45,902 nt of DNA, taken from contig JBEKBM010000026.1 in NCBI GenBank assembly GCA_050015395.1, positions 1 to 45,902 on the forward strand, read 5' to 3'. The position numbers and the translations under genes are program-made. The DNA is from Candidatus Bathyarchaeia archaeon (GTDB taxonomy: Archaea > Thermoproteota > Bathyarchaeia > Bathyarchaeales > Bathycorpusculaceae). Under the pieces are notes generated by a model. That model was not told where the DNA came from. It saw only the letters and a list, made by a program, of their open reading frames with translations, and searched no databases. How positions within the stretch are numbered: the first letter of the stretch is position 1; every line of letters begins with the position of its first letter. This document shows, piece after piece, positions 1 through 45,902 of this stretch.

Positions 1-56
1 AAATCCGTCTTGGCAAGCTTTCTGAAGGCTCCCCTAATGTCAGGAGATAACCTCAC
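1..56 (-). CDS. 5' start of a gene running off the left edge (MRLSPDIRGAFRKLAKTD...)
   Basis: GTG at 56-54 preceded by SD-like GGTGATGGTG; frame is open to the window edge; product not identifiable. Confidence 0.35.
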   Translation of the reverse strand, partial: MRLSPDIRGAFRKLAKTD

Positions 57-184
57 ACCATCACCAGACAACCAATTATGTATCTACTAAGGATAAAAAG
101 ATGTAACGTTAGAAACTTGACTTAACAAAAACATAAGACTTTTATTGGCATCCGCCTAATAGTAAAAAGCTTGAGGAAAAACCC

Positions 185-445
185 TTGGTAGAAGACGCCG
201 TAATCGAGATCGGGCATGTGACACATTTCTTTTCTAAAATCAGCGTAGCAGTAGTAGAATTAATGTTACCGTTATCTGTTGGAGATCGTATACTTGTAAA
301 AGGGCCTTCGACTGATTTTGAGCAAACTGTAGAATCTATGCAAATAGAAGGCAAATCTATTCCACGCGCTGAAGGTGGACAAAACATAGGATTAAAAGTA
401 GTGCAACCAGCGAAAGAAAAAGACGTGGTTTACAAGAAACTATAA
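185..445 (+). CDS. Translation elongation factor-like small beta-barrel protein (EF-Tu domain II / U32 peptidase C-terminal-like)
   Basis: IGHVTHFFSKISVAVVEL...LSVGDRI...VESMQIE...AEGGQNIGLKV pattern. Confidence 0.8.
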   Translation: MVEDAVIEIGHVTHFFSKISVAVVELMLPLSVGDRILVKGPSTDFEQTVESMQIEGKSIPRAEGGQNIGLKVVQPAKEKDVVYKKL

Positions 446-489
446 GCATACAATCCTTGCTTTCATGCTACGAATCGATAATCGAAAAA

Positions 490-1620
490 TTAAGGTATTA
501 TTTCACAGCCGTTGTACTTAATGAAATCGAAATCTTTTAGGTTTACTTTTTCGTTCTTGAGCAAGCGCTGAATCCGTGGAACCTCAGCCTTCACAGCCTC
601 CACGAGTTCTGCAACCGTGTGGCAGACCTTACCGTAAGCTTCATCACTCCAGCGCTTAGTCACATTTGCATATAAGCATCTTCCACCACAAACATTCAGA
701 ATCGAGCAGTTTGCACACGGCGGCTGGTCAACAAAAATTTTCTTTATTTTACGCGGATCAACATTGATTATGTGGCCTAAATAGTAATTTTTCATCCCCC
801 ACATTGTTGGGCAAGGAATGATGTAACCGTCAGTTTGAATGGCATAGTTTATCCAGCCTCCACCGCAACGCATAAAACAATTTTTCTCTTCATGCAAAAG
901 CGAATCGGCGATGCCCAGCAAAGGGTAAAGCTTCAAAACAACGCCCTTCTCCTCCATCAGGTCTACCCAGAACTCTGCAAGCTTTTTTACGCCAGGAATA
1001 TAGCTTGTCTCTGTCCACTGTTCAAAGTTGCGCCTTCCATAATCGTTTCCCCAAAAACCAGCGTTCAATTGCCAATGCACAGAGGAAAAAGAAAATTCAT
1101 CGTTGTCTAAGAGCCATCGGACTTGCTTGTAGATGTCCGTTTGCTCCATGATTGTCATTCTAGCAATTAATTCTCCTCTAAAGCCGTTTTGCTTGATTAA
1201 TTTCAGGTTGTTTACGACTTTGCGGAAGGTGCCGTTTCCCCTGTAATAATCAGTTAAGGCTTCTTCACCATCAATGGAAACTAGAATAGTGTGAAAACGG
1301 TTAACGTATTTTGGCTCCAACTTGTCAAGCAGCAAACCATTTGTCTGAATCATAAAATGCTTAGGCGAAACATTATCCATCACCTGTCTCATTTTGTCAG
1401 CGCAAAGCAAGGGTTCGCCGCCGTAAAAGGTTAAGACGCAATCGGGATCTTTTCGGCAAAACTTGTCCAGCAACTCCACGTTATAGTTAATTTCGCTGGG
1501 AAGCTCATAATCCACCACGATGTCGTCTCCGAAGTCCTCGTCAAAATCATCCAAGGACTCGCCGAAACAGTAGCGGCACTGCAAATTGCACTTGGTTGTC
1601 AGTATCACGTGGAAGAACAT
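490..1620 (-). CDS. Radical SAM/SPASM protein, resembling the archaeal AF0577 (TIGR04084) putative peptide-modifying family
   Basis: CNLQCRYC (CxxxCxxC), YGGEPLL, SIDG; C-terminal CGGG...IIPCP...CANCSILNVCGGRC...C SPASM cysteines. Confidence 0.85.
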   Translation of the reverse strand: MFFHVILTTKCNLQCRYCFGESLDDFDEDFGDDIVVDYELPSEINYNVELLDKFCRKDPDCVLTFYGGEPLLCADKMRQVMDNVSPKHFMIQTNGLLLDKLEPKYVNRFHTILVSIDGEEALTDYYRGNGTFRKVVNNLKLIKQNGFRGELIARMTIMEQTDIYKQVRWLLDNDEFSFSSVHWQLNAGFWGNDYGRRNFEQWTETSYIPGVKKLAEFWVDLMEEKGVVLKLYPLLGIADSLLHEEKNCFMRCGGGWINYAIQTDGYIIPCPTMWGMKNYYLGHIINVDPRKIKKIFVDQPPCANCSILNVCGGRCLYANVTKRWSDEAYGKVCHTVAELVEAVKAEVPRIQRLLKNEKVNLKDFDFIKYNGCEIIP

Positions 1621-1662
1621 GCATGGAGCAGAATGTGACTCTGCCTTAATAGTATTTTTCCG

Positions 1663-3018
1663 CTAGCTTACGAGCTTCATCATACCAGGCGACGAGGCGT
1701 CTCCTTCGTTTTCTTTGCCTTCTACTACTGTATCGTCAGCGTTTTTTGTTTTTTTCTTGCTTCCTTCTTTCTTAGCCTGCTTAAGAGCCTTCTCAGCATA
1801 ATTCTTGAGGTCTCTGTCATTCATTGTTTTCTCAGGCAAAGTCTCAGGTGCATAAACCAAAGGCAAAACAGCCAAAAACAAAAAGATAGCGGTAAATGAA
1901 AATATTGAATTTGCCGGGATCGTCTTGACTATTTCATTTGCTACCGTTAATGTTAAGAGGTATGAAATGAAGAAAGGTAAAACTCCAACAGCATAATACT
2001 TTTCGCTAGGGGAACCATGGCTAATATCTGCCCAGATCGTCATTATAAAAATTACAAAGAGAATCCCTAGTGCGACGCCATCGACAACTGTGTAAAAATA
2101 CCAGCTTAGCGGATTATAAGGATAAATGCCTAAAAATGAATATCCTAAACCTAGCAAGGCAAATCCGATGATTGACATCCTCTTGCGTCCAACAATATCG
2201 GCAAGAAAACCTCCAATCACAGCGAAAAATGCAAGGAAAATGTTTTCAATGCCTTGTAAAGATTGTGCACTTAGAACGTTTATCGAGTTTGCTTGCATGC
2301 TTTGGATTATGTTGTTTTGAAGTGGAACCGTCAAGTAAGTAATTAATGAGAATAATGTCCATGGAATCAGATATAATAAAAATTGCTTGTTATTCAACAG
2401 CGACTTGTAAGTTATTGCTTGATTTTCGTTTAATTTTTGTTTTTGAGGCGAGGTTAAGAAAAATGCAAGGAAAAGTGCTAGACCAAATAGTCTTAATAAT
2501 GAAAGGGTAATTGTTTGTAGGCCAATGTCTCCATCAACAACAATGCCAAGGACAACCATAATTAATACGCTTAAGAGAAATGTTATACCGCTTATGCGAC
2601 CGCGTTTTTCAACCCCTACATTTTCTGAGAACCAACCCATACAACAAGGCATACCTAGCCCTAAAGATACTCCTAAAAGTGGTGATAACAAAAGAATATT
2701 CGATATTTCTTTTAGACTTAAAAAGATGGGAATAAAAGATACGATTGTTCCGAAAACCAACCAAAAGAGCATAAAACTTGATCTATCTTTATTTCTTTTA
2801 ACTATTGAAGCACCGATTAAGGCAGAAACCGCAATTCCACCAAAATGAAGCACCCAAATAAGCACAGTCAGTGACTGACTAATTTGCATGCTGCCCACAA
2901 TGGATTTCAGTAAGTCTATAGCAAAATAATACCAGACAAACGCATTGGTCACTAACACTATGCTTATAACAACATACTTTGCGTTTCTAAAGTCTGTGAA
3001 GAGTTTATTTGGAAGCAA
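1663..3018 (-). CDS. MFS transporter (about 12 TM)
   Basis: Multiple hydrophobic helices, MFS motif A GFLADIVGRKR, and PETLP after the last TM. The C-terminus may continue to 1646 in another frame (YDEARKLAEKYY*). Confidence 0.85.
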   Translation of the reverse strand: MLPNKLFTDFRNAKYVVISIVLVTNAFVWYYFAIDLLKSIVGSMQISQSLTVLIWVLHFGGIAVSALIGASIVKRNKDRSSFMLFWLVFGTIVSFIPIFLSLKEISNILLLSPLLGVSLGLGMPCCMGWFSENVGVEKRGRISGITFLLSVLIMVVLGIVVDGDIGLQTITLSLLRLFGLALFLAFFLTSPQKQKLNENQAITYKSLLNNKQFLLYLIPWTLFSLITYLTVPLQNNIIQSMQANSINVLSAQSLQGIENIFLAFFAVIGGFLADIVGRKRMSIIGFALLGLGYSFLGIYPYNPLSWYFYTVVDGVALGILFVIFIMTIWADISHGSPSEKYYAVGVLPFFISYLLTLTVANEIVKTIPANSIFSFTAIFLFLAVLPLVYAPETLPEKTMNDRDLKNYAEKALKQAKKEGSKKKTKNADDTVVEGKENEGDASSPGMMKLVS

Positions 3019-3120
3019 ATTTTGCCTTCCATTAAAAATCTCTTTACCTTTAAGCGCCTGATAAGGATTGAGAATTTAAAAACTGTATTTTGTGTAAGTA
3101 GTACTGTACAACAGAGCTAC

Positions 3121-3137
3121 CGAAAACCTTTTAAATA
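3121..3137 (+). promoter_or_regulatory. Archaeal BRE-TATA promoter for the small peptide ORF
   Basis: CGAAAA (3121-3126) followed by TTTTAAATA (3129-3137), 37 nt upstream of TTG at 3174. Confidence 0.65.
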
Positions 3138-3173
3138 AATTGTGTAGAACAGAAATACAGGAGAAGAAAGCAA

Positions 3174-3230
3174 TTGAAGGCTACAAGGAAAAAACCACAA
3201 GGTCTAATACGAAGCGCTTGGTCTACTTAA
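3174..3230 (+). CDS. 18-aa putative precursor peptide MKATRKKPQGLIRSAWST (candidate prenylation substrate)
   Basis: TTG start with GGAG at 3160-3163, BRE/TATA upstream and a T7 tract downstream; single Trp third from the C-terminus; flanked by a prenyltransferase-like gene and an MFS gene. Confidence 0.65.
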   Translation: MKATRKKPQGLIRSAWST

Positions 3231-3243
3231 AAAATAGACTGGG

Positions 3244-3256
3244 TTCTTTTTTTATT
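3244..3256 (+). terminator. Oligo-T terminator after the peptide ORF
   Basis: TTCTTTTTTTATT just downstream of the stop codon. Confidence 0.5.
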
Positions 3257-3281
3257 CCATTTTAATTCGATAGGTTTATGG

Positions 3282-4262
3282 CTAAATATCTTCTAGCATA
3301 CAGTTTAATAACAGGGAAAAAGAGTTATTTTGAAATTTAACCAAGTGTAAGTTTTCATTTTCTGCTTTTACCAACGAATACATTTCTTGCTTCAGCTGGT
3401 TTGTCTCTTTTGAATCAATAACGATGTCCAAGATGTTCTCCAGTTGCCTCTCTGTTATTTCGCTTTTAATCAACTTTGAAATCTTTTCAGCTTTCTTGGC
3501 ATTCTTACAAGTTAAAAGAATAGGAAGAGGTAAGCATTCATTTTGAGCTCTGTTTTTGATTTCTGCCAGCTCAAAAGTGTCAATAAATTCATCTCTTAAA
3601 GTAAATAGGATACTGAACGTTTTGCCGTAATGACCTAAAGCCTCCATTTCTTGAGCTGTTCCTTGACCTAAAATTGCTCCTATCTCCATGGTCGCTTTTG
3701 TTATAGTAGCCTTCATCTTGATCATTTCACGGTAATCTTCTGCACAATCAATTCTTCCGCGCAAGCTGGCTTCCCTGGCTTCTCCGCTGCTTACTCCGAA
3801 GAAAGCTTGTTTTATCAGTTGCAAAATGGCTTGCTTTTGTTCGGTTGGTAGAGTCTCACAGGCTTCATGTAGCGCATAAAGCCCTTTGAATAGTAAAACT
3901 TCGCCTGCGAGAACTGTCAAGTCCTTCCCAAACTTGCCATAAACGGTTGGTTTTGAATCTTTCACTGCTGATTGATCAATTACGTCATCGTGCAAGTCAG
4001 CACCTCCAGAAAGAAGGACCAAAGCAGCTGCCACATTATTTGTGTCTTCTGGGGTTCCTCCGACAGCCTCGCATGCAAGCGAAAGCAAAGCTGGGTGCAG
4101 CACATCTTCCCAGGAGTTCATGAAATATTCGACTGCTTCTCGGAGAGGTTCATAGGAGATTTTTTCTTCAGCCATTATTTGGCGTGCCAAATCAAGCCCT
4201 TTTTGTCCCCGTTCATATAAGAGTTCTCGCGCTTGCATTACTAAGTTTTTTTCCGTTGCCAT
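3282..4262 (-). CDS. Divergent polyprenyl synthetase (trans-IPPS fold) family protein; candidate ComQ-like peptide prenyltransferase
   Basis: FARM LHDDVID intact; SARM degenerate (LRDEFID); GKRxRP replaced by EDVLHP; RRG replaced by VKD. Confidence 0.8.
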   Translation of the reverse strand: MATEKNLVMQARELLYERGQKGLDLARQIMAEEKISYEPLREAVEYFMNSWEDVLHPALLSLACEAVGGTPEDTNNVAAALVLLSGGADLHDDVIDQSAVKDSKPTVYGKFGKDLTVLAGEVLLFKGLYALHEACETLPTEQKQAILQLIKQAFFGVSSGEAREASLRGRIDCAEDYREMIKMKATITKATMEIGAILGQGTAQEMEALGHYGKTFSILFTLRDEFIDTFELAEIKNRAQNECLPLPILLTCKNAKKAEKISKLIKSEITERQLENILDIVIDSKETNQLKQEMYSLVKAENENLHLVKFQNNSFSLLLNCMLEDI

Positions 4263-4599
4263 TATGGTCGTTTCCTTATTGTCGCGTTATGTATTTGTCT
4301 TTTTAGGTAAACGCTCTGGCGGCGACGTAATGTTGGCAGTAGTGTAAGGCTCGGTTGCCGCATGATGCGATATAATTAAATTTGTGTCTGCTGTTCGGAA
4401 TAGATCAATGGGCAGAGATATCCTCTGTTTTTGGGTACATTTTAAGTCCCTTTAATCTACGTCTTGCTTTTATGCGCAGGATTTGCTCATAACACCTTGC
4501 ATTGCACCATAAAACTCGGCTACGCCTATGCATAGGTTTGTTTTAGATAAACAACCATCAAAATGGCTTGAAAAAAGCAATGGGCTTGTTTCTCGAGTG

Positions 4600-5301
4600 T
4601 TACGGCGTTACATTAGGGCTATCTTGCGAAATTAACGCATTATACATCACCATAGCGACTGCCACTGACCCGTCACTATCTGGGTGAACTCCGTCTGGAA
4701 AATATGCTGAGTGGTTAATCATGGGGTTGTAAACATCAATTACTGAGGCGCCAGTATTGTTTGCCACTTGTTCAATGTCTGGGATAATGTTCTGCACAAG
4801 GCATTCTGCGCTCAGACCAGTACTATTGCTAAAAATCGGCGGTGGCTCCGCAATCCACACCTTCGGTTTGGTCGAAAGCCCCTGGAACTGCGTGACCAGC
4901 CGAACATAATCATTAATAAAAACTGCGTTAGATTCGTTAAGGTCTGAGTTCGCGTCGTTGGTTCCCAGCATGATAATTACGATATTAGGTTCAAATTGCT
5001 TAGCAACTCGAAATGCAGGCGTGTAAATATACGGATTGTCTGAATTAAGGAAAACCGTGGCTCCGTTAACACCAAAGTTGCCAACCACATAGTTAGAGCT
5101 AAGCATCAGCCACAGGTCAACTGGATAAGCGGTTCCGCAAGTTATGCTGTCTCCGACGCAAGCTACGCGAATGGAGTCGGCTTGGCTTCTGCCATTTCCC
5201 ATTATTTGCCAGGCGTAGGTTTCTACGCTTAACAAGACTATTAAAATGGCAACTCCAAGCGTTAACAGCTTCATTTTACGATTCATACTTTTTCGATTCA
5301 A
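4600..5301 (-). CDS. SGNH/GDSL esterase-lipase, secreted or membrane-anchored
   Basis: GDSIT, GNFGVNG, LGTND and DGVHP blocks; N-terminal signal/TM segment. Confidence 0.9.
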   Translation of the reverse strand: MNRKSMNRKMKLLTLGVAILIVLLSVETYAWQIMGNGRSQADSIRVACVGDSITCGTAYPVDLWLMLSSNYVVGNFGVNGATVFLNSDNPYIYTPAFRVAKQFEPNIVIIMLGTNDANSDLNESNAVFINDYVRLVTQFQGLSTKPKVWIAEPPPIFSNSTGLSAECLVQNIIPDIEQVANNTGASVIDVYNPMINHSAYFPDGVHPDSDGSVAVAMVMYNALISQDSPNVTP

Positions 5302-5347
5302 CCGTACTATGTTTAAGGTCTTAACCGCTGAACATTAGTTTTCTTCA

Positions 5348-5435
5348 TGGTGCAGGGGGTGGGATTTGAACCCACGAACCTCTACAGGATAGGCTCCTGA
5401 AGCCTACGCCTTTGACCATGCTCGGCGACCCCTGC
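5348..5435 (-). tRNA. tRNA-Leu(CAG), CCA encoded
   Basis: Acceptor GCAGGGG/CCCCTGC; anticodon arm TAGGC-TTCAGGA-GCCTA; long variable arm; T arm GTGGG-TTCAAAT-CCCAC. Confidence 0.93.
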
Positions 5436-5460
5436 ACTTACGCGGATCAAATTTGAGGAG

Positions 5461-5534
5461 GGCCGAGGCAGGGATTTGAACCCTGGCAAAAGGCTCCACA
5501 GGCCTCTAGGCTACCAAGCTACCTCACCTCGGCC
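5461..5534 (-). tRNA. tRNA-His(GUG) with genomically encoded G-1
   Basis: G-GCCGAGG/CCTCGGC-C acceptor; anticodon arm GAGGC-CTGTGGA-GCCTT; T arm CAGGG-TTCAAAT-CCCTG. Confidence 0.93.
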
Positions 5535-5720
5535 ACATTTTGGTGTTTTCGACTACTTTTTGCCCGTCGTTGATAGCTTGGTTATTAATCATTTTCTTTT
5601 TCTCAGGAATATTAAGTTGTCCTTTTGGCAGACGTATTCGAATCCTACTTCCAAGAGGCTTTTTATTTCTTCAGGGTTTTCTGAGACTTTGACTGTAAAG
5701 ACCTTGCGTGGTTTGAAGGG

Positions 5721-5939
5721 TTGCGCGAATCATACAAGATCGTTCTCACCGCTAAAGGTGATTGCACGGTTCTGACAAAGAGCGTAAGGGGAAGCGGAGA
5801 TACGTTTGAGATTGAGAGGTCGGGTGACATAACTAACATTACCTTGCTCAAACGGCTCTATGAGTTGCTGTTGATCGAATACAAAGAAGTCGCTGGAACA
5901 AACACGAAACTGGAAAGATATTTCGGTCTGAAATCTTGA
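5721..5939 (+). CDS. Small hypothetical protein
   Basis: 72-aa ORF with protein-like composition; competes with overlapping antisense ORFs. Confidence 0.45.
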   Translation: MRESYKIVLTAKGDCTVLTKSVRGSGDTFEIERSGDITNITLLKRLYELLLIEYKEVAGTNTKLERYFGLKS

Positions 5940-6064
5940 CTGAAAGAGAAATTCATAGCGAACTAAAAGAAACAATGAAAAAGCCGAGATTTTAATGGCA
6001 AAAGTAAAGCGGTCGTAATAGCGGTTAGGTGTGCCCGTCGTGGGCTACGTGTGCGCGCGCAATG

Positions 6065-6328
6065 TTAGGTTGCGCATTTTGGACCTTTGTGAGCGCTCAA
6101 TACAACTGAGGTTATTGTGCTCTTCACTCCCTTGATCTTCATGATTCTGTTTTTCAGGGCATCCCTTAATTCCTCGATATTCGATGCCGACACAAGCGTA
6201 ACGATGTCAAATTCGCCTGTTACCTCGTACAGTTCCTCCACTGCGTCTATCTTGGAAAGGGCTTGAACCACATCATCCATGAGGGGCGCTTCCACGAAAA
6301 TGTTTACAAAAGCATGTAATCCATGCAC
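6065..6328 (-). CDS. Stand-alone Lrp/AsnC ligand-binding (RAM) domain protein
   Basis: VEELYEVTGEFDIV...IMKIKGVKSTITSVVL signature. Confidence 0.88.
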   Translation of the reverse strand: MHGLHAFVNIFVEAPLMDDVVQALSKIDAVEELYEVTGEFDIVTLVSASNIEELRDALKNRIMKIKGVKSTITSVVLSAHKGPKCAT

Positions 6329-6511
6329 TTATTTCACCAGTAACCTGGTCATAGTCTCTTCAAGTTTCCACTGGTCAAGGTAAGTATTGTACTTTTCTAT
6401 GTTGTTTCTTTGTCGTTTCCTGTTAGGGAAATCAGGTATAACATATTTGGATCCTGATCCAGAATTGTAGCGTCACAAAACTTTTATACGATAGTTTATA
6501 GACTTTGTAAA

Positions 6512-6949
6512 ATGATGCCAACTGTAAGAGATTTTATGACAACGAATGTCATCACAATTGATGTTCAGGGGACCGTGCTTGAGGCTGCAAAGCTAATGCA
6601 CCAACAAGATGTAGGTGATCTTGTAGTAATGGAGGGTATTGTGGCTAAGGGCATAGTTACTGAAAGAGACTTAGTTAGAAGGGTTATGGCGCAGAAAAAA
6701 CCGCTTGATACTAAAGTCTCTGAGGTAATGTCAGATCCGCTTATAACAATCGAGGAGGAATCCTCACTGCGAGATGCTGCGAGGAAAATGGTCAAGTATA
6801 AAATAAGGCGACTTCCCGTTACGAAGAATAACGTGTTGGTCGGTATAATAGCCACTTCTGATTTTGCTAGGCACCTCAGCAAAAAAAGCTTCAGTGAAGT
6901 AATGCTCGCTGCCATGAGCCGATATCCCTTAGCCGACGCCAACCGATGA
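6512..6949 (+). CDS. CBS domain pair protein
   Basis: TVRDFMT, GIVTERDL, VSEVMSDP, IRRLPV, LVGII. Confidence 0.92.
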   Translation: MMPTVRDFMTTNVITIDVQGTVLEAAKLMHQQDVGDLVVMEGIVAKGIVTERDLVRRVMAQKKPLDTKVSEVMSDPLITIEEESSLRDAARKMVKYKIRRLPVTKNNVLVGIIATSDFARHLSKKSFSEVMLAAMSRYPLADANR

Positions 6950-7264
6950 GCGCGCTCAACTGCATCAAATACTCAAACCGATGCCACCTCAACTGACAAC
7001 GCTTCGCGTGCTAATGACCATCTCACTGACCGCTGACATCCCAAGCATCATCATATCCCTAGTTTTCGTAAAGATACGTTCAACGTGGCCATAGACGGAA
7101 AATCATCAGCAAAATCCTCAACGCTAACGGACAAATACGTTAACCATGCGTATTCACACTTAATTGTTGCAGGTCAATTGCCCATTATTTCTTCAACCCT
7201 ACAATCTTTAGCCATCAACAAAACCAAAAAGCAACGCCAAGAGAAGATTTACGGTGAGCTTTAT

Positions 7265-8442
7265 ATGAAGCGAAAACTCTGTTTTAAGCAACGGAGTCAA
7301 TTTAAACGTATAACTTTAAGACAATCTTTCGTTTTTTAGCGTTCATAATCGTCTTAGGTCTCAGCCTTTTAAGCGTAACTTCACTTTCGTCTGCCAGCCT
7401 AACCTCATACAGCAACGTCCAAATAAACATCCAAACCTCAAACATACAATCAGGCTACTTCACAGTCTCAGCGTTCAACATGACCGGCTACCAGGAATCC
7501 TCAGTTCAAACCTATTATCCCGCCGCCTCCTTCGAACTTCCAAACGGACAATACATCTTCACCGTCACCGCAAACAACCAAACCAACTCGAACTATCCAG
7601 TTCCACTGGGACTCGGAGCCACATCAAGCAGCGGTGAAAGCTCCCCAAGCACTCCATCATTACCCATCTCCGTAGCCCCAGCAACCGAATACGGATACTC
7701 AGTACAGCAAATCTCCAACTCAATAACGATCACAATCACAACTCAAAACGTTTCTTCATTCCCAACAAATACACTAACAATACAAGTCCTCTACGCCAAC
7801 GGAACCGTAGCCGCAGACGCATCCGTTTCAGCATCCACCATCGGATCCTCATACTACTGGGGCTACGAACCCAACGTCACAACCTGGACCACAACCGGAC
7901 CCGACGGCTACGCAACCCTCATAACACCCACAGCACCAGAACAAATCGACGCGTGGAGCTGGCTACCCCTAAACCTCACCGACAACACCGCACCGCAAGT
8001 CATCATCGCGGGCGAACCCGTAAACGTAACTGGTCCCATGGAGCCAGCCTACATCGGAGTAGCGGGCTCAACGCTGATAGTTCCCCCGCAAACAACGGCA
8101 ACAATCACAATGTACACACAACAGCAAAGCTACTGGATAACCCCATATGCAGCCACCGCAACACCAGAAACAGGCTCAACAGCAAGCGCTCCAAGCTCAA
8201 GTTCATTCGCTGGTCCCGGCGCAATCCCCGCTTCAGTATATGCCCAACAACAAGGAAACCCAGCACTCCAGACGACCCAAACGCCAACACCAACCACTAC
8301 AAGTTCCCGCACAACCAGCGGAAACACGCTACTCCTAACTATTTTAGTCGCCATAGTCATCGCAGGAGTCGCAGTGGCAAGCCTAATAATCGCAACAAGA
8401 ACCAAAAGAAAACAACAACAATCGAGCTTGCAGGCGAGTTAA
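7265..8442 (+). CDS. Secreted Ser/Thr-rich surface protein with a C-terminal membrane anchor; 1-nt frameshift in the signal region (ORF track shows only 7480-8442)
   Basis: ATG 7265 with GGTGA SD gives a basic n-region; the frame of 7480 is open back to 7306 and encodes the h-region FLAFIIVLGLSLLSVTSLSSA; T-rich linker, TM and KRK tail at the C-terminus. Confidence 0.7.
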
Positions 8443-8571
8443 ACAATTGGTGAAAAATGATAATTTTGAGGTCCACAGCTACTTCTTGCTTCTATGAAGT
8501 CGCCGCCATAGAAGCGATGAACAGTTTTCTGAAAACTCAATATCGTCCAAAAAACTCTTTTTTATTTGGGC

Positions 8572-8931
8572 TTACCCTAAGTATTCGCACCAACTTTTTG
8601 GGCTTTCCCAGACTCTCACTTTTTCGAGTTTCACGCAGTCTGGTATTACTTTCTTAAGGTAATCAAAAGCATATTTTGAAATGTTTTCGGATGTTGGGTT
8701 GCCGATTTCTGTTAGCTCATTTAGGTATGTATGATCAAGTTTTTCCGCTATTTCCTGAAGGCTTGTCTTAAGAACGTTAAAGTCTATAACCATGCCAGTA
8801 GATTCTGTTTTTTCGCCTATAACGAAGAGTTCTATTTTCCACGTGTGCCCATGTAGCCTTTCACATTTGCCGTTGGAAGCAAGAATATTGTGGGCTGCAT
8901 CAAACGTTGTTTCAACTCTTAGTCGATACAT
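8572..8931 (-). CDS. queD: 6-carboxytetrahydropterin synthase / PTPS (COG0720)
   Basis: FDAAH, CERLHGHTW, LDHTYLN, NPTSENI, VWES. Confidence 0.92.
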   Translation of the reverse strand: MYRLRVETTFDAAHNILASNGKCERLHGHTWKIELFVIGEKTESTGMVIDFNVLKTSLQEIAEKLDHTYLNELTEIGNPTSENISKYAFDYLKKVIPDCVKLEKVRVWESPKSWCEYLG

Positions 8932-8944
8932 GCTGTAACCTCGA

Positions 8945-9778
8945 TTATAGGACTCCTCGCCATTCTGAAAAAACGTTATGATCGTGAATGGACTCTATGC
9001 TCACGCATTTAACTTTACAATACCTATTTGGATACTTTTCTTTTAATAGCTGCACGCACTTTCTCGTCACATCTTCCACGAATCTGGCGTTTTCATGCAT
9101 TTTTTCCACCACTTTCTTTTCTTCAGACCTTTTTAATAATGAAAATATAGGTGAACTAAAACTCTGACTGCAAATCTCGATGACATCTAGCAGTTGGATT
9201 TTTTGGTTTGAGGTGTCGATTTCGACCTTGAGGCTGCCTCTTTGGTTGTGAGTTAGGCCGTTGCACATTGCTTTTGAGCATGGGCAAGCTAAGGCTCCAT
9301 TAATTTGAATGCCTGCAGTTTTCCTTTTTGTCTTAGTAGAGAATTTGGCGAACATTTGAGCAATTGAATTTTCTTTCTCTCCACTTGGCCTCGTCCTTTC
9401 GTAAGGAAGTTCACCGAAGACTTCAGTCTGACAATCAAATCCATGTTTTTCTAATGCTTGTTTTGAAATCAGTTCAGCCAAATCTTCTATTGACGAAGCG
9501 GTGGTGGGTGTCGCCTCTACTGATTCAACAAGTCGGCTCATGTGGACACCGCGAAGATTAGCTGGCAAGGTTATGTAACTGTTTATGGTAACAATAACGT
9601 TGTAGGTAGCTTTAGCCCTTTTCAAAGAAACTAGTTTCCTTAGACCTACAATGCCAACTTTTTCTAGCTCAATCTCGTTTTCGGGCTTTTGATTTTGAAC
9701 ATCGATAGTCAAGAACCCTTTACCATCCTGCGCCTTAGCCCTCAATTTTCTAGTTTCCACCATTTTACCCGTATCCAA
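8945..9778 (-). CDS. folE2: GTP cyclohydrolase FolE2/MptA family
   Basis: DVQ, RGVHMSRL, CPCS, HNQRG, LKRSEE, FVEDVTR, ESIHDHN. Confidence 0.9.
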   Translation of the reverse strand: MDTGKMVETRKLRAKAQDGKGFLTIDVQNQKPENEIELEKVGIVGLRKLVSLKRAKATYNVIVTINSYITLPANLRGVHMSRLVESVEATPTTASSIEDLAELISKQALEKHGFDCQTEVFGELPYERTRPSGEKENSIAQMFAKFSTKTKRKTAGIQINGALACPCSKAMCNGLTHNQRGSLKVEIDTSNQKIQLLDVIEICSQSFSSPIFSLLKRSEEKKVVEKMHENARFVEDVTRKCVQLLKEKYPNRYCKVKCVSIESIHDHNVFSEWRGVL

Positions 9779-9897
9779 GTGACCGCAATGGTGATGTGGC
9801 TTATTATTCTTTACTTTATGATTTCCCGATTTATTTTATTTTAGTGCACCCAGATATTTGTAATGTCTGCCGCCCATCAGTAAAGTTGCAGTTTTGA

Positions 9898-10229
9898 TTG
9901 TGCAAGATAATTCTGGCTAATGTAAGAACCGAACACATTATGCATATTACTTTTAGAGGCGACAGAAACAATAACAAAATGGAAAGAATGAACGGAGAAG
10001 TCAGAGGCAGAGAAAAAGTAATGAGAGGATTAAAAATCAATGAAACTCCAATCCTTAAGGCTACCAACTATTCCACAACTATATCCGACCTCACGAAGGT
10101 TTAGGCGGCAAAACTCCCTCGGAAGCTTGCGGAATAACAATCGAAGGAAAGAACAGATGGCTCACTCTAATCCAGAACACGAGTCAACAGATTAGAAGTA
10201 ACGCTCAGAAGAAAATGACAGAGAGGTAA
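9898..10229 (+). pseudogene. IS6-family/DDE transposase C-terminal remnant, frameshifted
   Basis: NNNKMERMNGEVRGREKVMRGLK, then after a frameshift near 10058 GYQLFHNYIRPHEGLGGKTPSEACGITIEGKNRWLTLIQN. Confidence 0.8.
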
Positions 10230-10340
10230 CAGAACTGACATTCAAAACTGTTATATATGAAGCACCCGTTAAAGTTAAGTGGTCAGGCGATTTATTTGGC
10301 TATATCTGAGAGAAAAACATATTCAAAAATTCCAACTCCA

Positions 10341-10589
10341 ATGGGTTTTATAGATGCACTTGACCTTAATTTCAAAGTCATAAAGGAAGATTGGAATATC
10401 TATGAGTTAGAAGATGGAACACAATTAAGAGTTAGGATAAACGTGTCTAAAATATCGCGGGGGATAGACCCAAAGACGGGGGAGGTGTTTATCGGACCCA
10501 CTGGTGAGCCATTCTATAATGTTGTTGCAAATACAACCATGGTTGCAAATGTTCCGAAAGAAACTTTGGAGAAACTAACCAAGAAATAG
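10341..10589 (+). CDS. Small hypothetical protein (IS cargo)
   Basis: EDWNIYELEDGTQLRVR...GEPFYNV; likely start ATG 10341 (track ORF starts at 10257). Confidence 0.65.
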   Translation: MGFIDALDLNFKVIKEDWNIYELEDGTQLRVRINVSKISRGIDPKTGEVFIGPTGEPFYNVVANTTMVANVPKETLEKLTKK

Positions 10590-10598
10590 AGTGATTAG

Positions 10599-10961
10599 AT
10601 GGAAACAGTAGAGGATATCGCAGAACAAAACATAGTAGAACAAAACATTTCACTAACTCTTAACCAATCTGATGGACTACTAAACTGTGGATTTATAATT
10701 TATGCATCTAACCAAAATAACAGTCTGATTACTAATTCTCAACCGATTCTGACTATGATTATGGGAAAAAACATTAAAGATCCACTATTTTTCTTCTTGG
10801 AAGAGCAGGAAGAAGGCGGATTTGTGGCTTTTTCTAGAGAATTTGTTGGTGCAATAGGTCAAGGTGAAACTGCTGAGGACGCAATAGCGGATATTGAGGA
10901 AGCTATTAGGCTTCTTAAAGAAGTTATTGATGAAGATAAAGCATCTGAAGATAAAAAGTGA
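10599..10961 (+). CDS. hicB: HicB-like antitoxin
   Basis: EEEGGFVA...GAIGQGETAEDAIADIEEAI motif. Confidence 0.8.
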   Translation: METVEDIAEQNIVEQNISLTLNQSDGLLNCGFIIYASNQNNSLITNSQPILTMIMGKNIKDPLFFFLEEQEEGGFVAFSREFVGAIGQGETAEDAIADIEEAIRLLKEVIDEDKASEDKK

Positions 10962-11191
10962 AGTGGTGTCTGAGGATTTCTCCTGTCTCTGGTCAAGATG
11001 CTCTAAAGGCACTTCAAAAGAAGGGATTTAGAATCCGTAAGGGAAAAGGCGACCATATTGTTGTAGATAAACCAAGTGATAATGTAAATCCCTTCGTAGT
11101 TCCTCTTAAGCATGAACTAAAAAAAGGAACATTACACTTTATCATCACGTCATCTAAAGACTTCAAAGAGGACTTTGAAAGACTTTTTTAA
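10958..11191 (+). CDS. hicA: HicA-like mRNA interferase toxin
   Basis: SGQDALKALQKKGFRIRKGKGDH...VVPLKHELKKGTLHFII; overlaps the hicB stop by 4 nt. Confidence 0.82.
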   Translation: MKWCLRISPVSGQDALKALQKKGFRIRKGKGDHIVVDKPSDNVNPFVVPLKHELKKGTLHFIITSSKDFKEDFERLF

Positions 11192-11429
11192 TGGCGCGTA
11201 TAATGTCACAAGGACATCACCCGATGTGCAACACGCAAAACCATCACCCTAAGATGAAACAACCTCATTTCTAAACTTGAGTTTCGAATTACTGGTTATG
11301 CATAAATCTTATCTCTCTTAACTATCAACCGAAAGTTGACATGGCGAACCATCAACCGAAGCCTTGACAGAACCCTAATCTAATAGGTTTATTAGTTTCG
11401 ACTTAATTAATTGCGTCTTTAAAAATTGC

Positions 11430-12392
11430 TTGGTGGTTTATTTGGAGAAGTTGGTGATAAGTGCTCCGGCACATTTGCACACTGGTAATTTTGATTTAAC
11501 TGGCGATTTAGGTAGACTCTATGGAACTGTAGGTTTCGCCATTGATCTTCTGCTTGAAGTTGAAGTTGCCAAAGCCAAAGGAATCAAGGCTGAAGATAAA
11601 GATGCATACAAATTTGCGAAACGCTTTGTGGAAAAAACGCACATAGAAGGCGCAGAAGTCCATATTAAGAGGGAGATTCCAAAGTTTGTCGGCTTAGGTT
11701 TTCACACCACGTTAGCGCTCTCAATAGGCGTTGGATTATCCAAGCTGTACGAGTTGAATTTGAGCGTTGAAGATGTCGCATTAATTATGGGCAGAGGAAC
11801 AATAACTGCCTTAGGCGTGTACGCATTCAAGACGGGTGGATTCATAATTGAAGGCGGCTTCAAAGTTAACCAAAGAGAAAAGATGGTTCCTCCGCTCATA
11901 TTCCAAAGCGCGTTACCGAAAAACTGGTTTTTCGTCGTAGCTGTTCCCGAAGAATCCAGACTCAAAATAGCTAAGCTCCGAGAAAAAGAAGATGAAATTC
12001 TCGGGAACCTAAAAGTGATGCCTAAAGAGTTATCCGACGAGCTCTCAAGACTGGTTTTGGTTAAGCTCATGCCTGCCTTCGTAGAAAAAGATCTCAAAGT
12101 ATTCGGGGAAGCACTAACCGAGTTTAATCAAAAGCTCGGTCGATTTTGGAAGGACTATCAAGAAGGAACTTACTGCAATCAAGTGGTAGAAGAAGGCGTC
12201 AAACTCATGCTGCGCCGAAGCTCATGCGCATGCCAAACTTCTTGGGGACCAACGTTCTACTCAATAGTAAAAGGAGAGAGCGAAGCGAAACGCTTAACCG
12301 AGGAGTTAAAGCAATATTTGAACAAAAACGGTGGCGGAGAAGTATTCTACACTAAAGCGAATAATTCTGGCGCTTCCGTTTTGGAGGCATAA
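11430..12392 (+). CDS. Beta-ribofuranosylaminobenzene 5'-phosphate (RFAP) synthase family, divergent paralog 1
   Basis: PAHLHTGNFDLTGDLGRLYGTVG, IPKFVGLGFHT, GGFIIEGG, QTSWGPT; GHMP fold. Confidence 0.8.
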   Translation: MVVYLEKLVISAPAHLHTGNFDLTGDLGRLYGTVGFAIDLLLEVEVAKAKGIKAEDKDAYKFAKRFVEKTHIEGAEVHIKREIPKFVGLGFHTTLALSIGVGLSKLYELNLSVEDVALIMGRGTITALGVYAFKTGGFIIEGGFKVNQREKMVPPLIFQSALPKNWFFVVAVPEESRLKIAKLREKEDEILGNLKVMPKELSDELSRLVLVKLMPAFVEKDLKVFGEALTEFNQKLGRFWKDYQEGTYCNQVVEEGVKLMLRRSSCACQTSWGPTFYSIVKGESEAKRLTEELKQYLNKNGGGEVFYTKANNSGASVLEA

Positions 12393-12395
12393 AAA

Positions 12396-13547
12396 ATGGT
12401 CAAAGCCATTGGTATAGATTCCGGAACAAAAACCATGGACATCTACGGCTTCGATGACAAAAACGGAAAGGTTTTAATTGACTTAGCCATCCCAAGAGAT
12501 GAAATAACCAAAAAACCCAGCCTCATAATTGAAAAGCTTAAAGAAACCCAACTGACTGCGGGTTTCATAGATGCAATTGTTGGTCCTTCTGGCTATGGAA
12601 TGCCTCTTCAACAAGCAAGGGATGCAAGCTATGCAGATATAGCATTGGCAACTTTTGTAACTGAGGCTGACGTGGAAAAGAAGCTGAAGATCATTGGCTT
12701 AAGAGAAGCCATGAAAATGATGAAGACCACCGAAGACCTAAAGGTTTGGTTTACGCCGTCAGTGGTTCACTTAACAACGGTTCCCAAGTACAGAAAGGCT
12801 AACAAAATAGACATGGGTACATCTGATAAAGTTCTCAGTGCTGTTTTAGCGGTTAAGAATCAAGCAGAAAGACTGAAAATCCGTTATGATGAAACCAATT
12901 TTATCCTTTTGGAAATAGGATTTGCGTATACTTCGGCGCTGGCGATTAGAAACGGCCAAATAATTGATGCTATGGCTGGGACTGCAGGCTTTCCCTCCTA
13001 CCTGGGTATGGGCTTTGTTGATTCAGAGCTGGTATACGCCTTGGCTAACACGGTTAAAGATTTCTCAAAACTCATGCTTTTCTCTGGAGGGTGCTCATCG
13101 GTTGCTGGAATTGATCAGTCAAAGCCCTTAGAAGAGTTCGTTAGTCTTGCTAAAAGCAACGAAGAAGTGAGAGCGGGATATGACCTGATGATGGAATCAA
13201 TAGTTAAGGATGTTGCCTCACTTTTACCCTCAATTAAGCCCAAAGAAGTGATGCTAAGTGGGAGATTTGTAAATATGCCAGAATTCCTCGACGCGATAAA
13301 AATTAGGTTGCAAGATTTCTTTAGCGAGATTGGATCACACGTAGATGCCGTGAAATTTCAAGGCGAGGCAAAGATGTCTAAACAAGCGGCAGAAGGCGCA
13401 GCAGTGTTTGCCAACGGGATAGCTCACGGCAAATTCGAAGAAATAATCCGCGTCATGAAGCTAAGAGAAAGTGAAGGAACAATCTTTGATAATCTTTTTC
13501 TTGGCGAGACGGTGAAAAAAGGGTTAGATGTTTTCAAAAAACCGTAA
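12396..13547 (+). CDS. DUF1464 family (ASKHA/butyrate-kinase-like) protein
   Basis: GIDSGTKT, GPSGYG, RKANKIDMGTSDK, LEIGFAYT, KQAAEGAA. Confidence 0.85.
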   Translation: MVKAIGIDSGTKTMDIYGFDDKNGKVLIDLAIPRDEITKKPSLIIEKLKETQLTAGFIDAIVGPSGYGMPLQQARDASYADIALATFVTEADVEKKLKIIGLREAMKMMKTTEDLKVWFTPSVVHLTTVPKYRKANKIDMGTSDKVLSAVLAVKNQAERLKIRYDETNFILLEIGFAYTSALAIRNGQIIDAMAGTAGFPSYLGMGFVDSELVYALANTVKDFSKLMLFSGGCSSVAGIDQSKPLEEFVSLAKSNEEVRAGYDLMMESIVKDVASLLPSIKPKEVMLSGRFVNMPEFLDAIKIRLQDFFSEIGSHVDAVKFQGEAKMSKQAAEGAAVFANGIAHGKFEEIIRVMKLRESEGTIFDNLFLGETVKKGLDVFKKP

Positions 13548-13590
13548 AACGCTATTAGTTAAGCAGTCTGTTTTTCACTAGTTTTGCATT

Positions 13591-14379
13591 TCAGATAAGG
13601 TTTTGTAAATCTGCAGTTTTGATGTTTCTAAATCCTTCAATGTTTTCCCCGTTTAACGTGATATTGTAAAGTTTTATTTTTTCACCATTTTCAACAGCTA
13701 GCCATTCAAGCAATTCTTTACCGATCTTGAGTTTTTTTCTCTTAACTTCAATTGATGCTACATGCTTCTTGGAGTATTTGCCTACGGTGTATCCGAAATC
13801 CATTCCAGCTAATGCAATCAGTTTAGCCCCCATCCCTGCTGCTAGAAAAACTGCTCGGTCACCATCAGTGAAACCCAGAAAATTGTACACATTAGAACGA
13901 GGATGCACCTGTGTGCTACCTATAGCTTTGGAAAACGCTGGCACATATTTTTTCAGCCTATCAATATTATCTCCATGCGCATGAATAACCACGATAGCCC
14001 CTAGATTCTGAGCGTAAATAATATCGCTAATTGTTCCATCCAAGTCGGTTACGATTACATTCGGCGCTGTTCCTGATATTTCAACGAAAGCTGTTGTCGC
14101 TCCATCGGCCACAACGGTCACAGTCTTTTGCAAGAGTCCTTCTTTCATGACTTGTCTGAGGTCTTCTTCAAGAGATGGACCAGCACCAAAAACCAACACG
14201 GGTCTATTTTCAATTAGCTTCCTTAGCTCAGCCACATGCCCAGCCCGCTCAGCCAGCAATGTGCTTAGCAAATCAGTTGCTCGCTGGTCCCCGCGCTGGT
14301 CGTACCCGAAGGTTTCAAGAATTTTGTTATACCACGGCAGCCAATCCGCTAATGTAAAGTTCACGTTTTCTTTCCTCAA
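13591..14379 (-). CDS. mptE: 6-hydroxymethyl-7,8-dihydropterin pyrophosphokinase MptE
   Basis: GAGPSL, ADGAT, VTDLDG, HAHGDN, GFTDGDRA, LAGMDFG. Confidence 0.88.
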   Translation of the reverse strand: MRKENVNFTLADWLPWYNKILETFGYDQRGDQRATDLLSTLLAERAGHVAELRKLIENRPVLVFGAGPSLEEDLRQVMKEGLLQKTVTVVADGATTAFVEISGTAPNVIVTDLDGTISDIIYAQNLGAIVVIHAHGDNIDRLKKYVPAFSKAIGSTQVHPRSNVYNFLGFTDGDRAVFLAAGMGAKLIALAGMDFGYTVGKYSKKHVASIEVKRKKLKIGKELLEWLAVENGEKIKLYNITLNGENIEGFRNIKTADLQNLI

Positions 14380-14419
14380 TTATTCTGAATAAATCTTGCT
14401 TTTTCATCGTTCTACCAAC

Positions 14420-15427
14420 TCATGGATTCTGTGAAGTTGTTGATTTTATGTAGGCTCCTTTATTGTTTGCTGTTGTGAAGAATACTTGCCCGCCAATGCT
14501 TTCTTGCAAGAACCTCCTAGTCGAAATTGATAATTTTTTTGCTTCTACTTCTCTATGGGCAAGTCCGTAAACGGTTGGACCCCAGGAACTTTGCCCAGCG
14601 CCATGGGCTCCGTTTTCCAGCATGTGCTTTATGCAGTCTCCTGCTGGGGAGCTTGAGAATCGTGCTCCTTGAACCGTTGCAAAGTAGTCTCCCGCTATAT
14701 TTTGAATTTCGGTTAAGGATTTTCCAAAAGTTTCTATGTCTCTTTCCTTGAGTGCTGGCAGCAGACCCATAACTATTAGATGACTTATGAGGGCGGCTTT
14801 TTCTTTATGCATAGGCTGCAAATGCTTAAGCGCTGTGGCTTCCTGTTGACCAGATAATCCTTTCTTAACATTGGGGATAGCTACAACAAAAAACCAATCC
14901 TCTGGAAATGACTGACGGAATATTACAGGCGGAAAGTTTATCAATGCTTGTGGATTGGGCTTGTTTCCTTGACTTTTTAATCCAGCTTCAACAACAAAAC
15001 CGCCTTGCTCGAAAAGTGCTGTTCCCACACCAGAAACCTGTCCCCTTCCCGTTAAACGCGCAAGACTTTCAACCGAGACCTTCAAACGAAAAAGCCTTGA
15101 TACTGCAACGGCGGCGGCTAACGATAACTGGGTTCCGGAGCCTAATCCAACGTGCTCGGGGATAGTTTGCCTTACGTTAATAGAAACTTGGGGTTTTATG
15201 TTATATTTCTTAAGCAGTAGCTCCACTATGGGTCGTAAATTTTCGCTTTTTTCGCCCTTAAATTCAAGATTTTGGGATGATTCAGCCTCAAGAATGACGT
15301 TAGGACGATTTACAGCTACTCCTATTCCGCCAAAAACCCGCCCCAGCTCGCCTCCTAAATCAATAAGTCCTAAGTGAAGTCTGGCTGGCGTTCTAACGTA
15401 GACCTTCATTCTTAACCGTCCATGCAC
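14420..15427 (-). CDS. mptG: RFAP synthase, canonical paralog 2
   Basis: TPARLHLGLIDL, IPEHVGLGSGTQ, GRGQVSGVG, GQSSWGPT; probable start at 15409. Confidence 0.87.
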   Translation of the reverse strand: MHGRLRMKVYVRTPARLHLGLIDLGGELGRVFGGIGVAVNRPNVILEAESSQNLEFKGEKSENLRPIVELLLKKYNIKPQVSINVRQTIPEHVGLGSGTQLSLAAAVAVSRLFRLKVSVESLARLTGRGQVSGVGTALFEQGGFVVEAGLKSQGNKPNPQALINFPPVIFRQSFPEDWFFVVAIPNVKKGLSGQQEATALKHLQPMHKEKAALISHLIVMGLLPALKERDIETFGKSLTEIQNIAGDYFATVQGARFSSSPAGDCIKHMLENGAHGAGQSSWGPTVYGLAHREVEAKKLSISTRRFLQESIGGQVFFTTANNKGAYIKSTTSQNP

Positions 15428-15750
15428 CTATCTTTTGGGTTAAATTAGCTGTTCCCAAGCAGCTTAAAGTTGAAGCTGCGTGAGCCGTGAAGTACCATCG
15501 GTAAAATTCGATTATATCTATTAACCTTTGCGTTTAATTTTTGGTTTATCTGTATTTTCTCTCAAATAAGCGAGATTCACTGTTTAAGTATTTGACATTT
15601 TAGGCAACTACACAATCTTAGTTAGAGCGAGGTTGGATTGTTGGAAACTCGCAGATGCAGTTGTAGATCTGGCAAAAACCTTCTTTACCGTGTACATCAA
15701 GTCAGTTTCGCCGTTTTTGGCAAGAGGATTTGCAACAGTGAAGTATGGTT

Positions 15751-15904
15751 CTGCACAATAACGGGTGTTTTAGGGTTTATTGTGCAGTTCAGAACTAAAA
15801 TTTTATCCCCCAAAACCCCAAAGTAAGTAAAAGCAAAATATAAAATTTTTGCACTTACTTACTATCTGCTTGAGAAGAAGAAAAATAAAAGGCGGGCAGA
15901 TAGT
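15751..15904. repeat. Three consecutive inverted repeats (stem-loops)
   Basis: CTGCACAATAA/TTATTGTGCAG 15751-15787; AAGTAAGT..GCAAAA/TTTTGC-ACTTACTT 15821-15860; ACTATCTGC/GCAGATAGT 15861-15904. Confidence 0.6.
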
Positions 15905-15927
15905 TGAATTTGATTATTTTTTTGTTT

Positions 15928-17157
15928 TTATGGCCCGACACCTAAGGTTCCGTAGGGTTGTCCGACTCTGATCCCTATTCCGCCAGAATGGAAAGTGGGA
16001 CCTACTCCTTGCGGTGTTATCTCTTGAAAGACTGGGTCTACTCTGTATCCTACTATATCTCCGCCGGTGCTGTGACTATATGTCTGGGTGAAGGGCAGGG
16101 TGGTCGAGTTAGTGTTTGACCCCAATGTAGGCGTAGTCCCCAATTGTATGCTCGTGGGGGCCGTGTTTGTTGCTACATACGTCTGCTGAAAAACATCGTA
16201 GCCAACGAGGTTATATTTGGATGGGTCAAATAAGGGCTTGTCCCAACTAAGAGTAACCAGACCGGGCGTCATCCAATCCCCGTTCAAGAACGGTAACGCT
16301 CCCAACGGAGATGGCCCAACTGACGCTCCGGGACCGCCAATGTTAACGCCTCCTGGCTCAATCGGACCAGCATTAAGGCCGAACGTGGTTGATTGTGCGG
16401 ATTGGGCGGGCGGGGCTGCCGGTGAAACTGTATATCCCACTGGGTGTGAATTCCGCAACTTTGCTTTTTTCGACTTGCGTGCGCTCCCGAAATTTTTCAT
16501 TTTCCTTTTTGCAATTGTGATTCCACCTATCATTGCAATTGGAAAGGCTATACACCCTGCTAAAAACAGTGCTCCTATAGTCGCTGCGTTAGCTCCGGTT
16601 GCCCCTACAGCCACTCCTAAACTTGAAAAGAATCCTGAACCTGACGAGCTGCTTCCCCCGTTACTGCTTCCGCCAGATGTTTTTGTGGCAGTAAAGTCCA
16701 TGCTGTAACTCCTTTGCCCTAATGGGTCTGAAATGGTGCCGGAGATTGTTCCGCTTGCTGATGTGGCAGCTGGAAATGCTGCGTTGAGTGTTCCAACGCC
16801 ATTACCGTAGATGTATCCGTTTCCGCTATCATACGATGCAGTTTCCGTAAAAGTAATTGATGTCCCCGACATCGTACCGACCTCCGAAATATCATAGGTA
16901 CCCTGCGATGTGCTACCGGTGAAACCTTGGGACGTAAAATCGCCATCCGATAACACATCTAATGTTCCAGAGTGAGAACCACTCTCCGACGTCACAACCA
17001 TGTTCCAAGTCTGAAATGTCGATTGCCCGGCTGCCATGTGAATTGGAACCGTAATTACAAGAATGACTGATAGAAGAACAATTACTGTTACAGGCAAAAT
17101 TTTCGCTATTTTATTTGTTTTCATCAAACCTAATCTCCTCTTCCCAAACCTGTTCAT
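15928..17157 (-). CDS. Membrane protein: signal peptide, extracellular beta domain, TM, cytoplasmic FN3-like domain
   Basis: N-terminal hydrophobic signal, Ser/Gly linker, TM plus basic patch, VTLSWDKP...GYDVF FN3-like pattern. Confidence 0.7.
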   Translation of the reverse strand: MNRFGKRRLGLMKTNKIAKILPVTVIVLLSVILVITVPIHMAAGQSTFQTWNMVVTSESGSHSGTLDVLSDGDFTSQGFTGSTSQGTYDISEVGTMSGTSITFTETASYDSGNGYIYGNGVGTLNAAFPAATSASGTISGTISDPLGQRSYSMDFTATKTSGGSSNGGSSSSGSGFFSSLGVAVGATGANAATIGALFLAGCIAFPIAMIGGITIAKRKMKNFGSARKSKKAKLRNSHPVGYTVSPAAPPAQSAQSTTFGLNAGPIEPGGVNIGGPGASVGPSPLGALPFLNGDWMTPGLVTLSWDKPLFDPSKYNLVGYDVFQQTYVATNTAPTSIQLGTTPTLGSNTNSTTLPFTQTYSHSTGGDIVGYRVDPVFQEITPQGVGPTFHSGGIGIRVGQPYGTLGVGP

Positions 17158-17264
17158 TATATTCTTCCCCTGCCTCTTTTATCAACAGCAAGTTATCGAT
17201 ATTAAACTTATGTAATTACCATAAGCCATAAGCACGGTATTAGAAAAAAATTCAAGGTTCTAGT

Positions 17265-17492
17265 ATGTTGAGGTGGGTTATGGTTGAGGCGGCGTGGGTT
17301 GCGGTGCGGCATGATGAGAAGCTTGGTGGCTTTTATGAGCGTGTGAGGGCTAGGCGTGGTGATCAGAAGGCTGTGGTGGCTGTTGCGTGTAAGATGCTGA
17401 AGATTGTTTGGTTTATGTTGACTAGGCGTGAGGCTTATGGTAATGTCAATGGGAAGCGTTATGGGGAAAAGCTAAAAAAGATTGATGCGTAA
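17265..17492 (+). pseudogene. IS110-family transposase C-terminal fragment
   Basis: LRWVMVEAAWVAVR...FYERV...KAVVAVACKMLKIVWFML; N-terminal DEDD domain absent; G/T-skewed composition differs from the flanks. Confidence 0.85.
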
Positions 17493-17808
17493 CTTGGCTT
17501 GCTGGCTTTCGGTTAGGATTGGTCGCTGGCTTTAGAGTAGCGGTCTTTCATGAGAGTATACCCTATAGTGGAGGCGTTTTGATGTAGGATTTTGTTTTTG
17601 GCTTCTGTCGGAAAAGGTGCTAAGGGGGATAGCGTTTATTAGTCTCGAAAAACATCTTTAGCATACCCGAAGGTTAGGGTAGAAGTCCTTGTTGCGTCAA
17701 ATCAAGCATGCGCTTGGTTGAGTGTTGCAATGGCTTTGATTGCTTATCGTTCACCTTAAACGAGGGTTGAAGAAAGTATCCGTGTCAAATTAATGGAGGA
17801 TTGTTTAA

Positions 17809-18207
17809 GTGATAGGAAGTAAAAAAACGATACTTGTTGTTGATGATGACAAATCGATACTTCGAACATTCACGCGCATTCTTCAAAAAAGCGGCTATGA
17901 AATTGACGTTGCAGAAACCGGAAAAGAAGCTATGGAGAAAGCAGAAAATCACCATTTCGATTTAGCATTGGTTGACATCAGGCTTCCAGATATGGATGGC
18001 ACAGATTTACTTGCTAAACTCAAAAAGCAATTACAGCACACCGTGAAAATAATGATTACTGGTTTTCCATCCTTAGAAACAGGCGTTAAAGCGCTTGATG
18101 AAGGCGCAGATGCTTACTTAGTTAAACCTGTGAAACCTCAGGAACTGCTGATGCTTCTGGAAGAGAAACTGAAAAACCGGGAAGAGCCACCTGAAGCAAG
18201 CATTTAA
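17809..18207 (+). CDS. Stand-alone response regulator receiver protein
   Basis: ILVVDDD, LVDIRLPDMDG, MITG, YLVKP. Confidence 0.93.
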   Translation: MIGSKKTILVVDDDKSILRTFTRILQKSGYEIDVAETGKEAMEKAENHHFDLALVDIRLPDMDGTDLLAKLKKQLQHTVKIMITGFPSLETGVKALDEGADAYLVKPVKPQELLMLLEEKLKNREEPPEASI

Positions 18208-18222
18208 AACATTGCGCTTAAG

Positions 18223-18491
18223 CAGTAGTTCCGAAAGTGTCTGGCACTTGCTTGGGTATAACGCTTTTACTTGCTAAGCATAGTTGCAAGCCAGCTTAAG
18301 GCTGCTTGAAAGCCTTCAACGACGCCTAAGAGTGTTTACCTGCATAAGCCTGAGCAATCCAAGCCAAGAAACCACTCAAACGTTACTGCCAGCCCAACTG
18401 TACCGTCAAAATGTACCGTCAAAACGTATATAACTACACCTACCCGGTAGGTAGTAGAGCACACAAAGCTAACCCACTTACGGATCTACTG
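18223..18491 (+). mobile_element. MITE copy 1 (269 bp)
   Basis: TIRs CAGTAGTTCCGAAAGTG / CACTTACGGATCTACTG (15/17 complementary); 5-bp TSD TTAAG at 18218-18222 and 18492-18496; homologous to 34904-35182. Confidence 0.88.
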
Positions 18492-18515
18492 TTAAGTAAA
18501 GAGAGAAAGTAGAGT

Positions 18516-21410
18516 TTATTCGATGTATATTGCTGGTTGGTAAGGCATAGCCATCACTGCACGATTCTTAGGGTCATAACGTTTCTGATAATCTTCGCTG
18601 AACACGCATACTTCAGCTTTAAAGCGTTCCTTCAAAAAGCCAAGTGCACTATCCAAGATTTCTTTCTCATCCACAGCTTTAATTTTTAGCATGTTAACTT
18701 TTCTTTCATTTGCCAGTTTATTTAAAGCCTTCATCACTCTTGGAACCATGCCTGCAATGTCCTTCATGTGCGGCTTCAGGTCCTTGTCGGCGGCAAATTC
18801 TTTCATTAACTCGTTAATCTTTGCCTCGCCAGCTAAGGTTTTGTCCAAAACTTTCAGGTACACCTGCCACTTCCATGACGCAGCTGTGAAGTAGCATACG
18901 CGTTTAGGTGTAATCTTCATAGCTTTTAGGATATTGGAAGTGTCTGCCATTACATCAATTATCAGGTTCTCCTGCTCTTCCGCAGCTACGTCAACTTTTG
19001 CCTCATCAAACAATGGCCATTTTGCAACGCTAATGAATCCTGCGTCGCCTGTTTGGCTCCAAAGTTCCTCGCACATGAAAGGCGCGAAAGGTGCAAGCAT
19101 TTTAAGCCAAATTTTCACTGCTTCGCCCAGCGCTTTAGCGTCAGTGCTGCCTTTTCGTTGGATATACCAGCGCAGGTCATTCCAAGTTTCAAACAAGGCA
19201 ATCTGCAAGGCGGTTCGGGTTTTAAGCTCATCTAAGCTGACTGTGACATCTTTAATTCTGTGTTGAAGTTTGCTTTGCAGCCATCGTTCCAGTACTGTGT
19301 CTTCTTCTTTTTTGGCAGAAGCGATTACTGCGCTTGCGAAACTGCATAACGCTTCAAACTTGCCTTGCAAGTCGCTTACGTTTTCCGCTCGCCAGTCAGG
19401 GTCATCCATGCCCTCTGCACCCAGCAACAGTGCGCTGCGGGTGGCGTCGGCTCCATACTTTTCAACGGCGCCCTTCATTGTTACGAAGTTGCCTTTGCTC
19501 TTGTGCATTTGTTTGCCTTCAACCATGAGCATACCGTTTACTCCTATGGCTTTGGGCCAGTGTTCAGGCGGAAACAGGGCTGCATGATGGAATATGCAGA
19601 AGGTCAAATGGTTGGGTACAAGTTCTTTAGCTGAATTTCTAAGGTCAAAAGGGTACCAATACAAGAATTCCTGCCTCATTGCCTCCAAAACATCAATAGT
19701 TAATCCGCTATCTCTACCTATAGCTGAGATGACTGAAGCAGTGTCTTCTTTTCCGTAGAAAATATAGTCAAACACTTCGGGCGTTAAAGCTTCAGGCTTA
19801 ATGTTGTTTTGTTTTATGTGCTTGTTTATGGTGTAAAACGCCATGTAAATTGTTGAATCGCTTAGTGTCTCGATTATCCAGCCTTTTCCCCAAGGCAATG
19901 GAGTTCCGAAACCTGTGGTTCTGGCGCAAGCCCATTCTCTCAGCCAGTCTATAACGGTGTTGAACGATTGTTTGGCTGAGTCAGGGTAAATCGTCATTTG
20001 AGCCACTGCTTCTTTGGCTTTTGCCTTCCACTGTTGGTCGGAGTAGTTTAGGAACCACTGGTCTGAAAGTATCTTTACTATGCACTGGGTCATGCATCGG
20101 CAAACCACTGGCTCTGGCAAATCGTACATGTTGTCGGCGACGCCGAGCTTACGGAAATCAGCAATAAGCGTATCTTTTACGTCCCTGACGGATTTTCCAG
20201 CGTAAGGTCCGCAATTCTGCTTTAGCACTCCGCTGTGGAATTCTTTTTTGTATAATTGTTTTGTAGCCTCATCCGCTTTGGCATCATTCTGGTCTTTGAT
20301 GCCCATTTGTTGAACTATTTCAACGGCTGGGTACTCGCCGAAACCATCGACCTTAATTATTGAGATAGGTTTAATCCGCTTAACGACTTCAGGGTCAACG
20401 CCAAAATCCTTGAGAACCTCAGGCTTTTCCTGCAAATACTTGAGTGCCAGCCAATCGTACGGTGCGTGGGCGGGCACACTGTAAACGACTCCTGTAGCAG
20501 TTTTTGGGTCAACAAACCAGCCTGGCAAAATAGGAAACTTGCTTTTCGTTATAGGGTTTTCGAAAACTTTGCCAATAAGCTCCTTACCTTTAAACGAACG
20601 TTTTACTTGTGCTTTCTTTTCTTGCTCTTTAAGTTTCTCAGCGGCTTCTTGACTAATTATCCAGTTTTCCCCATTAACGGCTGCTTCAACGTATGTTGCG
20701 TCGGGATTTATCCACATGTTTGTAATGCCATAGATTGTTTCGGGACGGAAAGTTGCCGCTGGCAAAAACGTGTTCTCGTCAAGCTTGTATTTTATCAACG
20801 TGTATTCTTCTGGAGTGACGCCTTCGCCTACTTGGCGGTCATGGTCTCCTGTTGGGCTTTGGTCTTTTGGGCACCACACAACAGGATGCGTTCCCCGCGT
20901 GACGTAGCCTTTTTCTTTGAGGTTTTTGTATTGCCACTCAATAAATTTCTGGTAAGTCGGCATTATGGTGGTGAATTCGCGTCGCCAATCTACTGAGAAA
21001 CCTATGCTTTTAACGGCTAAGCGTCCCTCATTAGTGTAATATTGAGCCATATACAACGGGTCAACAAACTTTTTCAATTCTGATTCTGGAACGCCGTCAA
21101 CTTCACGGAGAACTCGAATGAAGGCTTCGTCACCTCTCGCTACTCGCTGGCTGGCTCCTAGAAGCGGTTGTCCCGTCCAATGCCAACCCCAAGGCCAAAG
21201 CACGTTGTAACCTTGCATACGCTTGAACCTAGCGTAAGCGTCAACACGTGAAGCCGTGAACGTGTGCCCCACATGTAATGGGCCATTCATGTATGGGTAT
21301 GGAAAAGTCACCATTATTTTCTTTCTTTTTGGGTCTGGGTCAGCCTCAAAAATGTGGGCGTTTTCCCATTTGGCTTGCCATTTCTGCTCGATTTGCTTGG
21401 TTTGGCTCAT
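18516..21410 (-). CDS. leuS: Leucine--tRNA ligase (archaeal type)
   Basis: FPYPYMNGPLHVGH (HIGH), CP1 editing domain ATFRPET, KQMHKSKG (KMSKS-like). Confidence 0.97.
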   Translation of the reverse strand: MSQTKQIEQKWQAKWENAHIFEADPDPKRKKIMVTFPYPYMNGPLHVGHTFTASRVDAYARFKRMQGYNVLWPWGWHWTGQPLLGASQRVARGDEAFIRVLREVDGVPESELKKFVDPLYMAQYYTNEGRLAVKSIGFSVDWRREFTTIMPTYQKFIEWQYKNLKEKGYVTRGTHPVVWCPKDQSPTGDHDRQVGEGVTPEEYTLIKYKLDENTFLPAATFRPETIYGITNMWINPDATYVEAAVNGENWIISQEAAEKLKEQEKKAQVKRSFKGKELIGKVFENPITKSKFPILPGWFVDPKTATGVVYSVPAHAPYDWLALKYLQEKPEVLKDFGVDPEVVKRIKPISIIKVDGFGEYPAVEIVQQMGIKDQNDAKADEATKQLYKKEFHSGVLKQNCGPYAGKSVRDVKDTLIADFRKLGVADNMYDLPEPVVCRCMTQCIVKILSDQWFLNYSDQQWKAKAKEAVAQMTIYPDSAKQSFNTVIDWLREWACARTTGFGTPLPWGKGWIIETLSDSTIYMAFYTINKHIKQNNIKPEALTPEVFDYIFYGKEDTASVISAIGRDSGLTIDVLEAMRQEFLYWYPFDLRNSAKELVPNHLTFCIFHHAALFPPEHWPKAIGVNGMLMVEGKQMHKSKGNFVTMKGAVEKYGADATRSALLLGAEGMDDPDWRAENVSDLQGKFEALCSFASAVIASAKKEEDTVLERWLQSKLQHRIKDVTVSLDELKTRTALQIALFETWNDLRWYIQRKGSTDAKALGEAVKIWLKMLAPFAPFMCEELWSQTGDAGFISVAKWPLFDEAKVDVAAEEQENLIIDVMADTSNILKAMKITPKRVCYFTAASWKWQVYLKVLDKTLAGEAKINELMKEFAADKDLKPHMKDIAGMVPRVMKALNKLANERKVNMLKIKAVDEKEILDSALGFLKERFKAEVCVFSEDYQKRYDPKNRAVMAMPYQPAIYIE

Positions 21411-21622
21411 GAAACTTGTGATTAAATCATTGGCTATTAAGAGTTTTGCTTTAACGGTTCCTCAATAGTTTGTTTAACTATCTCAAGCGCAAAAAAGACG
21501 TTGGTAAGAACATTACAAATCTTGCTTGTACTGCCTGGCTGTTACCGAGTGCAAGCACAAAAGGCGATAAGCGGAAAAGAAGTCTTATGTACTTGATTTT
21601 AACACATAGAAAGTGATGAAGC

Positions 21623-22003
21623 ATGCAAGATAATACAGAAACAAGAATTAAGCAAGACCTTTTTGCTGAAATCCAAAATTTAGAACAAAATTATAAGGTA
21701 ATCGAGAGTTTTCTTTCAGGAAAAGAATATGATACTATAGCTATTGGCGGAGCAATTCAAGCTTTCAAAGACAGCTTAAGTCGAGCCAGCGCATTCGTCC
21801 TTGCCCTATACAACCTGAAAGGTAAACGAGTTAGCATTCCATGGGAGCCCCTCTTTACAAGTTTAGATTATGCTTTAGCAACGATTGCGGTTTCTTCATC
21901 GCCAAAGCAGAAAGCGGCAGTTAAAACCATCCTATCCATGTCTGAAGAGCAAATCGGGCAGGTTCTATCTTACTTTTCAGCTCTGAAGGAGTCGCTGAAA
22001 TAA
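21623..22003 (+). CDS. Hypothetical helical protein
   Basis: 126-aa ORF with ATG and upstream GTGA; protein-like composition. Confidence 0.7.
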   Translation: MQDNTETRIKQDLFAEIQNLEQNYKVIESFLSGKEYDTIAIGGAIQAFKDSLSRASAFVLALYNLKGKRVSIPWEPLFTSLDYALATIAVSSSPKQKAAVKTILSMSEEQIGQVLSYFSALKESLK

Positions 22004-22238
22004 GTAGAAAACTAAGTTGCAAGTATTTTTCGACATAGAGACGAAGATTATTGGGTGCTTCCAGATATCCTCCGAAAATGGGGCACGGTTCTAACTAAAC
22101 TGTAAACTGAATGAGTAAACAAGCCGTAAAGACAGCCAACGTTACGGTAAGACGTAAACATATGTGACTGACTTTATCACAGTAGCACTAAGATCTTTCT
22201 AATGAACACAAGACGCTAAACGTAGAAAAAGTAGAAAC

Positions 22239-22361
22239 TCAAGTCATTGGTCGTTTCTTTCGAGCATACCACCAATCATAAACTTCGCCAAAGCAGTAGA
22301 CAAAAATGACCATGCCAACAAAGAAAGACACATCCGCAATAATGATGTCTATATCACTCAA
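22239..22361 (-). CDS. Small single-TM protein MSDIDIIIADVSFFVGMVIFVYCFGEVYDWWYARKKRPMT (not in ORF track)
   Basis: TTG start; acidic N-terminus, one TM and a basic tail. Confidence 0.5.
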   Translation of the reverse strand: MSDIDIIIADVSFFVGMVIFVYCFGEVYDWWYARKKRPMT

Positions 22362-22471
22362 GTCTATCACAAATTTTGCTCAAGCTGTCCAAGCTTAAAA
22401 CAGTTATTTCGGAATTCGGCTACGTTATTGAAATGAAATAAAGCGGTAAAGGGTCTAATTAAAAGTAAAAT

Positions 22472-22897
22472 TTATTTGATATTCTTGAATTCGTCTAGTA
22501 AATCGTTGAGTTGAGCGAATAATTCGAGAAAACGGTATCCTCTTTCGGTTGTAACGTATTTGTTTAGTTTTTTCTCAAGCAAACCCTGAGATATTAAAGC
22601 GTTCATTTGGCTTTTAAGCTGGGAATAATTTAGGTTTGCATTGTACATTATGCTGGTTTTTGTTTTTTGTTGCTCGCAGAAAAGTAGAATCTCTGCTATA
22701 ATATCCATTTTTCCTCTTCTTGAGCCCTTAGCAATACTCCATTCTTTTTCATGTTTTAGAAGAGCAAACTGGAGTTCTTGTGAATTTAATTTTGCGGTTC
22801 CAAGTAAACTGCTTGTCAAACTACCTTCCCCATGTTTAATTTGATTTATGGCTTCTTTGGCTCTTAAACGAATGTGATTGTACATCAACAATAACAA
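22472..22897 (-). CDS. Winged-helix DNA-binding protein (archaeal HTH_45-like)
   Basis: RRGKMDIIAEIL...KTSIMYNANLNY...YVTTERGYRFL. Confidence 0.85.
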   Translation of the reverse strand: MLLLMYNHIRLRAKEAINQIKHGEGSLTSSLLGTAKLNSQELQFALLKHEKEWSIAKGSRRGKMDIIAEILLFCEQQKTKTSIMYNANLNYSQLKSQMNALISQGLLEKKLNKYVTTERGYRFLELFAQLNDLLDEFKNIK

Positions 22898-23219
22898 CCA
22901 ATCAAATTGGCGATTGTCTTCTCAGCGCTTCAGTTAAGTGGCGCCTTTTTGGCTAGGAACTGGTTATGGTTGGCTTTTAGCTTTGAGAAAAAGCGTGTAA
23001 ATAGTAGTCCCCTCCCCCGCTTTGAAGGGGTTGTTTTGGGTTGCTTTTTTGCTTTAGGGTTTGATTTGGCGTCTGGTTGTGGTGGAATTTGGTTAAAAAT
23101 GGCTTGGAAAGCTGTGTTTGACTCTGCAAAGTTCAATCCGCGTAGGGGCTAAATGAAACCTCAACGCTTTAAATAATAAGTAGGTCTAACATGCATAAGA
23201 AGCGAGGGATGCCACGTAA

Positions 23220-23648
23220 ATGCGTTTACTGCTATACTCCGACGGTGGAGCAAGAGGTAACCCTGGGCCAGCCGCTATAGCTTATTTAGCGTTAACGGAA
23301 AAAGGCGTGGTTGTAAAAGCGGATTCACGCTTCATAGGGATACATACGAATAACCAGTCAGAGTACAAAGCGTTGATAGCGGCATTGGAGTTTGCCATAG
23401 CTCTTAAAGTTGAAGAAGTCGTTTGCCACTTGGACAGCGAATTAGTCGCAAAACAGCTTAACGGGGAATACAGCGTAAAAAACTTTGAGTTACAAAAACT
23501 TTGGCGCAACGCAAAAGAATTGAAAAGCTGCTTTAAAAAAATAAGCTTTGTTAACGTTCCCCGAAGCAACCCTTACATTCAACGGGCAGATGCTCTTGTG
23601 AATAAAACTTTAGATGAAGAATCCAAAAAGATTTCGGAAAATTGCTAA
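23220..23648 (+). CDS. rnhA: Ribonuclease HI family protein
   Basis: YSDGGARGNPGPA, TNNQSEY, DSELV, VPR...ADALVN. Confidence 0.92.
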   Translation: MRLLLYSDGGARGNPGPAAIAYLALTEKGVVVKADSRFIGIHTNNQSEYKALIAALEFAIALKVEEVVCHLDSELVAKQLNGEYSVKNFELQKLWRNAKELKSCFKKISFVNVPRSNPYIQRADALVNKTLDEESKKISENC

Positions 23649-23823
23649 GTTTATGGCGAAGTGGCAGGGCTTATTGGACACGTTTTCACGTATAAGACGC
23701 AATTTCCAAAACTAAACTTGAGTTTTCACACGGTCTGGCTTGGATTCAAGTCTTCCTCAACCCGACCTGGAGGACACTTTCAGCAATCTGACGTTGTTCG
23801 ATCTAAGAAAAAGGAAGGCTGTT

Positions 23824-24219
23824 TTATTTCTTTAATGCTTCACGCATCCGTTTGATTTTTTCTTCGTCATCCACATTCATTTTTCTCTCAATTTCATTTT
23901 CTTCCCCAATTCTCTTGTTGTGCTGTTGCACGTGCTCGTTAGTGGAATTCACGAGTTTTTTTACCAACTCAATTATATCATTGATTTTGTTGGGTGTACT
24001 GAGCACATAAATGCTCATTCCTTCAAAATCGACTTCGGAGTCTAACGGTATCGGTTTTTTTCGTAACTCATCATAAAAGAAATCCTTCCAAACAGAATCA
24101 GGCACTGCTTCTAACAATAAATTAAACTTGAATGTTTCTTTAGTTCCTGGCACCTTCATTATTTCCAGCTTGGAAGGGTCGACAGGTCTTAGATTCACAA
24201 CAATAGTTTTTGTTTTCAT
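23824..24219 (-). CDS. Hypothetical protein
   Basis: 131-aa ORF, ATG with GAGGG upstream, coiled-coil-like C-terminus. Confidence 0.65.
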   Translation of the reverse strand: MKTKTIVVNLRPVDPSKLEIMKVPGTKETFKFNLLLEAVPDSVWKDFFYDELRKKPIPLDSEVDFEGMSIYVLSTPNKINDIIELVKKLVNSTNEHVQQHNKRIGEENEIERKMNVDDEEKIKRMREALKK

Positions 24220-24351
24220 CGCTAACCCTCGCTAATTCTGAATAACTAATAGTTTTAATTTAAGTCTTTTGAACAACGGAAAAGTTGCTCAAGAAGCGTT
24301 AAGGTCTTCTGAAAGCACACGTGACCCATGCCTCATAGGTTTATGCTTTAC

Positions 24352-24484
24352 CAAGAAACTAACGACCAATTCACCGTTAAAGTTGCTGATACTATGGAAG
24401 AGGCAATTAAGCTGATGGAAGTAGGTTTTGGCTTTCATGCTGACTGAGATTGAAGGACATAAGCTATTCAGGAAGCGAAAGTGA
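24352..24484 (+). pseudogene. C-terminal remnant of an archaeal tyrosine recombinase/integrase
   Basis: ETNDQFTVKVADTMEEAIKLMEVGF..[frameshift]..EIEGHKLFRKRK*, resembling the C-terminal tail of archaeal integrases (recognised from memory). Confidence 0.6.
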
Positions 24485-24561
24485 GATAATGGATTATTCC
24501 AAAAACAAAGGGGTTATAACAAACCCTGCGTTCGTAAGCATAAGGAACATGGGGTGAGAAA

Positions 24562-24948
24562 GTGTTTGTTCATGCAAGCATTCGTACAAGCAACATGACG
24601 AGATCCATTGACTTTTACACCAGACTTCTAGGCCTGAAGCTTCTGAGTCGCCGAGAGATTAAGCAGACTAACGCTGAAATCGCTTTCCTTCAAGACGCAG
24701 AGGGCGAAGGCTGCACGCTTGAATTAACCTTCTACCGTAACCAAAAGAATTTCAATCAACCTGAATATGAAGAGCGATTGTTTGATCATTTAGGGTTTGA
24801 AGTTGCAGACATGGGCAAGGCTATTGCTGCTTTGCGGAAGGAAAATGTGACGATTAGTGATGAGCCCTTCAAACTTGGATCGAATGGACCAGTAATTGCC
24901 TTTGTTGAGGATCCAGATGGAACGCTTATTGAGTTAATTGAAAGGTAA
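24562..24948 (+). CDS. VOC family protein (glyoxalase I / lactoylglutathione lyase-like)
   Basis: FVHASIR, SIDFYT, LELT, FDHLGFEV, AFVEDPDGTLIELIE. Confidence 0.9.
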   Translation: MFVHASIRTSNMTRSIDFYTRLLGLKLLSRREIKQTNAEIAFLQDAEGEGCTLELTFYRNQKNFNQPEYEERLFDHLGFEVADMGKAIAALRKENVTISDEPFKLGSNGPVIAFVEDPDGTLIELIER

Positions 24949-24949
24949 G

Positions 24950-25255
24950 CTACAGGTTAATCATGATATCGTTATTTTCAACTTTTAGTTCGTATGTAGG
25001 TTCAGGTTTAACTGTTGGTCCTTTAACAAAATTGCCTGTTTTAAGGTCAAAGGTGGATCCGTGGCACGGGCATATGACTGTTTCACCTTTAAGTTTTCCC
25101 TTAGATAATTGACAACCCCTGTGTGCGCACACATTGCCGATGGCATAGTAATTTCCGTTTACGTTGGCGAGCAATATTTTTTTGTTGTTGATTGTTACGC
25201 CCATCATACTGTTTGGTTTTGCATCGTTTGTTGACGCTAACTTGATAAATCCCAT
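24950..25255 (-). CDS. Rieske [2Fe-2S] ferredoxin
   Basis: CAH...CPCHGSTFDLKTG. Confidence 0.93.
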   Translation of the reverse strand: MGFIKLASTNDAKPNSMMGVTINNKKILLANVNGNYYAIGNVCAHRGCQLSKGKLKGETVICPCHGSTFDLKTGNFVKGPTVKPEPTYELKVENNDIMINL

Positions 25256-25290
25256 AACATATCGCCTCCCAAAAACATATTTTTAAAAAG

Positions 25291-25728
25291 TTACTCGTAG
25301 AATCTTGGCCTAACTTTCTTGCTGTATTCCTCTATAGCTTTGGCTCTTTCTTCTTCCTCTTTATCTTTGGCTTCAGCTTCTTTTTCAGCAGGTTGAGCAA
25401 CGGACTTGTCAAATTCTCCGTCAACACTCTTGTATGAGCCTTCAAGAGCAGTAATGTAAATTTTAAAATCGCCAATCGTGCTTTCCGCCTGCCTGTGAGA
25501 TGCATGCACCTGCTCAGAAACAAGAATTATCAAGTCTAGCATACTGCGAAGTGTTTGCCTATCCGCTTCTGGCGAATGGTCGTAGTATCTTTGGAAGACG
25601 CTTAAAAGGTCCATAAACATGTCGTCTACCTCTCTGGTTTCCCGCCTAAACATGTTCTCAGAAGTAAGCGATTTAGTTTTCAGATAAAGCATAAGATTCT
25701 TAAGAATAGCTGTATCGCAACTGGACAA
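25291..25728 (-). CDS. Hypothetical protein
   Basis: ORF with charged helical C-terminus; true start probably at a downstream Met. Confidence 0.55.
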   Translation of the reverse strand: MSSCDTAILKNLMLYLKTKSLTSENMFRRETREVDDMFMDLLSVFQRYYDHSPEADRQTLRSMLDLIILVSEQVHASHRQAESTIGDFKIYITALEGSYKSVDGEFDKSVAQPAEKEAEAKDKEEEERAKAIEEYSKKVRPRFYE

Positions 25729-26194
25729 AACAAAAACCCCAATTTAATTATGGTTAGTGACTGAATTATATTTTTTGGTATCGAGTTCAAAAATATTCGG
25801 CAAAGACTTTTTCGCAATCTTATTTGTCATTTAATAGTGCTTGCGTAAGACTATAGCTACATTATGGGGTAACTGGGTTTTTGGTTGCTTTTAGCCGCCT
25901 GCTTATCAATCCTTTGGGAAAAGCTACGTTAAAGTATCAGAAGTTAAAAGTGTAGAAAGAGATTGAAGAAAACTATTTTTTCTAGCCGTTTCATTAATAT
26001 GGATGTTTAAATGGAACTTTATTATAATAATATGGTAGAATAGCAGAAGCTTTTTGGCTTTATTATCTTGAAAATGACCGTTCAATGTTTAGGGGGGGGT
26101 TCATTGCTGTTTTTTTCCGGATGATTAATGCTTTGAAAGAGGAAATAGGTGAAATAGTAACACGCCTTTAGTTGGACGCAAATCAATTGCCTTC

Positions 26195-27244
26195 ATGCTT
26201 CTCGGTTTGGTAGCTTTTACACTATACTTGTGGTTCTTTGTAGGGTTTGGTGGTCTTTTTAGTCTTCTAAGTAAACTTAACGTTTACCAATATTCGCTGT
26301 TTTTCTCGTTAGCTGTAATTTCGCTTTTTCTAGCAGTAGTTTTCGATTCTTTAATATGGCATAGTTTGCTGGGTTCCTTATCGGTTAAAATTAAGCTGAG
26401 AAAAATCATACTTTACAATTGGATTGGAAACTTTGTTGAGTTAGTTGTTCCAAGCGCAACAGTTGGCGGAGAATTAACACGAATAGTCTTAGCTCAAAAA
26501 GAAACAAAAAATGACCCTGGAATAGCCGCTGGAGCAGTAATTGGTTCACGCATAATCAGCACATTTGTTTATTCAGGCGGATTACTGGTCAGTTTTCTAA
26601 TGCTTTTGCTTTATCATCAATTGCCAATTTACCTGCTTACACCTGTTATTTTAGTGTCAATTGGAACTGCTGGAGTGATAGCAGTTGTTTTTATTATAGC
26701 TTTCAAGGAAAGCGCCGGTGAGAAAATAGTCAACTTTTCCATGTGGATAGCGAGACGTGTAACAAAGAACCCAATAACATTAGGTAATTTAAGAGAAAAA
26801 ATTTCTGATTCCCTGTCTTCTTTCAGCGAAGCATTTAGAACCTTTAAAGCTAACCCGCGTTACCTAATAAAACCAGTCATTTTCGCTATTATTGCTTGGC
26901 TGTTTAATATAATTGTTTACTTGATGATTTTTTATTCGCTTAACTTTACAGGCATCTCCATCATTGATTTAGCTACCATATATTGTATTGTCACAACTGT
27001 CGAAACCGTAACGGCGGGCTTCCCCGTCGGCGCAGTAGAAGTTACCATGATTAGTCTTTTCGCTTTATATGGCGTTCCAATCGTTGTTGCAGCAGCCGCA
27101 ACCACGTTAACTCGATTATTGACTTTCTGGTGCCAAGTACTTATTGGTTACTCGCTTGTAGAGTGGATAGGTGTTAAATCTTTAATCAAAAGTAATGTAG
27201 CTAGCGGATTAATGATGAAAGCGCCGATTTTGAGAGAAGAATAA
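26195..27244 (+). CDS. Lysylphosphatidylglycerol synthase TM / flippase-like (UPF0104) membrane protein
   Basis: VPSATVGGELTR, PVGAVE and TRLLTFW motifs; about 8-9 TM. Confidence 0.85.
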   Translation: MLLGLVAFTLYLWFFVGFGGLFSLLSKLNVYQYSLFFSLAVISLFLAVVFDSLIWHSLLGSLSVKIKLRKIILYNWIGNFVELVVPSATVGGELTRIVLAQKETKNDPGIAAGAVIGSRIISTFVYSGGLLVSFLMLLLYHQLPIYLLTPVILVSIGTAGVIAVVFIIAFKESAGEKIVNFSMWIARRVTKNPITLGNLREKISDSLSSFSEAFRTFKANPRYLIKPVIFAIIAWLFNIIVYLMIFYSLNFTGISIIDLATIYCIVTTVETVTAGFPVGAVEVTMISLFALYGVPIVVAAAATTLTRLLTFWCQVLIGYSLVEWIGVKSLIKSNVASGLMMKAPILREE

Positions 27245-27257
27245 TTCGACTAAACTG

Positions 27258-29747
27258 TTAAGTGTAAGGGTAAGATTGGCACTTGAAAGTCTCCTGAAAT
27301 TTGTTCAGGCTTGCGTTATGTTTAATTTTGCATTTTACAATTTTTTGCCTATTAGGAATAAGGTCAAAAAAATTATCCTCAAACCTTCCATCCAAGCCAC
27401 CCATATCTAATTTTACCGCTTTAGCATAAACCGTCGACTCAAGCGAAATTTTAAAAGTTCTGTCGCCAGCTTTTTTGATATCCGTTTTAATTTTTGGTAT
27501 TGGTAGTTTCAAGTCCTTGGGTTCTTGAACGGTTTTTGAATCCTCATAAACGATTATGCCATTTCTTTCAAGACTAATCGTTAAAAGACAGTTATCTACA
27601 ACTGGAAGAGTATCTAAAGCTTCATTTAAAACTAAAGCGGAAGTGTAAGCTGGCGTTGTCGCCTTTCTGTTTTCAGCATGCAGGCTCTCACCGTTAAACT
27701 TTAAGAGTTCAAACTTAAAATCCAACTCTAAGCTCTTGCTTGTTTCGTTAACGATGTAAGCGTAAACTTTGCCCTGTTTAACAATTAATGGGGCAATGAC
27801 TGGTTGAAAAGCCCGCTTGACAAAATAGTATGCTGGCTTAGGATTCAAGCCGTAATCAATGAGGCTCCAGCTTATCGCTGGCCAGCAATCATTGAGTTGC
27901 CAAATTAAGCATCCGCTGGTTTTGAACATGCGGCTTCTCCAATGGGTCACCGCTGTCTTTAATGCTTCAGCCTGATTCAGCTGCGCATAAAGTGTAAACC
28001 GCTTGAGGTCTTCAGGCACAGGGTAGTGCAAGGATAGTAATGTACGTAGTATTTTTAACCCGTCAACCTGCTTCTCATGAGCGTCAAACGCAGGCGAATC
28101 AAGATTCAAGTCAGCGCTATCCAGGTATTCACTTAAGAGCTCAAGCGTTGGTGGAGCCTGCCAGCCAAACTCTGTCAAAAAACGCCCCTTATCATCAAGA
28201 TACGCGGGGTAATCCACTTGTTTACTCCAAACAATCCAGTTGTTCCTACTGCCTTCATGCTCACTATTGGGTTCTCCTTCGTCATATGGACTGCTTGGCC
28301 GGTAAGGACGGGTGCCATCAAGTCTACCTATTACGTCTGGCAGTATCTTTTCAAATATTGGCAACCCAAACAGTCTAGGAGTATCCTTCCACAAGGTTTT
28401 GTATTGCCATTGAACCTCGTTGTTGCCGCACCAAACAACTATGCAAGCGTGTCCTCGCAAACGCCGCACGACCTCCTCTGCTTCTCTTTCGGCTTCCTTG
28501 AGGAACCAGTCGTCTTCTGGGTAAGCTGAGGAGGCGTACATGAAATCTTGCCAAACCATTATTCCAAGCCTATCACACAAATCGTAAAAGGCATTGTCTT
28601 CGTAGATTCCGCCGCCCCAAACCCTGAGCATGTTAAAGTTCGCTTCCGCCGCCAAACCGAGAAGTCTCTGATAGCGGTCTGCCGTAACTCTGGGCAAAAA
28701 GGAGTCGGCAGGTACCCAGTTAGCCCCCTTACAAAAAACTGGCAAACCATTGACTATGAAAATAAACGATTTGCCTTCATCATCAGGCTCCTGCAGAAGC
28801 TTTACGCTTCTAATCCCGCATTTAGCCGCTGCCTTATCACATAAAACCTCGGCGCAGTAAAGCTCCACTGAAACATTATAAAGATTCTGTGCACCATAAC
28901 CTCTGGGCCACCAAAGATGTGGCTTAGCAATTTCAAACTCGCTTTCAAGACAACTCTTCCCAGAAGCAATTCGCTTGCTTACTTGTTTTTCATTTCTCTG
29001 CCCGAACCCTTCCATAACAAACTTAGCCTTAACAACGTAAGGCTTTGGGGCGTAAACATCGGCGATGGCTTTAATTTTTGCTTTGTCTTCTGAAACTTCC
29101 AAGGGCAAAGCTGCTAGATAACCTAACTTTGCCTTGTCATAGGCGATTACTCTTGCGTTCCGCCAGATTCCAGCTGTTGGTAAGGTTGGTCCCCAATCCC
29201 AGCCGAAAGAATATTGTGCCTTGCGCACGTATGGTCTGGCTGAAAAGTTCTCAGCATGCAAAGAGCCATATTTGCCGCTGTATTTGCGTTCCAATTCAAA
29301 TGCAACCTTGTAGGGCTTAAAGCAAACTGCAATAACGTTCCTGCCATCTTTCACTGCTTTGCTGATGTTGAATCGCCAGGAAGTAAACATGTTATTTGCT
29401 TCGCCAACTTTTACGCCGTTCACCCAGACAGTGGCAAACGTGTCTAAACCATCAAAAACAAGCTCAACAACCTGCTTTTCTAAAAGTTCAGGTGATAACT
29501 CGATTTCTTTGCGGTACCACCACTCGTTTTCAGGTGCCCATTGGACCTTTTCCTCGTTTAAATCCTTGAATGGGTCGGGGATAACATTGTTAGCCAATAA
29601 GTCCAAGTGAACAGTTCCCGGAACTTTCGCTGGAAGCCAACCATCATCATCGTATTCCACTCTGTACGCCCCTAATTCTTCTCCGTTGCACTCGACAAAA
29701 CCTTTGAACTTCCATGAACCATTCAATGATAACTCAAAATTAGCCAA
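27258..29747 (-). CDS. Beta-mannosidase, glycoside hydrolase family 2
   Basis: RKAQYSFGWDWGP, KGANWVP, NMLRVWGGG, WCGNNE (acid/base), TEFG (nucleophile), WQLNDCWP. Confidence 0.93.
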   Translation of the reverse strand: MANFELSLNGSWKFKGFVECNGEELGAYRVEYDDDGWLPAKVPGTVHLDLLANNVIPDPFKDLNEEKVQWAPENEWWYRKEIELSPELLEKQVVELVFDGLDTFATVWVNGVKVGEANNMFTSWRFNISKAVKDGRNVIAVCFKPYKVAFELERKYSGKYGSLHAENFSARPYVRKAQYSFGWDWGPTLPTAGIWRNARVIAYDKAKLGYLAALPLEVSEDKAKIKAIADVYAPKPYVVKAKFVMEGFGQRNEKQVSKRIASGKSCLESEFEIAKPHLWWPRGYGAQNLYNVSVELYCAEVLCDKAAAKCGIRSVKLLQEPDDEGKSFIFIVNGLPVFCKGANWVPADSFLPRVTADRYQRLLGLAAEANFNMLRVWGGGIYEDNAFYDLCDRLGIMVWQDFMYASSAYPEDDWFLKEAEREAEEVVRRLRGHACIVVWCGNNEVQWQYKTLWKDTPRLFGLPIFEKILPDVIGRLDGTRPYRPSSPYDEGEPNSEHEGSRNNWIVWSKQVDYPAYLDDKGRFLTEFGWQAPPTLELLSEYLDSADLNLDSPAFDAHEKQVDGLKILRTLLSLHYPVPEDLKRFTLYAQLNQAEALKTAVTHWRSRMFKTSGCLIWQLNDCWPAISWSLIDYGLNPKPAYYFVKRAFQPVIAPLIVKQGKVYAYIVNETSKSLELDFKFELLKFNGESLHAENRKATTPAYTSALVLNEALDTLPVVDNCLLTISLERNGIIVYEDSKTVQEPKDLKLPIPKIKTDIKKAGDRTFKISLESTVYAKAVKLDMGGLDGRFEDNFFDLIPNRQKIVKCKIKHNASLNKFQETFKCQSYPYT

Positions 29748-29813
29748 AATTCTACCCTAAAAAATTAGAGAAATCAAACTAATAATCTTACCCTTAAATC
29801 TGAAGGCAGTGAG

Positions 29814-30458
29814 TTAAACTAAATAAATAATACAGCACTTGAGCAAAGCAACGATTATCCTTAAGTTAGCTCTAATTTTGCCGCCAATCCGCGGGTTACA
29901 GCGCCTAGGCGGAGGCTCATACATTACTTCGCCAATCTTAAAACCATGCTTTTTAGCAATAACCAGTAATTCGCCGCCAAAGGTTTCTCCGCCCCTCAGG
30001 TTAAAGTGGGCAATTGTTTCTTTTTTGTAAGCCCTAAAATTTGAGAAAAAATCTGATACTCCTAACATTTTACCCAGCGTTCTGGAAGCCAGCTTCTCTG
30101 AAAATCTTGGAACAGTGGTTCGTGACGCTACAACTAAATCCAACTCGCCGAATCTGCTAATAAGGCTAATTATGAAATCTGGGTTATTTTCTAGGTCAGC
30201 GTCTATTGTTACTATTACAGGAAACTTGGCTAGTTTCATCCCATACACTAAACCTTTAGTTTGCCCTTCCCGAACTTTTGAAACCGCCAAATCTGCAAAG
30301 CACTTAGCAACATCAAATGTCCCATCAGAAGAACTATCATCAACAACAATTATTTCATGCGGAAAATCTCTGAGCGCTGACCTTACTTTAAGAATTAATT
30401 CCTTAATGTTTTCTCTTTCGTTCCAAGTCGTTGTTACTATGGATATGCCCTGAGCCAT
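29814..30458 (-). CDS. Glycosyltransferase family 2 (DPM-synthase-like)
   Basis: WNERENI, VVDDSSSDGT, DADL; start moved to ATG 30458, which has a GGTGA SD. Confidence 0.88.
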   Translation of the reverse strand: MAQGISIVTTTWNERENIKELILKVRSALRDFPHEIIVVDDSSSDGTFDVAKCFADLAVSKVREGQTKGLVYGMKLAKFPVIVTIDADLENNPDFIISLISRFGELDLVVASRTTVPRFSEKLASRTLGKMLGVSDFFSNFRAYKKETIAHFNLRGGETFGGELLVIAKKHGFKIGEVMYEPPPRRCNPRIGGKIRANLRIIVALLKCCIIYLV

Positions 30459-30918
30459 TTCGTCACCGACGCTCATGAGTAGCCATAGCCATCTCAAGTT
30501 ATAAGTTATATTGCATGCAAAAATTAGCCTAAAATTTGATTTGAACATCAGTGTTCTGACTTTTCATGGGTCCTTGGGTTTTCCAGTCATAATACAAGCG
30601 GAAGCAACATCATAAACTTATACAACTCTAACAGTGGCGACATCTCCCGCACTGCCTTCCCTTTTTTTTATCAGACTCAAAACCGTTTACTACGTGCATT
30701 CAAGCCTTAGAATGTACGCGGTGCCTGCTTTTATCTCGGTTGCATCGGCGTTTAGGTCTATCTGCCTCTTGCAGTGTGTCTCCCAAATTTTGGTACACAT
30801 AAAGATGTTAAAAGTTGCATTGGCTTCTATGCTGTGGATGCTTTTTTGAGGAATTGCTCGATTAATTGCAGGTCTTCTTGGACGGGCTGCATGCTTCAAC
30901 GCGATGTGGATTTAACCT

Positions 30919-31047
30919 TCAAAAAAGCTCTTTAATGTCCGTAGCATCCTTTTCCGTCGGCAACGGCGTGATCTCAATACTGCGTTTGTCTGCGTTAATC
31001 TCGACTAACATACCGTAATAACCATTTTCTTCTACGAGTTTTTTCAT
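30919..31047 (-). CDS. Small protein MKKLVEENGYYGMLVEINADKRSIEITPLPTEKDATDIKELF (not in ORF track)
   Basis: ATG-initiated 42-aa ORF with protein-like composition. Confidence 0.45.
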   Translation of the reverse strand: MKKLVEENGYYGMLVEINADKRSIEITPLPTEKDATDIKELF

Positions 31048-31063
31048 TGCTTTTGTGTAATAT

Positions 31064-31120
31064 GTGATATACACAGTGATACACGTGGTGATAGCTACGT
31101 GTGCGAGATATAGCTACGTG
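31064..31120. repeat. Short phased direct repeats
   Basis: GTGATA at 31064, 31076 and 31088 (12-bp spacing); ATAGCTACGTG at 31091 and 31110. Confidence 0.55.
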
Positions 31121-31285
31121 CGGGAAGGAGAGAGAGAAAGAGACCGAGTGAGTGAGAATTAAAACGAAAGAATGTAAGTTTGGGTTAGGGTTTGGAACTA
31201 AAATTTAATATACTTCTGATTCAGACAATATTAATAAGAAAGCGCTATTATGTTATTGAATGGAGAGGGGGAGGTGAAAAAGAGA

Positions 31286-31831
31286 ATGAAAGTCGCTTTA
31301 ACGAGGAAAATGATTGTTTTAACGCTCGCTGCTCTCATGTTAACTGTAGGCGTCGTTTTTGCTGCAGCTAGTGTGTCAATTTGGACGAAGCCTTCTAATA
31401 CCATAACTGCTCAACAAACAGTGACAATCCCTAAGGGATTAGTAGTTTGGTGGGTTGAACCGCCGCCGGCGAGTGGTGTGGTGACCAATGAGCAGTTCAT
31501 GATGATCGTGGGAGTCAACAACACCAATCTGGGAGCGCTGGGAGCATTGACATTCAATGTGACCGTGACTGGTACGGGGATCTATCCGGCAGCAGGTCCG
31601 GCGGTTTCAGTATCCATGTCTACAGGAGATCTGAGTACCTCATATTATAATGGATATGAGACCATGAGCGTTTGGAGTAGTACTGGGACAAATAATATCG
31701 TTTTCCTAGGAAGTTCTATAACAGTTCCGCCTGGTGAGACAATGTGGGGCTTCCTTGCCACGTCCTACGTCTCTAGTACACTCAAATGGTCCGTAACAGT
31801 AGTAGCACCTCCTTCTTATTACGTGTCGTAA
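31286..31831 (+). CDS. Secreted beta-rich protein
   Basis: Strong SD GGGGGAGGTGA; signal peptide MKVALTRKMIVLTLAALMLTVGVVFAAA. Confidence 0.7.
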   Translation: MKVALTRKMIVLTLAALMLTVGVVFAAASVSIWTKPSNTITAQQTVTIPKGLVVWWVEPPPASGVVTNEQFMMIVGVNNTNLGALGALTFNVTVTGTGIYPAAGPAVSVSMSTGDLSTSYYNGYETMSVWSSTGTNNIVFLGSSITVPPGETMWGFLATSYVSSTLKWSVTVVAPPSYYVS

Positions 31832-31854
31832 CACAGCCATCAGAAAGCGGTCCT

Positions 31855-32034
31855 TCAGCACTCTCCTATTTTTTTTATGTGTTCTAAGTCTTCGCCAAAA
31901 CTTAAATCCCAAGGGTTGTACTGTATTTTTAACTCTAAGAATTGGGCTTCAACATCGCGTTCTGGCTGTCCTTTAGATTTGCAGTATAAGTTCCACTTAC
32001 CATTTTCGAATGATATTATGAGTATATCCTTCAT
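31855..32034 (-). CDS. Small protein MKDILIISFENGKWNLYCKS...KKIGEC (59 aa, not in ORF track)
   Basis: ATG with GAGGTGA SD. Confidence 0.6.
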   Translation of the reverse strand: MKDILIISFENGKWNLYCKSKGQPERDVEAQFLELKIQYNPWDLSFGEDLEHIKKIGEC

Positions 32035-32066
32035 TCTTTCACCTCTTCTTTGCGTTCCGACAACAC

Positions 32067-32183
32067 TTAGCTTCCTACTGGATGGTTTTTCATGTACTCG
32101 GTTAAGGCTTGCGCTGTTTCCTCAGAGACTTTGTAGGTTGAACCTGTTTTTTTGACAACGTACAAAACCCAATCTTTCCAGAG
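32067..32183 (-). pseudogene. 5'-truncated ribbon-helix-helix-like gene fragment (LWKDWVLYVVKKTGSTYKVSEETAQALTEYMKNHPVGS*)
   Basis: Two-helix RHH-like pattern lacking its start and beta strand; in-frame stop immediately upstream. Confidence 0.4.
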
Positions 32184-32293
32184 TCAAGTATGTGTCATAA
32201 ACGCAGGATTGCGATGATAAACTTAAAATAATTGGAAGGACTGATGTGTTAACGAATTCATAAATTAGAGTAAGATTAATAGAGGAAGAAAAA

Positions 32294-33598
32294 ATGAGCA
32301 AACAAGAAAAACCCCACTTAAACCTCATCATCATGGGGCACGTTGACCACGGAAAATCCACCACTACAGGGCACTTACTTTACTTAGCAGGCGCAATTGA
32401 CGAGAGAACAATTAAGGCATATGAAGAAGAAGCCGAAAAAATGGGCAAAGGCACATTCAAGTTCGCTTGGGTACTCGACAACTTAAAGGAAGAACGAGAA
32501 AGAGGAGTCACGATCGACCTTCGATTCCTGAAATTCGAAACCAAGAAATTCAACTATACAGTCATTGATGCGCCAGGACACAGAGACTTCATCAAGAACA
32601 TGATTACTGGCGCAAGCCAAGCCGATGCTGCCGTGCTCTTCTGCTCAGCCAAAAAAGGCGAGTTTGAAGCAGGCATTGGTCCAGGCGGCCAAACACGCGA
32701 GCATGCGTTTCTAGCATTCACTTTAGGTATTCGACAACTAATTGTTGCAGTTAACAAAATGGATGATGCATCCGTTAACTGGAGCAAGGATAGGTATGAA
32801 GAAATAAAGAACGAAGTTTCAAGAATGCTGCGAATGGTAGGCTACAAAGTCGATAAAATCAACTTTATACCTGTTTCAGGCTGGACAGGCGACAACCTGA
32901 TCAAGAAAAGCGACAAAATGCCATGGTACACTGGTCCAAGCCTAATTGAGTCACTAGACCTTTTAGAAGTACCCGCTAAACCAACTAACAAGCCCTTACG
33001 CGTTCCAATTCAAGACGTTTACAGCATCACTGGCATCGGTACAGTTCCAGTCGGCAGAGTCGAAACAGGCACTCTCAAAGCAGGACAAAACATAATTTTC
33101 ATGCCCAGCAACAAAACCGGCGAAGTTAAATCAATAGAAATGCACCACGTCAACATTCCAGTAGCTGAACCAGGCGACAACATCGGCATGAACGTAAGAG
33201 GCATCGCAAGAACCGACATCCACAGAGGAGACGTAGCGGGACCAGTTGACAATCCGCCAACAGTGGCTAAAGAATTCATTGGTCAAATCATAGTGATTTA
33301 CCACCCAACCGCCATGGCAGCAGGATACACACCAGTACTCCACTACCACACAGGACAAATCGCATGCAGATTCACCGAACTAATAAAGAAAATCGATCCA
33401 CGCACAGGCCAAGTAACCGAAGAGAAGCCAAGCTTTCTCAAAACCGGCGATGCAGCTTGGGTAAGAATGGAACCATTGCACCCTATAGCCGTCGAGGCTT
33501 ACACAGACTTTCCAGAGCTCGGGCGATTCGCCATCAGAGACATGGGCACAACCGTAGCTGCAGGTGTCATAAAAGAAGTCACTAAAAAGGGACCTTAA
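32294..33598 (+). CDS. tuf: Translation elongation factor EF-1alpha
   Basis: [38 protein letters not shown]. Confidence 0.99.
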
Positions 33599-33799
33599 AC
33601 CCTTCCATTTTATTTTTTGTTTAATTAATAAAGCGTGTCTTTTTAACTTTAATTCACTATATTTTCAGCGTTAACAGGCTAGACTATTCAATTTTTAATT
33701 TGTTCAGTTTAATTTATGAAAGCATTGTTGTAGTCATGTGACACACACAAGTGTATAAATCGTATGATTAGGAAAGTGGCTTACTAAAGGTGTGGGTTA

Positions 33800-33967
33800 A
33801 TGGATTATCAAATTGAGAAATCCTGCATGCTGTTAAACAAGAATTTTGACAGGGCTAAAAGGGGACGCTTAAGCCAAAAGCTTGAGTGTATATCATTGAG
33901 AGATGTGCCACTCGAAGTTAGGCGCGAAGAAGCAAAAAAACCGTTATTCTTAATCAGGTACGAGTAA
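33800..33967 (+). CDS. Small hypothetical protein MDYQIEKSCMLLNK...KKPLFLIRYE (55 aa, not in ORF track)
   Basis: ATG with AAGGTG upstream; fills the tuf-xpf gap. Confidence 0.5.
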   Translation: MDYQIEKSCMLLNKNFDRAKRGRLSQKLECISLRDVPLEVRREEAKKPLFLIRYE

Positions 33968-34154
33968 AACGATGATTAACAAAGCAAACGATTGGTTCAA
34001 TCAATAGTTTCTTCTAACGTTTTAACTGTTTTTTACTGGAAAAGCTGACATTTTTCAGCCCAAAGTTGTTTTTTATATTTTTAAGTTTTCGATTCTTAGA
34101 AGCGCAAGCAAAATAAATACATGCAGTTATGGTTACGTATTAAGGGTTGACTGT

Positions 34155-34880
34155 ATGTCTGGAACTGAAACGTTGCTTCCTTACGTGAGTGATAAAAAGA
34201 AGAAGGGTGAAGAACCCACCATAATAGTGGATAGCCGAGAGGCGAGTAGTGCAGAAAAGATTGTTAAAGGCTTAATTGAACGGGGAGTCAACGTTAAAAC
34301 TGAATTATTAGAGAAAGGCGACTACATTCTCTCTGACCAGTGCGCGGTGGAACGTAAAACCGTCAACGATTTTGTTTACACCCTCACCCGGCGGTACCTT
34401 TTCGAGCAGCTTTTCAGCCTTAAAGATGCTTATCCCAAATCGCTTATCGTTCTTGAGGGTTACCTGCCGATAATCTACAAGTACAGCCACATACAACCCA
34501 GCGCAATTTGGGGAGCAATGTTCAATCTAGCCAAAAACGGAATTTCGCTAGTTAACACGGCATCGTACAAAGAGACTATTGATTTCCTTTATGTGGCGGC
34601 ACGGCAGGAGCAAATTGTTGAGAAAAGAAGCCCCGTCGTGCACGCCTTCAAAAAATGCGAGACGCTGTCGGATGCCCAAGTATATTTTGTTGCCAGTTTG
34701 CCTAATATTGGAAGAGAAAAAGCAACAGCCATACTGGATTCTTATCAAACACCGATAAACGCGTTAATTAACGTGGATGATTGGTCGAAGGCTGTGAATG
34801 GTCTTGGTCCCGTGATAACTAACAAGGTGAAAGAGGTTTTAAGCACGCCTTACAAGGACAAAACATGTGTAGAAACATAG
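34155..34880 (+). CDS. xpf: Short XPF/ERCC4-type structure-specific endonuclease
   Basis: IIVDSRE, GDY, VERKT and tandem HhH motifs (LPNIG, GLGP). Confidence 0.9.
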   Translation: MSGTETLLPYVSDKKKKGEEPTIIVDSREASSAEKIVKGLIERGVNVKTELLEKGDYILSDQCAVERKTVNDFVYTLTRRYLFEQLFSLKDAYPKSLIVLEGYLPIIYKYSHIQPSAIWGAMFNLAKNGISLVNTASYKETIDFLYVAARQEQIVEKRSPVVHAFKKCETLSDAQVYFVASLPNIGREKATAILDSYQTPINALINVDDWSKAVNGLGPVITNKVKEVLSTPYKDKTCVET

Positions 34881-34903
34881 ATACTTTTAGGTTCTGCTTG
34901 TTT

Positions 34904-35182
34904 CAGTAGATCCGTAAGTGGATTGGCTTATGTGTGCTCTCTCAGCTACCTATCGGAGGTCAAAATATATACGTTTTTCATATACGTTTGTATATACAGT
35001 TAGGCTGACGGTGAAGTCTGAGTGGTATCTTGGCATGATTGCATCAGGCTTCTGCGGGTGAATACTCTCCAGCCGTCGTTTGAGACTTTCAAGCAGGTCT
35101 TGAGCTAACTTGCAGGCCTGCGCAGCAAGTAAAAAAATCATACCCGAGCAAGAGCAAGTACTAGACACTTTCGGAACTACTG
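34904..35182 (-). mobile_element. MITE copy 2 (279 bp), inverted relative to copy 1
   Basis: Ends CAGTAGATCCGTAAGTG ... CACTTTCGGAACTACTG; 5-bp TSD TGTTT at 34899-34903 and 35183-35187. Confidence 0.88.
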
Positions 35183-35207
35183 TGTTTAACGAAAAGTTAA
35201 ATGCTAA

Positions 35208-35783
35208 TTGAACAACTATAAGCCTGCGGTTGGCATGGACAAAGTAAAGATTGCCCTAACAATACTATCGATATTAATTGTAATTGGCCCTCTCGCTGGT
35301 ATCACGTACGCTTATAGGGATAACTTGCTTGGTTTAGTGGTTCCTCCCCAAATTAAGAGCCTGGTAAGCGGCGGTAATTCCACTGGGTCACAGTCTCAAC
35401 CGCAGTTTCAGACGCCCCAGATTGTAGGGCAACCGCAATATAATGCTCAGACGGGCGCGTTTGCTCTTTCCTTCAACTTTACTAACCCCTTAACAAATGG
35501 AATTTCAATCGATAACCTATCCGCAGAAATAACATCCGCAGATTATAGTGTCTCCTTAGGCAATATATCCCTAAGCCAACCAATCAATATAGCGTCAGGT
35601 GAAACCTCTATCATCAACATTTCTGGAATTTTGAATCAAAACGCAATAAGTCAACTTGAAGCTCAAAATCCAGGAGTTAACAGCATCAACATTTCCCTTG
35701 AAAACTTAAATGTTGAAGTCGCCGGCATCACCGTACATATGGACCAGGTAAATGATGTAGGGCAGCTTCAATTGCCTGGGTGA
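35208..35783 (+). CDS. Membrane-anchored hypothetical protein (LEA-2-like beta sandwich)
   Basis: N-terminal TM; FNFTNP...ISIDNLSAEI...LGNISL pattern. Confidence 0.65.
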   Translation: MNNYKPAVGMDKVKIALTILSILIVIGPLAGITYAYRDNLLGLVVPPQIKSLVSGGNSTGSQSQPQFQTPQIVGQPQYNAQTGAFALSFNFTNPLTNGISIDNLSAEITSADYSVSLGNISLSQPINIASGETSIINISGILNQNAISQLEAQNPGVNSINISLENLNVEVAGITVHMDQVNDVGQLQLPG

Positions 35784-36406
35784 ACAGAATGGGTCGAAGC
35801 ATAAACTGGTTTGGTCTGGCTGCTGGAATCATCACTTTAATTGTGCTTGTTATTTCCTTTTATGTCCCTTGGTGGCAGTTAACGATTGGTGAAAACCTCA
35901 TAAAAGTTAATGCCTCCCCAGTGAACACAAATTTCGGCTTGTTTGGTGGTGCTCAATTTACGGTGCCGTTAATTTGGGCTTTGAACCTTATAATCATACT
36001 AACGTTTACCGCCAGCGGTCTTGTAATGCTGATTTACTCTGTTAATCCTACAAAATCTTACTCTAAACATCTGCTTGGCTTTTCGTACAAGAAGCCACTA
36101 TATGCGTTGATATCTTTTGTGGTTGGTCTAGTCGCAATTGTAATAATCGCTGGATTCCTTGGAATGAGTATTCCTCTTATGGGCTCAACAACCCTTACTT
36201 TGCCGACACAATTCATCGCCAGTGGTCTGAGCATTAGCGCTTTGGTTTCAGGAAGCTTTCAATTGCCCTTCTACCTTGCAATAGTAGCCGCCGCACTATG
36301 CATCGCCGCACGCTTATACCACAAAAACCTCGCTAAAATCCAAAAAACAATGCCAGAAACAGCAGCTTCGCCGACTGAGACTACCTCAACCAATGTATCG
36401 GCTTAA
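35780..36406 (+). CDS. Four-TM membrane protein
   Basis: Hydrophobic segments with PWW; overlaps the upstream stop (GTGA). Confidence 0.75.
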   Translation: MNRMGRSINWFGLAAGIITLIVLVISFYVPWWQLTIGENLIKVNASPVNTNFGLFGGAQFTVPLIWALNLIIILTFTASGLVMLIYSVNPTKSYSKHLLGFSYKKPLYALISFVVGLVAIVIIAGFLGMSIPLMGSTTLTLPTQFIASGLSISALVSGSFQLPFYLAIVAAALCIAARLYHKNLAKIQKTMPETAASPTETTSTNVSA

Positions 36407-36515
36407 GCCACTCTTTCTTTTCAACAACAAATGTTGCCTGACCGTTAAAGTTTAAAGCCTAAGCCAACATTATTCTATGAACCCGCAAAAAATAGCCGTC
36501 TAAAAGCGATTTAAA

Positions 36516-36593
36516 GGGGCTGTCGGCTAGCTTGGTCTAGGCTTGTAGCCTCGGGCGTTATAGACGAGAGTTCAAATCTCTCCAGCCCCACCA
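36516..36593 (+). tRNA. tRNA-Pro(CGG), CCA encoded; integration site (attL)
   Basis: GGGGCTG/CAGCCCC acceptor; anticodon arm GTAGC-CTCGGGC-GTTAT; T arm GAGAG-TTCAAAT-CTCTC. Confidence 0.92.
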
Positions 36594-36734
36594 TAGAGCT
36601 CGCTGGTAGATTTTTTGCGATTCTTCAATCTACCTTTATTTTGAGAGTTAAGCTTTCGTCAAAAAAAGAGTTGGACACATTGCTTTTAAGCGCAAGCTGA
36701 CAATCAAGAGAACGTCAAGTTGGTCCCGCAATAA

Positions 36735-39257
36735 ATGTGCTTGAAGAAACTACGATTGCTAAGAAACACGCCTAAGAATAACAATCTATCAGAACTCGAA
36801 AATGATATACAAGAACTGAAAGCTAACTATGAAGTAAGTCGTATACGAAAATATGCGAAAATATTTCTTGTTGGTTTCTTTTTTGGGCGAGATTCGGAAA
36901 ACAAAGTCGCCGAATTAACGGCAAAAATTCAGATAAGAATTAAAGAAAACATCTCAGAAATTAGCAAACTAATTCATGAAATAGGAGCGAGTGGAATATA
37001 TCTAATTTACCCAAAAAAGGCGAATTGCTTTTCAAGAATAGAGAATGTCAAATCAGAGATAACCGCATGTGAAAAAAACAATGTTCTCAGCACTAAATTC
37101 ATCGGTGAGATGAGAAAGAGTCTTGATGAAAGCAAACAATTCGTTTTGTCTTACAATCCCAAGTTTATCAAGCAAAGGAAAATCGATTACAAACATCTCT
37201 GGTCTAAAGGCGCAATTTCCCTTGACGATGAACAGCAAACAGCTATTGTAACAGATGACAAGTACAACTTGGTAGTTGCAGCAGCGGGTTCAGGTAAGAC
37301 AGAAGTACTCATAACTCGAATCGCCTACTTGATACAACGGAAACCTGACTCTGTTCAACCGAATCGTATTCTTGCAATAGCCTACCAGAGAAAAGCTAAA
37401 GAACAAATTGAGCAACGACTATGCCAACGATATGGAATAACAAACGTAAATGTAAAAACCTTTCATAAACTCGGCAAAGAAATTCTCGAACGCTCTGGCA
37501 GAAGAATAGAAAAAACAGACATCGTGGATGAAAACAAAAAGTTTGGTTTTGTTAAAAGCTATTTCGAAGAAAATGTTGCAACAAATCCTGAGTTTTACAA
37601 ACTGTTCATTCGCTACATAAAAACTGTACATGATAAAGAAGATGAGCCTACTGACTCAGACAAGGATGCGGTTGTTACTCACGCAAAAGAACGGAAGTAC
37701 ATTTCGATTAACGGTACTAAAGTGAACAGCAATGCTGAAAAAGAAATTATGGATTACCTGCTGACGCACAAAGCCAACGGCAATCCCATTGAGGTTAAAT
37801 ATGAACCAGACCTTGATGGTTTTAGACCAGACTTCTATTTACCCCAATTTGATATTTTTATCGAACATTGGGGAATTGACAAAGATGGCAATGTGCCACA
37901 ATTTTTCAGTCAATCGAGCGAAGAATACAGAGATTCAATGGAGCTGAAGAAGAAATGGTTTGCTGAACATAATCGAATGCTTGCGCAAACTTATTCTTAT
38001 GAATTTAACCCTGAAGAACCTGAAATGTTCTATGAACTTCTAAAAGAAAAGCTTCAGAAGACCCTGAAAAAGACTCTTCTGTTTACACCATTAACATATG
38101 AGGAGATTCTGGAACTCATATGGGAATCACAGAAAACGCCTATCGATGATATTCAAAATTTCATCACAATAGCAAAAACCTATGGTTTGAATCCCGATAA
38201 TATTGCAAAGAAATTGGAGAACAATAATTGGAGCTCTAAGCAGCTATCATTTGGGCGACTGGCACTTAATGTTTTTCGAAGTTATGAGGCTCAATTGAAA
38301 AGATTGGGAAAAACTGATTTTGAGGACATGATAAACGAGGCAACGGTCGCTTTAGATAGTAATGAAGACCTCTGCAAAAATATTTATGACCATATACTTG
38401 TCGATGAGTACCAAGACATTAGCACCCAGAGGCTTAATCTTCTCAAAAGATTACTTGAACGTAACCCAAACTGCAAGTTTTTCTGTGTTGGAGATGATTG
38501 GCAAAGTATAATGGGTTTCTCTGGTTCAAATCTCAATTTTTTTGTTAACTTTAGTGATTACTTTGAAAATCCAGCAGTAAGTCAAATCTGCACTAATTAT
38601 AGAAGCATCGAGTCAATCGTCGATGCAGGAGCGGAATTGATAAAGAACAACGGGAAAAAACAAATGCAAAAACCAGCGTTATCAAACAGGAAAGAGATTA
38701 AACCAATCTTGGTTCTTGGGTCGCCTCATCAAGAAAGTTTTGATAAACAATACTGTAGACAAATTGTTGAAGATTGTCTTGGACGCATTAATGAGTACAT
38801 TGGAAAGGGCTATTCACCGGATGACATTCTTGTGCTTACTCGTTTTATGAGAACAAAAATTCTTGGCAGGTCCCAGTTCTTCAAAATTGTTCAAACATTC
38901 CACTTTTTAGCTAAAGTCAGCGGTATCAAAGTATCCATCGATAACGCTAAAGAATCGAATGCTATAAGACTGCTAACAGTTCATAAGTGCAAAGGTCTGG
39001 AGGCAAGGGTTGTTTTTATTTTAAATGTTGTTAGTGGTGAATTTGGTTTTCCAAGTGAAATCGAAGACCCTTCAATTCTTGAAGTTGCAAGAGGAGATAA
39101 TGGAATTCAAAGCCAAATTGAAGAAGAACGTAGATTATTTTATGTAGCCATCACACGAGCTAAAGAAGACCTGTATATTTACACTCGACTTAATAATAAG
39201 TCGGAGTTCTTAGCTGAGATATCAGGCTATACCCAATCTGTTTACATGAATTACTAA
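36735..39257 (+). CDS. UvrD/helicase IV-like SF1 helicase with an inserted PD-(D/E)xK-like nuclease domain
   Basis: AAAGSGKT, VDEYQD, VGDDWQSI, NYRS, TVHKCKGLE, EEERRLFYVAITRAK; insert SNAEKEI...YEP...RPDFYL...IFIEHWG. Confidence 0.9.
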   Translation: MCLKKLRLLRNTPKNNNLSELENDIQELKANYEVSRIRKYAKIFLVGFFFGRDSENKVAELTAKIQIRIKENISEISKLIHEIGASGIYLIYPKKANCFSRIENVKSEITACEKNNVLSTKFIGEMRKSLDESKQFVLSYNPKFIKQRKIDYKHLWSKGAISLDDEQQTAIVTDDKYNLVVAAAGSGKTEVLITRIAYLIQRKPDSVQPNRILAIAYQRKAKEQIEQRLCQRYGITNVNVKTFHKLGKEILERSGRRIEKTDIVDENKKFGFVKSYFEENVATNPEFYKLFIRYIKTVHDKEDEPTDSDKDAVVTHAKERKYISINGTKVNSNAEKEIMDYLLTHKANGNPIEVKYEPDLDGFRPDFYLPQFDIFIEHWGIDKDGNVPQFFSQSSEEYRDSMELKKKWFAEHNRMLAQTYSYEFNPEEPEMFYELLKEKLQKTLKKTLLFTPLTYEEILELIWESQKTPIDDIQNFITIAKTYGLNPDNIAKKLENNNWSSKQLSFGRLALNVFRSYEAQLKRLGKTDFEDMINEATVALDSNEDLCKNIYDHILVDEYQDISTQRLNLLKRLLERNPNCKFFCVGDDWQSIMGFSGSNLNFFVNFSDYFENPAVSQICTNYRSIESIVDAGAELIKNNGKKQMQKPALSNRKEIKPILVLGSPHQESFDKQYCRQIVEDCLGRINEYIGKGYSPDDILVLTRFMRTKILGRSQFFKIVQTFHFLAKVSGIKVSIDNAKESNAIRLLTVHKCKGLEARVVFILNVVSGEFGFPSEIEDPSILEVARGDNGIQSQIEEERRLFYVAITRAKEDLYIYTRLNNKSEFLAEISGYTQSVYMNY

Positions 39258-39367
39258 TTGGCAGCCGCTCCTTGGTAGACCCAAGCATGTGAGGGGTATA
39301 GTTTTTTGCCAGCACAAATAAGGGCTTAATATTGACAGAAATCAGAAAAACGCCTGAAAAAAACAGC

Positions 39368-39402
39368 TATAGACGAGAGTTCAAATCTCTCCAGCCCCAC
39401 CA
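39368..39402 (+). repeat. attR: duplicated 3' half of tRNA-Pro
   Basis: Identical to 36559-36593. Confidence 0.92.
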
Positions 39403-39468
39403 AAAACTTGAATTACCCATGAGAAAATCGTTAGAATCTGGAAAATTATGTTTTGGGTTAATATTTTT

Positions 39469-39558
39469 TTAGTGAATGTTTTCAGTTATTAACTCGACGA
39501 ATTCTTCTGCCCATTTAACTGCCTGCTCAGCTTCGCTTAGCGAGACAATATCCAAGAA
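39469..39558 (-). pseudogene. Possible HEPN-domain C-terminal remnant (DIVSLSEAEQAVKWAEEFVELITENIH*)
   Basis: Resembles the last helix of HEPN proteins; no intact upstream ORF. Confidence 0.3.
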
Positions 39559-39801
39559 GAAACAATTATCGGGGTTTTACACAAGTTTAGCTAGTTGCAT
39601 TACTCGGGTTTTTGACCTGAATAGATTATCTATTTTAGATGTCATATGATCTATTTAATATGTCAAAGAAAATCTAAAATTTTCTAACCAAACTAAGTTA
39701 CCTTTGGGATTGAGGGCACGGCTTATCTGGAGCATATTTGACTATCTAACAATAAAGTCCATGTTAAAGTAAGCTTCTTCAACATGTAAAACAGCTAATT
39801 C

Positions 39802-39909
39802 ATGTTGAAAGTGCGGGGATTAATTCTATGTTGAACTATGTTGAATCATATTTGAAGCATATTAGAAGCATCTAGTAGACCGGGTAGGTAGGCTGAGCAC
39901 ACACACATC
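39802..39909 (+). repeat. Dispersed ~110-bp repeat, copy A
   Basis: About 90% identical by eye to the reverse complement of 44221-44328; contains tandem CTATGTTGAA. Confidence 0.88.
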
Positions 39910-40020
39910 TCGAAGGCTAAAGCCAAGAGAGGTAAATATGCACCCATTTTTGTTTTAAATATAAGGTAAAGATTGTTTGAGGCTACTCCAAACGTAGGGT
40001 CTTATTGTTGATGGGTGTTT

Positions 40021-40272
40021 CTAGTTTTCCCATATGTATTGGCTGAATGGGGTTAGTGCATTTGTAGAAATGAAATAGCGCTCGCTGTCTAATAGCAAAC
40101 TTAGTTTATGCTGATTAACAAAATTTGTTATAAACACAAGGCCGTTGCCGTTGACCAAGTTTTGTTCAATGCTTAAAACAAATCCATCCTTTAAGGTATC
40201 AAGCATCTTTACGTCTATACTACAGCTTGACCCTATTTCTCTTTTAAATACCATCGCATCAAATACGTTCAT
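40021..40272 (-). CDS. Small hypothetical protein
   Basis: ATG with GGGTGA SD. Confidence 0.65.
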   Translation of the reverse strand: MNVFDAMVFKREIGSSCSIDVKMLDTLKDGFVLSIEQNLVNGNGLVFITNFVNQHKLSLLLDSERYFISTNALTPFSQYIWEN

Positions 40273-40587
40273 GTGTCTTCACCCTGTTCCAAATTTAGCT
40301 GCTCACATAGCCAAAAATATCTGGACAGGTGATTCCAAACTTGGTTATTACTATATAAGCTTAAGCACTCTTAAGGCTTCGCTTAATAAAAGACGAAAAA
40401 CCACAGTAAAAATAGTAAAAATAAAACAATTACATAAAATAAGTAATTAGCAGATTTCTCAGCTTACTGTTATCATCTAACGCTCTGAGTCGTTCGCTTT
40501 TCTATCGTCAGTTTGTTTGTGCTTCCAGAAATTTTCGGTTCCCCTCATAATCCTGGTAACTTCGGAAATTGTGGACCCATCGCTTGA

Positions 40588-40914
40588 TTAGAAGACTCCT
40601 AATAATGCTGCTACTACAACAGCTATTGAAGCTGCGGCTACCAGAAATATCAGTCCTTTTGATTTGAAGAACGAGTTTGTTGCTGCTTCGCCTTCTTGGA
40701 GTTCATATTCTTTTATTTCTTTTGTTTTAGAGTTTATCTGGACTTTAGCCGTGAGTTTTTGAAACATCATCTCAACAATGTATAGTTCCCCATCAAGCGA
40801 GACTTTCATCGGCAACCAGCTTCCTTTGTACCCTAACCTTTTCAGGAAGTCAGCTGTCATGGCTGTCGCATTTTCGGCGTCGAACCGTGGAGCCTCTGCT
40901 GTTTCAGTGGACAT
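40588..40914 (-). CDS. Small protein with a PepSY-like domain and C-terminal TM anchor
   Basis: DFLKRLGY...AKVQINSKTKEIKEY followed by a hydrophobic C-terminal tail. Confidence 0.7.
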   Translation of the reverse strand: MSTETAEAPRFDAENATAMTADFLKRLGYKGSWLPMKVSLDGELYIVEMMFQKLTAKVQINSKTKEIKEYELQEGEAATNSFFKSKGLIFLVAAASIAVVVAALLGVF

Positions 40915-41047
40915 GAATCTTCTCTGAGAGAAATTGACGCTTTAGCATTTTAGGATTTATGAAGCCAAAAACCATATTTCTAATCAACAGAGCACCCGCT
41001 AGAAAAAAGCTACCGCTTTAATGTTTTACTAAAAGAAAAAAGGTGGT

Positions 41048-41263
41048 TTAGGGCGACGGTTGGCTTGGCAGTTGCGGTTGGGTTCCATTAAATAGGTCGG
41101 TTTGGTTTAGAAGGTTGTTTTCGAGATTTTTTAGTGGGCCAAGTTGTGGGATGTTATTTGTGTTAAGAGTTTGTTCTACTGTACTTACGGCATAGGTGAC
41201 AACTACGCAAGTTAGCACCACAGCCGCGGTTATTAAAAGCAAAGTAGCTACTGCTGTCTCCAA
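41048..41263 (-). CDS. Small pilin/archaellin-like N-terminal-helix protein
   Basis: (KKA)LETAVATLLLITAAVVL resembles a class III prepilin motif. Confidence 0.55.
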   Translation of the reverse strand: METAVATLLLITAAVVLTCVVVTYAVSTVEQTLNTNNIPQLGPLKNLENNLLNQTDLFNGTQPQLPSQPSP

Positions 41264-41449
41264 AGCTTTCTTCTCCTTTCTCGAACCTATTTTGCTGAAA
41301 AATCGTTTAATAGTTTGTTCTTTTGCCCAGATTATTGTTATTTTGGGAATATGTCGGAAACGGTAATAACACGCGTTCGACTAGTTAGTTATGCTTTTTA
41401 CTGCTTAACTATTTCAAGTAAGCTCAGAAACTTTTTCTTTTTTAATCTT

Positions 41450-41991
41450 CTATTTACTTGGCGCTTGCTTTTCTGCAGTTGGCGCACCAGAAGCCGCAGG
41501 AGCTACCGCTGGCGGTGTTTCAGGTTTTTCTGGCGGCGGTTGATTTTGGGGTGTGCTTGATAATATTTGTATTTTTTCTGCCATTGGGTGAAGAAGGTCT
41601 GGCGGTGGATATGGCGTGTTCAGGTTGGAGGATAGCATGTAGATCGAGTTGAAAACGTGCTGGTAGATGGTGAAGAGGATTTGGGGAATTTTTGTTTTAG
41701 GATTAACCTCCAGCTTTTTCTTGATATCATCTGCTTTGCCCACCAGGGTTACTGTGCCTGTGGTGCTGTATTTAACGACGTTTGGCTTAGTAGAAATCGC
41801 CAAGTCGAAGCTGAGTGTTACTTCGTTAGTGCCTTTTTTTTGCTCTTCCAGCTTCGCGTTCACATCAAAAAACAATTCTTCTTTTGAGAGGTATTCGCCA
41901 GTTCGTTCAGCCTGTAAACTATTAAGGGTTATGGAAACGATGACTCCTGAGACAGAATACTGTGGGTTTACGGCTGATTCCTCTGCTACAT
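41450..41991 (-). CDS. Hypothetical protein, possibly SecB-like fold; 1-nt frameshift at the start (track shows 41450-41875)
   Basis: Frame is open upstream (VAEESAVNPQYSVSGVIVSITLNSLQAER); ATG at 41991 overlaps in-frame GTA by one G; C-terminal helix followed by PYPPP. Confidence 0.6.
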
Positions 41992-42068
41992 CATTGCTGT
42001 GATTTTAATATTTAACTTTGTTTGTAGCCAGCATATATGACCACCCTTGCAGTCGATAGGTTCGGGTT

Positions 42069-42632
42069 TTATGGTTGGTCGGAACTGTAGAATGCTGGCA
42101 CAGAAAGCTCCCCTATAAACTTGAAGGCTTCATCTCCTTTAGTGTTTGCTTTTGGTTTTAACACGATTTTTTTAGGGACGTCTTCTTCAATGTAAACTAT
42201 GTAGTTAACGGTTGTTCCTAACCCTAAGCGAGCAAGCTGCTGCACGGTTGCCTTAAATTTCTCATTTTCCTGAATTTTTTTATTTATTTTTTCGATTGCT
42301 TCAAACAGGATTTCTGTTTGTCCCTGTTCCGTGAATGAAATTGCAATGTCGCCTGATTGAACCCAGCATGAAGTTTCTTCCTTTCCTTTGGCTCCCTTTT
42401 TTCCTTTATCTGCCGTTTCAGCAGGTTTCTTTGATTGGCTGCGCAGGTTTTTTTGCAGGGCTGCCGATTTTTGATACCATTCTTCGTTTTTATGGGCGCC
42501 TTCAAAGTCTCTCAGTAACGTGCCTAGCCATTGGCTGTAATCTTCAAATAATGCTCGGTACTGTAGAGTTTGGTTTGCTAAAAATTCTGTAAGGTCTTTT
42601 AGTGACGTGAAGGTACGAATTTCTGTTCCCAT
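42069..42632 (-). CDS. Hypothetical protein
   Basis: 187-aa ORF, ATG with GGAAGTGG upstream, co-oriented with neighbours. Confidence 0.75.
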   Translation of the reverse strand: MGTEIRTFTSLKDLTEFLANQTLQYRALFEDYSQWLGTLLRDFEGAHKNEEWYQKSAALQKNLRSQSKKPAETADKGKKGAKGKEETSCWVQSGDIAISFTEQGQTEILFEAIEKINKKIQENEKFKATVQQLARLGLGTTVNYIVYIEEDVPKKIVLKPKANTKGDEAFKFIGELSVPAFYSSDQP

Positions 42633-42813
42633 TTTTTTCCACTTCCTTTTCCATATTTTCCTCGGGGATTTTGCTCTGGATGCATTAGGTACGTTAGTTT
42701 TTGGATAATAGGATTTGTCTATTGCAGAAATTACATACTTTTCAGGGGTGCGTCGAGAAAGTTTTGTTTTACCTTTGTCTTTTGGTTGGTTGTTGGAAGA
42801 GGCTCCTGTGGTT

Positions 42814-42966
42814 TTAGGGTAAATATTGCGGAAGCAATTGAGCTAACCCCCTCACACCTCTTCTTTTGAATCGTTCAAGCCGTTGCTTAAGCGATCCAGC
42901 GTTTGCTAATAGCTCAAGGTTTGCCGTCCACTTTATATTGCCCTTTTCCACATGAACCTCTTCCAT
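42814..42966 (-). CDS. Possible small protein MEEVHVEKGNIKWTANLELL...QYLP
   Basis: 50-aa ATG-initiated ORF in an intergenic gap; no further support. Confidence 0.3.
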   Translation of the reverse strand: MEEVHVEKGNIKWTANLELLANAGSLKQRLERFKRRGVRGLAQLLPQYLP

Positions 42967-43077
42967 GGTTTGGTTCTTCTGGTTGGAAAGTTCTTGGTTT
43001 TTATGTTGTTGTGTTCGATATAAAAGTATTATGTATTACTACACAATACACTTAAGCAGTAACAACTGTTAGTGTTT

Positions 43078-44157
43078 TCATCGATTTCTGGCTTTGTCGT
43101 AAGCCTTCGCTACGGCTTCGCTTGTTAGGACGCCCACTACTTTTGTGGGTGATTCCTTGTCGACAACGGGCAGTAGGTCGATTTTTTCTTTAGTCATAAT
43201 TTTGTATGCTTCGAAAACTGCTTCGTCCGGGTAGGTTGAAATGTTTTTTAGGGGCATCTGTTCAACTTTCAGGTTGCCGCGCTGCTCCGGTGTAACCTTG
43301 ATTATTTCATTCCAGATTACTACGCCTTGAAAAACGCCGTCTCTCTCCACAAGTGCGTCATGATAACGGTTCTTGAACATAACTTCGAAAGCTTCAGCGA
43401 GGGTTTGGTCTGGATGAACCGCGCCCACCTCAGATTGCATGACATCTTTGACCTGGACACTCGCCAGCGTCGTGGAAACTATCGTTTGTTCTGCTTCTTC
43501 ACTGGCACCAATGTAAATAAAAACGCCAATTATTATTAATATGGGATCAATTAAAAATCCTACCACGACCATTAGGATGCCAAATATTCTGCCAATATAC
43601 GCCGCGTATTTGGTTGCCTGAGAAAACTTCATCCGTTCAGCCAGCAAAGCCCTGAAAACTCTGCCGCCGTCCATGGGGAAAGCTGGAATAAAATTGAATG
43701 CGCCAAGCAGCAGGTTTAGGTATCCTAAGTCCAGCAGGATGTTTCCTGTAGAAAACAGTAATGCGGAAACTGCTGGAAATAACGGTATTTTTACTGGTAA
43801 CACATAGTTTACGCCAATCAATGCTGCTCCAAGCGCTAGGCTTGTGAGGGGTCCAGCGGCTGCCATTCGCCACTCTATTTGGGGGTTTTCTGGTATTTCC
43901 TCAATTTCTGACACTCCGCCGATTGGGTAGAGAACAATTTTACGTACCTTAATGTCATAGCGTCTTGCAACAACACAGTGCGCAAGCTCATGGAAAAGCA
44001 CGAAAACAAACAGGAACACTATGAGAATGAAAGCGTAAATCTGAGAATAATAGATAGCTAAACCTAACACGCCTAAAATTAACAAGATAAAAGTAAGGTG
44101 CAACTCAATGGGAATACCCCATGCAGAACCAATTTTAAAAGACAACTTCATAACCAA
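43078..44157 (-). CDS. Site-2 protease (peptidase M50) with a CBS pair
   Basis: FHELAH, AGPL, FNFIPAFPMDGGR; C-terminal CBS domains. Confidence 0.93.
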   Translation of the reverse strand: MVMKLSFKIGSAWGIPIELHLTFILLILGVLGLAIYYSQIYAFILIVFLFVFVLFHELAHCVVARRYDIKVRKIVLYPIGGVSEIEEIPENPQIEWRMAAAGPLTSLALGAALIGVNYVLPVKIPLFPAVSALLFSTGNILLDLGYLNLLLGAFNFIPAFPMDGGRVFRALLAERMKFSQATKYAAYIGRIFGILMVVVGFLIDPILIIIGVFIYIGASEEAEQTIVSTTLASVQVKDVMQSEVGAVHPDQTLAEAFEVMFKNRYHDALVERDGVFQGVVIWNEIIKVTPEQRGNLKVEQMPLKNISTYPDEAVFEAYKIMTKEKIDLLPVVDKESPTKVVGVLTSEAVAKAYDKARNR

Positions 44158-44220
44158 AATGAAGACAATGTCTGCTTTTTAAATTTTCTATAAGTATGCA
44201 TTTAGCCCCGCCTTTAGGAG

Positions 44221-44328
44221 GATTTGTGTGTGCTCAGCCTACCTCCTCGGTCTACTAGATGCTTCTATTAGGCTTCAAATATGATTCAACATAGTTCAAC
44301 ATAGAAATAAGTCGCGCACTTTCAACAT
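44221..44328 (-). repeat. Dispersed ~110-bp repeat, copy B
   Basis: Inverted homolog of 39802-39909. Confidence 0.88.
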
Positions 44329-44508
44329 TAAACAGTGCTTTTTCTACATGTGAAGAGTTAATTATGACTGAAAAATATACATTGGAATCAAAATATTGAA
44401 TAATAACCGAAACCGATGGTTTATTTTTTACTGCTGGTCTGTGATACTGCAGTTTTCTTGTAAATTTATTGGACTTAACCCCAAAAGACTTGTCTTTTGA
44501 TAGTCTGC

Positions 44509-44934
44509 TTATGGCTCTTGGGGTGAAATGATTTTGAGGTCCTCTATTTTTTTGAAGTGTTCTGTATTGCGTGTGGCTACGCTTTGTTCTCTCGTCAGGG
44601 CGATTGCGCCGATTATGGTGTCTCGCAGCCCTATGGTTTGGCCTTTTGCTTCCAGCTGAGCGTATATGTGACCGGCTTTTTGAGCTGACCTTGGCGTCAA
44701 CGGCAAAACATCCAGTCTGCTTAGAAGCTTTTTGGTTGCTTGCAAGTTTTTTTGGGGTTGTCTGGATTTGTGTGCGCCATAATGCAGTTCAAAAGCGTTG
44801 ATTACGGTTGTGGTTAAAACAATTTTTTTCTCTTCGAGCGCTGCAACGAAGGCTACAGCTTCTTTTTTGTTTCTGAGAAGATCAATCAGTATGTCGGTGT
44901 CGATTATTGTTTTTGTGGTTTCCATTTTTCCCAT
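44509..44934 (-). CDS. vapC: VapC/PIN toxin
   Basis: IIDTDILID, AFEL, DTIIGAIAL, TRNTEHF. Confidence 0.92.
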   Translation of the reverse strand: MGKMETTKTIIDTDILIDLLRNKKEAVAFVAALEEKKIVLTTTVINAFELHYGAHKSRQPQKNLQATKKLLSRLDVLPLTPRSAQKAGHIYAQLEAKGQTIGLRDTIIGAIALTREQSVATRNTEHFKKIEDLKIISPQEP

Positions 44935-45158
44935 GCCTGGCTTATTGATGCTTTAATTTCTTTTAGTTCTTCATCGTTTACTTCCCATGAGCCGGCTAAA
45001 TCCGTAATTTTTGTTCCTTTTTTTCTTTTGTTTATGAGGTGTTTCATTGCTTCTTCTATTGATACTGGTCTTTTCAGTTTGACTTGCAGTTCGCCAGCTA
45101 TTGCGTTTAATTCAGCGTATGTTTCTTTGCTGACTTTAATTGCTTTGAGTTCAGTCAT
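44904..45158 (-). CDS. vapB: VapB-type antitoxin
   Basis: KAIKVSKETYAEL (RHH-like), ITDLAGSW; overlaps vapC. Confidence 0.8.
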   Translation of the reverse strand: MTELKAIKVSKETYAELNAIAGELQVKLKRPVSIEEAMKHLINKRKKGTKITDLAGSWEVNDEELKEIKASISQAWEKWKPQKQ

Positions 45159-45289
45159 ACTGTTTCACGTTGGTGGTAAAAGTAGTTTAAACATACCTAT
45201 TAAACTTGCGGGGAAACCATGAACCAGCCAATAGTCAGTTTACAAGCGCGTTAGCTTTAGGGTATTTGTTTTTGTGCACAAGTCTACCC

Positions 45290-45316
45290 CGGTCTACTAG
45301 ATGCTTCTAATAGGCT
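45290..45316 (-). repeat. Dispersed repeat, partial copy C, truncated at the IS end
   Basis: CGGTCTACTAGATGCTTCTAATAGGCT matches copy B. Confidence 0.75.
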
Positions 45317-45319
45317 CCG

Positions 45320-45902
45320 AGGGGTGTGCACAATTAAATTTTTTATAGTTTGTTCGCTGAACTATTTGGTGAGCAGTCTGGGGTTACGCCCGATTGTACC
45401 ATTGGTTTGGTGTCTGACCAGCGCCATGACCGACGTTGAATGGGCTAATCCCAGTACTTGCTTGCGCACTTCAGGCTTGAGTCGCCCCTAAGCAAAGCTT
45501 CAATCGCGTTTGCCTCTATGCAGACAAGCCCAGCCATAACCATCGCTGATTTCTTCACTAAGCCTTTGGGCCTAACCCAGCAGCCCCTCAAGATGTTATG
45601 TTTAGAGTGGCTGTTGAACTGTTCCGCCGGGTAACGTCTACCCCTGAAGAACTCTGCATTCGTAACTTTGCCTTCCTTGCCCTTCCTGCGAGGGTTAACT
45701 GCAATAATGGGCACTGCACCCATGTCCCTGACGGCTTTAAGGTTCTCTAAAGAATGGTAGCCGGCGTCAGCCAAAACGTACTGCGCCTCCAGGTCCTCGA
45801 TGAGTTTGGGCAGAAACGGCGAGTCAAAACGGTTCCCCGGTGTAACGATGGCTTTGAGTGGTAGGCCGAGTTGGTTGACAACGGCGTGGAGTTTGAAGCC
45901 TT
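45320..45902 (-). mobile_element. IS element, right portion
   Basis: Transposase plus a putative end near GGGGTGTGCACAAT (45321), where repeat copy C stops matching. Confidence 0.55.
45445..45902 (-). CDS. IS5/IS4-like DDE transposase, C-terminal part (runs off the right edge)
   Basis: GFKLHAVVNQLGLPL...TPGNRFD...LADAGY...RRYPAEQFNS; frame is open to the window edge. Confidence 0.85.
   Translation of the reverse strand, partial: GFKLHAVVNQLGLPLKAIVTPGNRFDSPFLPKLIEDLEAQYVLADAGYHSLENLKAVRDMGAVPIIAVNPRRKGKEGKVTNAEFFRGRRYPAEQFNSHSKHNILRGCWVRPKGLVKKSAMVMAGLVCIEANAIEALLRGDSSLKCASKYWD

What the first reader, a model, noticed from the sequence alone, without database searches (positions are those of the whole stretch)
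1663..4262. Candidate archaeal ComQX-like prenylated peptide (pheromone/RiPP) system: 18-aa Trp peptide + degenerate polyprenyl synthase + MFS exporter
Seen: the 263-bp gap between the MFS gene and the polyprenyl-synthase homolog holds a complete mini transcription unit missed by the ORF track. It has BRE/TATA (3121-3137), GGAG, a TTG-initiated ORF MKATRKKPQGLIRSAWST* (3174-3230) and a T7 tract. The peptide has a basic leader-like half and a single Trp third from the C-terminus. Established: Bacillus ComX is geranylated or farnesylated on a Trp 3-4 residues from its C-terminus (e.g. ADPITRQWGD) by ComQ, a trans-isoprenyl diphosphate synthase homolog with a non-canonical second Asp-rich motif. 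Inference: this locus prenylates the peptide on Trp and exports it via the MFS, i.e. a quorum-sensing-like or RiPP system that I am not aware of being described in Archaea.
Basis: partly seen in the sequence, partly recalled or inferred. Interest (0 to 1): 0.92.

Follow-up and report, generated by a model that had tools for sequence, protein, structure and literature searches.

The report
Tiny peptide gene beside archaeal prenyl enzyme
A real, conserved 18-codon gene sits between a modified prenyl-synthase-like enzyme and a membrane transporter in Bathyarchaeia, and the trio looks like a fast-evolving system that makes, probably lipid-tags and exports a very short peptide, something not yet described in archaea.

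Summary
Window 3174-3230 (+) is a small gene with BRE/TATA, a Shine-Dalgarno-like GGAG and a T7 tract.

- **Conservation.** Of 91 non-redundant Bathyarchaeia loci with the enzyme-then-transporter layout, 88 carry such an ORF at the same place and strand. It has a K/R-rich start, a P-x-R motif and a variable tail of mostly 4-7 residues. The tail holds Trp in 71 of 88.
- **Coding.** Sense strand (0 of 94) and shuffled controls, synonymous Arg/Pro codon variation and third-position substitution bias all show it is translated.
- **Enzyme.** It has the trans-isoprenyl-diphosphate-synthase fold and an invariant first Asp-rich motif. It has lost the GGKRxR motif. A canonical paralog lies elsewhere in the genome.
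- **Variability.** In a sister species, flanks are 87-96% identical in DNA, but window 1879-5346 has no detectable DNA similarity. Enzyme and transporter identities track each other, not the neighbouring radical-SAM gene.
- **Second cassette.** It pairs a paralogous enzyme with a conserved 73-aa partner. A complex prediction supports binding (0.62 against 0.00).

A ComQX/PalQX-like prenylated peptide is the best reading (about 0.5) but is unproven. Against it: the Gln shared by known Trp prenyltransferases is absent, the second acidic motif is kept, one clade lacks Trp, and no receptor or expression data exist. It is an analogue of independent origin, not a ComQ-family member.

The parts
1663..3018 (-). 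MFS transporter gene (451 aa, TTG start). Proposed exporter of the peptide product. Its N-terminal ~84% lies in the hypervariable block; the last ~72 codons (1663-1878) are conserved with the sister species.
   Evidence: Pfam MFS_1 59.5 bits. An MFS homolog follows the enzyme gene on the same strand in 21 of 24 relatives' loci and 73 of 80 genome-contig loci. Nucleotide similarity to L043 stops at 1878.
3084..3115 (-). Degenerate inverted copy of the promoter-proximal motif, facing the MFS gene. Possible second half of a divergent promoter or operator.
   Evidence: Read. A copy of TGTNNNACANNNATAC on the MFS strand occurs in 20 of 94 regions.
3121..3137 (+). BRE/TATA of the peptide gene (CGAAAA-CCTTTTAAATA).
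   Evidence: Consensus of 79 anchored loci is CGCAAAnCTTTTAAG, placed about 22-24 nt before ATACAG.
3143..3159 (+). Conserved promoter-proximal motif TGTAGAACAGAAATACA, between the TATA box and the Shine-Dalgarno sequence. Candidate operator or transcript start region.
   Evidence: TGTNNNACANNNATAC is on the peptide strand in 64 of 94 regions. The pattern TGTWSWACANNWATACA has only 2 hits in the 2.59-Mb genome, one of them here.
3160..3163 (+). Shine-Dalgarno-like GGAG, 10 nt before the start codon.
   Evidence: GGAGG-like stretches precede most homologous ORFs.
3174..3230 (+). 18-codon peptide gene. Product MKATRKKPQGLIRSAWST: basic leader, L-I-R in place of the family's P-x-R, and tail SAWST.
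   Evidence: Nearest alleles are MKARKIPVGPIRGAWS (L061), MKAKKPLRPIRLGWA (L051) and VKYKKPMSPIRSTWN (L056). Coding signature.
3231..3253 (.). Back-to-back oligo-T terminators. A6 at 3231-3236 reads as T6 on the - strand, for the enzyme mRNA. T7 at 3247-3253 serves the peptide mRNA.
   Evidence: Read directly. That these tracts act as terminators is inferred from the known use of oligo-T tracts in archaeal termination (recalled).
3282..4262 (-). Polyprenyl-synthase-fold protein (326 aa). Proposed peptide prenyltransferase. It carries FARM D89-x-H-D-D-x-x-D96, second motif D224-E-F-I-D228, and W-E-D-V-L-H-P in place of GGKRxRP.
   Evidence: PF00348 83.2 bits. Best NCBIfam hit IdsA 111.6 bits against a cut-off of 468. 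Alignments A1, A2, A4. AF2 model pLDDT 95.8. Foldseek top hit 1wy0 at TM 0.86, with Ord1 at ranks 3-6.
1879..5346 (.). Hypervariable replacement block: most of the MFS gene, the peptide gene, the enzyme gene and a GDSL hydrolase gene. It is bounded by the conserved MFS 3' end and rSAM gene on one side and by tRNA genes on the other.
   Evidence: blastn of the window against L043 (G019): 87% identity over 130-1878, no hit over 1879-5346, 90-96% from 5347 on. tRNA hits at 5351-5435 and 5467-5528.

Best explanation
This is a three-gene cassette of Bathyarchaeia that makes, modifies and exports an ultra-short ribosomal peptide.

**Proposed mechanism.**
1. The peptide (12-23 residues; 18 here) is transcribed from its own BRE/TATA promoter and translated from a Shine-Dalgarno-led start.
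2. Its polybasic N-terminal part and the near-invariant P-x-R dock on the enzyme. The likely site is the family-specific acidic stretch just after the second acidic motif (D228-x-F-E-x-[ED]-E234).
3. The enzyme is a trans-isoprenyl-diphosphate-synthase descendant. It still binds an allylic prenyl diphosphate through Mg2+ at the first Asp-rich motif but no longer has the IPP site.
4. It transfers the prenyl group to the variable aromatic tail. Most likely the acceptor is the Trp that is last or next to last in most alleles.
5. The lipidated peptide leaves through the co-varying MFS pump, perhaps after cleavage behind the Arg.
6. Outside the cell it acts as a strain-specific signal or an archaeocin. 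That would explain the allele-like replacement of the whole block between close species.

**Shown.**
- The gene is real and translated.
- The cassette is conserved.
- Enzyme, peptide and transporter evolve as a unit.
- The IPP motif is lost.
- A paralogous enzyme is predicted to bind its neighbouring small protein.

**Inferred.** Docking site, prenyl transfer, acceptor residue, cleavage, export and biological role.
For: 1. **Layout is conserved.** The enzyme gene is followed by a gap of about 130-350 bp and then an MFS gene on the same strand in 21 of 24 relatives' loci and 73 of 80 genome-contig loci.
2. **The small ORF is conserved.** It sits on the opposite strand next to the enzyme's stop codon. 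Strict motif: 62 of 91 non-redundant regions, 0 of 94 on the sense strand, shuffle mean 0.66. Relaxed rule: 88 of 91.
3. **Selection acts on the protein.**
   - The invariant Arg uses AGA 29, CGA 16, AGG 10, CGG 4, CGC 3, CGT 3. Pro uses four codons.
   - Differences by codon position are 110/79/198 in 53 moderately diverged pairs, with 123 synonymous and 162 non-synonymous codon changes.
4. **Leader plus variable tail.** Trp is in 71 of 88 tails and is last (22) or penultimate (41) in 63 of those 71. GW occurs in 18 tails. For comparison, the PalX core is DNVRRFFW and PalQ prefers GW/GGW ends.
5. **Enzyme residues.** FARM, K101, T106, E164, K184 and E234 are invariant in 76 of 76. Motif I reads W-x-D-x-x-H-P. 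The genome's canonical paralog keeps GGKRWRP.
6. **Solved relatives by profile.** 1wy0 GGPPS scores 135.9 bits. Next is Ord1 (9V4G-J) at 102 bits over nearly the full length. Ord1 prenylates indole and does not condense IPP.
7. **Hypervariability.** Across 45 unique triplets, median pairwise identity is enzyme 40.7%, MFS 39.4%, rSAM 69.0%. Spearman is 0.70 for enzyme~MFS and 0.08 for enzyme~rSAM (the loci are related, so p-values overstate).
8. **Tail types follow enzyme clades** on a quick ML tree of 76 sequences.
9. **Paralogous cassette (contig C29).** All 4 of 4 enzymes of that type have a convergent ~73-aa ORF ending K-[YW]-P-x-x(-x).
   - Complex prediction score is 0.62 (runs 0.60, 0.62, 0.65), best of 3 controls 0.00.
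   - That mark was reached by 58 of 80 solved complexes and 2 of 110 mismatched pairs.
   - Partner pLDDT is at least 76 and runs agree in at least 78% of contacts. My own 4-row alignments were used, so the calibration holds only roughly.
10. **Precedent.** A minimal set of tiny peptide, enzyme and MFS exporter is known in mccABC.
Against: - The Gln three residues before the second motif is described as shared by trans-IDS-like Trp prenyltransferases and Ord1, and as key to indole recognition. That position here reads T36, A8, S8, I7, G5, N4, V4 of 76.
- The second motif stays acidic: D/E at its first position in 67 of 76, E/D at its second position in 76 of 76, and D228 in 74 of 76. ComQ, StheQ and Ord1 have pseudo-SARMs. 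A Mg-dependent synthase- or cyclase-like chemistry on a non-peptide substrate is therefore not excluded.
- 17 of 88 tails have no Trp, and a well-supported enzyme clade of 10 rows has tails such as TLPL, ALPDI and VLP.
- The peptide gene is convergent with the enzyme gene, not co-transcribed with it.
- No receptor kinase, protease or dedicated regulator lies in the window cassette.
- The complex prediction concerns the paralogous pair, not the 18-aa peptide.
- No biochemical or expression evidence of any kind was available.
Confidence: 0.5

Rival explanations
1. The enzyme and the MFS pump make and export a non-peptide isoprenoid. The enzyme would act as a synthase or cyclase on prenyl diphosphates or on another small acceptor. 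The tiny peptide is then a regulator rather than a substrate. It could bind the enzyme, or its convergent transcript could act on the 3' end of the enzyme mRNA.
For: - Both acidic motifs are retained, and the Trp-recognising Gln is absent.
- The orientation is convergent. In some loci the peptide ORF overlaps the end of the enzyme ORF, with distances of -4 to -27 nt.
- A Trp-less clade exists.
- Public annotation calls these proteins GGPP synthases.
Against: - The motif-I basic residues are lost. By recalled FPPS and GGPPS structures these bind IPP, which argues against elongation.
- The peptide's sequence, not just its RNA, is under selection.
- A leader-plus-hypervariable-tail layout that follows the enzyme clades is what a substrate would show.
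- The paralog's partner is predicted to dock with its C-terminal part near the active-site mouth, at enzyme residues 48, 50 and 98-101.
Confidence: 0.2
2. The peptide acts unmodified as a short cationic Trp/Arg-rich membrane-active peptide (an archaeocin). The MFS serves as export or immunity pump. The prenyl-synthase-like protein has a separate protective or lipid role.
For: - Net charge is +2 to +9 (median +6) with aromatic C-termini such as YWWY, FWWR and SHGWSWWW.
- Hypervariability fits an arms race.
Against: - It does not explain why the enzyme co-varies with peptide type.
- It does not explain why a paralogous enzyme is always paired with a quite different, non-cationic 73-aa partner that is predicted to bind it.
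- 12-18 residues with a near-invariant P-x-R is an odd design for a lytic peptide.
Confidence: 0.15
3. The neighbouring radical SAM/SPASM enzyme (490-1620), not the prenyl-synthase homolog, matures the peptide, for example by an Arg/Lys-Trp cross-link.
For: - The gene follows the MFS gene in 13 of 14 same-genus 20-kb loci and in about 49 of 80 genome-contig loci.
- It belongs to TIGR04084 and has weak hits to peptide-maturase models.
Against: - TIGR04084 is above its cut-off in 33 of 41 relatives. These include genomes without the cassette: G005, G018, G027-G029, G033, G034, G037 and G038.
- In G040, G025, G026 and G031 it lies elsewhere than the cassette.
- It is 59-96% identical where the cassette is 25-58% identical, and its divergence is uncorrelated with the enzyme's (rho 0.08).
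- The hypervariable block ends before it.
Confidence: 0.04
4. The ORF is not translated. The conserved element is only a promoter or a small non-coding RNA.
For: - The promoter-proximal motif is the most conserved DNA in the gap.
- One clade has no canonical start codon.
- No RNA or proteomic data are available.
Against: - Conserved residues are encoded by varied synonymous codons, and substitutions have third-position periodicity.
- Start and stop positions are conserved and Shine-Dalgarno-like sequences are present.
- No Rfam family matches the gap.
Confidence: 0.04

Closest known systems
ComQ/ComX of Bacillus, and the related PalQ/PalX (Paenibacillus) and StheQ/StheX (Sphaerobacter): trans-IDS-like tryptophan prenyltransferases with adjacent precursor genes
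   Same: - The enzyme has the IPPS fold, keeps the first Asp-rich motif and no longer elongates with IPP.
- A small precursor gene lies next to the enzyme gene.
- An aromatic or Trp residue sits at or within a few residues of the C-terminus.
- The locus is strongly polymorphic between close strains or species.

Sources: passages of PMC10853753, bioRxiv 10.64898/2026.08.29.745113, PMC13290415 and PMC4408185.
   Different: - The host is archaeal, and by sequence the family is nearer to archaeal GGPPS than to Ord1, so the origin is probably independent.
- The Gln upstream of the second motif is absent, and the second motif is still acidic.
- Precursors are 12-23 aa with a polybasic leader, not precursors with long leaders such as the NHLP domain of PalX (core starts at D73) or StheX (at least 69 residues).
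- The peptide gene is convergent with the enzyme gene.
- The partner is an MFS transporter, not a histidine kinase.
- About a fifth of alleles lack Trp.
Ord1/XiaM (PDB 9V4G-J): IPPS-fold indole prenyltransferases of Streptomyces
   Same: - It is the second-best solved relative by profile, at 102 bits over positions 38-304, and ranks 3-6 by Foldseek.
- It also lacks GGKRxR (FGKMMGPW in the alignment) and does not condense IPP.
   Different: - Ord1 acts on free indole.
- It has Y215, Q216 and D219 and a pseudo-SARM without metal.
- The family here has a variable residue at the Gln position and an acidic [DE][DE]xxD.
Microcin C minimal operon mccABC
   Same: It has the same three parts: a very short ribosomal peptide without a separate long leader, one modifying enzyme acting at the C-terminal end, and an MFS-type exporter (passages of PMC4010828).
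   Different: The enzyme is an adenylyltransferase, not a prenyl-synthase homolog. The genes form one operon. The hosts are bacteria.
Canonical archaeal GGPP synthase (IdsA-type), the name these proteins carry in public records
   Same: PF00348 is above its cut-off. The fold matches, with best structural match 1wy0 at TM 0.86. FARM is intact.
   Different: - Scores are far below the NCBIfam equivalog cut-offs: 111.6 against 468, and 96.3 against 500.
- GGKRxR and the FQ Gln are lost.
- A separate canonical paralog exists in the same genome, at 214.5 bits.
- Distribution is patchy: 58 of 301 class-level genomes.

Membership tests
Trans-IDS-like Trp prenyltransferases (ComQ IPR033965, PalQ, StheQ) | All-alpha trans-IPPS fold | tested here: met
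   AF2 model pLDDT 95.8, pTM 0.92. Foldseek TM 0.86 to 1wy0 and 0.70-0.71 to Ord1.
Trans-IDS-like Trp prenyltransferases (ComQ IPR033965, PalQ, StheQ) | First Asp-rich motif retained for the prenyl donor | tested here: met
   D89, H91, D92, D93 and D96 are present in 76 of 76 sequences.
Trans-IDS-like Trp prenyltransferases (ComQ IPR033965, PalQ, StheQ) | Conserved Gln immediately upstream of the second motif, for indole N-H recognition (PMC13290415 section 2.4) | tested here: not met
   Position 221 reads T36, A8, S8, I7, G5, N4, V4 of 76. In the C29-type paralog the equivalent residue is Leu.
Trans-IDS-like Trp prenyltransferases (ComQ IPR033965, PalQ, StheQ) | Second Asp-rich motif turned into a pseudo-SARM | tested here: not met
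   The window family keeps R-[D44 E23 N6]-[E49 D27]-F-I-D(74/76). Only the C29-type paralog has lost it (QDFQVSV and similar).
Trans-IDS-like Trp prenyltransferases (ComQ IPR033965, PalQ, StheQ) | Adjacent cognate precursor gene with Trp at or near the C-terminus | tested here: met
   88 of 91 loci have the ORF and 71 of 88 have Trp in the tail. The orientation is convergent, unlike the known systems.
Trans-IDS-like Trp prenyltransferases (ComQ IPR033965, PalQ, StheQ) | Sequence membership in the ComQ family model | not testable with these tools
   No ComQ-specific model or ComQ sequence came up in Pfam, NCBIfam or PDB searches.
Trans-IDS-like Trp prenyltransferases (ComQ IPR033965, PalQ, StheQ) | Peptide prenylation activity | not testable with these tools
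   This needs an enzyme assay or mass spectrometry.
ComQXPA-type quorum sensing | Receptor histidine kinase and response regulator in the locus | tested here: not met
   Neighbours are an rSAM/SPASM gene, an MFS gene, a GDSL hydrolase gene and tRNA genes. No kinase was seen.
ComQXPA-type quorum sensing | Polymorphic enzyme-peptide-partner block within conserved flanks | tested here: met
   Compared with passages of PMC4408185.
Canonical trans-isoprenyl diphosphate synthase (GGPPS/IdsA) | Score above the curated equivalog cut-off | tested here: not met
   IdsA 111.6 against 468. GGPP_syn 96.3 against 500.
Canonical trans-isoprenyl diphosphate synthase (GGPPS/IdsA) | Motif I GGKRxR (IPP diphosphate binding; this role is recalled from FPPS/GGPPS structures) | tested here: not met
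   W51 (67/76)-x-D53 (51/76)-x-x-H56 (57/76)-P57. The genome's canonical paralog has GGKRWRP.
Canonical trans-isoprenyl diphosphate synthase (GGPPS/IdsA) | Two DDxxD motifs | tested here: inconclusive
   The first is intact. The second is DExxD in the window protein and [DE][DE]xxD in the family.
Radical SAM/SPASM RiPP system | The maturase occurs together with the precursor | tested here: not met
   TIGR04084 is present above its cut-off in genomes lacking the cassette, and lies elsewhere in some that have it.

The most novel reading that the evidence does not exclude
Bathyarchaeia carry an archaeal, independently evolved counterpart of bacterial pherotype systems. Each lineage would encode its own ultra-short, polybasic, C-terminally prenylated peptide with a matched prenyltransferase and MFS pump. 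The block would be swapped as a unit between close species. It would serve strain-specific signalling or kin discrimination, or act as a lipopeptide archaeocin. Two precursor designs (12-23 aa and about 73 aa) would be served by paralogous enzymes. This would be the first ribosomal prenyl-peptide system, and the first peptide-based communication or antagonism locus, in this uncultured phylum.
Probability: 0.25. Interest if true: 0.92.

Novelty: new variant of a known kind. Interest (0 to 1): 0.8.

Why it matters
- **Annotation.** These proteins are named 'geranylgeranyl pyrophosphate synthase' or 'polyprenyl synthetase family protein' in public records. The peptide gene is too short for standard gene callers. 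The cassette is therefore invisible to annotation and probably to RiPP mining.
- **Not found in print.** I found no archaeal case in the papers I could search.
  - 'archaea' occurs 0 times in the PalQ paper and in the StheQ and Ord1 papers.
  - It occurs only in another context in the 2026 prenylation review.
  - 'prenyl', 'tryptophan' and 'Bathyarchae' each occur 0 times in the archaeal RiPP survey preprint.
  - Searches listed none. Supplements were closed and might list such clusters.
- **If the reading is right.**
  - It extends ribosomal peptide prenylation to Archaea.
  - It shows a second, independent route from GGPPS to a peptide prenyltransferase, without the Gln of the bacterial enzymes.
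  - It supplies very short natural substrates and many matched enzyme-peptide pairs for lipidation biocatalysis.
  - It gives a first handle on cell-cell interaction in a globally abundant, uncultured sediment lineage.
- **Testability.** It can be tested directly with synthetic peptides and recombinant enzyme.

Tried and rejected
- **Rfam.** A search of window 1-9000 at E up to 1 found only two tRNA hits and one weak overlapping hit, nothing in the gap.
- **RNA evidence.** No RNA holder was listed for window 1-10000.
- **Radical SAM neighbour as maturase.** Rejected as an obligate partner.
- **Promoter motif as a general element or regulon.** The pattern has 2 hits in the genome. The second (contig C35) has no TATA box, no similar ORF and no cassette.
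- **Family of the 73-aa partner.** No Pfam hit, no NCBIfam hit for the query protein itself (one search gave only weak hits, E 0.047 or worse, for its L133 ortholog), and no feature hit in the Atlas. The structural rows there are short helical look-alikes of no evident meaning.
- **Fold search.** It could not separate a synthase from a transferase, because both kinds rank at the top.
- **Tandem enzyme genes in L038.** The gap between them has no peptide gene or promoter.
- **Seven loci without a downstream MFS gene.** In L108 the MFS gene lies upstream and divergent, with a trypsin-like protease gene between. No typical peptide gene was found.
- **Complex with the 18-aa peptide.** Not attempted, because complex prediction asks for chains of 30 residues or more.
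- **treekit.** The careful tree did not finish, so the quick tree (SH-aLRT only) was used.
- **Relaxed peptide rule.** It mis-picks three loci (L055, L069, L019). Their typical peptides are visible, so the Trp count of 71 of 88 is slightly low.

Full report
**1. The observation.**
- BRE/TATA CGAAAACCTTTTAAATA at 3121-3137
- GGAG at 3160-3163
- TTG at 3174
- 18 codons giving MKATRKKPQGLIRSAWST
- TAA at 3228-3230
- T7 at 3247-3253

The flanking genes are a 451-aa MFS_1 protein (1663-3018, - strand; Pfam 59.5 bits) and a 326-aa polyprenyl_synt protein (3282-4262, - strand; Pfam 83.2 bits). The small ORF is on the + strand. It therefore converges on the enzyme gene and diverges from the transporter gene. 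An A6 run at 3231-3236, which reads as T6 on the - strand, and the T7 run form back-to-back oligo-T tracts between the two convergent genes. Rfam has nothing in the gap.

**2. Is the ORF real?**
- I collected the enzyme's relatives from 40 related genomes and from GTDB species genomes. The latter search found 221 relatives and kept 80 loci, almost all titled Bathyarchaeota or Bathyarchaeia MAGs.
- The enzyme gene is followed on the same strand by an MFS homolog after a gap of mostly 170-290 bp. This holds in 21 of 24 relatives' loci and 73 of 80 genome-contig loci.
- On the opposite strand, hard against the enzyme's stop codon, almost every locus has a tiny ORF.
- Its product has a Met, a run rich in K/R, then P-[IVMLT]-R, then a variable tail of mostly 4-7 residues and a stop.
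- The strict pattern is found in 62 of 91 non-redundant regions. Before de-duplication it was 65 of 94, and three loci had been fetched twice. It is found in 0 of 94 on the sense strand and in 0.66 regions on average (at most 3) in 100 dinucleotide shuffles.
- A relaxed rule finds the ORF in 88 of 91 regions. The pattern was defined after seeing the data, so these figures describe enrichment only.

Independent signs of translation:
- The invariant Arg is encoded by AGA 29, CGA 16, AGG 10, CGG 4, CGC 3 and CGT 3. The Pro uses four codons.
- In 53 moderately diverged pairs, differences fall 110/79/198 on codon positions 1/2/3, with 123 synonymous and 162 non-synonymous codon changes.
- Upstream lies a conserved promoter: CGCAAAnCTTTTAAG, 7 nt, TGTTGAACA, 3 nt, ATACAG, then a GGAGG-like stretch and the start.
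- The motif TGTWSWACANNWATACA occurs only twice in the 2.59-Mb genome. The second hit led nowhere.

The window's TTG start aligns with the ATG or GTG of its nearest alleles: MKARKIPVGPIRGAWS, MKAKKPLRPIRLGWA and VKYKKPMSPIRSTWN.

**3. The peptide family.**
- Trp is in 71 of 88 tails. It is the last residue in 22 and the penultimate in 41. GW occurs in 18 tails.
- 17 tails lack Trp. Most of these belong to two enzyme clades, with tails such as TLPL, ALPDI and VLP, or LYAV, ILAV and LRAI.
- Net charge of the last 12 leader residues plus tail is +2 to +9, median +6. The enzymes have a median pI of 5.7.
- On a quick ML tree of 76 enzymes, tail types follow enzyme clades. Linked genes co-inherit, so this fits co-evolution but does not prove it.

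**4. The enzyme.**
- The genome has three PF00348 paralogs: a canonical one (contig C9, 214.5 bits), the window's (83.9 bits) and a third on C29 (43.6 bits).
- The window protein scores far below the NCBIfam equivalog cut-offs: IdsA 111.6 against 468, GGPP_syn 96.3 against 500.
- In an alignment of 76 family members the first Asp-rich motif (D89-x-H-D-D-x-x-D96) and K101, T106, E164, K184 and E234 are invariant.
- The second motif is R-[D44 E23 N6]-[E49 D27]-F-I-D(74/76).
- Where the genome's canonical paralog has GGKRWRP (the canonical GGKRxR motif), the family has W-x-D-x-x-H-P.
- The Gln of the canonical FQ pair is replaced by T, A, S and others.
- From recalled FPPS and GGPPS structures, the lost basic residues bind the IPP diphosphate, while the retained ones (FARM, and the equivalents of K101 and K184) bind the allylic donor. 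I therefore infer a prenyl-donor-binding enzyme that does not elongate.
- The AF2 model is confident (pLDDT 95.8) and is a standard IPPS fold. The best match is Pyrococcus GGPPS 1wy0 at TM 0.86, with Ord1 at ranks 3-6.
- By profile search of the PDB, 1wy0 scores 135.9 bits and Ord1 (9V4G-J) 102 bits over nearly the full length.
- Ord1 is an IPPS-fold indole prenyltransferase that does not condense IPP (passages of PMC12510300).

**5. What is known.**
- Trans-IDS-like peptide prenyltransferases comprise ComQ, PalQ, the P domain of ChrPC and, since a 2026 preprint, StheQ of a Chloroflexi member. All characterised ones target Trp.
- They and Ord1 share a Gln just upstream of the second motif that is thought to recognise the indole N-H (PMC13290415 section 2.4; bioRxiv 10.64898/2026.08.29.745113 passages).
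- PalX has the core DNVRRFFW, and PalQ prefers GW and GGW ends.
- The family here lacks that Gln and keeps an acidic second motif. I therefore do not file it as a member of those families. It is an analogue that most likely arose independently from an archaeal GGPPS.
- A minimal set of tiny peptide, enzyme and MFS exporter has a precedent in mccABC (PMC4010828 passages).

**6. A hypervariable block.**
- In G019, flanking genes are 85-97% identical in protein to the window's, but the enzyme is 34% and the MFS 34% identical.
- At DNA level, identity is 87% over 130-1878, nothing is detectable over 1879-5346, and identity is 90-96% from 5347 on, where tRNA genes lie.
- The block thus covers the N-terminal ~84% of the MFS gene, the peptide gene, the enzyme gene and, in the window only, a GDSL hydrolase gene.
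- Over 45 unique enzyme-MFS-rSAM triplets, median pairwise identities are 40.7%, 39.4% and 69.0%.
- Enzyme and MFS identities correlate (Spearman 0.70). Enzyme and rSAM identities do not (0.08). Pairs with rSAM at 88% or more have enzymes at 30-58%, with one exception at 100%. The loci are related, so p-values overstate.
- This mirrors the 'striking polymorphisms' of comQXPA and its pherotypes (PMC4408185 passages).
- The family is patchy. At E up to 1e-35 it is in 58 of 301 class-level genomes, concentrated in a few families: f1 35 of 48, f7 12 of 12.
- Duplications and decay occur: two cassettes in L034, two MFS genes in L047, two enzyme genes in L038, and an enzyme fragment in L044.
- The second L034 cassette has its own promoter and a peptide ORF interrupted at an A-run.

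**7. The radical SAM neighbour.**
- The TIGR04084 rSAM/SPASM gene (490-1620; 309.8 bits against a cut-off of 225) follows the MFS gene in many loci.
- It is a core gene. It is above its cut-off in 33 of 41 relatives, including those without the cassette, and it lies elsewhere in some that have it.
- It is outside the variable block. I treat it as synteny, not as part of the system.

**8. A second cassette type in the same genome.**
- On contig C29 a paralogous enzyme (FARM kept, second motif lost) is followed by a convergent 73-aa ORF and then an MFS-like gene.
- All 4 of 4 enzymes of this type in the genomes searched have that ORF at the same place. It ends K-[YW]-P-x-x(-x).
- It has no Pfam hit, the query protein itself has no NCBIfam hit (only weak hits, E 0.047 or worse, for its L133 ortholog), and no usable Atlas match.
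- Complex prediction supports binding. The score is 0.62 (runs 0.60, 0.62, 0.65) and the best of 3 controls is 0.00.
- That mark was reached by 58 of 80 solved complexes and 2 of 110 mismatched pairs. Partner pLDDT is at least 76 and runs agree in at least 78% of contacts. My own 4-row alignments were used, so the calibration holds only roughly.
- The partner's N-terminal helix (residues 4-31) contacts enzyme residues 223-233 and 268-282. Its residues 58-64 approach 48, 50 and 98-101 near the first Asp-rich motif.
- In the window family, the stretch equivalent to 226-233 is the conserved acidic D-x-F-E-x-[ED]-E. I propose, by inference only, that this is the dock for the polybasic leader.
- This result concerns the paralog. 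The 18-mer is too short for the tool.

**9. Verdict.** This is a conserved, translated mini-gene inside a hypervariable three-gene cassette.
- Against it stand the missing Gln, the retained second acidic motif, the Trp-less clade, the convergent orientation, and the lack of a receptor and of any expression or chemical data.
- Rivals are a regulatory peptide beside a small-molecule isoprenoid pathway (0.2), an unmodified cationic peptide (0.15), the rSAM enzyme as maturase (0.04), and a non-coding element (0.04).
- Public records name the enzymes GGPP synthases.
- I found no archaeal counterpart in the searched literature. Supplements were closed.
- I rate it a new variant of a known kind, with interest 0.8.

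Noticed in passing
window 490-1620 (-): A radical SAM/SPASM protein of family TIGR04084 (309.8 bits, cut-off 225). It is highly conserved (59-96% identity) and present in 33 of 41 relatives, including those without the cassette. It marks the conserved edge of the variable block. Its own function is unknown.
   Followed up: yes
G000 contig C29 (L003 1390-3558): A second, paralogous cassette in the same genome. It has a prenyl-synthase-like gene with a lost second motif, a convergent 73-aa ORF ending QQKYPEIL, and an MFS-like gene. The ORF is conserved beside all 4 enzymes of this type, and a complex prediction supports binding (0.62 against 0.00).
   Followed up: yes
window 5351-5435 and 5467-5528 (-): Two tRNA hits (54.6 and 38 bits; the second matches only model positions 6-65) sit exactly where similarity to the sister species resumes. 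This suggests a tRNA-flanked site of allele replacement or integration.
   Followed up: partly
window 4600-5301 (-): A GDSL-like hydrolase gene lies inside the variable block. It is absent at this place in G019 (L043), and a 56%-identical copy is present in L045.
   Followed up: partly
L007, L008, L073-L075, L081, L087, L005/L059, L070: These loci keep the peptide frame (for example ..TNKPLRPIRSWWM) and a GGAGGAAAGG Shine-Dalgarno sequence but have no ATG, GTG or TTG. In most of them (L007, L008, L073-L075, L081, L087, L005/L059) a conserved ACG follows the Shine-Dalgarno sequence at the expected place, so a non-canonical start may be used.
   Followed up: no
L034 6150-6290 (+), second cassette of G012: The promoter and peptide frame (..KNPKLIRSAGWPGI) are present, but the ATG is out of frame at an A6 run. 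This could be a homopolymer sequencing error, decay or phase variation.
   Followed up: no
L108 654-3957 (also L088, L097, L099): In one clade the MFS gene lies upstream and divergent from the enzyme gene, with a secreted trypsin-family protease gene (PF00089, 43.9 bits) between them. No typical peptide gene was found. A trypsin-like protease would suit cleavage behind the invariant Arg.
   Followed up: partly
G000 contig C35 19258-19274 (L135 3759-3775): This is the only other exact hit of the promoter-proximal motif in the genome. There is no TATA box, no similar ORF and no cassette nearby. The contig ends 600 bp further on.
   Followed up: yes
G010 contig C15 92940-94057: The TIGR04084 rSAM homolog next to this genome's cassette is split and has four in-frame stops. 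It is either a pseudogene or an assembly error.
   Followed up: no
window 3282-4262 family, all loci: The convergent orientation of the small gene relative to the enzyme gene is kept in both cassette types, although the enzymes are only 25-30% identical. In some loci the two ORFs overlap by 4-27 nt. No explanation so far accounts for this.
   Followed up: no
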